From Caldisericia bacterium (lineage in GTDB: Bacteria > Caldisericota > Caldisericia > JAAYUI01), in NCBI GenBank assembly GCA_963674785.1, contig OY771555.1, positions 352,001 to 416,000 of the forward strand: DNA of 64,000 nt. Reading direction: 5' to 3'. The notes under the pieces are model-generated. The model was given only the letters and a program-made list of their open reading frames with translations. It did not search any database and was not told the origin of the DNA. This document shows, one piece after another, positions 1 to 64,000 of this stretch. The position numbers and the translations under genes were made by a program. Positions within the stretch are counted from its first letter, which is position 1, and every line of letters starts with the position of its first letter.

Positions 1-529
1 CTCCATTTGGTTCCATAGAACCAGCATAAACGTCAACATAGGATCCATTCATTGGGATCAGCACTTTAAACACATGCATGTCACAGTTGTTTTCTTCTAT
101 CCAAACCCCATTGTGCATCCCAAACCTTTTTTCATAATGCATATAAAGCTTACAGCAATTTGATATCCAAGGATTTCCTATATATCTTCCATGTTCATTT
201 CTGATTCTGTTTTCTTTTAATTCGAACCAGGGATGAATTTCAATATCCGCATATCTGTCACCATATTCTATGTGCACGGTTTTTGAGTGAAATTCACACT
301 CACTTGACCAAATGTTTTCATCTACACTAATTTCATCAGTAGTTGTTAATTCTGCTCCATCAATATATCTGAGTTCAAAAAAATCATTTTCATAAAAGTT
401 TGAATATTCCCATTCATAAAAGGGAACCGTGTACACACCAAACTTGAAACCTGTGAGCAAAGAAAACACAAATACTGAGCCAATAAGAACTAGTGCTAGC
501 ATCAAAAACCAAATTAATGTTTTTTTCAT
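1..529 (-). CDS. Hypothetical exported/membrane-anchored protein, 5' part only (runs off the window edge)
   Basis: Translated by hand: MKKTLIWFLMLALVLIGSVFVFSLL..., open to position 1; GGGGAG SD upstream. Confidence 0.75.
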   Translation of the reverse strand, partial: MKKTLIWFLMLALVLIGSVFVFSLLTGFKFGVYTVPFYEWEYSNFYENDFFELRYIDGAELTTTDEISVDENIWSSECEFHSKTVHIEYGDRYADIEIHPWFELKENRIRNEHGRYIGNPWISNCCKLYMHYEKRFGMHNGVWIEENNCDMHVFKVLIPMNGSYVDVYAGSMEPNG

Positions 530-632
530 AAAATATGGCTCCCCGAAACCACAAAAATGCAACACAAAACTGTAGCTAAAACCACTACCCAACTTTTTCT
601 CATCAAGCACTCCTTTGAAAAAATATCTTCTA

Positions 633-3101
633 TTATGATGGTGAATAAACTATAGTTACAGTCCTATCATCCTGATTCCAACTGACATTTGCACCAAAGG
701 CTTCTGTGATGAATCTGACGGGCACAAGTGTTCTGCTATCAATTACAGTTGGAGGTGCATCAAGATTAATTTCTTTCCCGTTAACCCTGGCAGTGTTTTT
801 GTTCACCCACATCTCAACTGATGTTTGATTACCTGAAGGGTTGATCAGGTTTATTGTGATTTTCTTTTCTGTGCCATCCCACAAAACACCTGCACCAAGA
901 TTCTCACTTATGATTCTGATTGGAACCATTGTTCTCCCAGAAACAATCTGTGGAGGAACATCAAGTGTTACAGAATCGCCATCGACAAGCGCCATAGGTG
1001 AATCTATCTGAAGAACTATTGTTGTATTTAAAAGCTTGTTTGCAGTAACTCTTAATTCAATAGGTTTCCCTGCATCTGGTGTTACGGTTACAACTGCATC
1101 AAGCTTTTCACCCGGTCTTATTTTAGATGTATCGCAAGTAACTGCGATCTCCTGGTATTTATCAACTTTACCATAAACCGGATAGAAGCTAAGCCAGGAA
1201 GCATCAGATTTTATCGAACACCCGATAGGGTTTTTTGAAGTTGAGATTATCCCAAAAGTTGATTTTAATTCTGAGGTTTCCCACGATTTTATGTCTGCAA
1301 ATTCAAGATCATCCTCCGAAAGAGTTATGATTTCGGAGTCATCTCCCACAATCTCAACAAGCACCTCGAGCTCCAAAACTCCATTATCCCAGACATACTC
1401 AACAATACCCGAATAGAAACCAGGTTTTACATTCTCTAAATTGAGACCCACAACTGACTCAAGTTCTTCTGTCTCAGGGTTGATCGCAGGATGACCAATA
1501 TCTAACCAATCTGGAAAATTACCAACTTCGATCTTACCTTCACAGAACCAGTCAACATTAAACATTATTGCAATTGAGTCATTATCATTTGGGCTTTTAA
1601 GTCCAAAGTCAATTTTGTCTGTTACAAGCTCAGGTTCTGGACAAATTGTGATTGACGATACACCAAAGATGTCACCGTGAATAGCTCTTACCAGACCTCT
1701 CGTATTTCTTCCATCACCTGCTGTAAAAAGACCTGTTTTATCAATTGTCCCTAGTCCTGGTGGATCAACTTCCCACCTAATGTCAAGATTTGGAATTTCT
1801 TTTTCCCTGATGTCATAATTTATGACATCAAACTGAAACTTACCACCTTGCATGACCATCAATTCAGTTGGTTTTACAATAATTCCCACAAGAGCAATTT
1901 TCCTCTTGTAACAATGCAAGTACCCTTCAGTCGTTGATATAAAAAGTCGATCTTTGTCCAGAACAACAGATTGAGCAACATGCGGAAAATCTTTGTCAGA
2001 TAAAATATCACCATCATCAATATCAAGTGAAATCAGCTTTGATTTCATACTGTTGTTTGTAGATTGAGCAAGATTTGAATCAGTATAACAAGCAAAAACA
2101 ATTTCATCGGTTACCGCAACTACACAATCAGACATTTCAGTATCTGTTGTCGCCCACAACAAAGAGCCAGAGTCAACATCGAGACATGCCAGACCATCAG
2201 TCGAGTTCGCAATTAATAGTTTTTTCCCGGATAGTGCTTTGCATTTTGAAATACCAGACTGGGACACATATTCCCAAACCATTTCTCCACTATCTACATC
2301 AATAGCTAAAATCCTTGAATTTTCATCCGACATCTTTGATCCGACAAACATCATCCCATTATCTGCTATTATATGACCATCAAAGGCTTCACCTTCTTCA
2401 GGTTCAAGAGTCCAGAGAACATCACCGTCTGCATCATCAAGTGCATAGATGTTTCCTGGTGGATATTGATTGTTTTTTTGATAAAAAGCATTTCTTATAA
2501 AAAGTACGCCATTATCTAAACAGTCGAAAGTGTACTCACCTGGTAACCTCTTTGACCAGCCAGATTCACCTTCCTTGAAATATATTGAATATCTCCCCTC
2601 TTCTTCCTCCCGTTGAATTGAGTAGTATATATCCCCATCATTACTGAGCATGAAAGTTGGTTCTGCAAGCATCTGAGTTTTTTTGTTCCTCTTGCCCGTT
2701 TTTCCATCAAGTGAGATAATATTCCATCTTCCTGAATTTTTTTCTGTGAGCAAAACATTACCATCTGAAATCATCGGAGTGTGAGTTGTTGTAAACTCAC
2801 TTTCATATTTCCATATGATGCTTCCGGTTGAAATATCAAATGCATAGAAGTTTTTACTGTTTCCAACAAAAACCTTGTTATTCCAAACAACGGGATAAAC
2901 ACAAAAGTTATTTCCAACAGGGATATTCCAATCAACAGATAATGTCGGTTTTGGATAATCATCAGTTTTTATATAACAAGATCTGTTGTTTTCTCCACGC
3001 CATGTATCCCAAAACGATACATTCGAGACTCCAAAAGCAAATCCAAAAGAAGAAAGGATGAAAAATCCTACAAAAACAAACGCAAACGCTTTCTTTAACA
3101 C
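633..3101 (-). CDS. Secreted PQQ-like beta-propeller protein with Ig-like domains and a C-terminal copper amine oxidase N-terminal (stalk) domain
   Basis: Signal peptide; repeated 'ALDxxTGxxxW' blades; C-terminal 'LDVPPQIVSGRTMVPIRIISENLGAGVLWD' and 'RTLVPVRFITEAFGANVSW'. Confidence 0.85.
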   Translation of the reverse strand: MLKKAFAFVFVGFFILSSFGFAFGVSNVSFWDTWRGENNRSCYIKTDDYPKPTLSVDWNIPVGNNFCVYPVVWNNKVFVGNSKNFYAFDISTGSIIWKYESEFTTTHTPMISDGNVLLTEKNSGRWNIISLDGKTGKRNKKTQMLAEPTFMLSNDGDIYYSIQREEEEGRYSIYFKEGESGWSKRLPGEYTFDCLDNGVLFIRNAFYQKNNQYPPGNIYALDDADGDVLWTLEPEEGEAFDGHIIADNGMMFVGSKMSDENSRILAIDVDSGEMVWEYVSQSGISKCKALSGKKLLIANSTDGLACLDVDSGSLLWATTDTEMSDCVVAVTDEIVFACYTDSNLAQSTNNSMKSKLISLDIDDGDILSDKDFPHVAQSVVLDKDRLFISTTEGYLHCYKRKIALVGIIVKPTELMVMQGGKFQFDVINYDIREKEIPNLDIRWEVDPPGLGTIDKTGLFTAGDGRNTRGLVRAIHGDIFGVSSITICPEPELVTDKIDFGLKSPNDNDSIAIMFNVDWFCEGKIEVGNFPDWLDIGHPAINPETEELESVVGLNLENVKPGFYSGIVEYVWDNGVLELEVLVEIVGDDSEIITLSEDDLEFADIKSWETSELKSTFGIISTSKNPIGCSIKSDASWLSFYPVYGKVDKYQEIAVTCDTSKIRPGEKLDAVVTVTPDAGKPIELRVTANKLLNTTIVLQIDSPMALVDGDSVTLDVPPQIVSGRTMVPIRIISENLGAGVLWDGTEKKITINLINPSGNQTSVEMWVNKNTARVNGKEINLDAPPTVIDSRTLVPVRFITEAFGANVSWNQDDRTVTIVYSPS

Positions 3102-3132
3102 AGACTTTCCATCCTTTCAAATCACATTTCTG

Positions 3133-6100
3133 TTAGTTTACCGTGACGAGTACCGAAATCCTTTGTTCCATGTCCATTTCATCTTCTGGAGAATACCATC
3201 TTACCCATATACCACCGTATTTCGAACCACTACTATTGAGTTCACTAGATTTAGTCATAATTGTCAAGGGTATCTCTTCTCCTGGCTCAATATTAACCAA
3301 GGTGTTATCAATATCAAACCATTCATAAGCATCCTCAAAATGAAGCTCAATTTCTGATTCTGAATTGTTTTTTATCATCACTTTTTGGGTTTTTAGAGAA
3401 CCTTTTGGTACCCTTCCAAAATCAACAGTCGTTTTGTCAAACTCAATCTCTGCAGCTTTTTCTCCAAAACAATGAAGGACCCCGTCTCTATCACCCACAT
3501 AAACCTTTTTACCCCAGATAGCAGGTGAGGATTGGAAATGACTGCACCCAGAACCAATCGTCGTATACCATAGAACTTCAAGAGTATCGGAATCCAACTT
3601 GAAAAATCTTCCATTCTTTGTAGAAATATAGCAATTTCTTGCTGAAAGCGCAGGCGATGACCTGATCTGAGAACCTAGTTTCACCATCTTTATTTTATCA
3701 CCCGTTGCCCTGTTTAAAGCATAGAAATCACCTTTGAGGTTGCCAAAGAAGATTTTACCATCATGCAATGCTGGGGAACAAACGATAGGTGAATCCGTCT
3801 CATATTTCCATATCAGTTTCCCTGATACACCATCTAGGCAATAAAGAGTTCCATCATTTGATCCAATATAAATATTTAAATCGAATGCTGTTTTTATTCC
3901 TGTTGATCTATAGACAAAGCAACATGGTGTGGAATATATTGAACCTCCAGTTTTATATTTCCAAACCTCTTCGCCTGACAAAGTATCAATAGCATAGATG
4001 TAGTCATCAACAGAACCAACGAAAATCAAGTCACCATATGGCGGAGTGCACACCGATGAGTACACACTGCCCTCAGTTTCAAACTCCCAGACAAGCTCTC
4101 CAGTTTCTGCTAAAACACAATAAATATTATTATCAAGGGAGCCAAAATACACTCTTCTTTGGACTGGTTCACCGACTTCAAATCGTTTTTCATGTACACT
4201 AGGTGATGAAAATACTGGGCCACCAGTTTTGAATTTCCAATTCCTTTCTCCAGTTTCCACGTCATAACTGTACATATGACTATCAGAGGAGCCAAAATAA
4301 ATTGATTGTCCACCAATACCGGCACACGAACCAGCCGAAGAGAACCCTTCTCTATCAAACTCTTCAGACCAAACATATTCTCCAGTTTTGGGATCTATGC
4401 AGTAAAACGTATTGCCGAATCCTAGGAATAATTTTTCTTTGTTTATTACAGGTGAAGCATCGGTCTCAAGAAAGGTATCATATCGCCATTTTGTTTCGAG
4501 CTTCTTTGTCTCAGGACCAAATGAGGGGATCACACTACTATTTCTTGACTGATCGAAACCAAATGCAAACCAATCTGCAAATTGAATAGAATCCCGCTCA
4601 ACAGTATATGCCCTAACTATTATTGGCACCACAGACTCATTCCAGGACACATAAAGATAACCTGAAGGCATGCCACCAGGAATTTTGGCAGAGTCGAGTG
4701 CTACTACTGCCGTTTCTTTATGTTTTGGTTCAATTGTAAGCTCAGTTGTTACTGGCACTATCCACTCTACGTTTATATCAGTTGTAAACTGAACAAAAAG
4801 AGTAGCATCCGTGGTATTCTCAAGGGTCAACTCCCGAATTATCGTCCCATCTGAATCAGTAGATATTCCTCCAAAGTCTATCAAATCTGGGGAAATAATT
4901 ATATCTGGAGGTGGATCGGAAAAACATATCAGTTTTCTTCCAGAAGAAACAAAAACATTTCCACCTGAAACCACAATAGGTGATCTTACTTTGCTTTCTG
5001 TTTCATAACTCCAAAGAGGGATTCCAGTTACTGTATCAAGACAGAAGACCTCTTTATCCCATGTTCCAAAATAGAGTCTTCCACCTGAAATTGTCGGGTG
5101 TACTTCAATATCCTTTTTTGTTTCATAACCCCATTTAAGTTCACCGGTCTCCATAATATAACACCTGATATATGTGTCCTTTGTTATTAGATATATGTAC
5201 TCGTCATTACACGCTGGTGTGATTCGTGCCTCACTAAGTGTATTTGTAAACCAAATCTGTTCACCAGTCCCAGCATCAAGCAAGAAAAGTCTCTTGTTCC
5301 TAGCAGCAACAACAACTTTCCCGTCAATATAGACCGGATCAGCGACTAAAGGATCTTTTATTTCAAAGTCCCAAACCTCATCTCCTGTTTCAAGTTCGAC
5401 ACAATAAAGCTTTTTGTCATTTGACCCAAAGAAAATACTTCCTGGGCTAATTGCAATCCCTGTAGATATTTTTTCACTGGCTCGGAATGACCACAACAAT
5501 ACCCCAGTTTGAAGACTCAAACAGTAGACATTTCCATCAGTCGTCCCAAAAAAAGCCTTACCATTTGCAACGGAAAGAGAAGTGCAAATATCTAGACCAT
5601 CATCAAAAGACCACAATTCCTGTCCATCCTTTTGAGAAATTGCAGTTACGCCACTATTTGTCGGGATATAAAGTCCTCCACCAAACAATGCACCTGAATC
5701 ATTTATGTAGTTATCTATTTCAACTTCCCAGACGAGTTCGCCATTATCGACATCATAACAATAAATATCCCTCGTATAAGAAGGCATAACAAATGCAAAC
5801 CCATGTGCAACAAGAACACAATTATTTAGTGAATCACCAAACTCTTCTTCCCAGACTTTTGAAAGAACATCCCCTTCTGGCCCACAAAACTCTGTTGCGT
5901 TCGAATCCCCCGCAGCATTGCAGTTTTCTGAGACCCACGAACATCCTGATTTATCAATAACTATCTCACCTGATTCTGCAAACTCAAGACTTGAGTCTGT
6001 GTACACCTTTACAAATACCTTGTACTCAACATCAGCAATAGAAAACACTATCTCATCAGAGTACCACTTTTGGTCCTCACTAAGAATCCCATCATCGATT

Positions 6101-7449
6101 GCAACTGAAATCTCTAACGGTTTATCACCTGACACAGCATTGCCTTCTGAAATAAGAGAAAACCAATCAGAATCGGTCTTAAAATCTATTATTGTCTCTG
6201 GATTATTCTCTACATCAGAGGATGGTGGCATGGATACGCTTATTGTTCCTGTCAAAGGAGACCTTGGGGGAACCGCACCAAAATTCAATACTGATGGGCT
6301 AATACTTACATCAAAAGGAAGTGTATCATCAACAAAACAGTGCATATATCCAGCTTTTGTTCCAATATAGATTCTGTTATAAGCAATGGATGGAGCAAAA
6401 GCTTCGGATTCTAAGTCTTCTTCCCAGATTTTGTAACCAGTATCAATATCAAGACAAAGGAGTTGTGATCCCATAGAGGCATACACCTTCTCACCGGAAA
6501 TTGTCATAGATGAGAATCCCTGACCTTGATGATCATATTTCCAAACTGTTTCACCATTCTCCTGTGACAAACAATAAATGAAGTTGCCTGAACTGAAAAC
6601 TACATATTTTCCTGAAAGCGCGGGAGTGCTTCTTACCCCCTGAACAGTATCTACATCCCAGACTATATCACCATTTTCCAGGTCTAGACAATATATCTTG
6701 TTTTTGTCACATCCAACATAAACATAATTATCCATAATAGAGGCGGATGAATATATCGACCCATCAAGCTTCCTTTGCCATATTTTTTCACCACTGAACT
6801 CATCAATACACAGCAACTCAAAGTCCCTTGCTCCAACTACAACCGAACCATTAGAAAGTGCAGGAGAAGATGTTAAAGCATCATCATATTCGAATCGCCA
6901 AACCTCTTGGTCTCCTTTGTCAGTCACACACATCAAATAACCGTCAAGTGTTCCAAAGATAACGCATCCACCACTGATAAGAGGCGAACTTGCCATCCCT
7001 CCACGTTTTTTTGTGTCAAATGTCCAAACATTATCTCCATCAGAATCAACACAATGAAATCTTCCATCTAGTGATCCAAAATAAACATTGTCTTTATAAA
7101 CCGAGGGCGATGACCTGATCGGTTCTTTTACTCTATAAATCCACTGTTCCTTACCAGAATCAGCATCAAGACAGTACATATTTCTATCAAGTGAACCAAA
7201 ATACACTTTATCATTCACAATACTCGGTGAGGAATAAATTGTGTCGTCAGCCTTGAAAGACCAAAGCTTTGTTACCATATTTGATTTTGGGGCATATTTT
7301 GATCCAATTTCCCCTGTGTGTTCCGGATTTCTCATGAACATCGGCCATTCAGATTTTTCTCTCTCGTTTGCAAGAGTCGCCGACCTGAAACCGATACCCA
7401 CCGAGAGTACCAGCATAAAAGCCAGCACTACTGAAATATACTTTCTCAT
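3133..7449 (-). CDS. Large secreted protein with three PQQ/BamB-like beta-propellers, each followed by an Ig-like domain
   Basis: Start moved to ATG 7449 (GGAGG SD, MRKYISVVLAF signal peptide); many 'SSP...VYFGSxDxxxYCLDxxTG' repeats; 'LNFG/IDFG/VDFG' Ig-like starts. Confidence 0.85.
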   Translation of the reverse strand: MRKYISVVLAFMLVLSVGIGFRSATLANEREKSEWPMFMRNPEHTGEIGSKYAPKSNMVTKLWSFKADDTIYSSPSIVNDKVYFGSLDRNMYCLDADSGKEQWIYRVKEPIRSSPSVYKDNVYFGSLDGRFHCVDSDGDNVWTFDTKKRGGMASSPLISGGCVIFGTLDGYLMCVTDKGDQEVWRFEYDDALTSSPALSNGSVVVGARDFELLCIDEFSGEKIWQRKLDGSIYSSASIMDNYVYVGCDKNKIYCLDLENGDIVWDVDTVQGVRSTPALSGKYVVFSSGNFIYCLSQENGETVWKYDHQGQGFSSMTISGEKVYASMGSQLLCLDIDTGYKIWEEDLESEAFAPSIAYNRIYIGTKAGYMHCFVDDTLPFDVSISPSVLNFGAVPPRSPLTGTISVSMPPSSDVENNPETIIDFKTDSDWFSLISEGNAVSGDKPLEISVAIDDGILSEDQKWYSDEIVFSIADVEYKVFVKVYTDSSLEFAESGEIVIDKSGCSWVSENCNAAGDSNATEFCGPEGDVLSKVWEEEFGDSLNNCVLVAHGFAFVMPSYTRDIYCYDVDNGELVWEVEIDNYINDSGALFGGGLYIPTNSGVTAISQKDGQELWSFDDGLDICTSLSVANGKAFFGTTDGNVYCLSLQTGVLLWSFRASEKISTGIAISPGSIFFGSNDKKLYCVELETGDEVWDFEIKDPLVADPVYIDGKVVVAARNKRLFLLDAGTGEQIWFTNTLSEARITPACNDEYIYLITKDTYIRCYIMETGELKWGYETKKDIEVHPTISGGRLYFGTWDKEVFCLDTVTGIPLWSYETESKVRSPIVVSGGNVFVSSGRKLICFSDPPPDIIISPDLIDFGGISTDSDGTIIRELTLENTTDATLFVQFTTDINVEWIVPVTTELTIEPKHKETAVVALDSAKIPGGMPSGYLYVSWNESVVPIIVRAYTVERDSIQFADWFAFGFDQSRNSSVIPSFGPETKKLETKWRYDTFLETDASPVINKEKLFLGFGNTFYCIDPKTGEYVWSEEFDREGFSSAGSCAGIGGQSIYFGSSDSHMYSYDVETGERNWKFKTGGPVFSSPSVHEKRFEVGEPVQRRVYFGSLDNNIYCVLAETGELVWEFETEGSVYSSVCTPPYGDLIFVGSVDDYIYAIDTLSGEEVWKYKTGGSIYSTPCCFVYRSTGIKTAFDLNIYIGSNDGTLYCLDGVSGKLIWKYETDSPIVCSPALHDGKIFFGNLKGDFYALNRATGDKIKMVKLGSQIRSSPALSARNCYISTKNGRFFKLDSDTLEVLWYTTIGSGCSHFQSSPAIWGKKVYVGDRDGVLHCFGEKAAEIEFDKTTVDFGRVPKGSLKTQKVMIKNNSESEIELHFEDAYEWFDIDNTLVNIEPGEEIPLTIMTKSSELNSSGSKYGGIWVRWYSPEDEMDMEQRISVLVTVN

Positions 7450-7584
7450 ACTACCTCCACAAAAAGTACTACATAACAAATACTCTATAGGAAAAAAAAG
7501 TTCACCCAAGTTCAGGGGGTTAAAAACAAACACATTTAAGTAAAAACTTGGCTCTTTCCCGAACAGACTTTCGTAAGTAAATAC

Positions 7585-7619
7585 AAAAAAATACCCCCGG
7601 TTTCAATAACCGGGGGTAT
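7585..7619 (-). terminator. Rho-independent terminator downstream of the nitroreductase
   Basis: ATACCCCCGGTT-5-AACCGGGGGTAT hairpin followed by a U-tract on the minus strand. Confidence 0.8.
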
Positions 7620-7647
7620 AGTGATTCTTTTTATTACTTATTTAGTC

Positions 7648-8412
7648 TTAATGACCTGTGACTCTCAATTTGAAGCCTGATCTCTCAAGATTACCTGCAA
7701 GACCAATATTTTCCTTTGTAAGAGCTTTGTCATTATATACATTCTTTGTGACCATCTGGGCATGATTATTGATTCCACGCCTGGAAAGTCTTTCAAGTCT
7801 CTCTGGCGGCATGCTATCCCAAGTATTGTCAATGTGTTTATAGTATTTCTCAAGATCAGTTCTTGATGGGTCTTTGTAGGTATTTCTATGAACAACAGCC
7901 TCAAGTGGAAGCCTTGGCATGAGGTCTGGTTTCTCATCTGGGTAACCGATGCAAACAAGCCCTGCTGGGAAAACATACTGCGGAAGATCAAGAATACTTG
8001 CAACATCCATTTTCAAAACTCTTCCAATATAATATGCACCAAGCCCAATGCTTTCAGCAGCAATCACAAGATTATGAAGTGCAAGAATTGCGTCCCAGTA
8101 TGAGATGAAAAGATTCATTCCCTTATCAAAATGGAATGGTGCCGATTGGGACTCAAACCGCTTCTTGTTTCTGTTTTGGTCAGCAAGAGCTATCACAACA
8201 AGCGGAACATGTGAAAGGCCCAAGGCTTTTTTCTTGTCGATATCATCAACAACAATGAGCGAATAGCTCTGCATGTTTCCAGCAGACGGTGCACGCACTG
8301 CTGACTTTATGATGGTCTCAATGTCTTCTTCTGCCACCATCTCGCGTTTGAACCTTCTAATCGAACGATGGTTCATCAAACAATCAACTACTTTATTTCT
8401 ATTTTTTCTCAT
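7648..8412 (-). CDS. Nitroreductase family flavoprotein (NfrA/NfsA-like)
   Basis: HRSIRRF, APSAGNMQ, AAESIGLG and 'PRLPLEAVVH' motifs; start uncertain (ATG 8412 preferred). Confidence 0.85.
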   Translation of the reverse strand: MRKNRNKVVDCLMNHRSIRRFKREMVAEEDIETIIKSAVRAPSAGNMQSYSLIVVDDIDKKKALGLSHVPLVVIALADQNRNKKRFESQSAPFHFDKGMNLFISYWDAILALHNLVIAAESIGLGAYYIGRVLKMDVASILDLPQYVFPAGLVCIGYPDEKPDLMPRLPLEAVVHRNTYKDPSRTDLEKYYKHIDNTWDSMPPERLERLSRRGINNHAQMVTKNVYNDKALTKENIGLAGNLERSGFKLRVTGH

Positions 8413-8532
8413 AATATCTAAACCCGAAAGCTGGAAGATTTTGTTTTTCTTCCAACTTTGGGAGTTAGACACTTTTGGGATTTAAAGGTTACATTGGACT
8501 GTTAAAAGTTATTTTGTATCAACACCTTTATT

Positions 8533-9912
8533 TTATGGCTCCTCATTCTCAACTGCGTACAGATTTATCAGTCCATCAATAATATCTAGAACCATATACT
8601 CGTTTCCAGTATCAAGCACTGAAGGTTCTGTCAGATTAATAGAGTACCCTTCTCTGTATCCCTCAGATACACTTGAATTTTTAGATTCTTTATCTGGAAT
8701 CGATATAATATATTCATCTTTCCCTTTATTTTTGATAAGTGTATACGGTGTCCATAATGCGCATGAGACTATTCTTCTGTTTGGATTTCTTAAAAAAACT
8801 AACTCACCTTGATCACAGACCCAGTTACTATCACCCATCATGAAAATAGTTGGTCGAATTGAGGCGTCCGATCTCCAATTCATTCTTCCTTCATATGTGC
8901 TACCTGTTCGAATGGTTATGCTTGGTGTGCTTGTTGCGTCATCCTCTTCATCAAAACCAACAATGATTTTGGGAACAAAAAACCGATGTGTATAATATGA
9001 GTTTTCATCTAAAATTGAATATCCCGAAAATGAAAACTTCGGTACAGCATGAACTGGACTTTCAAAAACTATCTGTATAGAATCCCCAACTTCTTTCGAT
9101 TTTTTGTCAAGGGATTTATCATCAATAACATCTTTTCTGTATGGAATTATTTTGAATTTTGCTTTTGAGTTTATCGGATCTTCACCCCAAACAGAGGCTT
9201 CTGATGTGTTGATAACTTGAAATTCATCTGCGGCTTCCTTAACGTATTCCTTAATTTTTTTTGCAAAAGGCAGATACAGTTTTCGAGTTCTTTCATTAAA
9301 TAGATAACTGGGGCATGGGATCGCATATTGCTTGTCTATCAATCCTTTTCCAAGGTCTTCTCCAATGTTGTTTTCAATAAAAGCGACAGGTCTGTTATTT
9401 TTGTCAGTATCAACAAGGTACATTGAAAAGATAGTATCAATCCTTTTATTTGCACTCTCTTTGCTACCATTTTCCTCCGATTCACAGTTTATCTCTTTTA
9501 GAAAAAATTTGGATGTGAACTCCTTTGCATTTGCATAACAAACCTGGTCAAATTGTTCTGGGCAGTTTACACCTGCGAGTCTTATTTTGCACTCAGTTTT
9601 TTCATGAAAATCCGGAAGGTCAAGCATCACGGTAAATGTATCACCATCAATTATTTCAATAACATCATCGGACACAAAAGAGAAGTCCGGTTCTAAGACA
9701 TCGTTGTTATCACTGTCATCGAAAACATAGTGTGCCCAGTTTATACCATCATTGAAATCTGGAATAATCCCTGACATAACAACAGGTGCTCTGACCTGTG
9801 AGCTATTATTGACAATGATGACTTTCTCTCCTCTGCCCATTAAAAGAAACACAAAGACCGCAGAAAGAAGCCCAGAAATGACCATTTGTAATATGTTGTT
9901 TTCTTTTTTCAT
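8533..9912 (-). CDS. Membrane-anchored thermonuclease (SNase-like) with a probable lamin-tail-like domain
   Basis: N-terminal TM; IIDGDT, IRLAGVNCPE and DKNNR motifs; C-terminal 'FSGYSILDE..HRFFVP..ITIRTG..GELVFLRNPNRRIV'; GGAGG SD before ATG 9912. Confidence 0.7.
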   Translation of the reverse strand: MKKENNILQMVISGLLSAVFVFLLMGRGEKVIIVNNSSQVRAPVVMSGIIPDFNDGINWAHYVFDDSDNNDVLEPDFSFVSDDVIEIIDGDTFTVMLDLPDFHEKTECKIRLAGVNCPEQFDQVCYANAKEFTSKFFLKEINCESEENGSKESANKRIDTIFSMYLVDTDKNNRPVAFIENNIGEDLGKGLIDKQYAIPCPSYLFNERTRKLYLPFAKKIKEYVKEAADEFQVINTSEASVWGEDPINSKAKFKIIPYRKDVIDDKSLDKKSKEVGDSIQIVFESPVHAVPKFSFSGYSILDENSYYTHRFFVPKIIVGFDEEDDATSTPSITIRTGSTYEGRMNWRSDASIRPTIFMMGDSNWVCDQGELVFLRNPNRRIVSCALWTPYTLIKNKGKDEYIISIPDKESKNSSVSEGYREGYSINLTEPSVLDTGNEYMVLDIIDGLINLYAVENEEP

Positions 9913-10123
9913 CAAAAACACCTCCAAATTCTTTTTTGATGATAACCCTCAAATCCTTTCCTGTCGAAAGCGACATTTTGACCTCCCCGGCATTCTCCTG
10001 TTTTCATATATGTCTACTGAAGCTCAATTCATAATCTCTAAAAGTCAACACAAAGAAACGCTTTAAAGACATTACTTTTTGGGACATCAAAACCTTAAAA
10101 TTAAAATATCATTATAAAAAACC

Positions 10124-10151
10124 TTGACGTTGAATTTCCGAGACATAGACT
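10124..10151 (+). promoter_or_regulatory. Putative sigma70 promoter of the buk operon
   Basis: TTGACG-16-TAGACT about 40 nt upstream of buk. Confidence 0.45.
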
Positions 10152-10191
10152 CTAATGTCATGAACTATCTCACTTATGGAAGTTCAATCAG

Positions 10192-11253
10192 ATGATTAGG
10201 CAGTTGGTTATCAATCCAGGCTCGACGACCACCAAGGTTTCAGTGTTCGATAACGATAAGGAAATTGCAACCGCAACCGTTGAACACAATCCTGATAAAC
10301 TCGCATCTTTTGAAAAAACATCTGATCAAGCCCCATATCGACTTGAGGCTATAAGAGAATTCCTTAAAGAAAATGACATCAACGAAGAGTCATTGACCGG
10401 GATCGTCTCACGTGGAGGAATAACAAAACCGATCGCCGCTGGCACATACGTGATTAGCCCTGAGATGCTAAAGGATTTGGTTGAAGCCAAACGTGCTGAC
10501 CATCCAAGTAACCTCGGTGGGATAATTGCTGACATAGTCTCCAAAGAACGCAATATCCCATGCTTCATTGTTGACCCAGTTTCTGTTGATGAGATAACAG
10601 ATGTTGCAAGAGTTGCCGGACTTCCAGAATGCTCAAGACACTCGATGTCTCACGCACTAAACATCCGTGCAACAAGCAGAAAAGCCTCGGAGCAACTTGG
10701 CATTCCATTTGAAAAAGCAAACTTTGTTACCGTTCACATGGGTGGTGGAATAAGTGTTTGTCCAGTTTCAGGTGGAAGAATCCTTGATGCAAACAATGCA
10801 AACGAGGGTGGTCCGTTCTCTCCAGAACGTTCTGGTTCACTCCCACTTGCAAGCCTCGTGGAGCTTTGCTACACAGGCGATTACACAGAGAAAGACATTA
10901 AAGTGCTAACCACCAAAAAGGGTGGCATTTCGGCATATTTAAATACAAACGATGTTCGTGAAGTACTTGCGATGGTTGATGACGGTAACGAAACCGCAAA
11001 GACAGTTCTTGATTCTATGTTGATTCAAATCGCAGCAGAAATAGGAGCAATGGCGACAACTATTGACGGCAAGATTGATGGTATTGTGCTTACCGGATCA
11101 GTTGCCTACGCACCATATGCAAGAGAAAAAATAGGAAAGCACACGGCTCACATCGTCCCCATCATAAACATGGCGGGACAGATGGAAATGGAGGCTCTAG
11201 CACTTGGTGGACTGCGGGTACACCAAGGCAAAGAGCAGGCAAAGGAGTACTGA
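10192..11253 (+). CDS. buk: Butyrate kinase
   Basis: VINPGSTTTK, HPSNLG, VDPVSVDE, HALN, HMGGGIS and GPFSPERSG motifs. Confidence 0.95.
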   Translation: MIRQLVINPGSTTTKVSVFDNDKEIATATVEHNPDKLASFEKTSDQAPYRLEAIREFLKENDINEESLTGIVSRGGITKPIAAGTYVISPEMLKDLVEAKRADHPSNLGGIIADIVSKERNIPCFIVDPVSVDEITDVARVAGLPECSRHSMSHALNIRATSRKASEQLGIPFEKANFVTVHMGGGISVCPVSGGRILDANNANEGGPFSPERSGSLPLASLVELCYTGDYTEKDIKVLTTKKGGISAYLNTNDVREVLAMVDDGNETAKTVLDSMLIQIAAEIGAMATTIDGKIDGIVLTGSVAYAPYAREKIGKHTAHIVPIINMAGQMEMEALALGGLRVHQGKEQAKEY

Positions 11254-11254
11254 T

Positions 11255-12133
11255 ATGATTAACCTCCAGAGCTTCGAAAAAGTGCCCACAAAAGAGCTTA
11301 ACGAGAGATTCCTGGAGGAAGCACGCGGACTTGAAGAACGCGATCAAGTCAGACTCCATAGAAGACTATTCTCTGATTCTTTAACTGACCTTTGGGATGA
11401 AATGTCCCATGGTATGACAGGTTTTAACGGATATAAAATGCTCAGGCTTTCCCTGCTTTTTGACCCACAAGATAATCTGCCAGATATTGAACAGGCACAC
11501 AAAACACTTGTGGCATTCAAGGCTTGGGATCGCATCGAAAAGGCACTTTCTGAAGCAAGAAAGTATTTATCGGGTCCATTTGTAAAATGGGCACTTCTAA
11601 TCGCAGACAGAACCAGACCAGAGGTTCTCGAAAAATTCAAAGGCACGGTTGGATTCGGAAACATTCCACCATTCATCCTTCTTGGCATCTGGCCAACCAA
11701 ATATTCTCTCGTCCATTTGACAGCAAACGTATCTAGGGAGTATCATCACGTTATGAGATCATCTCTCTTCCCAGTACAGGCTGTCAGATATCCGCTCTCG
11801 AATTCTCTGGTTGCAGAGGGACTTGCGGAATGCTACATCGAGGAAGTATTTGGCGAACAGTTTGTTTCTGATACTGCAAGATCTCTGGACATAGCAGAGG
11901 TCAAAAAGCTTTGGCCAAAGTTCAACAAAAACATCAAACTCAATGGAATCGATCAGCATAGATCATTTATGTATGGCGGATACAGAACAAATCTCCCATA
12001 TTGTGCTGGTTTTTCTGTTGGATATAGGGTGGTGAAGTCATTTTTGGATAATAGTGGGGTCAAATCAAACGAAGCAATAATGCTTCCAGCAAAAAAGATT
12101 TTTGCTGGTTCTGATTTTAAGATAAAGGAGTAG
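11255..12133 (+). CDS. DUF2268-like predicted Zn-dependent protease with a degenerate metal motif
   Basis: 'SREYHHVMR...EGLAE...LPYCAGFSVGYRVVKSFL'; ATG immediately after the buk stop. Confidence 0.7.
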   Translation: MINLQSFEKVPTKELNERFLEEARGLEERDQVRLHRRLFSDSLTDLWDEMSHGMTGFNGYKMLRLSLLFDPQDNLPDIEQAHKTLVAFKAWDRIEKALSEARKYLSGPFVKWALLIADRTRPEVLEKFKGTVGFGNIPPFILLGIWPTKYSLVHLTANVSREYHHVMRSSLFPVQAVRYPLSNSLVAEGLAECYIEEVFGEQFVSDTARSLDIAEVKKLWPKFNKNIKLNGIDQHRSFMYGGYRTNLPYCAGFSVGYRVVKSFLDNSGVKSNEAIMLPAKKIFAGSDFKIKE

Positions 12134-12136
12134 ATA

Positions 12137-13051
12137 GTGATTAAAAATTTTGATGAATTAATTAAAAAAGCACAATCAAAAGTAACAAAAAAATTGGTAG
12201 TGGCTGCAGCAGAGGATGATGTTGTAATTTCGGCTGTAAAAATGGCTTCTGAGCTTGACCTTGTTGAGCCTGTTCTTGTTGGGGACGAGGCAAGAATCAA
12301 GGAAATCTACAAAGAGATGGGGATCAACCCAAGTTGGAAGATCATCAATGAACCAAACAAAGCCAAAGCATCAGCAAAAGCTGTTACTGAGGTTGCAGCA
12401 GGCAACGGCGAAATACTAATGAAAGGTCTTGTTGGTACACCAATTTTACTTAAAGCAGTTCTAAACAAGGAGGCAGGACTTAGAAAAAGCAAAGTTTTAT
12501 CACACGTAGGAGTTATTGGCACAAAAACTTATCCGAAACTCATCATCATGACTGACGGCGGGATGGTTCCAGCACCCGACCTCAATCAAAAGGTTGAGAT
12601 TCTCAAAAATGCTATCAGGGTCGCAAGAGGATTTGAAATAAATCCAGTTAGAGCAGCAATCGTTTCTTCACTTGAAACCGTTTCTGATGCAGTTCCATCA
12701 ACAATAGATGCAGCAGCACTTGCAAAGATGGGCGACAGAAAACAGTTTGGCAAAGATGTGATTGTTGATGGACCACTTGCTCTTGATAACGCAATTTCAA
12801 AACATGCAGCTGAACACAAGGGCATCGTTTCTGAAGTTGCCGGACAACCTGATATCTTGGTCATGCCATCGGTTGAAGCAGGAAACATTTTCTACAAAAC
12901 GCTTGTTTACCTCGGAAACTGCGAAGCAGAAACCGCAGGCGTCGTGCTTGGTGCAAAAGTTCCAGTAATTGTACCATCACGAACAGATACCGCAGAATCT
13001 AAGATGAATGCAATCGCAGCGTCAGTTTTGATTGCAGAAATTACAGATTAA
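12137..13051 (+). CDS. ptb: Phosphate butyryltransferase (PTA/PTB family)
   Basis: LMKGLV, TDGG, VDGPLALDNA, EAGNIFYK and SRTD motifs; same operon as buk. Confidence 0.9.
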   Translation: MIKNFDELIKKAQSKVTKKLVVAAAEDDVVISAVKMASELDLVEPVLVGDEARIKEIYKEMGINPSWKIINEPNKAKASAKAVTEVAAGNGEILMKGLVGTPILLKAVLNKEAGLRKSKVLSHVGVIGTKTYPKLIIMTDGGMVPAPDLNQKVEILKNAIRVARGFEINPVRAAIVSSLETVSDAVPSTIDAAALAKMGDRKQFGKDVIVDGPLALDNAISKHAAEHKGIVSEVAGQPDILVMPSVEAGNIFYKTLVYLGNCEAETAGVVLGAKVPVIVPSRTDTAESKMNAIAASVLIAEITD

Positions 13052-13119
13052 TCGCTTTATTACGTGAGGGGCGATCTATAAATTCCTCACAAATAAACAA
13101 TTAGAAGGAGTGTGTTTGA

Positions 13120-14466
13120 ATGTCAGATTTTGTTAATGGTGTGATGGAAATCATCAAAAGGCGAGATGCCGCAGCTTTTGAATTCCACCAGGCAGTACAG
13201 GAAGTTCTCGAATCAATCGAAGTTCTTTATCAGCGTGAACCAGGTTATGGCAAGTTCAAAATTGTTGAACGCATCATTGAACCAGACCGCGTCATTACCT
13301 TCAGAGTCCCATGGATGAAAGATGATGGGACAATTGAAGTCAACCGTGGAATGAGAGTTGAATTCAATTCATCACTCGGCCCATACAAGGGCGGACTTCG
13401 ACTTCACCCAAGCGTAACCGTTGGAACCCTTAAATTCCTCGGATTTGAACAGATCTTCAAAAACGCTCTTACTACTCTTCTCCTTGGTGGCGGTAAAGGT
13501 GGTTCAGACTTCGATCCAAAAGGAAAGTCAGACATGGAAGTCATGCGCTTCTGTCAGTCTTTCATGAGCGAACTCTACAGGCACATTGGCCCAAACACCG
13601 ATATCCCCGCAGGAGACATCGGTGTTGGTGGAAGAGAAATTGGTTACCTCTTCGGAATGTACAAAAAGATTACAAACAAGTTCGAATGTGTTCTCACCGG
13701 TAAAGGTGCAGAATGGGGTGGATCACTCATCAGACCTGAAGCAACCGGATATGGTGCAACCTATTTCTTGATGGAAATGCTTCAGAGTAAGGGATGCAAT
13801 CTTGAAGGCAAAACAGTTGCAATCAGTGGTTCTGGTAACGTTGCACAGTTTGCAGTTGAAAAGGTTAATGAATTTGGCGGAAAAGTTACCACACTTTCAG
13901 ATTCAAGTGGATACATTGTTGATGACGACGGAATTGACCGCGAAAAACTAGACTTTGTCATGTGGCTCAAGAATGTCAAACGTGGAAGAATTCATGAGTA
14001 TGCTGATAAATTCAAATGTGAATACCACGAAGGCAAACAAGGATTCTGGGGTTCACGTAAATTTGATGTTGCAATGCCATGCGCAACCCAAAACGAACTC
14101 AATGTAGATGATGCAAAAGCACTCTTCAAAAATGGTGTCCAGGCCATCTCAGAAGGTGCGAACATGCCATGTACCCCAGAGGCAGTTGATGTATTCCTCA
14201 ACAACGGTGTTCTTTATGGTCTCGGAAAAGCTGCAAATGCTGGCGGAGTTGCTGTATCAGGGCTTGAAATGTCACAGAACTCACAGTACCTCTATTGGAC
14301 ACGTGAACAGGTTGACAAACATCTCCAGAGGATCATGAAAGACATTCATACTCAGGCATTTGAAACCGCAAAAGAATTTGGACAGAAGTGGAACTATGTG
14401 CTTGGTGCAAACATTGCCGGCTTTAGAAAAGTTGCCGATTCAATGATCGCTCACGGTATTGTCTAA
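13120..14466 (+). CDS. gdhA: NADP-specific glutamate dehydrogenase
   Basis: GPYKGGLRLHPSV, GGGKGGSDFDPKGKS, PAGDIGVGGREIG and GSGNVA motifs. Confidence 0.97.
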   Translation: MSDFVNGVMEIIKRRDAAAFEFHQAVQEVLESIEVLYQREPGYGKFKIVERIIEPDRVITFRVPWMKDDGTIEVNRGMRVEFNSSLGPYKGGLRLHPSVTVGTLKFLGFEQIFKNALTTLLLGGGKGGSDFDPKGKSDMEVMRFCQSFMSELYRHIGPNTDIPAGDIGVGGREIGYLFGMYKKITNKFECVLTGKGAEWGGSLIRPEATGYGATYFLMEMLQSKGCNLEGKTVAISGSGNVAQFAVEKVNEFGGKVTTLSDSSGYIVDDDGIDREKLDFVMWLKNVKRGRIHEYADKFKCEYHEGKQGFWGSRKFDVAMPCATQNELNVDDAKALFKNGVQAISEGANMPCTPEAVDVFLNNGVLYGLGKAANAGGVAVSGLEMSQNSQYLYWTREQVDKHLQRIMKDIHTQAFETAKEFGQKWNYVLGANIAGFRKVADSMIAHGIV

Positions 14467-14493
14467 TTTCAAAATCTAGACTCGATATGAGAC

Positions 14494-14526
14494 AAACAGC
14501 CCCTCGATTTTTCAAGGGGCTGTTTT
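14494..14526 (+). terminator. Rho-independent terminator after gdhA
   Basis: AAACAGCCCCT...AGGGGCTGTTTT hairpin. Confidence 0.8.
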
Positions 14527-14712
14527 ACATTGATGGGAAATCAAAAAAATGTCGACTTGGGATAATGCAGTTTTCATTTGTGTTGTTCTTGTAATCCTTG
14601 TCAGACAATAAACAGGTTGAATAAAAGAAAAAAACAATTTCCAGATAACTGATTTGCCACAATCATTTTTTCCAAGTAAACTAGACTCAAAAGGGATAAG
14701 GGGGTAGTAAAA

Positions 14713-15672
14713 ATGGAGAAAAGATTGAACGACCTCAAGTGGACTCCACAATGGACAAGTATCATTGGGTGTTATCACGGTTGTAGCAAATATCTTTGTT
14801 TTGATATGTCAGTATCGTGGATTTCAGGTGGAAGCGGACATGCCTTCATAATGAATATCGACCCCAAGGGGCTTTGCCCATCTGGCCCAACAGCATTTAA
14901 AAACTGGGTGATCAATGCAAACATTGGAAGGCTTGGGATGATGACAACTCCTGTCGGCTCAACAAAAGATTTCCCAAGATTTCCAGCAAAACAAAAGGAG
15001 GCATGGGAACTCGCAAAAGAATCTCTAAACTACGACGTCCCTGTCATTGCTTGGGAAGTATACGTGCCCGAATTCTATGTTGTAAATGGATACGATGATA
15101 ACGGATACTTTGCAAGCGGTGCACTTGATGAAAAGCTAACCAAATCTGTTCCCTGGGACAAACTTGGAACAACAGATATTGGATGGCTCTGGCTTGCAAG
15201 CGTTAGTAAAGAGGAGCCAAAACCAGATATCGAGATTCTAAAAGGTGTAATCGATTTTACTCTTAAATTTGCAACAACAAGAGATTACCTTCATGATAAT
15301 TATGTTTCAGGGCTTGAGGCGTACGATGGCTGGATAAACGCATTATCATCAAAAGAAGCCGTTTACAATGGAGCTTCATATAACGCTGCTGTCTGGGCAG
15401 AGTGCAGGTACCATGCTGGAAAATTCCTTTCTGAGATGAAGACAAAACTCCCTGGGATGGCTGATCCTGAATTTGACGAATTAATAAAACTATATGGCAA
15501 GATAGCAGAGGATCTCAAGACTGTAAGCGAGATATTCCCATTTGAAATGAAGACAGACAAAATAACAGATGACTCAAAGATAAATAGGGCGATTGATGCT
15601 CTTAAATCTGCAAAAGAAAACGAGAAAAACGCACTGAAAACACTTGTCAAAATTGAGCAGAAATTGATATAA
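14713..15672 (+). CDS. Cytoplasmic hypothetical protein, possibly BtrH-N/papain-like fold
   Basis: 319-aa ORF with SD; 'SGHAF', 'PEFYVVNGYD' and 'GLEAYDGW' motifs; fold call is tentative. Confidence 0.6.
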   Translation: MEKRLNDLKWTPQWTSIIGCYHGCSKYLCFDMSVSWISGGSGHAFIMNIDPKGLCPSGPTAFKNWVINANIGRLGMMTTPVGSTKDFPRFPAKQKEAWELAKESLNYDVPVIAWEVYVPEFYVVNGYDDNGYFASGALDEKLTKSVPWDKLGTTDIGWLWLASVSKEEPKPDIEILKGVIDFTLKFATTRDYLHDNYVSGLEAYDGWINALSSKEAVYNGASYNAAVWAECRYHAGKFLSEMKTKLPGMADPEFDELIKLYGKIAEDLKTVSEIFPFEMKTDKITDDSKINRAIDALKSAKENEKNALKTLVKIEQKLI

Positions 15673-15674
15673 GA

Positions 15675-16622
15675 ATGGAAAAATACGAATTATTGGCGTA
15701 CTGGGAAACCGAGCTCTTATCAGCTCATCGGTGGGGTCGCGGGGAAGTAATCGACATTGATAACTCCGTCATTTACGATGCCTGGAATAAAATTCCCAAA
15801 GTAACAGATGACCTTGAAAACCTTGTTTACCAGATAATCTCTCTTGAAATTTGCAACTGGAGATTGCTTGAATTCATCCCTAGACTTGAAAATGCAATTG
15901 AAAACATGAAAGCCCTACCATATGACATTGGTCATGGTACATCACTAACCGATGATCGAAAAAAGAAAGTTTGGCTTTATTGGCTGTCTCTAAAGGACTG
16001 GATTTCGAGGTTTAATATTCTTCAGTGGGTGGGTAGCAGAGTTTGCTTTGAACCAATAATAAAAATGCTTGACCCAGAAATGGTCACATATAAAAAAATC
16101 CATGACTGGCTTGGTGAAGGAAACAAAAATAAGGAAGAGCTTGTTGAGATTTTGTGTATAAAAATCCTTGAAAAACTTTCTGGTGACTACATGGAAGAGA
16201 GTTTTTGGGAAAATCTTGTTTTCTCTGACAGTCCAGAAAAGCAAGAGCTCAAGCGAATGTGGAGAAGAAATGATCCGGAGTTTGAAACAGCAATCATGAA
16301 GGGTGGACTTGAATTCTGTCACCATAAATTCTTTAGAAGACTCGATATAATAATCTCAAGCATTGGCGTAGAAAAATGGCGAGGTGTTATTCCTCTCGAA
16401 GGTGATCACGGACTGACTCTTAATGAAGAAATAGATAAAGCTCTTGAACCGACAATCACAAAGATCAATGAGAAACTCGATGGGCATTTTAATCCTTTTT
16501 CCGATGGAGAATATGCTTCTGAGAAATTATTTCTGAGATTGCTTTTAGTATCACTAATCGAAAGCCAGCAGGAAAGAGCTGAGGGGATTGTAGAGAGGAA
16601 TATGGGAAGGGGAAATAATTAA
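15675..16622 (+). CDS. Hypothetical protein
   Basis: 315-aa ORF starting 2 nt after the upstream stop. Confidence 0.65.
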   Translation: MEKYELLAYWETELLSAHRWGRGEVIDIDNSVIYDAWNKIPKVTDDLENLVYQIISLEICNWRLLEFIPRLENAIENMKALPYDIGHGTSLTDDRKKKVWLYWLSLKDWISRFNILQWVGSRVCFEPIIKMLDPEMVTYKKIHDWLGEGNKNKEELVEILCIKILEKLSGDYMEESFWENLVFSDSPEKQELKRMWRRNDPEFETAIMKGGLEFCHHKFFRRLDIIISSIGVEKWRGVIPLEGDHGLTLNEEIDKALEPTITKINEKLDGHFNPFSDGEYASEKLFLRLLLVSLIESQQERAEGIVERNMGRGNN

Positions 16623-16628
16623 ATAACC

Positions 16629-19031
16629 ATGGGAAAGAAATTCATAATTTTGATCTTAGCAGTTTTATTTGTAGTTTTAGGGTGTGGTGAAAAAGCTCCG
16701 GACTCAGACACATCGGAATTGTTTCTCCTTGATGAATCAGGGAGCTTCAGTGTCTGGTGGGACGGAACACCTGGAGCAAAGGGAATCCAATATAATATTT
16801 CATCAGATGTTGAAGTAATTGAAATGTTCTTTTTGGTGAAAAACAATTCTGACAAAAAGATCAATCTTGAGCTTTCCTGTAAAAACATTGAAGAAGTGGA
16901 GTTTGAAGAAACTAAATTAAATCTCAAACCAGAGCAAATGAAAAAGCTTTATGTTTCTTTCCCCGTTAGCAGCTTGCTCACTGAAAAGCTCATATTAGGG
17001 CAAGAAGGACCTGAAATAAGCATCCAGGATAAATTATCAGAGGAAGAAATAATTCTTAGATCATGTATCCAAAAAAATGATCCTGACTTGTTGGTGGAAT
17101 GGGAGAAAACTGAACCATTGATTGATCTTGATTATTCAGAGATTATTAAAAACCACGTAAAGATAACAAACATATCGGAGATTACAAAGGAAATCTATAT
17201 GTATAGTCCACAAAAACTCAGTGGTGATTATACACAGGACAAGACTTATATAACCCTTGAACCAGGCGAGGATATCACCCATGAATACGATGTTTATTAT
17301 GTGAAATATATTCACAAAGGAAATAAAGATTCATTTGATAGTCACACCCTTATTTTGGAGTCAGATGGATACTTCTTTTCAAATCAAATTTTCACCAGAC
17401 TTTCAGATTGTCAGGATTGGGAATTCAAATGGTTAGATTCACCCGACATAGATGCTCTTAAAATGGATATTACTGACTTTGAATCATTTAGTCTGGATAT
17501 TGAAATCATCAATCCCTGTGACAGAGAAAGAGTTTTTAAGCCTGAGAAACAATATGTCAGATCAATACTTGCAAGATTTGAAAATGAAGAGTATAAGATC
17601 CCTGCAAATTCAAGTGTAAAGACAAAGCTCAATATTTCTATTGCGGGGTCAGACATACAAATAAACAAAAAATCTGTTATTGAGTTTAATTTCCTGAAAG
17701 AATATGGTCACAGAAACAGGCAAGACTTTTCATTAACACTAGACTACAGACCAAAACTCATTGGAAAACCAGAGCATGCCACAAATTTTATACTTCCTGA
17801 AAATAAATATTGGTGGTCGAAAACACATTACAAAGTGATAGATAACATTATTTTGCTATCTGGCTTTAGTAGAGTAGTAGGAATCTATCCTCCATCACAA
17901 AAAAACTTGGACTCTCAAATAAGTTGTTTTGACCTCAATTCTGGAAGTCTTTTATGGACATTTTCAGACGATACGATCAAAAATGCTCTATGGTATGAGG
18001 TGTTTGGAGAATCACTGTATCTTCTTGGCTCAGTTGGAGGAAGTTATAATGATACACAACAAAAGCTTTACTCAATTGACATGAGTTCAGGACAGGTCAA
18101 TTTCGAAACAGAAACATTTCCAATTGCCAAAAGAATTGCTATGCATGATAAAAAAACTTTGATTTTTGAAAACTTTGATTATTGGGATGGGAAACATAGT
18201 TTTTTCAAAGTAAACATGGAAACAGGTGAGTTAGAATCAGGTAAAGTTGAACCTAAAGAGCTTCAAACCCCTACTGGTGCTTTCAACTACAAGATAAACA
18301 ACTTTGATAAAAAAACATCGATAGTTAAATCAGATGGCACAGGCTCAACTATTTGGGAAACACCACTAGATCATGATTTTGGATTTATAATTGATTATTC
18401 TTTGAAAGCAACTTCACATAAAAACTCATATTGGTTTTACCAAGTTGAAATTTCTGATGATGAGCTGAGGTCTTACGAGGGAAGCTTTTCAAAACTAGAT
18501 GACTCTGAGAAAATATATTACCTTTTCGTTGATAACGACCCAAATGAGTATTGCTGTGAAAGCAATGGCATTAGTTTTGATGGGATAGGATGCATTAATA
18601 AGGAGAACGGGGAGATACTTTGGGAAACAGAGGTATCCTTACATTGGTCCAGCTTTGATGGAATAGTAGGTTGTCCGTCAGTTTCATTTTTCGGCAATTG
18701 TTTTGTGATTTCTCATAAAAAGTATTCTAGAAAAGATGGTAAAATGATTGGGCAACTTGATGAGGCTAGTAAAGAAGAAAATTATCCAAATGAATGGAAA
18801 TCATTCCGTGAACACTCAGGATATGACGGAATAAAAATCGAAAAGACAAACATCTTTTTGGATGATAATAATATTCAAACATACGTCAGATACTGCAAAG
18901 GGGAAGATGAACCATTTTTCAGCACTATTTTCACAAGTTCAGATAACAACAGAAATATCTATTTAAAAGAAAAAGATTTGCTAGTCATCTTTACAAATGA
19001 TAAAACTTTGTTTGTAGAAGTTCCAAAATAA
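16629..19031 (+). CDS. Lipoprotein with Ig-like domains and a divergent PQQ-like propeller
   Basis: Lipobox VLGC; 'CFDLNSGSLLW' and 'CINKENGEILWE' blades; paralog of 29768..31693. Confidence 0.75.
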   Translation: MGKKFIILILAVLFVVLGCGEKAPDSDTSELFLLDESGSFSVWWDGTPGAKGIQYNISSDVEVIEMFFLVKNNSDKKINLELSCKNIEEVEFEETKLNLKPEQMKKLYVSFPVSSLLTEKLILGQEGPEISIQDKLSEEEIILRSCIQKNDPDLLVEWEKTEPLIDLDYSEIIKNHVKITNISEITKEIYMYSPQKLSGDYTQDKTYITLEPGEDITHEYDVYYVKYIHKGNKDSFDSHTLILESDGYFFSNQIFTRLSDCQDWEFKWLDSPDIDALKMDITDFESFSLDIEIINPCDRERVFKPEKQYVRSILARFENEEYKIPANSSVKTKLNISIAGSDIQINKKSVIEFNFLKEYGHRNRQDFSLTLDYRPKLIGKPEHATNFILPENKYWWSKTHYKVIDNIILLSGFSRVVGIYPPSQKNLDSQISCFDLNSGSLLWTFSDDTIKNALWYEVFGESLYLLGSVGGSYNDTQQKLYSIDMSSGQVNFETETFPIAKRIAMHDKKTLIFENFDYWDGKHSFFKVNMETGELESGKVEPKELQTPTGAFNYKINNFDKKTSIVKSDGTGSTIWETPLDHDFGFIIDYSLKATSHKNSYWFYQVEISDDELRSYEGSFSKLDDSEKIYYLFVDNDPNEYCCESNGISFDGIGCINKENGEILWETEVSLHWSSFDGIVGCPSVSFFGNCFVISHKKYSRKDGKMIGQLDEASKEENYPNEWKSFREHSGYDGIKIEKTNIFLDDNNIQTYVRYCKGEDEPFFSTIFTSSDNNRNIYLKEKDLLVIFTNDKTLFVEVPK

Positions 19032-19043
19032 GGAGAAAATGAA

Positions 19044-19721
19044 ATGATTCTTGATGAAACAAGCCTGGCGGGGACAATTGAAAACTTGAATGATTCATTT
19101 TTTTATAGCCGCAAAATCTCTGAAAAACAGAAGAAGGAAGTTGCGGACTGGCTGACAGGCAGGCATGGACTAAAGGGTTCATATCACGGTATGTTTGCAC
19201 CCACTGAAAAAGATTTTGGTTCTGATGTTTCCTTGTATACCGGCGACAAACTCACAACGGGTGCCAGCAAATCACACATCCTTGGGGAAGAGGTGATAAG
19301 AGCGCTCATAAAGATGAATATCATTAATTCTGCTCTTGCAAAATCCCAGGAAATCATGAACTGCATCATCTCATCTTCTGAGGAAAGAACAGGCAAATCT
19401 GATCTAGGATATTTCTGTTGTGGGTCGTGTTCTGCTGCGTACTACCGAACACTTGCCGTAGGTGGACTTGAAAAATCTGAGGAGAGACTCGCTAGTGCCA
19501 TGGAAACCCTGGAAAGACATCGAACAGGTACAGGCAGATGGAAAAACTATCCATTTTTCTACACTGTTTTGGCACTCACTGAGATTGACCTGGAGCTCTC
19601 CAGAGCTGAGCTTGAGTACGCTGCGGTTTCCCTTGAAAGAACCCTTAAGAAAAAGAAACTTGAGGGGAAATTTGAAAAAAGAAGGAGGGACATTGCAGAA
19701 AGAGCACTATCACTATTGTAA
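19044..19721 (+). CDS. Hypothetical protein with a CCGxC motif
   Basis: AGGAG SD; 'GYFCCGSCS' and 'GRWKNYPFFYTVLAL'. Confidence 0.7.
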   Translation: MILDETSLAGTIENLNDSFFYSRKISEKQKKEVADWLTGRHGLKGSYHGMFAPTEKDFGSDVSLYTGDKLTTGASKSHILGEEVIRALIKMNIINSALAKSQEIMNCIISSSEERTGKSDLGYFCCGSCSAAYYRTLAVGGLEKSEERLASAMETLERHRTGTGRWKNYPFFYTVLALTEIDLELSRAELEYAAVSLERTLKKKKLEGKFEKRRRDIAERALSLL

Positions 19722-19770
19722 CTTCTGTTAACAACAATATGGAACAAATCTAAAAGATTGGAAACGTTAA

Positions 19771-21708
19771 ATGAAAAAATATGTTGTAATATTAGTTGTG
19801 TTTTTGCTATTTTTTGGAGGTTGTTCAACAACTCCACATAAACCAGAATCGTCAAAAAATGATGATCAAAATATTCATACTTCTGATTCGGATAAAGAAA
19901 TTGATGAAATAAATATCTTTTTATCAGACAGATACATGTATCCAGGCACAGACCTTGAGGTTACAATAGAAAGCAAAGATGAGATTGAATGTGTATACTA
20001 TTACCCTATCTTTTCTGATACATCTGTTCGAAGACCATATTATATCAAAGACTTTGAAAGAAATCTCTCTATAACTACTACAATCCCTGGCAAAGACAAA
20101 CATGTTGTTCATTTCACGATACCAAGTGAGACTCTTTACACCCAAAGTTATGACTTGCCCATTGCAATAAAGTTTGTTGGACACAAAAAGACAAGGGGCG
20201 TAGTAGCTAAGTTTGATGTATTTGAGATTCCTGAAGTCTCATTTGAGTATGACAGATATAACTGGGAGAGCGAACAGACTATATATGTCGAACCAAAAAG
20301 AGACGTTATTGAAAGTGTTATGTACATTGATGAAGATGGTATCAAGCAATCGCTAAAAAAGGAAACAACAGATGGCAGGACTGTATTCAAGTTGGATACA
20401 AAACTTCCACCACCAGATTCACTCGGCGTACTCGAATTTAAAAGCGTGTTTGGTCTTACGAATTCCACCCAAATAAAAACATACAAAAGTGATGAGGAGC
20501 GAATGTATTTCCGTGCAAAAAAGGGAACAGAACTAGATGGTAAGATTACAAACAAATACTATATCTACTCAAATAATCTTGATTGTACTGATTTAAAAAT
20601 GGAATTTGAGATTCCAGTTTTTGAATTTGAGGATGAATATTTCTCCAGTCTGGTTGATGATGATGAAATAGTTGTACATGAGACAAAACCATCATCAAGT
20701 TATCTCTATTCAATTTCTCCAAATAATCGGTATTTTGTGTTTAACAGCTCATTGAATAAAGAAGTAACAGGAGATAAGATTTTTGAAGGCAGAAGCATAA
20801 AAGAAGTTTTTGTTGTAAACTCAACCATATACGATACACACACCTCTAAGTACAAATATTTCAATGATGGTTACTTTTACACAATGAATCCAAGGCATGA
20901 GGAAGGATCGTTAATATGGGATGATATGAATCGATTAACACCTCTCTATTGGAAATCAGATACTGAGCTTGTAATGGTTAAAACCATACCAGAAAACAGG
21001 TTTTGGTCAGAGTATGAGGAAAAAAATGATCCAAAGATAACAAATGGCTGGACTTTATCACCACCAAATCCAGAAATGAAGGTTATTTGTTTAAATGTAG
21101 AAGACCTTTCAATAACAGAGATTGATGACCATGAAGCTGTAAGACCAACAATCCAGGTCGCTGATCAAGTAACTGGCATTTCAAGCTGGTATGGCCCATA
21201 TGACGATTTTAAAACCAAATATTCTGACTATTTAGGGTGGAGTAATGTTCATGCGTATGCAATTAGTGACAAAACAGGTAAACATGTTTGGACTGCTGAA
21301 GATATATGTGAGAAGTTGGGAATACCCAAAGAAGATGCTCGAAACAGTTCAATTGTTGGCTATCTTGGTGCAACAATCTATCAGAATAGACCAAGAGCAA
21401 TTATTAGGACTTCTCACTTGGTATCCGAGCAAATATACCACTTGTTTGATCCTATCACAGGAGACATTGAAATAGTAAAAAGAGAAAAACTTCAATATGA
21501 TGATAAGAATCCTGAATATTTTTCTGGTGAGGTAATGGCGCTTCGTTCCTGCTCTTCCAACCCTAATACACCACCACTGATGATTATCGAAAACAAGCTG
21601 TTCAAATTGGATGGAAATGGTTCAATTGAACCATACTCAGATTACCCTATTATTCCAGACAATATGGATATATCTCATGCTGGTTACTTCGGTTTTTTCA
21701 TTAGATAA
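19771..21708 (+). CDS. Hypothetical lipoprotein
   Basis: Lipobox FGGC after a hydrophobic stretch; 645 aa. Confidence 0.75.
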   Translation: MKKYVVILVVFLLFFGGCSTTPHKPESSKNDDQNIHTSDSDKEIDEINIFLSDRYMYPGTDLEVTIESKDEIECVYYYPIFSDTSVRRPYYIKDFERNLSITTTIPGKDKHVVHFTIPSETLYTQSYDLPIAIKFVGHKKTRGVVAKFDVFEIPEVSFEYDRYNWESEQTIYVEPKRDVIESVMYIDEDGIKQSLKKETTDGRTVFKLDTKLPPPDSLGVLEFKSVFGLTNSTQIKTYKSDEERMYFRAKKGTELDGKITNKYYIYSNNLDCTDLKMEFEIPVFEFEDEYFSSLVDDDEIVVHETKPSSSYLYSISPNNRYFVFNSSLNKEVTGDKIFEGRSIKEVFVVNSTIYDTHTSKYKYFNDGYFYTMNPRHEEGSLIWDDMNRLTPLYWKSDTELVMVKTIPENRFWSEYEEKNDPKITNGWTLSPPNPEMKVICLNVEDLSITEIDDHEAVRPTIQVADQVTGISSWYGPYDDFKTKYSDYLGWSNVHAYAISDKTGKHVWTAEDICEKLGIPKEDARNSSIVGYLGATIYQNRPRAIIRTSHLVSEQIYHLFDPITGDIEIVKREKLQYDDKNPEYFSGEVMALRSCSSNPNTPPLMIIENKLFKLDGNGSIEPYSDYPIIPDNMDISHAGYFGFFIR

Positions 21709-21739
21709 GATTGTTATGATCTCGAAGGAGTATTATAAA

Positions 21740-22531
21740 ATGAACAAAATGCCAAAAATTATCGTAGTTCTTGTGGTACTGACCATTTTAATGGGATCAC
21801 TTAACGCATGTGGCAACCAAGATACAATACCTAACTCTGAAACAACCTTAAATAATCCGCTAGATATAACCGCTGGAAATGATAATTCAGTTGCGACAGG
21901 AGAAGACCGATTAAACATTGAGATATCAGATACTGTTTACCACATTAAAGACCAAAAAGAAGGATGGGATGATCCGATTTCTCTTGCTTTAGATCTTATT
22001 GAATTCATAGAAAATAATGATATTGAAGGTCTTAAGAGTTGTGTCAACCCTGAGTCAAAAGTGAGTGGCGAGCCCCCAGATGGATCGATATTAGGAAAGT
22101 ATCGCGGGTATATTGATAAAGATAGAATTCGAATAGACAAACAAAGAACTCTTGTAAAAACAGCGTATTTTGATGAATATGGTAAAGAAGTCGCTGAAAA
22201 TGAATATTGGCAAATGAGAGCTGATGAAGTTGACAAAATAATTAAAAACAATGATGACTATATCAAACTAACAACTGAATTAGAGTCACTGAAAAATATT
22301 GAACAAAACATTAAAAAGCAAGATGAAGTTATGAGGTTGGCCAGAGAGGAAGTAAGTAAACGTTTTCCTCCAGGTGTTGATATTTTTGAGGACAGATATT
22401 TTGTGTATGTGCTAAAATCTTTGGATGAACTCGAATACACTTGTCTAACAATAGAGATAGTTGAAACCAAAAATGGCTACTTTATCAAATCACCTTGGTT
22501 AAAGGAAGAATTCTTTGGGCCAGAAGTATGA
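21740..22531 (+). CDS. Hypothetical lipoprotein
   Basis: AAGGAG SD then ATG 21740; lipobox LNAC. Confidence 0.75.
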   Translation: MNKMPKIIVVLVVLTILMGSLNACGNQDTIPNSETTLNNPLDITAGNDNSVATGEDRLNIEISDTVYHIKDQKEGWDDPISLALDLIEFIENNDIEGLKSCVNPESKVSGEPPDGSILGKYRGYIDKDRIRIDKQRTLVKTAYFDEYGKEVAENEYWQMRADEVDKIIKNNDDYIKLTTELESLKNIEQNIKKQDEVMRLAREEVSKRFPPGVDIFEDRYFVYVLKSLDELEYTCLTIEIVETKNGYFIKSPWLKEEFFGPEV

Positions 22532-22570
22532 GAAAGATTTGAGTTGAAAACTAGCTACTAAGAAAGTTTG

Positions 22571-22613
22571 AAAAAAGAAGGAGGGATATTACCCAAAGGG
22601 CATTATCCCTCCT
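22571..22613 (-). terminator. Terminator between convergent units
   Basis: AGGAGGGATA...TATCCCTCCT stem with an adjacent A-tract on the + strand. Confidence 0.65.
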
Positions 22614-22622
22614 ATAGACTTT

Positions 22623-23309
22623 TTACGCCAAATAAAGCAAATATAACCCAACACAAACAATCAGAAGACCGAAGACAGTTCTAAGAATCTTTGAGGTTTT
22701 ACTGAGCCCCTTGTTATTGATGTATGCCTGCACAGAGCCTGCAGTCAAACCAACAAGGATGATTACTGTTGAATGACCAATCGAATAGATAAAGAAAAGG
22801 AACGAACCCCAGAGGACATTTCCAGCAGAACCTGTTCCAACTAGCGCAACAAGAATCACAAGCATTGGAGCTGCACATGGGGTTGATACAAGCCCAAAAA
22901 GAATACCAAGTATAAATGCACCAAGAAGCCCAGTCTGTGGTTTTTTCATGATATTTGGGACAGGGATGTTGAAAGACAAGACGTCAGCAAACATAAGTCC
23001 CATCAAAATGCAAACAACCGCCAGGAAATAATAAAGCCAGGCACCACCAATATTCAGACTTGAACCAATAAGGGCTGCAACCACACCAAGCATCGTAAAC
23101 GCAAGCACAAGCCCAAGCACAAAAACGAGTGTGAACAATATTGATTTTCTGTTGCTCTTTTGTTCACCTTGATAAGCTCCCGCAGCTCCCATCATAAGAG
23201 GGATCAAAGCAAGCACACAGGGGTTCGATGCGGTAAGAAGCCCTGCAAAGAAAACAACAAAAGGAGCATACCAAACAAATGACATCACAGTTTCAGTAAG
23301 TCCACCCAT
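22623..23309 (-). CDS. ccdA: CcdA/DsbD-like transmembrane disulfide interchange protein
   Basis: 6 TM segments; NPCVLALIP and STPCAAPML Cys motifs. Confidence 0.85.
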   Translation of the reverse strand: MGGLTETVMSFVWYAPFVVFFAGLLTASNPCVLALIPLMMGAAGAYQGEQKSNRKSILFTLVFVLGLVLAFTMLGVVAALIGSSLNIGGAWLYYFLAVVCILMGLMFADVLSFNIPVPNIMKKPQTGLLGAFILGILFGLVSTPCAAPMLVILVALVGTGSAGNVLWGSFLFFIYSIGHSTVIILVGLTAGSVQAYINNKGLSKTSKILRTVFGLLIVCVGLYLLYLA

Positions 23310-23311
23310 GA

Positions 23312-23710
23312 TTATTCCACCTCACATCCGACCGAGCTAAGCGTTTCTGTTATCCAAGCTCGAACCACCGGCACATCTTCCTCAGTTACGATCTTTCTTG
23401 TGATTTCAGTTCCCTCATCATCATAGATAATTATTGTTGGAATGATTGATATGCTGAAAAGAGTTTCTGTTTGGGGTGATTTGTCATATTTATGAATTGT
23501 AACTTTATCGCCAAAGTCAGTTTTCATTTCCTCAAATACAGGAACCAAAAGTTTACATGGAATGCAAACATTTGATCCAATTTCAACAACAGTGAATTCA
23601 CCGGCTTTAGGCATGACAATTTCTTGAGGTTTGTCTGCAAATTTTAAAACCATAATCCCAGTAACTGCGACTGCAACAATAATCAGAACAACTATCTTCC
23701 ATTTTTCCAT
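23312..23710 (-). CDS. Membrane-anchored thioredoxin family protein
   Basis: N-terminal TM; CIPC motif; cis-Pro 'IPT'. Confidence 0.85.
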   Translation of the reverse strand: MEKWKIVVLIIVAVAVTGIMVLKFADKPQEIVMPKAGEFTVVEIGSNVCIPCKLLVPVFEEMKTDFGDKVTIHKYDKSPQTETLFSISIIPTIIIYDDEGTEITRKIVTEEDVPVVRAWITETLSSVGCEVE

Positions 23711-23723
23711 CAGTAGCCCCTTT

Positions 23724-25250
23724 TCACTTTTTTAGGTTTTTCAAGGATATTGTTTTTGTCGAAGCTTCATACCCTACTTCACAGTTCATGTTTTCCGCGA
23801 TAAATCGAAGTGGGATGAGTGTTCTATCATCGACAATCACTGGTGCCACATTCTTGTCATCAGAGATATTCACAGATTTTCCATTTACAGTTGCTGTGGC
23901 TTTTCCGATGGTAACAACTATTTCTGTGTCCCCATAAGAGACTGTTATTTCTTTTGTGATACCATCCCAGGAAATCTCACCACCAAGAGGCTCAACAACA
24001 TATCTTGCTGGGAGGAAAGTTCTATCATGGAGGATGATTGGCTTTGTATCCATAGTAATCTTATATGAATCACGCCCATACTCGCTTTCACCGATTCGAT
24101 ATTCAAGTTGTTCTGGGGAATCCGCAAAGATTTTTAATTCATTATCATCTACAACAAAAATCCTGTTTGAAACGATAATTGTCTTATCAAGATCATAATC
24201 AAAGTTTTTCTTCCAAAAACTGTTGCCATCAGTTACATCAATACAAACCATATCATCAGACTCACATGTAACAGTCACAGATGTATCGGTAATCGATTCA
24301 ATCTCCATTTTGCCCTTTGGGATATTTGTGAACCACAACTCTTTTGCAGGTTTTATACAGCATGTCGCACCACAAAAAGTTGCATCAATACATTGAAGCT
24401 TGAAGTTTGTTGTTGTGCAAAATACATGTTTCTCATCTGCTGCGACACTTGTGATATCAGAGTATGTTTTAAACTTCCATCTTGGTGTGCCATCTGGATC
24501 AAAACCAAAAAGAGAGCTGCCCGAGGTCACATATATCTTATTATCAGCAATCACAATCGGATTGGTAATTACGTCTTCTGCTACAAAATCCCAAACCTTT
24601 GCACCAGATTTCAGATTTACACAATATACTTTTTTGTCATTTGACCCAAGGAATATCTTTTCATCCAAAACACTTGGGAGGCTTGTTATCTGTTTTCCGG
24701 TTTCAAAACTCCACTTTTCCTTTAGGGTCTTTTCATCAAGACAGACAAGCTTTCCATCTTTTGTTCCAAAGAAAACAAACCCATCTGAACAAATGGGTGC
24801 TGTTGTGATTCTTGAATCTGATTCAAACTCATCGACAACTTTTCCTGTTTCCATATCAATCTTTATCAAATCTTTATATGAAACTTGAAAAAGATTTTCA
24901 GAAGAAATGAAGGGTGGAAACTCAACCCTGGTAGACAGATCTGAAAGGCTCCATATCTCATCATTTGTTTTGGTGTCTATACAAAATAGTTTTCCGTCTT
25001 TTGTGGGGAAGATAAGTTTATTGTCAGCAAATACAGGATGGCAAACAATTTTTTCTTCATACTCTTTTGAAAAAAGGATCGAGGTATCAGAGGATGGAAG
25101 ACATTCATTCTTTGAGATTCCATTGTGACCAAGATTTCCGCCATATGTCACCCATGAACATGTTTCTTTTGCACTAACACCAGAAAATGACAAGGCTGCA
25201 AAAACCAAACTGATAATTACAAAAATAGCTAAAGTTTTATTTTTTTTCAT
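23724..25250 (-). CDS. Secreted PQQ-like propeller + stalk domain protein
   Basis: Signal peptide; PQQ blades; 'RTFLPARYVVEPLGG' and 'RTLIPLRFIAE'. Confidence 0.85.
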   Translation of the reverse strand: MKKNKTLAIFVIISLVFAALSFSGVSAKETCSWVTYGGNLGHNGISKNECLPSSDTSILFSKEYEEKIVCHPVFADNKLIFPTKDGKLFCIDTKTNDEIWSLSDLSTRVEFPPFISSENLFQVSYKDLIKIDMETGKVVDEFESDSRITTAPICSDGFVFFGTKDGKLVCLDEKTLKEKWSFETGKQITSLPSVLDEKIFLGSNDKKVYCVNLKSGAKVWDFVAEDVITNPIVIADNKIYVTSGSSLFGFDPDGTPRWKFKTYSDITSVAADEKHVFCTTTNFKLQCIDATFCGATCCIKPAKELWFTNIPKGKMEIESITDTSVTVTCESDDMVCIDVTDGNSFWKKNFDYDLDKTIIVSNRIFVVDDNELKIFADSPEQLEYRIGESEYGRDSYKITMDTKPIILHDRTFLPARYVVEPLGGEISWDGITKEITVSYGDTEIVVTIGKATATVNGKSVNISDDKNVAPVIVDDRTLIPLRFIAENMNCEVGYEASTKTISLKNLKK

Positions 25251-25253
25251 AGG

Positions 25254-25625
25254 TTACCTACACTCCTCAACAAGAGCAATAACCTCATCCTTTTCAACCT
25301 TGCCAACAAATCTGTATTTCTCAGACTTTGAGGTGTCGTAAAAAATGATTGTTGGTATAGCACCGATTCCAAATTCTTTGATTGCCTCTGGTTCTTCTTC
25401 GGTGCTGATTTTCACAATGTTTACTGTGTCGCCAATCTCGTCATCGACTTCAGCTAAAATCTTGTTCATCTCAATGCAGGCAACACAATCATCTCGCCCA
25501 ATTTTTACAACTGTTGGAATACCATCAACAAACATTTTCCTTACAGGTTCTGTTTCACCACCACAAGCTGAAACAAAAATAATGACGGCAAGTAGGACAA
25601 GAATAAATGACGTTATTTTTTTCAC
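25254..25625 (-). CDS. Thioredoxin family lipoprotein
   Basis: Lipobox VSAC; CVAC motif; 'IPTIIF'. Confidence 0.85.
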   Translation of the reverse strand: MKKITSFILVLLAVIIFVSACGGETEPVRKMFVDGIPTVVKIGRDDCVACIEMNKILAEVDDEIGDTVNIVKISTEEEPEAIKEFGIGAIPTIIFYDTSKSEKYRFVGKVEKDEVIALVEECR

Positions 25626-25864
25626 GACTGTTTCTCCTCAATAAACTTTATTATCTCAGGTATAGAGTTAATTTTTCCAGATGAGAGCACAACTCCATCA
25701 ATTGCAAACGCAGGTGTCATCATTACACCAAAACTCATGATCTCAGTTATTTCTGAGATTTTCACGATTTCTGCATCAATCCCAAGTTTGGCAACAGCCT
25801 CTTCTACATGCATTCTGAGCTTTTCACACTTTGGGCAACCTGTACCAAGTATCTGTAGTTTCAT
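25622..25864 (-). CDS. Small redox-active disulfide protein (MTH895-like thioredoxin)
   Basis: MKLQILGTGCPKC...GVMMTPA; AGGAG SD. Confidence 0.9.
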   Translation of the reverse strand: MKLQILGTGCPKCEKLRMHVEEAVAKLGIDAEIVKISEITEIMSFGVMMTPAFAIDGVVLSSGKINSIPEIIKFIEEKQS

Positions 25865-25875
25865 ATGTTTTCTCC

Positions 25876-27003
25876 TTAGATAACCATTCCAAATATCCAT
25901 CCAGCAAACGCTGAAAGGACTATTACAAGAGCAAAGAAAACAAGTGATTTCTTCGCTCCAAGAACTTTGTAAACAATCAACATCGAAGGAAGGGAAAGTG
26001 CAGGTCCCGCAAGAAGCATTGATAGAGCAGGCCCATCACCCATGCCTGACTTCATGAAACCTTCTACAATCGGGATTTCTGTGAGAGTTGCGAAGTACAT
26101 AAACGCACCAGAAATTGATGCTGCAAAATTTGATAGAATTGAGTTTCCTCCAACGGCAGTTTCAATCCATTCTTTTGGGATGATGTGGAATACGAAACCA
26201 GAAATCAAAACACCAAAGAAAAGAAGCGGTAAAATCTGTTTTGAAAGTGTCCAGACCTGATCCATCCAACCTGTAAGTTTGTTTTTATTCAGATACATCA
26301 CAGAGAACATGATTGTCAAAAGAACAAATCCACCAGCAAGCCACCATTTAATGTTGTATAAGAGTGCTCCAGCAGCACTGTTCCATGTTGCAAAAATAAG
26401 TACAAACACAAGGGAACCGAGGATGAGTCCGGATTTCCAGATTGGGAAATCTGAGCCGTCTGGAGGTACAATCTTGTTGATCCTTTTTTTGTCATCCTCA
26501 TGGAACGCTTTCTCCATGATGATTCCGATCACAATCGAGATGACAACTGCAGAAATAATTCTTGCAATACCAATCTGCCAACCTAGTGCCTTAAATGACA
26601 AAACCATTGCCAGGATATTTATTGCTGGCCCTGAGAAAAGGAAGGTTGTTGCAGGACCAATCCCCGCACCTGAGTTATAGATTCCTGCAAAAAGTGGAAG
26701 TACTGTGCATGAGCAAACAGCAAGAATTGACCCTGAAACAGATGCTGTAAGGTACGCCCAAAATCTTCCAAATGCACCTGACAAAACCTTTATGACAGAC
26801 GTGGTTGAGATCATGTTTGCAATACCACCAGCGATAAACAAGGCTGGGATAAGGCACGTCAAAACATGCTCTCTTGCGTATTCATTGAGCATATCAAATG
26901 ATGCTCCAACGGCATTCATGATGAGGTCAGTTTTGAGGTTTACATAATAGGCGAGAAGGAAAACTCCTAAAAAGATAAGTCCGGTTTTGATTTCTTTTTT
27001 CAT
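25876..27003 (-). CDS. ArsP/DUF318 family permease
   Basis: LAVCSCTVLPLF, FLFSGPAIN, YFATLTEIP and LLAGPALSLP motifs. Confidence 0.9.
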   Translation of the reverse strand: MKKEIKTGLIFLGVFLLAYYVNLKTDLIMNAVGASFDMLNEYAREHVLTCLIPALFIAGGIANMISTTSVIKVLSGAFGRFWAYLTASVSGSILAVCSCTVLPLFAGIYNSGAGIGPATTFLFSGPAINILAMVLSFKALGWQIGIARIISAVVISIVIGIIMEKAFHEDDKKRINKIVPPDGSDFPIWKSGLILGSLVFVLIFATWNSAAGALLYNIKWWLAGGFVLLTIMFSVMYLNKNKLTGWMDQVWTLSKQILPLLFFGVLISGFVFHIIPKEWIETAVGGNSILSNFAASISGAFMYFATLTEIPIVEGFMKSGMGDGPALSMLLAGPALSLPSMLIVYKVLGAKKSLVFFALVIVLSAFAGWIFGMVI

Positions 27004-27010
27004 TTTTTCA

Positions 27011-27316
27011 TCAGTTCCTAAAATGGTCAAGCAGACATCCGACACAGAGGAAAATACATTTCATATTCAATGTGTAGACGACTTCCTGACCTTTTTTTTC
27101 AAATGTCACAATTTTTCTAGACCTGAGAAGTGCAAGGTGTTGTGATGCACAAGTTGGTGTGCAGCCCATCAAGTCAGCAATCTGTGAAACTGTGTGTGAG
27201 CCGTGTGTGAGAATCTCAACTATTTTCAGACGCTTCTCAGATGACAACGCACCAAAGACCTCGCTTAGGTTTCTAACGTCTTCATCAGTCAATTTTATCT
27301 GATCTGTTATATTCAT
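27011..27316 (-). CDS. ArsR/SmtB family transcriptional repressor
   Basis: 'ALS..KRLKI...SQHLALLR'; C-terminal CxxxCxxC. Confidence 0.9.
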   Translation of the reverse strand: MNITDQIKLTDEDVRNLSEVFGALSSEKRLKIVEILTHGSHTVSQIADLMGCTPTCASQHLALLRSRKIVTFEKKGQEVVYTLNMKCIFLCVGCLLDHFRN

Positions 27317-27339
27317 ATATTCGTATATACGAATATATG
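27314..27339. promoter_or_regulatory. Putative ArsR operator (perfect 26-bp palindrome overlapping the start codon)
   Basis: CATATATTCGTATATACGAATATATG equals its own reverse complement. Confidence 0.75.
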
Positions 27340-27413
27340 CAGGTACTGCAATTAAAGCCCGGGGTTTATTGTGTTAAGCTTGACACTTTTTGGTCGACTA
27401 TGATTTTCCCTTT

Positions 27414-27680
27414 CGTCATTCCCAGATTTCATCCCTATGTCATTCCCGACTTGATAGGGAATCCCCTCCCCGTCATGCCGGGCGGTTGCTGAGCTTGTCG
27501 AAGCATGACCCGGCATCCAGAGATACTTTTGTGTCAGAAATTTTCTGTAGGTAATCTTTAGTGGAAGAAAGACAATTTCACCAGACAAAAATGAATTCGA
27601 TCATTTATGCCCTGGTTTCCAGCCTTCGCTGGAAAGACAATCAGGTCGTCTCCCGCACTTGATGCGGGACGGGAATGACG
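27414..27680. repeat. Cluster of CGTC-type REP hairpins with terminal inverted repeats (REPIN/MITE-like)
   Basis: CGTCATTCCC / GGGAATGACG termini; internal GTCATTCCCGACTTGATAGGGAATCC, GTCATGCCGGGC..TGACCCGGCATCC, CTGGTTTCCAGCCTTCGCTGGAAAGAC and TCCCGCACTTGATGCGGGA. Confidence 0.75.
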
Positions 27681-27720
27681 TAGGAGAACTAGGAATTATG
27701 GGCAACCTGAAGGAGTGGGA

Positions 27721-28098
27721 TTAAAGCGTCTTTGCCAAAAATATCCCACCAAACATAGCAGCATATCCAAGGCTGTTTTGAAGCAGAATATTCAATAATG
27801 CTTTTGAGATCTGGGCACCATTTGCAAGTTTTGTGGTCTCAAGGATGAGTGAAGAAAATGTTGTGAATGCACCCATAAATCCAACAAGGATGAATATTTT
27901 TGTATCTGCTGATATGTCCCATTTTCCATCAAACATCACCCACAAAAATCCGGCAATTGCACAACCAAGAATATTTACTGTGAATGTCCCCCATGGAAAA
28001 TTTCCATTTGTGAAACGCTCAAAAACCTGAACAAGACCGTATCTGCTTAGTGTGCCAACAGCCCCTGAAAGAGCCAATAACCCAATTTTTTGAATCAT
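27721..28098 (-). CDS. crcB: Fluoride efflux channel CrcB/Fluc
   Basis: GAVGTLSRY, PWGTFTVN and GFMGAFTTFSS motifs; riboswitch upstream. Confidence 0.95.
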   Translation of the reverse strand: MIQKIGLLALSGAVGTLSRYGLVQVFERFTNGNFPWGTFTVNILGCAIAGFLWVMFDGKWDISADTKIFILVGFMGAFTTFSSLILETTKLANGAQISKALLNILLQNSLGYAAMFGGIFLAKTL

Positions 28099-28127
28099 GT
28101 TTCTCAATATTCCTTTGCCTGTGTGTC

Positions 28128-28182
28128 TAGGAGTCATCAGCTTTTTAAAAAAGCGGTTTTCAGTTCGGGGAACTCCATCCCC
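28128..28182 (-). ncRNA. Fluoride riboswitch (crcB motif)
   Basis: GGGGATGGAGTTCCCC...AACCGC...GCTGATGACTCCTA directly upstream of crcB. Confidence 0.92.
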
Positions 28183-28314
28183 AAGTCCATCATCTAACTA
28201 CTCTATTATTCATGATTTTTCAAGAAAATTCCTTTGTTGTTCACTCACACATTTTTGGGATATTGGAATCCAAATACGTTTGTTTAATTTAAGGTTGAAA
28301 CATGGAACTTTGCA

Positions 28315-28702
28315 ATGATGATTTTGAAATATACTTGGGTTACAAATATCTATATCTTTCTAAGATACACTGTTTGCAAGCATTGTTACTATTTTGGGAA
28401 GATGTGTGGAATCGGCTGGGGTTTGCTTTCTGCCAAGTTGTTTAAAAAAGGAAATGATGAGGATTTCACTTCCAAAAAAAACCCTTACCAGCATTGCTGT
28501 AGCTTATATCCTTTTGACAGTCCCACCAATAATCATTCTTATATATCAGATGATAAAAGGTTTCCACATGACCCAGGTCTACACATTGATTACGTTTTTG
28601 GTCGCTGCGATTTTTAGCTTATTTGTTGAAAAAAGAACCCACTGTATGAAGTGCAAGATGAGGAAGTGTTGCCATGGCTGTGCAGTTCCACTAAAAAACT
28701 AA
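28315..28702 (+). pseudogene. Cys-rich small membrane protein split by a frameshift at A8 (28474..28481)
   Basis: One frame gives CKHCYYFGKMCGIGWGLLSAKLFKKG; the +1 frame gives 2 TMs and HCMKCKMRKCC; removing one A joins them. Confidence 0.6.
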
Positions 28703-29632
28703 TCAATCGCTATTCTCAGTCATTGGTAAATAAAGAATCATATCGGTATCACCGAAATCCTCATAATGCTTTTTATGGGTGAATGTCTCTTCTCTCCAGT
28801 GAAGATCACTGTCGCTGCAACAATATTTACCACCTTTTCTCCTGCTTGCCCAGCCAATCATTTTATTCCAGGCATTACGCATATCCTTGAACTTGAATTT
28901 ATATGTTCCAAACCTGCCTGCGTGAAGGGTTTTAATGGGGAATGGGAAACACTCATCTTCACTCCAATCATCAGGGATTGTTATGCAGAATTCATAACCA
29001 TAGAGTTTCTCACCCTCTCTTGGGTCAGGCCAGTTATATCCAAATATCCTGGTACCATCAATATCCAGAAGTCCAACTCTTTTTGCCCAACCACTGATTG
29101 TCTTAAATGAAAGGTCTTCTGGTGATTCACTGATGATTTTATAATAAACCACTCTCATTTCAGGCAGTGTTACTTCAACAACATCACTATATTCATCAAT
29201 TATTTCATCTTTTATATTCACTTTCATTCTCCTCTTTATCTCCTTTGAAAGCAAAGCATTCCCACCTTCAAATAAATCAACTCTATCTAATAATCTTTGA
29301 ATCTTTATCCCAGAAAGCTTTATGAATCCGGGGGTTACCGCAAATACAGATTTAAATGCTCTTGTAAAAGCCTCTTGTGAGCCGTATCCATAATCAAATG
29401 CAACATCAATAAGCTTTCTGTCGTGTTCAAGATAATCTGTAATTGCTTCTGAAAGTCTTCGGAGCCTGATGTATTCACCAATACTCCATCCAGTTAGAGA
29501 CCCAAAGATCCGGTATCCATGAGTTACTGAATAACCCGAAACCGAAATAGCATCATCGGCTGTCAATTCACGCTTCAGATTCTCTTCGATGTAATCAAGT
29601 ACTTTTTGGATTTTTTCAAGATCATTTTCCAC
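28703..29632 (-). CDS. AraC family regulator with GyrI-like effector domain
   Basis: 'DYIEENL', 'EYIRLRRLSEA' and 'YGYGSQEAFTRAFK'; C-terminal GyrI-like region. Confidence 0.9.
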   Translation of the reverse strand: MENDLEKIQKVLDYIEENLKRELTADDAISVSGYSVTHGYRIFGSLTGWSIGEYIRLRRLSEAITDYLEHDRKLIDVAFDYGYGSQEAFTRAFKSVFAVTPGFIKLSGIKIQRLLDRVDLFEGGNALLSKEIKRRMKVNIKDEIIDEYSDVVEVTLPEMRVVYYKIISESPEDLSFKTISGWAKRVGLLDIDGTRIFGYNWPDPREGEKLYGYEFCITIPDDWSEDECFPFPIKTLHAGRFGTYKFKFKDMRNAWNKMIGWASRRKGGKYCCSDSDLHWREETFTHKKHYEDFGDTDMILYLPMTENSD

Positions 29633-29767
29633 GAAAAATACTATACCATGAATTCTTTTGCTGTCTTGATAATTTTTACCATGTTTATTTTTTTGAAATG
29701 TTTTTCACTCGAATATGTTTTCCGAAAACTACTTTTCATATAATATATACCTAAGGGGGTAACAATT

Positions 29768-31693
29768 GTGAAAGATTGGAAGATTTTTCTGGCGATGTTT
29801 CTTGTTGTTGTTCTTGTTTCAGGCTGTGGTGCAGACACAGAAAAAGCGGAATTGATTTTTGAGAAGGAATCAAATGATACCAAAGTTGATTCGCAGGTCG
29901 ATAATGAAAGTGATACAAATCCAAAGAATATCGACATCCAACCCACCTGTGATGATTGGATAACAACCTGGAAGGACGACCCAAGTAGCAATCTGAAAAA
30001 GGTCTCTCTTCAAAACTTTGATGAAGTAACAATGATTATCAGCGTTATGAATCCTTGCAAGGAAAAGAGGACATTATATCCCGACATCTATGAGAAACCA
30101 AGGAGAGACTTGGAATTTAAATTTGATAATGAAAGCTATGAAATTGAACCAGGGGAGACTGTCGATATTCCTCTAACAGTTTCGATAACTCCCGATGTAG
30201 AATCATTTCTTGAAGAATATACAATCTATATAGATTTACTGAAGAAACAAGGGTTGAAAAGCTCAAATCCTCTCAAGCTTCAAATTGATTACTCATTTGC
30301 ACAGATTGGAAAAGAGAGGTTTTGCACAAGGCTCATTCCTATGTCAAATGAAAAACAACACAACAGAATTTATAATTTTTTCCACATAAATGATAGTCAA
30401 GTAGTTCTTTCAAATTTCCAACTTGCGCCAGGTGCTGATTGGATGTTTTACACAAAAGGTGTCCCATTTTTGAGATCGATTGATACTAAAACTGGAGAAG
30501 TTCAATGGGAATATTTCCCAGATGATTTGCCAGCACCGATGTGGTACAAAATTATTGATAACAAGCTCTATTTAAAAACTCATGGTTCAGACCCAAACAA
30601 TTTTAGCTTCGAAGATTCTGAGTTCATAAGTATAAATTTGAAAGATGGCAAGAATATTTTCAGACACAACATCAAAAGAACCACTATTTATCATGTCCCA
30701 AATGAAGCGTTTTACTTTGTTGACGGTTTTGGAGAGGAGGAGAGTGGGAATACATATGTCCAGGTAGGCGTAAAATCAGGCGGATGTTTCTATAAAAATG
30801 ATTTCAGCCAGGTTTATAAAACTCTTGAGAATGGAGTAGATATAAGATTCATTGATAATGGTGAAAATTATGAAAGTGATGAGAGAAAAGTAACCATAAA
30901 AAGAGTTGACCCAGAAACCAATCAAACACTATGGCAAATAGACGATAGATACAAATATGCAGTTCCTTTCAGTTACCGTTTCAATCATCCATCTCCCCAA
31001 CCATCTGTTTGGCACCTGAAAGGTGGCGAAGCTGGGTTATTCTATGGCGACTGCATGTGGTTTTACACTCCTCAAAAATATGAATACTTTGCATACAGCA
31101 ATAATACAGAATTTGGCGGTTTGGGTGAAGGCAATTTTATGGCCTATTGTGACGGGGTTGGTTGTCTGGATATTGAGAACGGCAAAATTGTTTGGGAACA
31201 AGATGGATTTGGAAGATTTCAAGTTCTCAATGGTTTACCAATCTCCACTTTTTTTGAGGATAAACTCATTATAAGCAGAACGGAATTCAATGAAGAGAAA
31301 CAGGAGAAAGAATGGCCAAATTACTATATCTCAAAGAAGACTGGAGAAATCTTGGATAGAGTAGTCTCAGATTGCACATCTAAGTACAATTCTCCTGATC
31401 CAGGGGGTTTTGAATACTATATACCAATAGGCGATTACTATTCTCCCGAACAATACCATATCAGACATCTCTATATAAAGAAAGACTGGAGTAGCAACGA
31501 TTTTGAGCAATATGCAGTTAGATTCATAAAACAAGAGAAGAATTTCGAAGACAGAAAAGTTCATTACCAGCTAGTATTAAATCCAGAAGATTTCAACACC
31601 GAGAACTTTGCAGAGATTAGTTACATCGATGGCGGGAACTGCATCTACTTTATTCTTGATGATGTGTTATATTGTTTTGATAAAGAGAAATAG
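29768..31693 (+). CDS. Lipoprotein with an Ig-like domain and a PQQ-like propeller
   Basis: Lipobox VSGC; 'IDTKTGEVQWE' and 'CLDIENGKIVWE'; paralog of 16629..19031. Confidence 0.75.
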   Translation: MKDWKIFLAMFLVVVLVSGCGADTEKAELIFEKESNDTKVDSQVDNESDTNPKNIDIQPTCDDWITTWKDDPSSNLKKVSLQNFDEVTMIISVMNPCKEKRTLYPDIYEKPRRDLEFKFDNESYEIEPGETVDIPLTVSITPDVESFLEEYTIYIDLLKKQGLKSSNPLKLQIDYSFAQIGKERFCTRLIPMSNEKQHNRIYNFFHINDSQVVLSNFQLAPGADWMFYTKGVPFLRSIDTKTGEVQWEYFPDDLPAPMWYKIIDNKLYLKTHGSDPNNFSFEDSEFISINLKDGKNIFRHNIKRTTIYHVPNEAFYFVDGFGEEESGNTYVQVGVKSGGCFYKNDFSQVYKTLENGVDIRFIDNGENYESDERKVTIKRVDPETNQTLWQIDDRYKYAVPFSYRFNHPSPQPSVWHLKGGEAGLFYGDCMWFYTPQKYEYFAYSNNTEFGGLGEGNFMAYCDGVGCLDIENGKIVWEQDGFGRFQVLNGLPISTFFEDKLIISRTEFNEEKQEKEWPNYYISKKTGEILDRVVSDCTSKYNSPDPGGFEYYIPIGDYYSPEQYHIRHLYIKKDWSSNDFEQYAVRFIKQEKNFEDRKVHYQLVLNPEDFNTENFAEISYIDGGNCIYFILDDVLYCFDKEK

Positions 31694-31701
31694 CTAGGAA
31701 C

Positions 31702-32274
31702 CTACTTCAACCCTTTATAAAGCTCCCAGAGTGGGCCTGGGAATTTGGTACTGGAACGGTAGTCAGGTTCCCAGAAAACCCTTGCTTCAATGCGTCTACT
31801 GCCTGGGAGTTTCGTGTCGTTCGGGATTTTTTCAAGGATTGTGATTCTCTTGCTTCTTGCGAGTTTGATGTCGATTCTGAAGTATGCAGGGCTTTTACGC
31901 TTTTCAACCTCAAAGGCATTCTGTTGTTTTGTCTGAATATATGCGTTGAAATAAAATGGCCCTTTGAAAACCTTGTCTCCCCAAACTGAACTCAGTTTGA
32001 GAACATCACGTTCACCTTCACTGCTTATATATTCAATGTTGGTTTTAGCAAGCTTTTCATAGAAAATTGCAATTATCAGAAGCAAAAGGACTGCAAATCC
32101 CATTATCGAATAAAGGACAATTTCTGTGATTCTTGTGTAAACATAGACCCCAAATGTTGAAAAAAGAACTATCAATAAAGGCACAATTAGCCCCAATAAT
32201 GTTATGAACTCAGCCCATATTGTGACTCTTGTCGCGTAATACTTGCCTGATATACTCTTTTCCATATCATTCAT
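31702..32274 (-). CDS. Hypothetical 2-TM membrane protein
   Basis: Two hydrophobic helices; GAGG SD; follows gpmI. Confidence 0.7.
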   Translation of the reverse strand: MNDMEKSISGKYYATRVTIWAEFITLLGLIVPLLIVLFSTFGVYVYTRITEIVLYSIMGFAVLLLLIIAIFYEKLAKTNIEYISSEGERDVLKLSSVWGDKVFKGPFYFNAYIQTKQQNAFEVEKRKSPAYFRIDIKLARSKRITILEKIPNDTKLPGSRRIEARVFWEPDYRSSTKFPGPLWELYKGLK

Positions 32275-32306
32275 GATAATTGATTACCTCAACAAATTCA
32301 ATAAGT

Positions 32307-33842
32307 TCACCTACCATCTGCAACTAAAACTGAGTCTTTCATGCCTGAAGGTTTCTTTAGATTCAAAAGATGAAGCACAAGTCCTGCAACATCTGCAAGC
32401 CCTCCACCTTCTGGCAGGTAGTCCACTTTGTTTTCAGGCGTGGGGATAAGGATGCAAGGGACTGGGTTTGTTGTGTGTGCTGTGTATGGCAGTCTGTCTT
32501 CATCAAGGTTTTTTTCGGCATTTCCGTGATCGGCGATAATAATGGTATTGTAATTGTTTTTTATCGCGGCATCTGTGACATTTTTCACAGATTTATCAAC
32601 CTGGTCTACAGCCTTAATTATCGCAGGGATTATACCGGTGTGTCCAACCATATCACAGTTTGCAAAATTGCACACAATCAGGTTGTATTTGTCAGCTTCA
32701 ATTGCAGAAATGAGTTTTTCCTCGACCTCAGGGGCTGACATCTCTGGTTTCAAATCATATGTTGCAACTTTTGGCGACGGGACAAGTATCCGGTCTTCCC
32801 CCTCATACTGTTGCTCCCTACCACCGTTTAGAAAGTATGTGACATGTGCGTATTTTTCAGTCTCTGCAATTCGAAGTTGTGTCATTCCAGCATCAGAGAC
32901 AACACTTCCAAGGGTTGCCTCAATTTTTTGAGCAAGCATCTCTTCTGTAAAGATTATTGGAAGTGTGAAACTGCTATCGTACTCTGCCATGCAGGTATAA
33001 CCGATTTTAGTAAATTTATCTCTTTCAAACTCAGAGAAATTTTGCTCTGTCAAAGCTCTTGTGAGCTGCCTTGCTCTGTCGGGCCGGAAGTTGAAAAAAA
33101 TGAACTGGTCACCCTCATTGAGACCTGTATAATCACCAATCACACAGGGTTTCACAAACTCATCTGTAATATCTTTGTCATAGGCAGCGGAAACAGCATC
33201 TTCGGCTTTATCGAACTTTTCACCCTTGCCATCTGCCACAAGGTCATAACCAAGCTTTGTTCGCTCCCACCTATTGTCTCTGTCCATCGCATAATATCTT
33301 CCGCAGACAGTGGCGATTCTCCCGACACCTATGCTTTCAAGCTTTTCTTCAATCTGACCAATATACTCAAGACCAGACTTTGGTGGGGTGTCTCTTCCAT
33401 CAAGGAAGGTATGGATACAGATGTTTTCCACACCGTGATTCTTTGCAGTTCTGATAATCTCATACAGGTGTTCAAGGCTCGAGTGAACTCCACCCTCCGA
33501 TGCCAGCCCACCGATATGAAGGGTTTTGCCTTTGGCACTCTCAATCGCCTCAAGAAGTGTAGGGTTTTTCGAAAGCTCCCCACTTGTAACGGCGTTATTG
33601 ATGACTGTGAGTTTCTGATAAACAACCTTACCCGCACCAAGATTCAGATGTCCAACCTCAGAGTTTCCCATCTGACCATCTGGAAGCCCAACAGCAAGCC
33701 CATCTGTTCTGATGGTTGTTGATGGGTATTTTTTCATGAGCTTGAATATGTTTTTTGCCCCAGACTTATAGATTGCGTTTCCCTCTCCGGGAGCACCCAG
33801 CCCAAACCCGTCGAGTATGAGTAGTAATACTTTTTTGTTCAT
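32307..33842 (-). CDS. gpmI: 2,3-bisphosphoglycerate-independent phosphoglycerate mutase
   Basis: LILDGFG, QMGNSEVGH, GRYYAMDRD, NCDMVGHTG and ADHGNAE motifs. Confidence 0.97.
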   Translation of the reverse strand: MNKKVLLLILDGFGLGAPGEGNAIYKSGAKNIFKLMKKYPSTTIRTDGLAVGLPDGQMGNSEVGHLNLGAGKVVYQKLTVINNAVTSGELSKNPTLLEAIESAKGKTLHIGGLASEGGVHSSLEHLYEIIRTAKNHGVENICIHTFLDGRDTPPKSGLEYIGQIEEKLESIGVGRIATVCGRYYAMDRDNRWERTKLGYDLVADGKGEKFDKAEDAVSAAYDKDITDEFVKPCVIGDYTGLNEGDQFIFFNFRPDRARQLTRALTEQNFSEFERDKFTKIGYTCMAEYDSSFTLPIIFTEEMLAQKIEATLGSVVSDAGMTQLRIAETEKYAHVTYFLNGGREQQYEGEDRILVPSPKVATYDLKPEMSAPEVEEKLISAIEADKYNLIVCNFANCDMVGHTGIIPAIIKAVDQVDKSVKNVTDAAIKNNYNTIIIADHGNAEKNLDEDRLPYTAHTTNPVPCILIPTPENKVDYLPEGGGLADVAGLVLHLLNLKKPSGMKDSVLVADGR

Positions 33843-33931
33843 GGGTAGTATATTAGCGGTGAAATGTGTGGAGAGTGTTAATTAATGGGAAGAGTTCTGA
33901 ATGTGGGTTATGTTGTTCCAGAAATCTGGTG

Positions 33932-34013
33932 ACCATTTTGTTGGCTCCTACAAAATGGTAGAGATGTTGTGCTATACAATTGTTGATCGTTTTCCTGATA
34001 CCAGAAAAACGAT
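33932..34013. repeat. Two 28-bp imperfect palindromes
   Basis: ACCATTTTGT-8-ACAAAATGGT (33932..33959) and ATCGTTTT.CTG-4-CAG.AAAACGAT (33986..34013). Confidence 0.6.
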
Positions 34014-34124
34014 AGTACTCCCCTTTATATCTTAGAATCGTTTCTGGTAGCTCAGTATTCTACCATTCCAGAATGTACTTTTATTTTATCATAATCTTCT
34101 TTAGATACAGTCATTCCACATATG

Positions 34125-34295
34125 CTACAAAATGTTTCCGTTGCATCTTTTAAGGCAGCAATGGCAATTCTTGATATCTCTTTTCTTTTTTTTGCAGAAA
34201 ATGTCCAAAGTGATAACACTATTCACTATGTTAAGTGACAATCGGTGTTTATTCTGAAATTCTAATCCTTTGTCAGGAAGCTCATTCTTGCTCAA
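34125..34295 (-). CDS. Small hypothetical ORF or gene remnant
   Basis: GGAGG SD before TTG 34295; 56 codons; basic, Cys-rich tail may be out of frame. Confidence 0.3.
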   Translation of the reverse strand: MSKNELPDKGLEFQNKHRLSLNIVNSVITLDIFCKKKKRDIKNCHCCLKRCNGNIL

Positions 34296-34336
34296 AACAA
34301 CCTCCAAGAGGGTGATATTGTTGTTTGATGCCTAAT

Positions 34337-34588
34337 TTATAGCGACCACTGAATATTTTTTATGAATTCATTAAACTGCGAAATGTCAGTGTTTCCATCA
34401 GCAATGTGCTTCATCATTTCATATCCCTTCGGATTCTTTTTGTCGAACACAAACCAGACATCAAAACCCATAAACTTGATAGTAAGTCTAGTGTTCTTGT
34501 TGATTACTGTCATTCTCTGGATTTGATCTATATTGATTACGATAGGTGTAGATTTGTCCATATTACTGAATTCAATAAATTTTGGCAT
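34337..34588 (-). CDS. Small hypothetical protein
   Basis: AGGAG SD; 83 aa. Confidence 0.65.
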   Translation of the reverse strand: MPKFIEFSNMDKSTPIVINIDQIQRMTVINKNTRLTIKFMGFDVWFVFDKKNPKGYEMMKHIADGNTDISQFNEFIKNIQWSL

Positions 34589-34627
34589 TTTTATCTCCTT
34601 AAAGCTTTATTTGTTATAAGCAAAAAA

Positions 34628-34882
34628 CTATATCTCTTTGATGATCCCAGCTTCTTTTAACCCATTCACGACCTTTTCATATACTTCATCCCGTTCTTTT
34701 TCAGTTTCAAATTCCCAAATTTGGAAATACTTATTCTGATGATTGATAAATTTTATAGCAAAATCACAATCCTGAACAATACGCGTTCTAATCGGAATCG
34801 GCATTCTAATAGGACCTTTTTCAAAGTCTGATATCAAATCAACCTCAACCCTTGGATAACCATTATATTCAATCCATTTCAT
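34628..34882 (-). CDS. Small hypothetical protein
   Basis: GAGGAGG SD before ATG 34882. Confidence 0.65.
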   Translation of the reverse strand: MKWIEYNGYPRVEVDLISDFEKGPIRMPIPIRTRIVQDCDFAIKFINHQNKYFQIWEFETEKERDEVYEKVVNGLKEAGIIKEI

Positions 34883-35033
34883 GTGCACCTCCTCTTACAT
34901 TGTATAAAATAATCAGCAAATAAAAACGACATTTATTATCTATATTTAATAATATTTTACAAATTTTGTATTTTATACTACAGTATTATTTCATGTAATA
35001 TAATTGCATTGATGATAGCAAAGAGGAAAAAAG

Positions 35034-35585
35034 ATGGATAAATTATTCGACTGCCTAAAAGAAACAATACCTTTTTTGGCTTTAATTGTAGCAATATGTG
35101 TAGGTGTATCTAGCATAAGAATTGCTAAAAGGGCGATGGAATCATCAAGACTTATTGACTTTCTCTCTATGTATAAATCACTTAACATCACTCAAAACCT
35201 AAGTATTTTGAAGAAGTCGCATATTCTTGAAATGCCAAAATTTATAACCTTTTACAAGAATGAGGTAAGAAGCAATGGTACAGTTCAGAAACCTTTGCCA
35301 GATGAGTATTCACAGATATATGACATAATGGAATCTGTTTTCTTTGAGCTTGTTTTAACAAACCAGATAATGACAACATTAGGGATAAAAACTGATGATA
35401 TTGTTTCGACACTTATCCCCGATATTGCAAAATATCGCATTATCACAGATAAAATACTTAAAGATATGGAAATTGACCCTGTATATAAGGATGGGATTCA
35501 TAAGTATCTCGAGTTGCTAGATTCTGCAAAGAAAACTGCAAAGAAAAATGGGTTAAAATTTGAACATCTAACGCTCTCACAATAA
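35034..35585 (+). CDS. Hypothetical protein with an N-terminal TM helix
   Basis: GAGG SD; TM at about residues 12-28. Confidence 0.65.
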   Translation: MDKLFDCLKETIPFLALIVAICVGVSSIRIAKRAMESSRLIDFLSMYKSLNITQNLSILKKSHILEMPKFITFYKNEVRSNGTVQKPLPDEYSQIYDIMESVFFELVLTNQIMTTLGIKTDDIVSTLIPDIAKYRIITDKILKDMEIDPVYKDGIHKYLELLDSAKKTAKKNGLKFEHLTLSQ

Positions 35586-35615
35586 AAAACCGCCCGATCC
35601 TATTTCGGGCGGTTT
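35584..35615. terminator. Bidirectional terminator
   Basis: AAACCGCCCGA-7-TCGGGCGGTTT between convergent genes. Confidence 0.8.
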
Positions 35616-35647
35616 GATGAAATATGGCTTATGTAGCCACCTATAGG

Positions 35648-38600
35648 CTACATAATGATAGTTACTGTCTTAGTCTCACCATCCCACTGGACTTCTGCAC
35701 CAAACATCTCTGACATAAACCTGATTGGAACCATGGTTCTGTCATTTGTTATCTCTGGTGCCTGAAGCATCTCAGTGGATTTTCCGTTTACAACAGCGTC
35801 TTTTCGATCGACTCTGCAGATGATGATATCATCCCCACGTCTGAGGGTGATTCTTCTATCTGTCGCATTCCAATCAAGTGAAGCACCAAACTGCTCAGTG
35901 ATGACACGAAGAGGAACCATTGTCGTGCCATCTTTGATGTATGGCGGAGCGTCGATAAGCATATTCTCGCCATTTACGGAGATATATCCCATTCCAATGA
36001 TGAGCTTGATGACAGTTTTTGCATCTGGAAGTTTGACCTTGGTGACTATCGTCTTTGTACCCTTCTGGTCATATACAAGTGCAACGCTCGCATCAAGCTC
36101 AATGTCCTTGCATGTTGCAATCACATCACCCTGATAGATTCGGGTTGTTGCTGTGAGCTGGAATCTCAGAACTTCATCTTTTGTTTTGATGAAAAGAATT
36201 GAGTTGTCACAATCAACAAACACAACATTTCCAACAACTGTGAGGTCTTCCTTGAGTTCACCAAGGGATTCAATTGTTGTTGCATTGAAGATGAATTCAT
36301 TTGCAACATCAAATGCACCAACAACGCTGAGTTCGCCGGCACCGGAAAGGTCAGCAATTGTTCCTTCTTTACCAAAGGCAAGGATTGATGTTGATGATGT
36401 ATATTTGACCATGACAAATCTTGTGCCATCATCATCTGACACCTTCAACCAGATGCTCTGTCTGGATGTATCAATATCCATGAGTTCGCCTTCGATTTTT
36501 CCATCGCTGTCAATTTCACTTGTCGCTGAAATATCATTTGCATTAACAAAAAGGTCAAATGGGTCAAGCATTCCATCAACTGTTATGCTTGCACCAGAGA
36601 GAAGATCAGCACATGTTGCATCTTTCCCCTCAAGGCTGATTGTTGTTTTTTCATCAATCTTGATGAGGATGTATTTTCCTTCTGGGTCGTCATTTGATGT
36701 TTCGATCCAAAGGAGCTTTTTGTCACAGTACACATCCTTGATGACACCTTTTTTGAGTGTCTGGATTGCCTGTCTTGCTGAAAGCGAGATGTTGTTTGTG
36801 GTCAAGACATTGTTGATTGGGTCGATTGAACCCTCAAGCTCCATGATGACACCGGCTCTGAGGTTTTCGAGCGTGAGCTTTTTGTCTCTGTAGGCAAAGG
36901 TCGTTGTTGGGTCGATGTTTATGAGCATGTAGCCTTCATCATCAGCAACCGAGAAGAGTACAATATCCTCTGAAATCTTCTGAAGTCGTACCCATCCAGT
37001 TGACTTATCAACTTCAATGATTTTTCCTGTGACTGTGATTGGCTGAGATGACACTGGAAGCAACTCGATTTGTGTTGCGACGACTTCATTTCCATCACCC
37101 ATGATACCGGTTACCTTAATGAGGTACCCTTCACTGATTTTTTCTGGGTTAATCTCGCCTTGTTTATAATAATGTGTGGTTTCTTCATTGAGAGTGATCT
37201 TCATCTTTGTGCCAGCATTGTATTCATCAATTGCTGTTATGATTCCTGAGTCAACATTGACAGATTCAACTGTAAGTACTGACTGGTAGTCTGCACCAGA
37301 CTGGCTTTCACTTCCAGAGCCTGATCCGCCATCATCACCGCCATCATCACCGCCGCCTGAAGGTGGTTGTGGTGCTGGAGTTCCTCCACCACCACTTCCT
37401 GGAGGAGCAATTGGAGGTGTTCCACCACTGCCAGGTGGAAGGCTACTATTATCAGTCTGCGCGATTATTTTCACAGCAATGAGATTTCCGTATTCATCTT
37501 CTTCATACAAAACTGTGATTGTCATTGGAGGTTCAAGATCGTAGCAAGATCCGACAGTTCCGTCTACAATAATCTCAGTATCAGCATCAATTATGAAGAG
37601 GTACTGTTTTCCATCAGAACCCTCTACAATAATCTTGTTCTGCCAGCAAAGCGCAACTATAAGGTCACCTGACACATAATCATCATCGGTCTCTTCTTCA
37701 ATTTCCTCTGTTTCACCGGTAAGTGTGACTGAGTAAACAACAATATCTCCTGTTTCAGGATCGCAGTTGCCTTTTATTATAACAACCATCCCAACTCTGA
37801 GAGCAGAGCACGTAACTGGGTATCCATTATACTGAAGAACAGCATTTGTGATCTCAAACTGGTAAACCTCATCACCAATAATTACTGTAAGAATTGATGT
37901 TGCACCGCAGGAAACTGCTTTTATTACACCTGTCTTTTCAAATGGACCATTGCATTCATCGTCATCATCGCCCTCGGCATCTTCATCTATCTCAACAATA
38001 AGGGCGATATAGATATCTTCATTTGGAACCTCAATACCAAGGACTGAGACTGTGTCACCAAGACTGATGTCTTCGCAGTAAATGGCTATTCCATCTTTTA
38101 CAAACTGTGTATCTTCAAGCTGGAATGTGATCTTTCCACTGGATGTCATAATCGTGAGGGTTCTTTCTGTACAGTCAATACCTACAACTGTTCCTGACCA
38201 CATATCTTTTTCTTCTGGGTTTTCCTCATCACCAGAGGAATCAAATGCTGCATCAACAGCATCTAGTCTATCATCCACAAGATAACCTGTGGCATGTACC
38301 AAATCTCCAACTTCAAGATCATCACAGGTGACCAGGTATCCATCCTTTGAAAAAGTTGCTGGAAGTGATACGGTTATAATAGCATCTTCAGTTTTGACGG
38401 TTATTTCATTTTCGTCACAGTTTTTAGATTTGATAATTCCGGAAATTGTTACCAATTCTGGGTCTTCTTCAGCTGGTGTGTCAAAAGCGGCACCAGTTGC
38501 ATCGATTCTTCCATCATCAAGGTAACCGGTAACTATTGCAAGATCACCCACCTCAAGGTCTTCACAAGTTACAACTTCACCATCTTTTGTGAAAGATTCT

Positions 38601-40324
38601 GGTAGCGAAACAGTAAAGTCACCATACTGAGTTGAAATTACGATCTCATCATTTTCACAATCGATTGATTTTATGACACCCTGTTTTGTGACTTCAACTG
38701 GTTCCTCTGGGTCTTCTTCTGCTGGTGTATCAAATGCAGCTCTTGTTGCATCAATTCTGCCATCAGTTAGATAACCGACTACATGTGCAAGGTCACCAAC
38801 TTCAATATCTTCACAATTGGCCATAATTCCATCTTTTGTTGTGACCATTGGAAGCGAAACCGTGTAAGTTTCGCCATCATCTCCCTCAATCTCAACTTCA
38901 TTATTCGAACAATCAACGGATTTTACAACTCCTGTCATACTCACAAGTTGTGGATCTTCTGGGTCTTCTTCTGCTGGTGTATCAAAACTTGCTCCAGTTG
39001 CATCGATTCTTCCATCAACAAGATAACCGGTAACTATTGCAAGATCACCCACCTCAAGATCTTCGCAAGTTGCTGCTTCTCCATCTTTCGTGAAAGACTG
39101 AGGCAATGAGACTGTAAAATCACCATACTGAGTCGTTATCACAATCTCATCATTTTCACAGTTGATTGATTTTATGACACCCTGTTTTGTGACTTCAATT
39201 GGGTCTTCTGGGTCTTCTTCTGCTGGTGAATCAAATGCTGCTCTTGTGGCATCAATTCTATCATCAACAAGATAACCAGAGACGTTTACAAGGTCGCCAA
39301 CTTCAAGATCTTCACATGAGGCTATCTGTCCATCTTTTGTGTATGCCATTGGCAATGAGACTATATAGGTTCTTCCATCTGATGCTCTTATGACGATCTC
39401 ATCACTTGCGCAATTAATAGACAGGATAACGCCTGATTTACTAACAAGCACTGGCTCTGGATTTGGTTCAGGCTCCGGTTCTGGCTCTGGCTCGGGCTCG
39501 GGTTCTGGCTCGGGTTCCGGTTCAGGTTCAGGTTCTGTCCTTGTTGCTGACACAGCTGAAGCTTTCAAATTACCATCCTGCCTTGTTCCAGAGATTGAAA
39601 CACTATCTCCCGATTCCAGACTCTGACACGAGGCTGACTGACCATTCAATGTGATTCTCGCCCTCGAAGTGTCTACAGTGTATGTTCCATTTGATGTTGT
39701 CACAGAGATGTTTGGGCAACTTGTCCCAGCAATTGTCCCTGACATTGTGAAACTCTCAACTGGAGATGTTGCGGAAACAGAATTCGCATTGTAGTCATTG
39801 TCTTCCTTCTGTCCTGAAACGTAAACATTATCCCCAATTCTCAAGTCTGAGCAGGTAGAGGCAGCACCATTTCTTTTAATGGATGCTGATGAAACATTAA
39901 CAGTTATTCTTCCACTCGAAGAATTTACGGTAATAGTTGATGGGCAACCCAGTCCAGATATTGTCCCCCTAATACTAAATGGAGTTGGCTGCGGGTCAGG
40001 TGTTCCTCCCCCGCCTCCTCCGCCACCACTGGCTGAAAGTCTGCTGACTATAAGTGTTGTCTCTCCCTGTTTTTCACCTGTCACAAACACTCTCATACCT
40101 GCAGCAAGGTCTGAACAGGACCCCTGAGTCGCATTAACAATAAAGGATGTTTGGGCTGTGAACTGACAGTTGATATACCCAATAGAGCTTGCAACTGTCA
40201 TTGAGCCTGTGCCACCGCAGCTGACAGAGCTTATTGTTCCGCTTATGGATGTTGAAGCGGAAACTAGTGGTATTACAGATAGGAGCATCATTACTCCTAT
40301 TGCAATTGCGATCACCTTCTTCAT
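35648..40324 (-). CDS. Giant secreted protein with ~16 DUF5666-like (OB-fold-like) repeats and a C-terminal stalk domain
   Basis: Signal peptide; repeats 'GxIxSxxC...CxDLxVGDxVxVxG...A'; PE and G/P linkers; 'RTMVPIRFMSEMFGAEVQWD'. Confidence 0.85.
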   Translation of the reverse strand: MKKVIAIAIGVMMLLSVIPLVSASTSISGTISSVSCGGTGSMTVASSIGYINCQFTAQTSFIVNATQGSCSDLAAGMRVFVTGEKQGETTLIVSRLSASGGGGGGGGTPDPQPTPFSIRGTISGLGCPSTITVNSSSGRITVNVSSASIKRNGAASTCSDLRIGDNVYVSGQKEDNDYNANSVSATSPVESFTMSGTIAGTSCPNISVTTSNGTYTVDTSRARITLNGQSASCQSLESGDSVSISGTRQDGNLKASAVSATRTEPEPEPEPEPEPEPEPEPEPEPEPNPEPVLVSKSGVILSINCASDEIVIRASDGRTYIVSLPMAYTKDGQIASCEDLEVGDLVNVSGYLVDDRIDATRAAFDSPAEEDPEDPIEVTKQGVIKSINCENDEIVITTQYGDFTVSLPQSFTKDGEAATCEDLEVGDLAIVTGYLVDGRIDATGASFDTPAEEDPEDPQLVSMTGVVKSVDCSNNEVEIEGDDGETYTVSLPMVTTKDGIMANCEDIEVGDLAHVVGYLTDGRIDATRAAFDTPAEEDPEEPVEVTKQGVIKSIDCENDEIVISTQYGDFTVSLPESFTKDGEVVTCEDLEVGDLAIVTGYLDDGRIDATGAAFDTPAEEDPELVTISGIIKSKNCDENEITVKTEDAIITVSLPATFSKDGYLVTCDDLEVGDLVHATGYLVDDRLDAVDAAFDSSGDEENPEEKDMWSGTVVGIDCTERTLTIMTSSGKITFQLEDTQFVKDGIAIYCEDISLGDTVSVLGIEVPNEDIYIALIVEIDEDAEGDDDDECNGPFEKTGVIKAVSCGATSILTVIIGDEVYQFEITNAVLQYNGYPVTCSALRVGMVVIIKGNCDPETGDIVVYSVTLTGETEEIEEETDDDYVSGDLIVALCWQNKIIVEGSDGKQYLFIIDADTEIIVDGTVGSCYDLEPPMTITVLYEEDEYGNLIAVKIIAQTDNSSLPPGSGGTPPIAPPGSGGGGTPAPQPPSGGGDDGGDDGGSGSGSESQSGADYQSVLTVESVNVDSGIITAIDEYNAGTKMKITLNEETTHYYKQGEINPEKISEGYLIKVTGIMGDGNEVVATQIELLPVSSQPITVTGKIIEVDKSTGWVRLQKISEDIVLFSVADDEGYMLINIDPTTTFAYRDKKLTLENLRAGVIMELEGSIDPINNVLTTNNISLSARQAIQTLKKGVIKDVYCDKKLLWIETSNDDPEGKYILIKIDEKTTISLEGKDATCADLLSGASITVDGMLDPFDLFVNANDISATSEIDSDGKIEGELMDIDTSRQSIWLKVSDDDGTRFVMVKYTSSTSILAFGKEGTIADLSGAGELSVVGAFDVANEFIFNATTIESLGELKEDLTVVGNVVFVDCDNSILFIKTKDEVLRFQLTATTRIYQGDVIATCKDIELDASVALVYDQKGTKTIVTKVKLPDAKTVIKLIIGMGYISVNGENMLIDAPPYIKDGTTMVPLRVITEQFGASLDWNATDRRITLRRGDDIIICRVDRKDAVVNGKSTEMLQAPEITNDRTMVPIRFMSEMFGAEVQWDGETKTVTIIM
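38460..39450 (-). repeat. Intragenic tandem duplication with a ~501-bp period (two-domain unit)
   Basis: VTKQGVIKSIxCENDE domains are nearly identical in DNA near 38681 and 39182. Confidence 0.75.
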
Positions 40325-40449
40325 GTCTTCTCTCCTTATATAGGCTATTTGAGAGAAATACGACTACTACCTTCTATAGGTTCACTCTATTGAGCGAATT
40401 TTTTAAAAATGATTTACCAAAAAACAGAAAATTATTTCTGTTTTGATTT

Positions 40450-41460
40450 TCATGAGATAATCTCTGAAAATATCTCGTCAAGTTCAATTATTTCTTTATC
40501 TTCATTCAAAACTCTTTCCCGAAACTTTGGAATCCACTCCTTAAACTTGTCATATTCCTTTGTACCCTTTTGAGTGAAAAGCACGGTAAGGAGTTCCAAA
40601 TCCCTGGTTCTCAAAAACAGATTGAATGTTCCAATCCAGCTACTCTCAAACTTAGACTCAGAATTATAACCTTTTAAAAAATTAACAGCAAAGTCTTTGA
40701 TAAAATCTCTCTGATCACTTTCTTTGATGTCCTTCATAAGCCATCTGAGATAGTAAAAAATCACTGCAATATCATATGCAAACCAATAATACATCGAATC
40801 AAAAAAATCAATCACGGCGATTTTGTTATTATCATATATCAGGTTACCGGTATGAAGGTCAGTATGGATAAATCCATAATCTCTTGGGTTTGTATCAATC
40901 TTCAGAAGTTTTTCTCGAATTCGTGAATGCAAGCTTTTGAGTTCTTTTTCATCATCTGGAAGATGTGCTGAAAGGTTTGTTATTTGTTCATCCTCATGCC
41001 AATGCTGAAGCCTTGAACCGGGAAGTTTGGGTTCAAAACTTTTTGTGAGTGTGTGCATCCTGCCTGTGATTTTTCCATATTGTATGGTAAGAGACTCAGT
41101 TAATGCGGCATCTCTTAAAGGTTTTCCCTCTGCTTTTATGTGACCTGTGATATAAAACTCGCCTTCTTTTGCATCAATTGTTTCAATGAAGTTTCCGTTT
41201 ACAGATTTTTTAGGTTTAGTTACCGGTACACCATTTTTGTGAAGATAATCTATCCACTCGATCTGTCCAAGCAAAATCTCCTTTTTTCTAGAGCTGTTGT
41301 GTGTTGCTTTGATTATCAGATTTTCAGACCCATTTGAAGAGTCAAAAACAAAGCTTTCAAATGCACCATGCTCCTTTGTTTTGCTTAAATCTACATCAAA
41401 CAAAGTAAGAGATTTCTTATATATTTCGTCATTCCAATCATCGTATGCTATCTTTTTCAT
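40450..41460 (-). CDS. APH/choline-kinase-like phosphotransferase
   Basis: IHTDLHTGN catalytic loop, IDF and YDIA motifs. Confidence 0.85.
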   Translation of the reverse strand: MKKIAYDDWNDEIYKKSLTLFDVDLSKTKEHGAFESFVFDSSNGSENLIIKATHNSSRKKEILLGQIEWIDYLHKNGVPVTKPKKSVNGNFIETIDAKEGEFYITGHIKAEGKPLRDAALTESLTIQYGKITGRMHTLTKSFEPKLPGSRLQHWHEDEQITNLSAHLPDDEKELKSLHSRIREKLLKIDTNPRDYGFIHTDLHTGNLIYDNNKIAVIDFFDSMYYWFAYDIAVIFYYLRWLMKDIKESDQRDFIKDFAVNFLKGYNSESKFESSWIGTFNLFLRTRDLELLTVLFTQKGTKEYDKFKEWIPKFRERVLNEDKEIIELDEIFSEIIS

Positions 41461-41643
41461 TTTTTGACCCTCCTAATTTTCTTTGATATTAGACTCATTT
41501 TTTATACATACAATTAAGAACATAAATAATAAAATATAAATAAATTACGTTACAAAAGCATATCAAGGTCACACTATTATTGATTGCCAAACCAAAAATC
41601 GTGTATATGATGATCTTGAAATTCATCAGCTGGAGGATGGAAC

Positions 41644-43008
41644 ATGAGAATTGGTATTATTGGAGCAGGTTCTGCGGGATATGTCTGTGCGATCAGATGT
41701 GCTGATCTCGGTGCAACGGTCACTCTTTTTGAAGAGAACAAAATCGGTGGAACATGTCTAAATGTTGGATGTATCCCAACAAAAGCACTGATTGCCGGTG
41801 TTCACGCAAAAAGAATCGCAACAAGCTCAGAAATCCTTGGGCTTTCAGCCTCTGATGTCAAACTTGACCTCGAAGCACTTCAGGCTCATAAAAATAAAGT
41901 TGTTGACCTCAACACAAAGGGAATCGGATTTCTACTCAAGAAAAGACGTGTAATGGTCTATGATGGACATGCAGAAATCCTTTCACCAACAGAAATTGAC
42001 GTTGATGGTGACACTCTCGAGTATGATAAAATAATCATTGCAACAGGTTCAGTTCCAGCAAAGATTCCCGGAATTGATTTTGATGGAAAATTCATCATGA
42101 ATTCAGATCATGCGCTTTCACTCACCGAGATTCCAAAAACAATGCTCATTGTTGGTGGTGGGGTCATTGGACTTGAGTTTGCCCACATCTTCTCTTCATT
42201 TGGTTCCAAAGTGACAATTGTTGAGATGATGGACAGACTGCTTCCTCAGGATGATGATATCTGCTCCCGTGCTGCTTCAAAATTCGTATCCAAGCATGGA
42301 ATTGATGTCATACTAAACGCAAAGATCACAAAACTCTTCAGAGACGGAAATGATGTTGAAGCACACATTGAAAAAGGTGGAGAGACACTTGTCTCAAGAT
42401 TTGGTCGTTCTCTGATTGCAACCGGCAGAACCCCAAATCTTGATAAAAAATCTCTGATGAGAATTGGAGTTGATTTCGACAAAGGTGGAATCAAAACTGA
42501 CTCATACATGCAGACATCTGTTCCAAATGTTTACGCAATAGGTGACTGTACCGGCGGATACATGCTTGCTCACGTTGCGTATGGTCATGCAAAGGTTGCA
42601 GCAGGACATGCAACCGGTCAGAAATCCCATCCAATGAGATATGATAACATCCCACGTGTCACATTTGTTGACCCAGAGATTTCTGCCTGCGGATATACAG
42701 CAGCTCAGCTTGAAGAGCGTGGAATTGATGTTTCCTGGCACAAATTCATGTACATGGCATCAGGTCGTGCCAAAGCTGAGGGGATAAAAGAAGGACAACT
42801 CACAATCGGTGTTGATGCAGATGGTCGAATCAAGTCAGCTTACATCATCGGTGAGGGTTCAGGTGAGATGCTTGCATTCTTCAGCCAGGCTATCACAATG
42901 GAAACCACAATCGAAAACCTCGAACAGGTAATGGTTGCACATCCAACACTAGCCGAGATGGCTGTTGAGATAATCGAAGTCGCAACAGGATTCCCAATTC
43001 ATACATAG
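41644..43008 (+). CDS. lpdA: Dihydrolipoamide dehydrogenase
   Basis: GAGSAG, GGTCLNVGCIPTK, GGGVIGLE and HPTLAE motifs. Confidence 0.93.
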   Translation: MRIGIIGAGSAGYVCAIRCADLGATVTLFEENKIGGTCLNVGCIPTKALIAGVHAKRIATSSEILGLSASDVKLDLEALQAHKNKVVDLNTKGIGFLLKKRRVMVYDGHAEILSPTEIDVDGDTLEYDKIIIATGSVPAKIPGIDFDGKFIMNSDHALSLTEIPKTMLIVGGGVIGLEFAHIFSSFGSKVTIVEMMDRLLPQDDDICSRAASKFVSKHGIDVILNAKITKLFRDGNDVEAHIEKGGETLVSRFGRSLIATGRTPNLDKKSLMRIGVDFDKGGIKTDSYMQTSVPNVYAIGDCTGGYMLAHVAYGHAKVAAGHATGQKSHPMRYDNIPRVTFVDPEISACGYTAAQLEERGIDVSWHKFMYMASGRAKAEGIKEGQLTIGVDADGRIKSAYIIGEGSGEMLAFFSQAITMETTIENLEQVMVAHPTLAEMAVEIIEVATGFPIHT

Positions 43009-43084
43009 ACTTTAACAAAAACTAATTCTGATTTTTAAACTGCAATCGATCCTGCACGTATAATAACGAAAATAGGAGGTGCAC

Positions 43085-43138
43085 ATGAGGTTATTGAAGG
43101 GAAAGATTGCAGTTTTTGTTATTTATCCCATCTCCTGA
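43085..43138 (+). pseudogene. Truncated signal-peptide ORF (MRLLKGKIAVFVIYPIS*)
   Basis: TATAAT and AGGAGGT upstream, but a stop after 17 codons. Confidence 0.45.
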
Positions 43139-43253
43139 AGTTTTTCTTTAAACCAAACAAATATTCAAAACTAATAATCTTTAAATTTGATTTATAAAGA
43201 AACACAGATTATTATATAAATAGAATCGATGTGCTAAAACTTCGGGGGTAAAA

Positions 43254-45908
43254 ATGAAGAAGAAAATAACTTCTGTTGTGGTAATAATAATCATGATCGC
43301 TTGTCTATTCAATTTTTCAGGTAATGCCAAGTCTGCGGTACCAAAACTAAATCCGCTCTGGCAAACAGAGGAACTCGAGCATCTTGAGGTATTAAAGATT
43401 GTTGGTGATGAGGTTTATGTAAGACATAAAACTCCAGACTCTCCAGAGGTTGAAGCACCAAATGGTTACAGCAACGACATAAACGTCTTGGATTTAAAGA
43501 CTGGAGAGTTCAAATGGGAAACGCCAGTTACCAGCGTTTCAATGTTTCCAAATCTGGCAAGCAACTATCTACAATTTTATGATGACTACATCATTACATG
43601 GCTCAGAAAAGAAGCAGCATCCGATGAAAACCCAAGACATCCAATATATCTGACCTGCCTTGAAGAAAGCACAGGGAAAATAGTATGGGAAAGAGAATAC
43701 GACTATCCAAGAACAGATTACAATTGGGCTTACCACATGTATCCAATGATAGATGAATCTTATTTAACACTGTATGATTCAGATCTGAATATCTATTCTC
43801 TAGTAGAAAAACACATTGTTGATAAGATCGACAAGGAAACTGGTGAACTGATCGATCAAAAAATAAAAGAAATAAAGATTAGTTATGAATCACCTGCAAC
43901 GGATATCTCATACTATATACCATCAACCCGAATATGGAGCTGCGATGATAGGAATTATTTATTATGTACGGGCAACATTCTTATATGTGAAACAGAAGGG
44001 ATTAACCCAATATGGAAAAGAGGGATTTTTCTTGGTTTTTACGGGTATTGGTGGTGGGGCAATTATGATCGGATGGAGCATTGCTTTAGTAAAAGCTACT
44101 CAATTCACTCAGCAGATTATTACAAAGAAAATTTTAAACTGGAACATGAAATAACTTCAAAAACAACAGTATTTGATATTGAAAACGGGGACAGATTGAA
44201 GGAGATACCAGGAGCTAACCCTTATGTGAGGGATAACAATTTGTATCTGATGGAACATACAGATTCAAAGGATGTTATCTCACTTGTATCTATTTCACTG
44301 GACACCTTTGAAGAAAACTGGAGAAAAGAAGAAAAGATAAAAGGCTTTGAGTATATCGAAAAAGAATGGTGGAATTTTTGCCATTTATGTAACAAATTCA
44401 CCTACTATGGCAACAGGATGTATGTTCAGGATACATACAAGACATCGCCAAAATCAACAATACATGTTTTTGATTTGGAAAACGGTGAAGAGGTTGAATC
44501 ATTCGAAATTGATGGGGTTGCTAATCAGTTATTCATCAAAGACTGCAAACTCCTTACAATGAATTGGGACAAGGGTGTTTTATCATGTTTTGAGTTGCCA
44601 AACTGTGAACCAGTAGATGATACACCGATATATCCTGAGTGTATAACAGAAGAACCCGAACCCACTCCCGAACCTACCCCAGAACCTGTTCCTGAACCAG
44701 AACCCGAACCAGAACCTGCGCCTGTTCCAGAACCCGAGCCAATCCCAGAGCCTCTACCGGAACCTGTACCGGAACCTGAACCCGAACCAGAACCCACCCC
44801 GGAACCTGAGCCAGCACCGGAACCTGTTATCTCTGATCCAATAACACTTGAATTCCAGATAGACAGAGAATCATACATCATTGATGGTAGCGAAAGAATT
44901 ATCGATGCTGCACCAGTCATTATGAATGGAAGAACCCTACTCCCGGCAAGATATGTAACTGAACCCTTGGGTGGTGATGTAACATGGAATGCTACCGATA
45001 AAGCTGTTGTTTGTTCACTTGGTGAAACAATCGTCGAATTCTGGATCGGAAAACCAATTGCCAAAATAAATGGTGAAGAAACCCAAATCGACCCGGATAA
45101 TCCAGATGTTGTACCAACAATCATAAACGACAGAACAATGGTACCAATGAGATTCCTGGCAGAGAGTCTTGGTTGTGGGGTTGAGTGGGTAGCAGAGACG
45201 AAGGAGATAATTTTAACGTACCAAAATAGTAATATTGAAACCCAATTACTGGATATAATTACAAAAATCGAAAATGAGGCTCAGAATGAAAATGCGTCTG
45301 ATGAAAGCCCGGTTTTCAAATGCATAGAAATGACAGATATCAACTGGGTAAATTATATTTTCAAATCAGCTGATCAGGTTCAGTTGATGGGATATTCTAT
45401 GGGTACAGGGAAAAATACAAAAATAAAATGGTTTTTTCCTCAAGATGAAAACACAAATGAACCTGATTCGAGAGTTGGTACAAAGGTTGGAATAAACACA
45501 AAAGGTGCGGATTTCTTTGATGCATGGAATCAACCTGGAAGGGTTTTCTTTAACATAAATAATACAGAAATAGATATTGTATTGAGACTCAGATTTGGTG
45601 CTGATCAAACAGAATTAAAAATAGCGATGGATGATAGTTCACATAGCACAAATATTGATACTTTTATTCACAAAGATGTATACGAAAATGAATTCGCAAC
45701 AAATCAGTTTGGAAAAGATCAAACCTGGGTATCATACTGGGTCAATAAAGAAGGAGAATTCAGTGGCAGGGGAACATTGGACTGGGATGATCCGGGGATG
45801 AAGGAGTATCTTGGAAAATCAGATTGTCCAGACCATGTAAAAAAAGCACTAACAAAAGCATGGCATATGGGTTACTATGGCCATCTGGATTTCTATGAAG
45901 AACCATGA
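43254..45908 (+). CDS. Secreted propeller + PE linker + stalk domain fused to a copy of the downstream lipoprotein domain
   Basis: Signal peptide; PQQ-like blades; (PE)n linker; stalk domain; the last ~225 aa align with 45923..46678. Confidence 0.85.
44726..44917 (+). repeat. 192-bp direct repeat, copy 1 (PE linker and stalk start)
   Basis: Matches 52004..52195 with 3 mismatches by eye. Confidence 0.85.
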
Positions 45909-45922
45909 TAAAGGGGGAAGAA

Positions 45923-46678
45923 TTGAATATAAACAAGCCGAGATTATTTCTAATTGTACTTTTAGTTGGATTGGTAGTTTTTACTTCGTGTGGAGGTAAT
46001 GCACCCGAGAATAAACCCGATGAAGATATATCACTAAATGTCAGCATAGAAACTCAACTGCTAAACACAATTTCGAAGCTCGAAAATGAAACGGCAGAAC
46101 CGATTGAAATGGATGATATTAATTGGATCAAGTACGTTTCAACATCAACTGGGCAAGTTCATCTAATGGGTTATTCGATAGGCTCAGGTGATAAAACAAA
46201 AGTTAGTTGGTTTTTTCCACCAAACGTAGACACAAATGAATCTGACTCAAAGACTTGTATTGGCGAAAAGGTTGGTGCCGAAACAAAGGGACAAGATTTT
46301 TACGATGCCTGGAGTCATCTCGGAGGAATCCCCTATATTATAAACAATACTGGAACAGACCTTGTTCAAAGACTTCGGTTTGGTGCAGATGATACAGAAA
46401 TCAAAATGAGTATCTTTGAAAGTGATGATTCAATGGGAGCACTAAAAAGCAAAGATGTAGCCGATGGATTTAGCATTGATCAATTTGGGACTGAAGGTAC
46501 ATGGGCCGTATTCGACTCAGATGGTAACTACAAGTGGAGCGGGACTCTTGATTGGAGTGACCCAATTTGGGATGAATATTTTCAAGATGAAGATGGTACG
46601 CCATGGAGCTTGGAGAAAATTAACTCTTTGCAGGAGTGTTATACAGAATGCTGGAGAAAAGGATATTTTGGTGAATAA
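45923..46678 (+). CDS. Hypothetical lipoprotein
   Basis: Lipobox FTSC; GGGGG SD before TTG 45923 (ATG 45905 is an alternative). Confidence 0.75.
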   Translation: MNINKPRLFLIVLLVGLVVFTSCGGNAPENKPDEDISLNVSIETQLLNTISKLENETAEPIEMDDINWIKYVSTSTGQVHLMGYSIGSGDKTKVSWFFPPNVDTNESDSKTCIGEKVGAETKGQDFYDAWSHLGGIPYIINNTGTDLVQRLRFGADDTEIKMSIFESDDSMGALKSKDVADGFSIDQFGTEGTWAVFDSDGNYKWSGTLDWSDPIWDEYFQDEDGTPWSLEKINSLQECYTECWRKGYFGE

Positions 46679-48315
46679 TGAAAAATAGTTTTGTGTTTAA
46701 AATAATATCTATTGTTCTGTGTTTTCTATTGTTTAATAGTCCTAATGCCTATGCTACCTGCGACTGGACAAACCATGATTCTGACGTTGGGAACACCAGA
46801 TTTGTAGAGTCAAGCTGTTCACCTGGAACAAGACTAAACAATTCATGGGTGTTTTGTGATGTGAGAAATGGCAATGAGGAAACAGGTGTCCTTGTTTCAG
46901 GGGATACTGTTTTTATCAAAACCAAAGACCACAAAATCAAAAAGCTTGATATTGCAACAGGCAAAGAAACAATATGGCTTGAAAGCTTTAAATATGATGC
47001 GATGTGTGGGATTTCAAACAACAGGATTGTTGTTCATCTGGAGTCAAAAGGCAATTATTACATACAATGTATCGACACTACCACAAAGAAAGTCTATTGG
47101 GAAAAGCCATCTTGTTCGATAATTGAGAATTGCCTGATGAGTGATAAATACTTCCTTCATCACTACATCTGTAGGGATGATTCGGGAAGCGAACTGGGCT
47201 CAAGCCTTGAGTGTATCGATGTCAAAACTGGAAAAGTGTATTGGAAATTAAGATCTGACAGCATAAATCAGATGGCAGTGGAAGGCAGCTACCTTGTTCA
47301 TGAGGTTAATGATGAGCTTCAATGTGTAGATGTCAAATCAGGATATCCAAAATGGACAAAAGAAAAACCTGAATCCTGCTGTAATTCAAGAGTTTTGATA
47401 AAAGGAAATCTGGTGTATTCAGTAAGAAGAATATCAGATTTTGAAAATCCTGAGAGTGAATACACTTACCTAAATGTGTATGACCTTAAATCTGGTAAAA
47501 ATAAATGGTTCAAGAAATTTAATCCAAGTCCTGATGATTGCTGCTTTTCAACAATTGAGGGTGCTGTAAATGATGAATATTTCTTTTTATCAAATGTGAA
47601 TAAAATCTACTGTTTTGATAGGTATACGGGAAAACTTGAGTGGGAATACAAACACAGCACAAATATTTACCAACCTGCAGTGACTGAAAAACATCTTTAT
47701 TTCCTGAATGCTTATTGTACACCAATTTGCATTGATTTATCTAGTGAAAAGATTGTGTCTGAGGGTAAACTGATTCGATATGATAGGAGTAATCAGATAA
47801 TCATTGATAGAGACAGGGTAGGAACCTCAGAATACAGAGCTTGGCTTTCTAGAATTCACATTGCAGAAAAAAGACTGATTGTAAATATTGATTTTGATGA
47901 CCTAGTCTACTGCTTTGGTGGTGCAACAATCATCAGATATGTTGTTGACGAAAAGGGTTATCGGTTGAATGATGATCCAATAAATACCGACATCGCACCA
48001 CTAATCTCTGAAAACAGAACATACCTATCAGCCAGATATGTCACAGAGCCACTCGGTGGAGAGGTATTCTGGGATGCTGCTGAAAGAAAGGTTACCTGCA
48101 AACAAGCTGACAAAGTTATTGAGCTTTGGATAGATAACCCTGTTGCAAAGGTTGATGGAAAAAGCATCCAAATCGACAAGGACAACACAAAGGTTACACC
48201 CATCATCGTAGACGACAGAACTATGGTGCCAATGAGATTCCTTGCAGAAACCTTTGGGTGTGATGTTGAGTGGGTAGCCGAAACTAAGGAGATTATATTG
48301 ACATATTCCCCATAA
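46678..48315 (+). CDS. Secreted Cys-rich PQQ-like propeller + stalk domain protein
   Basis: Signal peptide; 'CIDVKTGKVYW' blades; '[15 protein letters not shown]'. Confidence 0.85.
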   Translation: MKNSFVFKIISIVLCFLLFNSPNAYATCDWTNHDSDVGNTRFVESSCSPGTRLNNSWVFCDVRNGNEETGVLVSGDTVFIKTKDHKIKKLDIATGKETIWLESFKYDAMCGISNNRIVVHLESKGNYYIQCIDTTTKKVYWEKPSCSIIENCLMSDKYFLHHYICRDDSGSELGSSLECIDVKTGKVYWKLRSDSINQMAVEGSYLVHEVNDELQCVDVKSGYPKWTKEKPESCCNSRVLIKGNLVYSVRRISDFENPESEYTYLNVYDLKSGKNKWFKKFNPSPDDCCFSTIEGAVNDEYFFLSNVNKIYCFDRYTGKLEWEYKHSTNIYQPAVTEKHLYFLNAYCTPICIDLSSEKIVSEGKLIRYDRSNQIIIDRDRVGTSEYRAWLSRIHIAEKRLIVNIDFDDLVYCFGGATIIRYVVDEKGYRLNDDPINTDIAPLISENRTYLSARYVTEPLGGEVFWDAAERKVTCKQADKVIELWIDNPVAKVDGKSIQIDKDNTKVTPIIVDDRTMVPMRFLAETFGCDVEWVAETKEIILTYSP

Positions 48316-48357
48316 AAAGAGAAGTCAACAGATAGAAAAAAGGAGTTTATAGAGATT

Positions 48358-48501
48358 ATGGATTTTATGCAACGCTTGATTTATGTTTTTTTTGCTGCAG
48401 ATTTTTTGGTCATCATCATATTTTTGATATATATGGCAAATGACCTTAAAAAGATAAAAGCAGAAATAAAAAAGATCAAAGAAAAACTGACAGGTGAATG
48501 A
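48358..48501 (+). CDS. Small (47 aa) single-TM + coiled-coil protein
   Basis: Translated by hand: MDFMQRLIYVFFAADFLVIIIFLIYMANDLKKIKAEIKKIKEKLTGE; AGGAG upstream. Confidence 0.55.
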   Translation: MDFMQRLIYVFFAADFLVIIIFLIYMANDLKKIKAEIKKIKEKLTGE

Positions 48502-48587
48502 ACATCTGAGATCAATATCTCAAACTATTCCAATTAATCGGAAACTCTGCTAAAGTAAATCAAAGAAATAGGCAAGGAGCGTGACCC

Positions 48588-49133
48588 ATGAACTTTGATG
48601 TCAAAAATGAAAAGCAGATTGATTTTTTGAAAGATGCAAAAACCGCTGTTGATTACACGATGTATCATATCGCAAAAAAGCATTTCTTCACACACGAATG
48701 TGAATTGATTGAGCATGTTATCCATCGAATGGCTCATCATTCATTCCTCATCCGCGGGTGGGCGGTAACAATCATTGTTGGCGCTCTTCTCATGAGCATG
48801 CAGTCATACAAGATTTTTGTGGCATTCCTTCCACTGATTGCCTTCTGGTATCTTGATGCGTATTTCCTACGCCAGGAAAGGCTCTACAGAAAACTTTATG
48901 ATTGGGTTGTTGCAAACAGACTCAAGTCAGATGAGTTCATAATGGATTTGAATGCCTACCGCTTCAAAGACCAAGTTGATTCTAGTTTCAAAATAATGTT
49001 TTCACACACCCTGCTTTGGTTTTATGGGTCAATTGCATTCATTATTATTGCTTATTTCTTTATATTGTTATTGACAGGCGATGGTGGGGCAGCCAGCTCT
49101 GGTGGGGCGCACTTGCCAATTGGAGGACATTAG
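48588..49133 (+). CDS. 3-TM hypothetical membrane protein
   Basis: 'RMAHHSFLIRGWAVT...FWYLDAYFLRQERLYRKLYD' signature; AGGAG SD. Confidence 0.75.
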   Translation: MNFDVKNEKQIDFLKDAKTAVDYTMYHIAKKHFFTHECELIEHVIHRMAHHSFLIRGWAVTIIVGALLMSMQSYKIFVAFLPLIAFWYLDAYFLRQERLYRKLYDWVVANRLKSDEFIMDLNAYRFKDQVDSSFKIMFSHTLLWFYGSIAFIIIAYFFILLLTGDGGAASSGGAHLPIGGH

Positions 49134-49225
49134 TATTAATCTGGTTTTTACAAAATAAAGGCATGTTCCTCCTTGCGTCAATAATATTGACTCTTAAAGT
49201 TGAGATTAGCAAAGGGGGTACGCAT

Positions 49226-50521
49226 ATGAGAAGTATAAAAACCTTGAAGGTTTTAGTAATAATTCTTGTTCTTCTATCTTACTCAGTTTTTCTTGGTGAG
49301 AAATCCATAGTCGCAGATGAAACCGACTATCTTTGGCAACACGATTTTGGGGAATCAGATGTCAGATTTCTTTCACAAGATGAGAACCACTTATTATTCC
49401 TCAACCGTGAAAACAATAATTATTCATTAGTTACAATCGATATTGTGGATGGTTCTATCGAAGATAGTACTGTACTTGAGTTAGATGGGAGCAATAGTAA
49501 AACATATCCGTTTGTTTTTGATAAACACGTAGTTTTCACCCATGATCAAGATCAAAAGATCAGTACTTTTGACAAAGAAACTGGTGAAAAGATATCTACC
49601 TTGAACATTCTCGATGCTCCAGAAATACCAAAATCATCCTGGATCATTAGCGTGGATGATTTGAAGGAAAACCTATTGGTTGCCATTATTGAAACCAGCG
49701 ATCAAGAATTCAAAATCTGTGTTTTTGATATCCAAACATCAAAGGTAAGATTTGTCAAAGATTCATCTGTTGTTTCCTGTTGTTTCATAAAGAATGGCAA
49801 AATTTTTGCTTTTACAACCAAGGGGTTGATTGTTTATAGAACAGATGGCCAAGAAATCTCCAGAATTGAACATGTAGTGAAATTCCCATCAAACATTTTA
49901 CCCGAGTTTTTTGCTGTCAAAGGAGATTCGATTCTATGGGTTGATGATAACTGGGATATAAATTTCTATGTTGTAGACACAAAAACAAATGAAGTGACCA
50001 CAAACAAGATGTTATGTGAATGCGATTGTGAATGTGGATTTGCGAAGTATGGTTTCAATAGCTTTTACAACGTCATAATCTATGGCGATAAAGATGATTT
50101 AGATATTCAACATATCATAATTCTGTCCAATGATGGTGGTGTTTTAAATAATCTCGATTACAACTCGGCAGATAGCGTTTGGATACATGGAATTGTTGGA
50201 AACAAACTAATACTCTCTGACAATCAAAAGCTATTTTCACTCGATTTCACAAATGGTCAAACAGAACCCATCGAATATGATGGCGTAATTGAGCATTTTG
50301 ATCCAGCAAATAGGATATTGATAAATATCAGTAAAGAAGGATTGATTACTGCCCACAAACTAAACATTGATATTGTCCAGCTAGCATCAGTGATCAAACA
50401 ATATATAGTGACGCATACAGGATTCCAAATAGAGTATTTGTATGTGAGATTGAATGAGTTGGGTATAACAAGGTGGATAATTTTAACGTTGGGCGATAAA
50501 ACATTACATGGGAGGTCATAA
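49226..50521 (+). CDS. Secreted beta-propeller-like protein with a decayed stalk remnant
   Basis: GGGGG SD then [10 protein letters not shown] signal peptide; 'FDKETGE' blades; tail GFQIE...WIILT. Confidence 0.7.
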
Positions 50522-50525
50522 TAAC

Positions 50526-52508
50526 ATGCCGGTGATAATTAATCAAAAGATAGTAAGAAAGATTATTATTATGATAGTCTTATTGATATTAATAATCTCC
50601 CCACAGACAGGAGACGGTTACACTAAGGTTTTGGGGCAACTGAAAAAATGGGAAGAACTTCAAGAAAAGCATTTTCCAAATGTTACTTATTATCAGACCA
50701 AAGATGAATCATATGTTCTTGACTGGAAACCGAAACCTTTTTTAGGGAGTGGGATTCTTGAAAGAAAATGGTCACTCGATCTTGATGACGGTTTTGAGAA
50801 TATGTGGAATTTTAGGGACACGTATTCAGGATGGTTATACATAAGAAAAGAGAGTGGATCAGAACTTGAAGAAGGAGATTTTCTGAATTACCTTATTAAT
50901 CCTGCAGATGGAACATTTGAACTTCTTAGTGAAAAGAGTTTTCTTTTTGGGTATACAAATGAAGAACCAAATCTTTGTTCCCCGATTCTCACACATAACA
51001 ATAAAGCAATAAACATCAAACTATTCGGGAAGGGCTTTGAAGGTGGAGAGATTTGGGAGATAAATGATAGTTCAAAACCAGCAATTGCGATTGGATACCA
51101 TCTCCCCCTCTTTAAGTCTGACAACTTTTTCTTTTATGTTTACAGTGGTCTCACAACATTTGATATAAAAACGGGAAAGATAAAATCAAGTCTGAGATAT
51201 ATACCCAACAAAGACATATGGTACGATGAGATCACATATGTATACACAATCGGAGATACTGTTTGGATCAAAACAGAAGAAGGATCGTTCAATATTGATC
51301 TGAAAACACTTGAAGTTTCTGAAAATAGCTTTCATGATGATGGAATGTTCGTTTATGATGAAAACAATCTGCTTGTTCAAAACGGAAGAAATATCTTTAT
51401 GTATGACTATGAAACTCTCAAGTTTAAAAAGAGAATACAACTCAAAGATATGCTCTGTGAATACTATGAGGGCAGTAATTGTACAGGAAAAACACACTAC
51501 TTGATTCATAAACCAATTGGTAACTATACTCCAATAACTCTCTATCACTGCAACATTAACAGACTTCCAAAAAATGGTAATGGTAATGACAAGTTCACAT
51601 ATTATGTGGGATGGGGTCAAGGACATCATAATATATTCCCGAATTACAACTACGTCACCCAACATTTTTTATGGGATAGGGAAAATCCCAACACCCTAAT
51701 AGAAATCCAAAAGGATTCAAAATATTCTTATCTTCAGGTTATAAATGATCACCTTTTAGTTCACACTACTGGTAGCATTATATGTTATGACCCGATAACA
51801 CTTGATAGAAACTGGACGATCGATAAGAGTAACTTCCAAAACCCTGAGGAGTCAACTATTTATGCAATAGACGAATCAGGAGTCTTGATCAGGGATTTTG
51901 AAAAGAAAGAATTTCTTCGAGAAAAATATACTCAGTCAAAAGCATTTTTCTATTGTTATGATATTCTGCCTGAGCCTGAGCCTGTTCCGGAACCTGAACC
52001 AACTCCAGAACCCGAGCCAATCCCAGAGCCTGTACCGGAACCTGTACCGGAACCTGAACCCGAACCAGAACCCACCCCGGAACCTGAGCCAGCACCGGAA
52101 CCTGTTATCCCTGATCCAATAACACTTGAATTCCAGATAGACAGAGAATCATACATCATTGATGGTAGCGAAAGGATTATCGATGCTGCACCAGTAATCC
52201 AAAATGGTCGCACCCTCCTCCCCGCAAGGTTTGTAACAGAACCACTTGGAGGAGATGTTGGCTGGGAAGCCACAGAAAAGAAAGTAGTCTGCACACTTGG
52301 TGAAACTACAGTTGAAATGTGGATAGGGAAACCAATCGCCAAGATAAATGGACAAGAAGTTCAGATAGACCCAGATAACCCAGATGTTGTACCAACAATT
52401 ATCAATGATAGAACAATGGTTCCAATGAGATTCCTGGCAGAGAGTCTTGGTTGTGAGGTTGAGTGGGTGGCAGATACTAAGGAGATAATACTAACATATA
52501 CCCCATAA
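50526..52508 (+). CDS. Secreted protein + PE linker + stalk domain
   Basis: GGAGG SD before ATG 50526; (PE)n linker; stalk ending EIILTYTP. Confidence 0.85.
52004..52195 (+). repeat. 192-bp direct repeat, copy 2
   Basis: Near-identical to 44726..44917. Confidence 0.85.
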
Positions 52509-52682
52509 AAACAGACTCCATTTGAACTTACACTCTATCAATTTGGAACAAGCAAATTAGATATTTAGTTTCTTGAAAATATTTGTCTCACAATCCATTT
52601 GACGGAAGTATTCTTATCGAGAGATTCTAAAAATATCACCCACGCATTAGCAATTTTTTGATATATATGTTATTATTAACGT

Positions 52683-54581
52683 ATGTTAAGCAAAAACTAT
52701 AAACTAACCTGGGAGATTTTGGTTTTATTTTTGATTTGTACAATATTTTCTTCCGTCCTATTGGGGTGTGGACAAACAATCTCAAGCGAAGCAAAATACG
52801 AGGAGACCCAACCACAAAACTCTGATTTGCTTTTACCAAATAATGCTCAACCTCAAGAAAAAGAAGGAAAGAACGACACAGAGGGATTTTTGAAACAACA
52901 TATTATAAGGTTTGAACTAAACCTCGAGAACACGAAAAACAAAGTTTTTTGTGAAAAGGGATTCACGCAATTAACAATCTCAAGCGAAGAAAAAAACGTT
53001 TCTTCGGTTTTTCTGGGAAAATACCGATCTCCGCTATTGCCACATGTAATTTCCAAAATCGATCTTGATGAACTCGGGATACCAGGTAATAAAAAAATAG
53101 AACGTATTGATATAAACGAGGAAAATTCAAATATAATCACAAAAGCCTTTTCTCCAGAGTTTGCAAACATTCAGCTTGGATATTTAAAATACCATATCAG
53201 CAACAGCGAAAATGAATACTACATCGAAGAGAGGCTCGAACCCGAGATTTTTCCATATCTTTGTGATGACAACTTGAAGTATTATGTTGAGGATATAAGT
53301 GGCGAGAGAAAAGCAACGGTTGATTTAAACCCAATAAAAAGGATTTTTCGAATCGGAAGGCTTTGGTTTATCTCGTACTACACAGGGCAGGTATGTTTCG
53401 ACATCAAAACATCAAAAGAAGACAAGGCTCTGGATGACGAATATGATCTCTTGATTATCGCAGATGAGAGATACATCGGAAAACCTCGAAACAGCAAGAA
53501 GCTTATGAATCTTTCAGATTATGCTAATTGGAAGGAACAAAGCTTTGGGACAAAAACAAAGGTCGTATCCCTACAAGAAATCTTTGGAACAAGATACCTG
53601 AAACCGATTGACAAAACCCATGAAATAAAAAAATTTATAATGGATGAACATAAAAAAAGCGGATGCAAATATGTTTTTTTGGTTGGCAACTTTGAGGAAA
53701 TCCCAGGTGAGATTGTCGAGATAGAAAATTTCTCAGCAGTTTCAAAGGTACCTTCCGACTTCATTTTTTGCGATGTCGATATTTCAAATTCTGAATATGT
53801 TGGAGAAATGAGAGTTGGAAGACTTCCAGTGATGAGCATTGAGGAACTTCAAAAGTATCTGCAGAGTGTAAAAGATTACTGCGAAAATGATAATGATGAC
53901 AAATACTATAATCGATACCTTTTTGCAATGGGAGTTGCAAATGAGATGGTAAGATGCCACCTTCACTCAAGGGATATGGTCGAAGAAATAAAAAAAGGGG
54001 TAGTATCTGAGGCTGGCTCAGAACTTGATATTGATTTCTATCATATTGACAGCAGTGACCAAATAAAATCAGTTCTTATTGAAGATATAAATAAGTTCCT
54101 TTCCGAGGTGAAACCGACATTCTTTGACATACTTGACCACGGCACAGTTTACGATATTGCTGGAAATCTTGGATACGAATTTGATGCAAAGGTTCCATGG
54201 ATGCTTTATTCTGTCGCATGTGATAGCTTTGACTTCACAAACATCTACAGCGACAAGAAGAACTTCTACCAAAACCTGCTTTTCTCTGATGACTCAAAGT
54301 GTTTTGCATTCATAGGCAACACCGACAAGAGTGTCACATTCCCCTGCAAAGACACCCTGACAGATAGCTTTTCATTTGGTTGCTCACACGAATTCCATAC
54401 TGAGTTCATAAGCCAAATCATAAGGAAAATTCCAGAATCCGAAAGAACGATAGGGAACCTTTTTCTCCTATCAAAAAATAATAGGTTCTATCTTGGTTCA
54501 GGAAGAGAAGATTTTGAAATCTCATTTCACAGCTTGAATCTCTGCGGAGATCCATCAATTGTTCTGAAACGATCAAAATAG
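52683..54581 (+). CDS. Peptidase C25 (gingipain-like) lipoprotein
   Basis: Lipobox LLGC; KYVFLVG, PSDF, VGRLP, DHG (His), VAC (Cys) and LCGDP motifs. Confidence 0.8.
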   Translation: MLSKNYKLTWEILVLFLICTIFSSVLLGCGQTISSEAKYEETQPQNSDLLLPNNAQPQEKEGKNDTEGFLKQHIIRFELNLENTKNKVFCEKGFTQLTISSEEKNVSSVFLGKYRSPLLPHVISKIDLDELGIPGNKKIERIDINEENSNIITKAFSPEFANIQLGYLKYHISNSENEYYIEERLEPEIFPYLCDDNLKYYVEDISGERKATVDLNPIKRIFRIGRLWFISYYTGQVCFDIKTSKEDKALDDEYDLLIIADERYIGKPRNSKKLMNLSDYANWKEQSFGTKTKVVSLQEIFGTRYLKPIDKTHEIKKFIMDEHKKSGCKYVFLVGNFEEIPGEIVEIENFSAVSKVPSDFIFCDVDISNSEYVGEMRVGRLPVMSIEELQKYLQSVKDYCENDNDDKYYNRYLFAMGVANEMVRCHLHSRDMVEEIKKGVVSEAGSELDIDFYHIDSSDQIKSVLIEDINKFLSEVKPTFFDILDHGTVYDIAGNLGYEFDAKVPWMLYSVACDSFDFTNIYSDKKNFYQNLLFSDDSKCFAFIGNTDKSVTFPCKDTLTDSFSFGCSHEFHTEFISQIIRKIPESERTIGNLFLLSKNNRFYLGSGREDFEISFHSLNLCGDPSIVLKRSK

Positions 54582-54702
54582 ACTCATTATAATTAAGAAA
54601 TTCTTGGATATTTTTATGAGATATTCCTAATTTACTTACTGTATTTTATTTTAGCTTGCAAAAATTTAGAAATATGTTATCCTTTGACAAAGGAGAGTGC
54701 AT

Positions 54703-55113
54703 ATGAAGAAAAGGATTTCATGTAACTTCAAGTTCAATTTAGAGGCTAAATATCTTCTAATAAGATTCAGCGGATCCATTATCTATCCAACAGATATGGA
54801 AATATGTGCACTCAAAGCATTCAAAAACATCAAAGAATCTGCAAGGATTGCAGGTTCAAAAATATGGCTGATCATCGACTTTTCTTTTCTAGACCTCGAT
54901 AATTTTGTTTTCATAAAAGAGATAGATAATCGAATCAGAAACATGCTCTCAGAAAACGTCGAAGATTGGGTTGCAATTTCAAGAAGCTTGAAACAAAGGA
55001 TGAAGTTAAGCTTGTTATCAACTTTTTACAGAAAAAAAATCACATTCTACAGCTCATTTTTGGCTGCAGAAAATGCAATTGTGGACATCCAGGCAAAAAG
55101 AATGTTTGTGTAA
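54703..55113 (+). CDS. Hypothetical protein, possibly STAS/SpoIIAA-like
   Basis: AGGAG SD; 'IRFSG..LIIDFS..FYSSFLAAE' pattern; fold call is tentative. Confidence 0.55.
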   Translation: MKKRISCNFKFNLEAKYLLIRFSGSIIYPTDMEICALKAFKNIKESARIAGSKIWLIIDFSFLDLDNFVFIKEIDNRIRNMLSENVEDWVAISRSLKQRMKLSLLSTFYRKKITFYSSFLAAENAIVDIQAKRMFV

Positions 55114-55122
55114 AAAAGAATT

Positions 55123-55151
55123 TGCTCCCCACATCAAAACTGTGGGGAGCA
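55123..55151. terminator. Hairpin terminator between convergent genes
   Basis: TGCTCCCCACA-7-TGTGGGGAGCA. Confidence 0.7.
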
Positions 55152-55161
55152 TATAACAAAC

Positions 55162-55527
55162 CTACTTTGCATCACAATCCCACTTGAAGATACCAACCAA
55201 ATTATCCTCGGTATCCTTGAAATATGCTGAGTACCCGATTCCAGGGATTGGCATGATCTCAGAAACCATAGTCCCTCCGGCTTCCTTGATTTTTTCAATC
55301 GACTCTTCCATGTTGGCAACCGAAATAACAACATTGTTTGCCATTCCAGGCTCACGCCTCATAATAGCACCATCTATCCCAGGTTCTTCCTTTTCTCCGG
55401 TTGTGCAAAGCCAATAGTCAGCCTCACCACCCCATTTTCCGATTTCCCAGCCAAAGACTGTTTCATAGAATTTCACAGCTCTTTCGGGATCATCTGCGGT
55501 AAGCTCAAAATGATTTACTTTTGCCAT
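55162..55527 (-). CDS. VOC/glyoxalase family protein
   Basis: HFEL..DDPERAVKFYETVFGW...IPGIG..AYFKDTEDN; AGGAG SD. Confidence 0.9.
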   Translation of the reverse strand: MAKVNHFELTADDPERAVKFYETVFGWEIGKWGGEADYWLCTTGEKEEPGIDGAIMRREPGMANNVVISVANMEESIEKIKEAGGTMVSEIMPIPGIGYSAYFKDTEDNLVGIFKWDCDAK

Positions 55528-55532
55528 ATCAA

Positions 55533-55901
55533 TTATTCTCCTTTTTTCAAACTCTTTTTCATAAACCAAGTTATTAAAAACAATACACCGAGGATTAGAA
55601 ATATTGTGATAATCCAACCAGAAAAGAATTTTCCTGAGGATATCATGTTTGTGATAACGAAAATAAGATAGCCTGATAGAACAACAATTCCTGCAAGAAG
55701 CTCATGAAACCAAAAGACAACAAGCCCCATAATCATCATACCCATCCCAACAAACATTACGATCTCACTTACTGTCAGACCAACTGGCCACCCCTCAACC
55801 TCAAAGGCTCCTACAAAAAACAGGCACATAAAAATAAACATTATGGCTGCAAGAACTCTCAGTATCCACTTTATCAAATTTACAATCAATCTCTTGTCCA
55901 C
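55533..55901 (-). CDS. 4-TM hypothetical membrane protein
   Basis: Four hydrophobic segments; GGGG SD before GTG. Confidence 0.75.
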   Translation of the reverse strand: MDKRLIVNLIKWILRVLAAIMFIFMCLFFVGAFEVEGWPVGLTVSEIVMFVGMGMMIMGLVVFWFHELLAGIVVLSGYLIFVITNMISSGKFFSGWIITIFLILGVLFLITWFMKKSLKKGE

Positions 55902-56006
55902 TTTATACCCCCGTACGTATCACCGATTCTAGCTGCAATATTAATATAAGTCAATTTGAATGATTCCTTTATTTCAAAACTTACAAATGAGTATAAAGTA
56001 GCAGAT

Positions 56007-57266
56007 GTGAAGGGGATAGGATATTTTATAGTAGCCTGGGGAGTGATTCTCCTTTTTGGATGCAATTCACCGTTTGTTTCGGTCGATCTATGTATTGAAA
56101 CTGTTCCCCCGGGGGCATCAATAATTGTTGAAGGGAAAACGCTTGGGAAAACTCCCAAAACAATCGATGTGAGATCAAACGATTCTGTCACTGTTTCTTT
56201 ATCAGGATACAAGGTCGAAACAATAAGCCCAAAAGAAACATCAGCTCCGAGAACATACAAGTTCATTGAGCTGAAGAAATTACACAAAATTTATCTTGAC
56301 TACAAACCGAGAGGTTCGAAGGTCTACAATTCTGACGACTCATTCCTCGGAACAACACCATGTGAGGTTGAAATGACTCGAGGGGAAAAAACCGTCTCTG
56401 TAAAATTCCCATATCATGAGGATTACATCGATTCATTCGTTGTCACAGGTTCGGGTATGAGAACTGAGGAGCTTGTTCCAACAGTTAAGTATTTCCCAGA
56501 GACATACTGTAATATAACAACAACTCCAGAGGGTGCTTCCGTAAAATCACTGGTTGCATGCGGAGAAAAACTGTTGGGTGAATTTGATGAATGGGGTTTG
56601 ACACCAGTTAAAGGAACTAACTCTGACGTGATGGAAGCAAAATGTGACAGAGTATTTTTCATAAGTCACGAATCAAAATATCCAGCGGTATTGAGATTCA
56701 GAGGAAGCATCAATACAAACTTAGAACTGGCAGACAAAAAAAACATCAATATCCCAGATTTACCAGACAAGACACCACAGAATCTTGAGTTTAAAAGAGG
56801 AATATTTGAAGATGGAAACCAACCCTTCAAAGCTGTTTTTGAAGGCAATTTCTTCAAAATTATCTCAACAAAGTACTTTGTTCCTGTTGAGATAATCGAC
56901 CTTAGAACTGATAAATCAGATATTTCTGGTGCAAGTTGGTTTGATGAGAGATTCTTTATTGTCAGATTTAAAAGTGGCGAAGGTGACACAAAATACTTGA
57001 TTTACGATTCAAAAGAAAGAAGAAGAGTCTCTTTTGACAATTTTGGTCTCTATCATGAAAGGAACATCCCAGGAATCATAAGATGGAAAGAACAGATTCC
57101 TACAAGTCCAACAAGAGTAAATGAGTTTTTTGACATAAGATATTCAGAAAATAATGATGGTTTGTTTTTCTTCCTGAAACTCTATTCAGGAGCTGGTTGC
57201 TGGCTTGTAATAAAGACCGATTTTGAGATAAGCAGTTCACAACTTGTTGATATTTTGTTCCAGTAG
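56007..57266 (+). CDS. PEGA-domain lipoprotein
   Basis: Lipobox LFGC; 'TVPPGASI..LGKTP', 'LGTTP' and 'TPEGASV..GLTP' repeats; GTG 56007 preferred as start. Confidence 0.8.
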   Translation: MKGIGYFIVAWGVILLFGCNSPFVSVDLCIETVPPGASIIVEGKTLGKTPKTIDVRSNDSVTVSLSGYKVETISPKETSAPRTYKFIELKKLHKIYLDYKPRGSKVYNSDDSFLGTTPCEVEMTRGEKTVSVKFPYHEDYIDSFVVTGSGMRTEELVPTVKYFPETYCNITTTPEGASVKSLVACGEKLLGEFDEWGLTPVKGTNSDVMEAKCDRVFFISHESKYPAVLRFRGSINTNLELADKKNINIPDLPDKTPQNLEFKRGIFEDGNQPFKAVFEGNFFKIISTKYFVPVEIIDLRTDKSDISGASWFDERFFIVRFKSGEGDTKYLIYDSKERRRVSFDNFGLYHERNIPGIIRWKEQIPTSPTRVNEFFDIRYSENNDGLFFFLKLYSGAGCWLVIKTDFEISSSQLVDILFQ

Positions 57267-57270
57267 GCTA

Positions 57271-57298
57271 TTGCACCACTTGACTAGGATGCTATACT
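57271..57298 (+). promoter_or_regulatory. Sigma70 promoter with extended -10, probably driving a leaderless mRNA
   Basis: TTGCAC-16-(TG.)TATACT, 6 nt before GTG 57305, no SD. Confidence 0.6.
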
Positions 57299-57304
57299 CA
57301 TTGC

Positions 57305-59650
57305 GTGAAATCCTTTGCTAGATTATCTTTTATTGTCTTTCTTGTGGCTTTGTTGGCTCTGCCACTCACTACAATAGCTGCATCTAGTATCAAGATGACA
57401 ATCGAGTGTAACCCACAGGCAATCGACATCGATCAATCGACAGAGGTATTTATAACTCTCAAAGATGATGAAGGAAAACCAGTTGTTGGACAAAACATCT
57501 TTGTCGGCGTAACTGGCATAAAAGGTGCCTTCAGTTTTGAGATGCTCACAACAGGTTCTGAAGGAACTGCATCAACAACCTTCACCCCGCAAGAATATGG
57601 AATGGGTTATATCATAGCAAAAGCAAGCATCAGACATGGGACTTCGATTCTTTCAATCACAGCAGAAACAACAATAAAAGTTGACAACATGAACAAACCC
57701 CCAACTTCAAAGATCACAAACGCATTCCCTAACCCTGTTTCAATTGGAGAGACAATTCAGTTTTCCGGTGAAGGTGACGATATTGATGGGAAGGTCACAG
57801 AGTGGAAATGGGATATGGGAGACGGAACGGTCTTTACAGGGACAGGAGACAGTTCATCGGTCACCCACATATATGAAAAAGTCGGAGACTACAAAGTCAC
57901 ATTCATGGTAAAAGATAACTCCGATATCTGGTCAAATCCATCCTGGGTAACCATCAAGGCTTATACAAACAATGCACCACAGATCGCAAAAGTTGGAGAA
58001 TGGGAGACCTCTGCTTTAACAGGACACGAGATTACCATCTCTGCACTCATCACCGACCCTGATTCAAATCTTTCAAAATGCATCTTTGATTGGGGAGACA
58101 ACACAACAGAAGAATTTGATATCACTGGTGGAAGCGCAACACTAAAATCAACCCACAAGTACGATAAGACAGGCATCTATTACCTAAAAATACAGGCGGC
58201 TGACTTAAATGGTGGTACAACAATATACCCAGAAGAAGGTTGGAAAATAAATGTTTATGGCATGTCAAAGGGCGGAATAAAGATTCTCTTCCCAGATTCT
58301 GCTGGTGAACAGATTGATTTTATTGGACCTTTCCCAAGCAGAGACATTGCACTTTCAAAAACTCTTGAGGATTGGGGGCTGGATACAGGATTCACACTAC
58401 TCCCTGGCAAATACAAATTATTATCTGGAAATCGCACATCTGCATTGAGACCAATTACTGGAGAGATTGAGATAAAGCCTTTCAAAACAAGTGAGATAAA
58501 GTGTATCAGATGGACTCCGAAACTCGCAACACATATTTTTATAAACGGCAAGAATCCAGCAAAAATTATTGGGAAATTCTATGATACTGATGGGGATATT
58601 GAAAAACCTGCACTCATAAATATCTCAAATGAAAACAATATCGATGGAATATGCTTTAGTGCAAACAATGGCAATTTTACAATTCCAGCAGAGGGGCTTG
58701 AAGAAAGCAACATCAAAATAAAATTTGTGATTGACGGGATTATTGGAGAAAAAATTCTGCATATCCCAAAAGAACTCCCAAACATAAAACTCACAGCCAG
58801 ACCACAGGTGGATGGTTGCATCCAATTGGATGTTGCCGCAGAAGGAATCGACAGCAAAATCAATCTTACCGCAAGTGTTTTCTCCGTTGTCACAGGCAGA
58901 AGAATAAAATCGAATGATGTAATAAATGATATCCCCACCGAATGCACCCCTGGAATCACAAAACTTGAAATCAATCGATTTGATTCATACAAATATATTG
59001 TCCGAATCGATGCAACACACACTAGCAACAACATAACATCCACAGACCACACAAGTTTCGTTCCTTATATCGGTGATCAGAAACTTCATCTGGACTGGGG
59101 ATATTCGGATGATTCAATCGTTTACAGCGGTTACCTCACAAGCAAAGAATCTGGTGAAATTCTCACCGACCAACAATTTGTGGTTTCAAAAGATGGCAAT
59201 TATTTTGGGAAGATCCCAACAAAAAATGGTCTTTTTCTTGAGGAAAAAAATGTTTCAGAATTGCTGAAATCCAGTGATAATGGACTCGAACTAAAAATAT
59301 CCACTATCTCTTCCGGACTCACATTTGAAGAGAAGATGTTTGTCAGGCATCATGACTTTTATCCAAACCTCGAGATAAAAAGAGGCGAAAACGGCTTATC
59401 ATTCACCCTGCTTGATGGTTATGGTGAACCGATTCCAGGCAAATGGATATCCGTACACTTCATCTCAAAAAATGGAATTGTTACCGAAAAAGAGTGTGAG
59501 ATGCTGGGATATCCTGACTCGAGCGTCCGAACATCAATAAACGGGGCTGCAAACTTCACCTTTGATGACAGCGAATTCCAGGAACTCAGCATCCTTATAA
59601 AAACAAATGTTGATGATTATCCTATCTTGAAGCATTTCAAGATAAAGTAG
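57305..59650 (+). CDS. Secreted Ig-like (Big_1) + PKD domain protein
   Basis: Signal peptide; 'TLKDDEGKPV'; 'WKWDMGDG...HIYEKVGDY'; 'FDWGD...HKYDKTGIY'. Confidence 0.85.
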   Translation: MKSFARLSFIVFLVALLALPLTTIAASSIKMTIECNPQAIDIDQSTEVFITLKDDEGKPVVGQNIFVGVTGIKGAFSFEMLTTGSEGTASTTFTPQEYGMGYIIAKASIRHGTSILSITAETTIKVDNMNKPPTSKITNAFPNPVSIGETIQFSGEGDDIDGKVTEWKWDMGDGTVFTGTGDSSSVTHIYEKVGDYKVTFMVKDNSDIWSNPSWVTIKAYTNNAPQIAKVGEWETSALTGHEITISALITDPDSNLSKCIFDWGDNTTEEFDITGGSATLKSTHKYDKTGIYYLKIQAADLNGGTTIYPEEGWKINVYGMSKGGIKILFPDSAGEQIDFIGPFPSRDIALSKTLEDWGLDTGFTLLPGKYKLLSGNRTSALRPITGEIEIKPFKTSEIKCIRWTPKLATHIFINGKNPAKIIGKFYDTDGDIEKPALINISNENNIDGICFSANNGNFTIPAEGLEESNIKIKFVIDGIIGEKILHIPKELPNIKLTARPQVDGCIQLDVAAEGIDSKINLTASVFSVVTGRRIKSNDVINDIPTECTPGITKLEINRFDSYKYIVRIDATHTSNNITSTDHTSFVPYIGDQKLHLDWGYSDDSIVYSGYLTSKESGEILTDQQFVVSKDGNYFGKIPTKNGLFLEEKNVSELLKSSDNGLELKISTISSGLTFEEKMFVRHHDFYPNLEIKRGENGLSFTLLDGYGEPIPGKWISVHFISKNGIVTEKECEMLGYPDSSVRTSINGAANFTFDDSEFQELSILIKTNVDDYPILKHFKIK

Positions 59651-59677
59651 TTACAACCAATAATTTTTCAGATTCAC

Positions 59678-59735
59678 TTGACACGGGTTTCTTATTTCAT
59701 TATCATTGAGCGTATACTCAATGAGTGGGTACTCA
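59678..59735 (+). promoter_or_regulatory. Promoter plus two tandem TetR-type operators
   Basis: TTGACA-17-TATCAT, then TGAG-CGTATA-CTCA and TGAG-TGGGTA-CTCA. Confidence 0.7.
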
Positions 59736-60326
59736 ATGAATAAAAGGGAACAACAAAAACTAGAGACAAAAGAGAAGATCATCGACATAGCAACAAACCT
59801 ATTCTCAGAAAATGGTTTCTCAGAGGTTTCCACTCTTGATGTCGCAAAAAAAGCTGGTGTCTCACACGGAACAATCTTTTCACATTTCAAATCCCGCGAT
59901 GAGTTGATTTTTGCGGTTGTTGAAAGATTCAGTGCAAAGCTTCTAACTCGAATTAACACCCTCATGTCTGAGGACATGTCACTAAAAGAAATAATCACAA
60001 TCCATCTTTCAAGTCTGCTTGATTATGAGGACTTCTATAGAGAACTGATAATCGTATCACCAAGGCTCACCGGTAGAGCAAAAAACCAGTACATCTTCCT
60101 GATGTCTTCAATTTCAGAAATAATCAGCTGCGCCAAGGAAGAACAAACGAAACTTGAACCAAACGCGATTTTTACAACATGGGTTTCACTGCTTCACTAC
60201 CACCTCACAAGTCGACCACTCTTTTCACCTGGTGAATCCGTGATCGAGAAAAAAGGCAAGGAGATAAAAAAACTTTTTATGAGCCTTGTGATGGATAAAA
60301 AAGAAATGGAGGGACAAAATGAATAA
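59736..60326 (+). CDS. TetR/AcrR family regulator
   Basis: 'IIDIATNLFSENGF...VAKKAGVSHGTIFSHFKSRDEL'; start is 59721 or 59736. Confidence 0.92.
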   Translation: MNKREQQKLETKEKIIDIATNLFSENGFSEVSTLDVAKKAGVSHGTIFSHFKSRDELIFAVVERFSAKLLTRINTLMSEDMSLKEIITIHLSSLLDYEDFYRELIIVSPRLTGRAKNQYIFLMSSISEIISCAKEEQTKLEPNAIFTTWVSLLHYHLTSRPLFSPGESVIEKKGKEIKKLFMSLVMDKKEMEGQNE

Positions 60327-62158
60327 ATGCAGGTCGTGTGGAAGGATGCTCAAGGCAGATGAACAGGGGAAAGATTTCTGCAAGCATTGTGTAGATGAGA
60401 ACGGGAGTCTCAAGTCGTACGAACAGGTATCAGAAAATCTTGCAAAATACCTGAGAGAGACACAAGGGCTAGATGAGAGGGCATCGGCCAACGCTGCAAA
60501 AGCAATTGTTTCAAGCCAACCGGTCTGGGAGAAGAAACAGGGAGTATATTTTGAAGGGGATATGAAAAGAAAGAGAAACACAATTGTTACGTTAGTTGTT
60601 GTGTTTGCATTAATTTTGACGGGGGTTGGGATTGGGGTATTTGTTTTTGATAAACCTGAGGAGCAGTTAGCAGAATCAAAGCTTTTTGATAAAGAAAACC
60701 CATTAGTCATAAATAAAACAGTAGGTCATAACACATATATGTTGGATTTACCAGGATATCAATCCAACCCCTCTGTCATAAACCTAGCCAATGAAGGCTC
60801 TGACAAAAAGAATGATGCAATAATTTTCGCATCATATGTGAGACCCCAGAAGACTGATAGGCAAATTGAGCCCGAAGATGAGTACAAACTATTGAGAGTC
60901 AAGATTTCAGATGAAGGAAGCAAGGGGAAAGGTGTAATCTTAAAAACAGAGAAATTAGTCTCTGATAGATATGAGAAAAACTCAAGATTTTTCTTCCTTA
61001 GAACTAAAAACTCTGAGGAAAGTGTTTACACATATGATTCTCTGTTTAATAATCAGAGATATGGTGAAAACAGTGCACCTTTCAAATGGGAACCAGTCAC
61101 AAAGCCATATCACCCGCAATACTCAGTACTTGATGAACACATGAATGAAGATACATACTACCAAGTTAATGATGAATATATAATGTGGTGTGAGTTTGAC
61201 AAGAAATCATCAAGCCAGAGCCTGTATCTCAGAAACTTTGACACACTCAGAACAATTGAGATAAGTAAAACTGTTGCCCCTTACACAAAACCACTTCTTC
61301 TAGCAAACCACATCGTATGGGAAGATAATAGAGAAATATCAAGCAAGTCATGTGCGATATATTCATATAACATTTCGTCGGATAGTGAGAAGCTACTTCA
61401 TCACTCGGATAAAAATGTTGCACTCCTTAAGAGCAAAAATCCAAGCTTCATTCTTTTTGTAACCTATGCTGATGATATTAGAAGTTATGGCAATCCCGAC
61501 TATACTCTCAATATTTACAACCTGATAAAATCAAAGGTTGAATATTCATTTAATGATGAAATAAGAATTGGCGAGACTGGGCTTGGTAACTACAGCAGAC
61601 ACTTGCCGAAAGTATGTATCTCTGAAAATCCAAAGAACCCAATTGTGACCTGGGGAATCATGAAGAAATACGAGGGTGGTTATTGTTTTGGGAAGGGAAG
61701 AAAACTAGTTGATGACAGTTGATGACAGAGAAGGTATCGCAATCCTCAAAGTTGGCGTTGATAAAGAACCCTTCATAATAGAGAAACTTGAAGAGCATCT
61801 CAATATGAATCCTGTTTTTGTTACAGATGAATACGTGATTATTGATAATAGGTGGGAATTCAGAATCGCTAAAATTCCAGAAAACTATGAGCAGCCAAAG
61901 TTAGTCAAAATTTTTGAGCCAATCAAGGAATATATCGATCTTAACTTCAAGATAAATATCGATAAAGATTTCATTTTTTGGAAAGTTCTAACGCACAGAA
62001 AATCAGAGCCTGGAGAAGATAAAGTCAGAAGTATTGGTGGAATAGAAGTGGTGTATGAGGGAGGGACATATGAGATTCAAACAGGCTCAAACATCTGCTG
62101 GGCAAGGTTATCTGAAATTTTTCCAGAGCATGAACTAGTGGGAGCGATGGGAGAGTAA
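60319..62158 (+). pseudogene. Zn-ribbon-TM-extracellular domain gene split by a 10-bp tandem duplication (ORFs 60319..61722 and 61709..62158)
   Basis: AGTTGATGAC x2 at 61707..61726; deleting one copy fuses the frames; the end SNICWARLSEIF matches the paralog's SNICWAVLSNIF. Confidence 0.8.
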
Positions 62159-62160
62159 GT

Positions 62161-63984
62161 ATGAAAAAATGTGCTTCCTGTGGAAAAATCATTAAAGGGG
62201 AGGCTGGGGAGAAGTATTGCCGCAACTGTGTGGATGAGAATGGGAATCTCAAGTCGTACGAACAGGTATCGGAAAATCTTGCAAAATACCTGAGGGACAC
62301 ACAGGGGTTGGATGCCCGGGCATCCATCAATGCTGCAAAAGCTATTGTTTCAAGCCAACCGGTCTGGGAGAAGAAACAGGGAGTATATTTTGAAGGGGAC
62401 ATGAAGAGGAGCAGGAGGTTAGTTGTCTCTCTTATCGTTATTATCGCGCTTATTCTGGCTGGGATTGGGATAAACTTTTATGAAAATTTTTTGGGGAATA
62501 AGGAGTTACCACTTTTATCTGGGGGTGAATCGCAAAAGGTGAACACAAGGAATGTTGGGGACGTTCGTGTAAAAGAGCTCATGTTGCCTGGGTCACAAAA
62601 CTGCCCCAAGCAACTTTACGAGCATGACCAAAATATTATTTGTTTTACATCACCGCGATTCAGTAAAAGTGGTAACTGGCTTAAAAAAACCGATCTTTAC
62701 GGGTTTAACACACACAACAATCATGGTTTCAAATTGACTTTTGATATCAAACAATTTACAAAAGTTGCATCATCATATTTCCCTGAAAGTGTTGATACAA
62801 CAATGAGTTCGACACATTTCACAAGAGACGGGATGTGGATTACAACAACAAGAAACACCGATAAAAACGGTGACAAATGGGGCATCAAAGCCGTAACAGC
62901 AAGCATTGATGTGAAGCATTTTTATCCAGAACTCTTCCCAACCGCTGACACCACAAAAGAGCTTGGTTTTTACAGACACTACAACAACTTCATAAAGAAG
63001 GAAGCAAACTGGTTAAACCTTTACTTCCTGGAAAAAAGGCAAAACATTCACTACCCGATTTTGCTTGATGGTTATATCACCTGGTTTGAAAATGATGATT
63101 CTGAATACGGATTCCCAAACATCAAAAGAATTGTTTTATACAACCTCCATACTGAGAGAGAAATCACTGTAACAGAGACGGTTTTTAATGATTATTACAA
63201 GCTGAATGACAGGTTTATTGTCTGGCTTGATAACCGCAAGATAAACGCCCCCGCACCATCTATATATTGTTATGACATAAAAAGTGGTGAAGAGTTTGTG
63301 GTTTATGAAAATGTTCACTCTCAATATTTCACTTTCAATGATTCATACATAATCTTTTCTAAGGATGACAATACCAACTTGCACTTAGTCTATGATCTGA
63401 ACAATCGAAAACTCACAAACAAACACCTCACAAAAAATATCTATCAAGAACCAAGAATGTCTGACAACAACAATGATTATGATTATAAACCCGAAAATCT
63501 CAGAACATCAAGAATCAAGATGTCAAAAGGTTCAGAAAACAAAGATTCATTCATCGCATACAGCGAAATCGAAGGTGAAGAAGAATCGTACGAGGGTTTT
63601 AAAGGGAGGAAGTTAAAAGTTTTTGTCGAAAACATCTCAAAAGATAATGAGGTTTACGAAGTATATGGAGATGATGAAAGTATTTCTGTCCAGGTTCCCC
63701 TTAAAATCACAGATGACTTCGTCATATGGCAGAGTCTTAACTATGAAACCTACACCAACAACCTCTGGATAGGAAGAATCTCTGACGGACAACACGATGG
63801 AATAATAGAATCTGTCCTTATTGACACATCAGCTTTTGAGGAAAACACATTCCCACACTTGAATTTTGGGGATGTTGAGGTAACCGAAAAAAAGGTCTTT
63901 TGGACAAAAACCGATACGAATTCAAATATCTGCTGGGCAGTATTATCAAACATATTTAAGGTGGGAAATAATGAAAAAATGTGA
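62161..63984 (+). CDS. Zn-ribbon (CxxC..CxxC, PF12674-like) + TM + extracellular beta-propeller-like protein
   Basis: CASCG..YCRNCVDENG..QPVW head, a TM helix, then 'IVWLDNR...IYCYDI' repeats. Confidence 0.8.
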   Translation: MKKCASCGKIIKGEAGEKYCRNCVDENGNLKSYEQVSENLAKYLRDTQGLDARASINAAKAIVSSQPVWEKKQGVYFEGDMKRSRRLVVSLIVIIALILAGIGINFYENFLGNKELPLLSGGESQKVNTRNVGDVRVKELMLPGSQNCPKQLYEHDQNIICFTSPRFSKSGNWLKKTDLYGFNTHNNHGFKLTFDIKQFTKVASSYFPESVDTTMSSTHFTRDGMWITTTRNTDKNGDKWGIKAVTASIDVKHFYPELFPTADTTKELGFYRHYNNFIKKEANWLNLYFLEKRQNIHYPILLDGYITWFENDDSEYGFPNIKRIVLYNLHTEREITVTETVFNDYYKLNDRFIVWLDNRKINAPAPSIYCYDIKSGEEFVVYENVHSQYFTFNDSYIIFSKDDNTNLHLVYDLNNRKLTNKHLTKNIYQEPRMSDNNNDYDYKPENLRTSRIKMSKGSENKDSFIAYSEIEGEEESYEGFKGRKLKVFVENISKDNEVYEVYGDDESISVQVPLKITDDFVIWQSLNYETYTNNLWIGRISDGQHDGIIESVLIDTSAFEENTFPHLNFGDVEVTEKKVFWTKTDTNSNICWAVLSNIFKVGNNEKM

Positions 63985-64000
63985 TTCTTGTGGAAGAATA
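63971..64000 (+). CDS. Start of a third Zn-ribbon paralog (partial)
   Basis: ATG AAA AAA TGT GAT TCT TGT GGA AGA ATA = MKKCDSCGRI, overlapping the upstream stop. Confidence 0.7.
   Translation, partial: MKKCDSCGRI

Follow-up and report, generated by a model that had tools for sequence, protein, structure and literature searches.

A TetR subfamily and the PF12674 zinc ribbon as a conserved module, with a predicted membrane-anchored tandem array in Caldisericota

We observed that a subfamily of TetR regulators and a zinc-ribbon head of the PF12674 type form a conserved module, in which the two genes lie adjacent to each other, are sometimes fused, and share one putative operator type across phyla. 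As judged from adjacency and fusions, TetR is a conserved cross-phylum partner of the zinc-ribbon domain rather than a mere leader gene. The form in which the head is anchored in the membrane is a local elaboration, occurring in two genera that belong to a single family, probably of Caldisericota. Our analysis started from one such locus in a 64,000-nucleotide stretch of the genome of a Caldisericia bacterium (contig OY771555.1, positions 352,001 to 416,000), here called the window.

Layout of the operon

The locus comprises the following features, given in window coordinates.

59678..59706, plus strand: sigma-70-like promoter (-35 TTGACA at 59678-59683, 17-nt spacer, -10 TATCAT at 59701-59706)
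59703..59735, plus strand: two adjoining putative operator palindromes, TTGAGCGTATACTCAA (59706-59721) and TGAGTGGGTACTCA (59722-59735)
59736..60326, plus strand: tetR, 196 aa from the ATG at 59736 (ORF 59706-60326), PF00440
60319..62158, plus strand: g1, start MNKCRSCG; zinc-ribbon head, predicted membrane helix (aa 86-113), propeller-type outer domain
60505..60560, plus strand: 56-bp identical tract, copy in g1, encoding the head end (IVSSQPVWEKKQGVYFEGD)
61707..61726, plus strand: 10-bp tandem duplication in g1, AGTTGATGAC twice (61707-61716 and 61717-61726)
62161..63984, plus strand: g2, intact, 607 aa, start MKKCASCG; head aa 1 to ~82, predicted membrane helix 83-111, outer domain ~112-607
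62344..62399, plus strand: 56-bp identical tract, copy in g2, same letters as 60505-60560
63971..64000, continuing to 65722 beyond the window, plus strand: g3, 583 aa, start MKKCDSCG

A first-pass annotation, made from the letters of the window alone, had described tetR followed by at least three tightly coupled genes beginning M-x-K-C-x-S-C-G, and g1, g2 and g3 indeed share this start; tetR and g1 overlap by 8 bp, g1 and g2 are separated by 2 bp, and g2 and g3 overlap by 14 bp. The ORF at 63971, of which only the beginning lies in the window, proved to be related when read in the whole genome, where g3 is a full paralogue. The array has exactly three members, since the next gene is on the opposite strand. 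With 11 of 12 matches, the promoter is the top sigma-70-like site among 6.6 kb scanned, and a TTGACA-type -35 with a -10 was also seen ahead of TetR genes at related loci. The putative operators, palindromic as in the TetR/AcrR family, lie directly 3' of the -10 and reach the tetR start. The same layout was found in 15 of 17 related TetR upstream regions, the sequence viewed at the remaining two (L022 and L030) reaching only the operator start. This single, strong sigma-70-type promoter with its TetR-type palindromes is predicted to drive tetR and the three paralogues as one operon.

The tetR product, for which ATG 59720 and TTG 59706 are alternative starts, belongs to the TetR/AcrR family (PF00440, 56 bits against a cut-off of 24, E 3.4e-15, residues 25-71) and can be aligned from end to end with 16 TetRs encoded ahead of zinc-ribbon genes (alignment A3). 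The 10-bp tandem duplication shifts the frame of g1, splitting it into ORFs 60319-61722 and 61709-62158. The SNICWA motif reported for the first two genes is present in both, yet because of this frameshift it falls in the second ORF of g1. An intact relative of 589 aa (P0004) aligns to g1 in frame 1 (aa 1-444) and then in frame 2 (aa 458-589), and the duplication is letter-identical in contigs from two runs of one sample, probably the source sample. Two genomes from the same genus carry full-length relatives of g2 (37-41% identity). None of the PADLOC defense models matched TetR, either piece of g1, g2 or g3 at E <= 0.01. The operon is immediately preceded by genes for surface proteins carrying PEGA, PKD and Big_1 domains, and a glyoxalase/Ble-like gene is found ~4 kb upstream (55162-55614, minus strand).

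The zinc-ribbon head and its TetR partner across genomes

Each of the paralogues g1 to g3 consists of a zinc-ribbon head of ~85 aa, one membrane helix and an outer domain predicted to be a beta-propeller. By its residue pattern, two CxxC pairs and then a helical stretch that closes with P-A-W, the head is assigned to PF12674 (Zn_ribbon_2, 'Putative zinc ribbon domain') as a divergent member. The PF12674 likeness suggested earlier stands on relatives and profiles, but the window's own proteins remain below the Pfam gathering cut-off of 22.5 bits, with g1 reaching 16.2 bits (E 0.017) and no match for g2 at E <= 0.1 or for g3 at E <= 0.01. Orthologue heads in five genomes (G002, G003, G005, G007 and G009) score above it, with 23.3-34 bits, and 11 of the 21 family members have a match at E <= 0.01. 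A search with the head profile brings up proteins of ~80 aa with E values down to 1e-19; among those retrieved, 25 longer or fused proteins were scanned, and PF12674 is present in 18 of these.

Among 82 aligned heads, C4, C7, C20, C23 and W69 are invariant, the cysteines making up the two CxxC pairs, and G8, G28 and P67 are at least 90% conserved. The head-only structure model (pLDDT 87.7) shows a zinc ribbon and three helices, with no clear fold relative among solved structures (best Z 4.4). Most heads are mildly acidic (pI below 7 in 63/82, median 5.55), a charge that would suit binding to protein more than binding to DNA. HTH and winged-helix families, as in ToxR/CadC-type regulators, were absent from the 21 members, and zf-HC2/ZAS and RsgI_N gave no Pfam match in the window proteins at E <= 0.1 or in the 21 members at E <= 0.01. 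The first-pass view that this is not a described system agrees with a literature search under 'PF12674' and 'Zn_ribbon_2', which found no paper.

TetR lies directly upstream in 13 of 14 array loci; at the fourteenth (L016), the contig ends 47 bases beyond a further upstream ORF. In all four genomes of the genus, a free 81-aa head also follows a TetR of the same subfamily. Outside the phylum, a subgroup of free PF12674 proteins (Bacillota, Spirochaetia, methanogens) has this TetR subfamily upstream on the same strand at 78 of 80 loci, within 150 bp in 59 of these 78. RefSeq labels one such pair TetR/AcrR and 'zinc ribbon domain-containing protein', and the simple TetR-PF12674 pair is carried by cultured Clostridium, Paenibacillus and Acetobacterium species. 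The putative operator consensus, AATGAGT-N4-ACTCAAT, recurs in 54 of 74 TetR promoters from other phyla. Moreover, at least two protein clusters, P0069 (291 aa; five members, each from a separate contig) and P0124 (282 aa), are fusions of TetR_N with Zn_ribbon_2, and the A3 profile aligns with the TetR parts of both over 189-198 columns with a probability of 99.4-99.6%.

The source genome holds three TetR-head sets, namely, the window array, a second array and a free pair, whose TetRs are 28-37% and heads 33-44% identical and whose operator half-sites differ. Within arrays, head identity is 74-100% in 9 of 10 cases; the five-gene array L015, with one TetR, has three head classes that are 56-67% identical. 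TetR identity and head identity correlate over 136 locus pairs (r 0.79), as is expected from co-inheritance alone. PF12674 is not exclusively a TetR partner, since copies and fusions without TetR exist: 7 of 11 free copies in the phylum have no adjacent TetR, four of them coming after dnaG-rpoD (Pfam-confirmed at one locus), an E. coli copy sits behind a methyltransferase gene, and in four proteins the domain is fused to a glyoxalase domain. A genome-wide search for perfect operator-type palindromes returned only the three TetR promoters and one site within a hydrogenase gene. No downstream regulon is visible among these perfect sites, and any signal would therefore feed back solely on its own operon.

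Membrane anchoring and evolution of head and outer domain

The proposed arrangement, in which a single membrane helix joins a cytoplasmic head to a large outer domain, was borne out by charge distribution. Lysines and arginines beside the helix average 6.0 in the N-terminal flank against 2.0 in the C-terminal one, the former exceeding the latter in 27 of 28 members, which by the positive-inside rule places the head on the cytoplasmic side. The paralogues are therefore predicted to be single-pass membrane proteins with the head facing the cytoplasm and the propeller outside the cytoplasmic membrane. The helix is absent from free and TetR-fused head homologues. In the full-length g3 model (pLDDT 70.9), the head, with blocks at 69-89 (mostly 81-89), folds into a zinc ribbon and three helices and is followed by a long membrane helix (74-110) and then a beta-propeller, the part from residue 281 being all-beta with 10-residue blocks at 48-93, most above 75. 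Foldseek matches to 2gop (E 4.4e-9), TolB 7mx5 (9.9e-8) and tricorn 1k32, at the level of fold only, suggest a propeller of the TolB, tricorn and peptidase-propeller type. The named propeller families DUF5050, TIGR04275 and PD40 were not reached (TIGR04275 beta_prop_Msarc, 21.1 bits against a cut-off of 85), and the outer domain has no Pfam family in the 21 members; DUF5050 arises only as a 0.88 lead in Atlas.

Arrays hold one to five copies and their outer-domain types vary among related genomes, with split copies in the window array (g1) and in genome G007. Growth by tandem duplication, as first suggested, is supported. Protein identity across head, membrane helix and outer part is 79, 50 and 27% for g1/g2, 77, 61 and 30% for g2/g3, and 74, 77 and 52% for g1/g3. 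Divergence is thus not uniform along the genes (heads 74-79%, outer parts 27-52%). As a correction to the first-pass annotation, g1 and g3 are ~58% identical across 450 aligned residues, and only g2 is strongly divergent. The 56-bp tract shared by the first two heads was found as reported; given ~76% nucleotide identity, simple arithmetic puts the chance of such a run at roughly 6e-5.

The idea of homogenized heads with diversified outer domains holds for identity, dS and tree tests, but is only moderately expressed in the window itself, where pS is 0.53-0.61 for heads and 0.77-0.82 for outer parts. Homogenization is much stronger in relatives, whose head dS is 0-0.1 next to saturated outer domains, some heads being identical in DNA. 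In AU tests, the grouping seen for the heads is rejected by the outer-domain data (p 1.76e-5), and that seen for the outer domains by the head data (p 3.5e-4). Since the trees conflict and relatives' heads are DNA-identical beside saturated outer domains, the heads evolve in concert: within a lineage, gene conversion or module exchange keeps them similar, whereas the outer domains are old and have diverged. The conflict between the trees illustrates cleanly how a gene array in bacteria evolves in a modular and concerted way.

Possible roles of the head and nearest known systems

At slightly under even confidence, we favor the reading that the heads are protein partners of their cognate TetR and that the outer domains feed signals to it in an anti-sigma-like manner. 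Gene order and fusions suggest that the head would bind TetR as an anti-repressor or co-repressor; the propellers would act as sensors, the state of which would alter the amount of TetR free for the operator. Several receptors would converge on one repressor, which could be why the heads stay alike. Arguing against a partner role are the near confinement of perfect operators to TetR promoters with no visible regulon, the PF12674 copies lacking TetR, the three head classes under the single TetR of L015, the broken g1, which makes one array copy dispensable, and the head model's want of a clear solved relative. More hesitantly, we consider it possible that, across bacterial phyla and in some archaea, PF12674 is the dedicated protein ligand of this TetR subfamily and that one lineage, probably Caldisericota, has linked it across the membrane to propeller receptors, with several receptors per repressor and heads kept compatible by gene conversion; this would be the first pathway by which a transmembrane signal reaches a TetR-family repressor. 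In bacteria, TetR regulators rank with the most common repressors, and almost all of those known respond, to our knowledge, to small molecules. A conserved protein partner, if true, would be a new and widespread way of controlling them and would give a function to a Pfam domain without one, and the membrane-anchored arrays would show how a cytoplasmic switch can be coupled with sensors on the outside, in the manner of anti-sigma factor systems.

At TetR loci such as TetR/TetA and AcrR/AcrAB, the repressor usually controls the genes behind it. An ordinary effector operon of this kind, in which TetR senses a small molecule and the zinc-ribbon proteins are effectors without TetR contact, having a stress, redox or xenobiotic role as envelope propellers anchored by a conserved cytoplasmic head, seems rather unlikely to us, although it fits that logic and the restriction of perfect operators to the system's own promoters. 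It also draws on the glyoxalase-PF12674 fusions and on the small stress-type genes that often trail or interleave with the pairs of other phyla, mostly Bacillota: of 86 neighboring ORFs extracted, 17 were left out by eye as likely shadow ORFs, and the 69 scanned include 21 TfoX_C, 18 CMD (AhpD-like), 2 AhpC and 1 glyoxalase. Repressors are rarely fused to the products they regulate, however, but commonly to partner or sensor domains, and two TetR-PF12674 fusion clusters exist; moreover, no catalytic or transport function is evident for a zinc ribbon of 80 aa with three helices, and three mutually diverged TetR-head sets in one genome resemble cognate pairs.

The same CMD, AhpC and glyoxalase neighbors and the glyoxalase fusions, together with the four invariant cysteines in two CxxC pairs and the glyoxalase/Ble-like gene upstream of the operon, would suit a head acting as a thiol/zinc redox or electrophile switch like the zinc anti-sigma factor RsrA, in which cysteine oxidation or alkylation frees zinc and changes the grip on TetR, the outer domain merely localizing the protein or adding a second input. 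We regard this as improbable: zinc ribbons are usually purely structural, the neighbors vary and many loci have no CMD, AhpC or glyoxalase gene, and none occurs within the window's operon. There is also a slim chance that array diversity is itself the purpose, the products being variable envelope proteins with a part in adhesion, substrate capture or surface variation, TetR a local switch and the conserved 5' end a result of recombination between neighboring copies. The variable copy number and outer-domain types, the split copies and the adjacent PEGA, PKD and Big_1 genes agree with such a role. Yet the head is old and conserved, with invariant residues and both free and TetR-fused homologues across phyla, and is therefore more than a recombination handle, and known defense families were unmatched.

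In BlaR1/BlaI and MecR1/MecI, the repressor is under the control of a membrane sensor from the same operon, which binds its ligand through an outer domain, and BlaR1 acts via a cytoplasmic HExxH zinc protease. The window likewise combines a membrane protein bearing an outer domain with a repressor gene in one operon, but HExxH is absent from the first 90 residues of g1, g2 and g3, which have a small, structural zinc ribbon instead. Protein-controlled TetR-family regulators include AmtR/GlnK, SlmA/FtsZ and DhaS/DhaQ. Their dependence on a protein partner is the logic proposed here for the window, where the TetR-head interaction is suggested by gene order and fusions only; those partners, however, are unrelated to PF12674, are not membrane receptors and do not form tandem arrays behind the regulator. 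For AmtR, see PMC2723105.

In Clostridium thermocellum, the RsgI proteins, anti-sigma factors that work with SigI, are paralogous single-pass membrane proteins whose small, conserved cytoplasmic N-terminal domain holds a transcription factor, with a varied sensor domain outside and the gene beside that of its regulator (PMC10328401, PMC6582324, PMC12203970). The window's proteins share the paralogous single-pass layout, the small conserved head predicted to be cytoplasmic, the varied outer domain and the adjacent regulator gene. In contrast to RsgI, the neighbor is a TetR repressor rather than a sigma factor, several proteins accompany one regulator (one each for RsgI), and by Pfam the head has no sequence relation to RsgI_N or zf-HC2, the likeness being one of logic only. 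Closest in sequence are the free PF12674 proteins of ~80 aa beside a TetR/AcrR gene, which share with the window the two CxxC pairs, the P-A-W motif, the TetR subfamily upstream (78/80 loci) and the operator type. Unlike these, the window's heads score below the Pfam cut-off, and proteins of the window type occur in tandem arrays of one to five and add a membrane helix and a propeller of 470-500 aa (~800 aa in some relatives).

The tetR-led array and its control region

The locus lies on a single 2.23-Mb contig (39% G+C), of which the window covers bases 352001-416000. Its genes follow one another closely: tetR and g1 overlap by 8 bp, g1 and g2 are 2 bp apart, and g2 and g3 overlap by 14 bp. 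The first-pass annotation had described a tightly coupled, tetR-led tandem array; extension along the contig bore this out, carrying g3 to position 65722 and setting the array at three members in total, since the gene after g3 is on the opposite strand. The open reading frame (ORF) at 63971 belongs to the array, its head being 74-77% identical to those of g1 and g2.

Features of the operon and its upstream region (window coordinates)
within 55956-59650, + strand: PEGA-domain protein, 436 aa, just upstream of the operon
within 55956-59650, + strand: surface-type protein, 781 aa; domains Big_1 and PKD (two)
59678-59706, + strand: promoter-like site TTGACA-17-TATCAT, 11/12 matches, best in the region
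59706-59735: two adjoining palindromes, TTGAGCGTATACTCAA and TGAGTGGGTACTCA, directly after the promoter-like site; putative operators
59706-60326, + strand: tetR ORF, likely start ATG 59736
60319-61722 plus 61709-62158, + strand: g1, split over two ORFs
62161-63984, + strand: g2 ORF, 607 aa
63971-65722, + strand: g3 ORF, 583 aa; 3' end beyond the window

The TetR is a clear PF00440 member and, to judge from where the operator palindromes sit, the tetR operon probably represses itself. A genome search for the exact palindromes gave an extra match at genome position 614516, inside a hydrogenase gene, and no regulon was visible outside the promoters of the system itself. Two surface-type genes closely precede the operon (55956-59650, + strand), and a glyoxalase/Ble-like gene lies ∼4 kb upstream (55162-55614, − strand).

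The first paralogue, g1, is broken by a 10-bp tandem duplication, AGTTGATGAC, which occurs at 61707-61716 and again at 61717-61726 and shifts the frame; in alignment with P0004, an intact 589-aa relative, g1 passes from frame 1 to frame 2 across the duplication. Contigs from two sequencing runs carried the same letters; this gives weak independent support, both runs being of one sample that is probably the source of the genome. The sequencing runs listed as carrying the locus comprised two DNA runs, from this one sample, and no RNA runs. Another split copy was seen in a related genome (L020:3330-5076, G007:C11), where an 85-aa head ORF is followed by a 472-aa ORF, with an intact 520-aa paralogue downstream.

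A constant head and a variable outer domain

In 28 family members, a single hydrophobic helix at about residues 75-120 is preceded by a K/R-rich stretch, and the mean number of K and R residues is 6.0 in the N-terminal flank versus 2.0 in the C-terminal flank (N > C in 27/28 members). This bias places the head in the cytoplasm, so that topology prediction agrees with the proposed order of cytoplasmic head, membrane helix and outer part. In the AlphaFold model of g3 (21 relatives; pLDDT 70.9), three helices accompany the zinc ribbon; a long helix spans residues 74-110, and the beta-rich domain beyond it matched beta-propellers, with 2gop at E 4.4e-9 and further matches to TolB, tricorn and acylaminoacyl peptidases. 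By sequence, the outer domains reached no named propeller family. The ESM Atlas placed the g2 outer domain in clusters that are either unnamed or WD40-like, and DUF5050 scored 0.88; we treat these as leads only. A word-index protein search with g2 returned 4 proteins, three of which were g2, the g1 fragment and g3 of its own genome. Among named proteins, the closest to those of the array carried the label 'Caldisericia bacterium'.

Judged by its relatives, the head is a divergent PF12674 (Zn_ribbon_2) domain, as had been suspected. The g1 head scored 16.2 bits against the Pfam model, under the cut-off of 22.5, and those of g2 and g3 gave no match; 11 of 21 family members matched PF12674 at E <= 0.01, and orthologous heads from five related genomes passed the cut-off. 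Searched against 1.84 billion representatives, a profile of 29 heads found 563 proteins with E <= 0.001. Of the best 150, 87 were of <= 110 aa, in 40 the head was followed by a membrane helix (34 of these were >= 450 aa long) and 23 had other forms. All 82 aligned heads keep the same four cysteines and the same tryptophan. The head-only model built from these 82 sequences (pLDDT 87.7) reached a best Z of 4.4 in a fold search of 48,161 chains, and the head is therefore considered to be without a clear solved relative. The head profile gave nothing meaningful against solved structures, the best match being a designed helical repeat (E 5.8e-4) with no individually significant stretch. No paper naming PF12674 or Zn_ribbon_2 was found in the literature searched.

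Divergence is uneven along the genes. Heads are constant (74-79% identity) while outer parts diverge (27-52%), a pattern that the first-pass annotation had noted for g1 and g2 along with their identical 56-bp tract; the proportion of synonymous differences was 0.53-0.61 in the heads versus 0.77-0.82 (saturated) in the outer parts.

Protein identity between array members
g1/g2: head 79%, membrane helix 50%, outer part 27%
g1/g3: head 74%, membrane helix 77%, outer part 52%
g2/g3: head 77%, membrane helix 61%, outer part 30%

The heads evolve in concert, and in relatives of the window the contrast with the outer parts is extreme. At locus L015, genes 1 and 2 are DNA-identical over head and helix and have outer domains of 32% identity; at L019, L017 and L016, head dS is 0.05-0.10 and the outer parts are saturated. 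Heads cluster by lineage and outer domains by type: the g2 outer domain is closest to genes of genome G003 (35-37%, versus 31% for G002 and 27-30% for its own neighbours), and the g2 head is closest to its own neighbours (77-79% versus 63-66%). Similarly, the protein P0015 combines a head of G003 type with an outer domain of g1/g3 type. The outer-domain tree grouped g1, g3, P0004 and P0015 with 100/100 support, and the head tree grouped G003 with P0015 at 94/97 on de-duplicated rows (97/97 in the first head tree, in which four of the eight clade rows were exact duplicates). In AU tests, the data of each module rejected the grouping of the other (p 1.76e-5 and 3.5e-4), although these values are somewhat weakened because the groups were named after the identity matrix had been seen.

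Full head-helix-propeller genes were found in two genera of the window's family, those labelled g1 and g3 (genomes G000, G002, G003, G005, G007 and G009), in arrays of 1 to 5 genes encoding proteins of 515-921 aa; these queries did not find them in the genus labelled g2 (0/4 genomes) or in the other 82 searched genomes of the phylum. G001, from the same genus as the window, has a free head only. For P0099, a 617-aa protein with head, helix and outer domain, 93 genomes of the phylum yielded head-only matches and no full counterpart. The largest array seen (L015, G009:C3:24000-43000) has five genes (536-921 aa, trimmed), one TetR and three head classes.

The TetR-PF12674 pair

At 13 of the 14 array loci, the next gene upstream, on the same strand, encodes a TetR; at the remaining one, L016, the contig ends 47 bases past a further upstream ORF. 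The window genome carries two further sets, each with a TetR of its own upstream: a second array (C1:104195-108076) and a free 81-aa head (C1:165024-165269). Such a free head stands behind TetR in 4/4 genomes of the genus. Seventeen TetRs can be aligned from end to end, and their C-terminal motifs are conserved. Outside the phylum, a search with an alignment of nine free PF12674 proteins, a subgroup picked by sequence motif and not by context, recovered 80 loci in Bacillota, Spirochaetia and methanogens; a TetR of the same subfamily was upstream on the same strand in 78 of them, within 150 bp in 59. A perfect TGAGT-N4-ACTCA or TGACT-N4-AGTCA palindrome, the type of the window's second operator, marked the TetR start at 54 of the 74 outside loci with a full-scoring TetR. 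Among cultured bacteria, the simple pair is carried by Paenibacillus, Clostridium estertheticum and Acetobacterium. RefSeq annotates one such pair as TetR/AcrR plus 'zinc ribbon domain-containing protein', and fusions of PF12674 to the same TetR subfamily form two clusters, P0069 (5 members, on separate contigs) and P0124. The TetR subfamily and PF12674 constitute a conserved, widespread and uncharacterised pair, and the operon in the window encodes membrane proteins, predicted N-in, whose head domain travels with this subfamily.

The association is not exclusive, as indicated by copies that lack TetR and by other fusions. No TetR was found beside 7 of the 11 free PF12674 copies in the phylum; an E. 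coli copy lies behind a methyltransferase gene, and in four proteins (P0097, P0105, P0109 and P0111) PF12674 is fused to a glyoxalase/bleomycin-resistance domain. The dnaG-rpoD neighbourhood is a second, transcription-related context: in four free-copy loci from another family of the phylum (L033-L036, genomes G087-G090; e.g., L034:605-4252, Pfam confirmed), an 80-aa PF12674 gene directly follows dnaG-rpoD, with no TetR.

Possible roles of the array proteins

The observation behind the first-pass annotation was confirmed, and its reading of the array is partly supported. We infer that the array proteins are membrane-tethered partners of a transcription factor, in which the head would bind its cognate TetR and thereby modulate repression, and the propeller domains would act as sensors. 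This reading is argued for by the TetR-PF12674 fusions, by the near-universal adjacency, by the mildly acidic heads and by the presence in the window genome of three mutually diverged TetR-head-operator sets (TetRs 28-37% and heads 33-44% identical); within arrays, head identity is 74-100% in 9/10 cases. Against it stand the PF12674 contexts without TetR, the three head classes within one array and the lack of a visible regulon outside the promoters of the system itself. The main rival is a plain effector operon under TetR control. The CMD, AhpC and glyoxalase genes found near the pair in other phyla point to a redox-switch variant, and a defence system was dropped as a reading because PADLOC gave no match.

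The logic of membrane-tethered partners resembles that of RsgI/SigI, where membrane anti-sigma factors carry varied sensor domains, and that of TetR regulators with protein ligands. Few TetR regulators are known to have a protein as ligand; AmtR, with GlnK, is one of them. By sequence, the array proteins belong to neither group. A further literature search gave nothing relevant among the matches listed.

Small genes often follow or interleave with the TetR-PF12674 pair at the outside loci (L038-L117), where 69 scanned neighbouring ORFs included 21 TfoX_C and 18 CMD (AhpD-like) members. Eleven small ORFs near these pairs (64-83 aa, no Pfam family) have in common a CYGHLGG motif. Finally, at free TetR-plus-head loci from three genomes of the window's genus (L026, L029 and L030), a tRNA-like sequence, recognised by eye, immediately precedes the TetR promoter.
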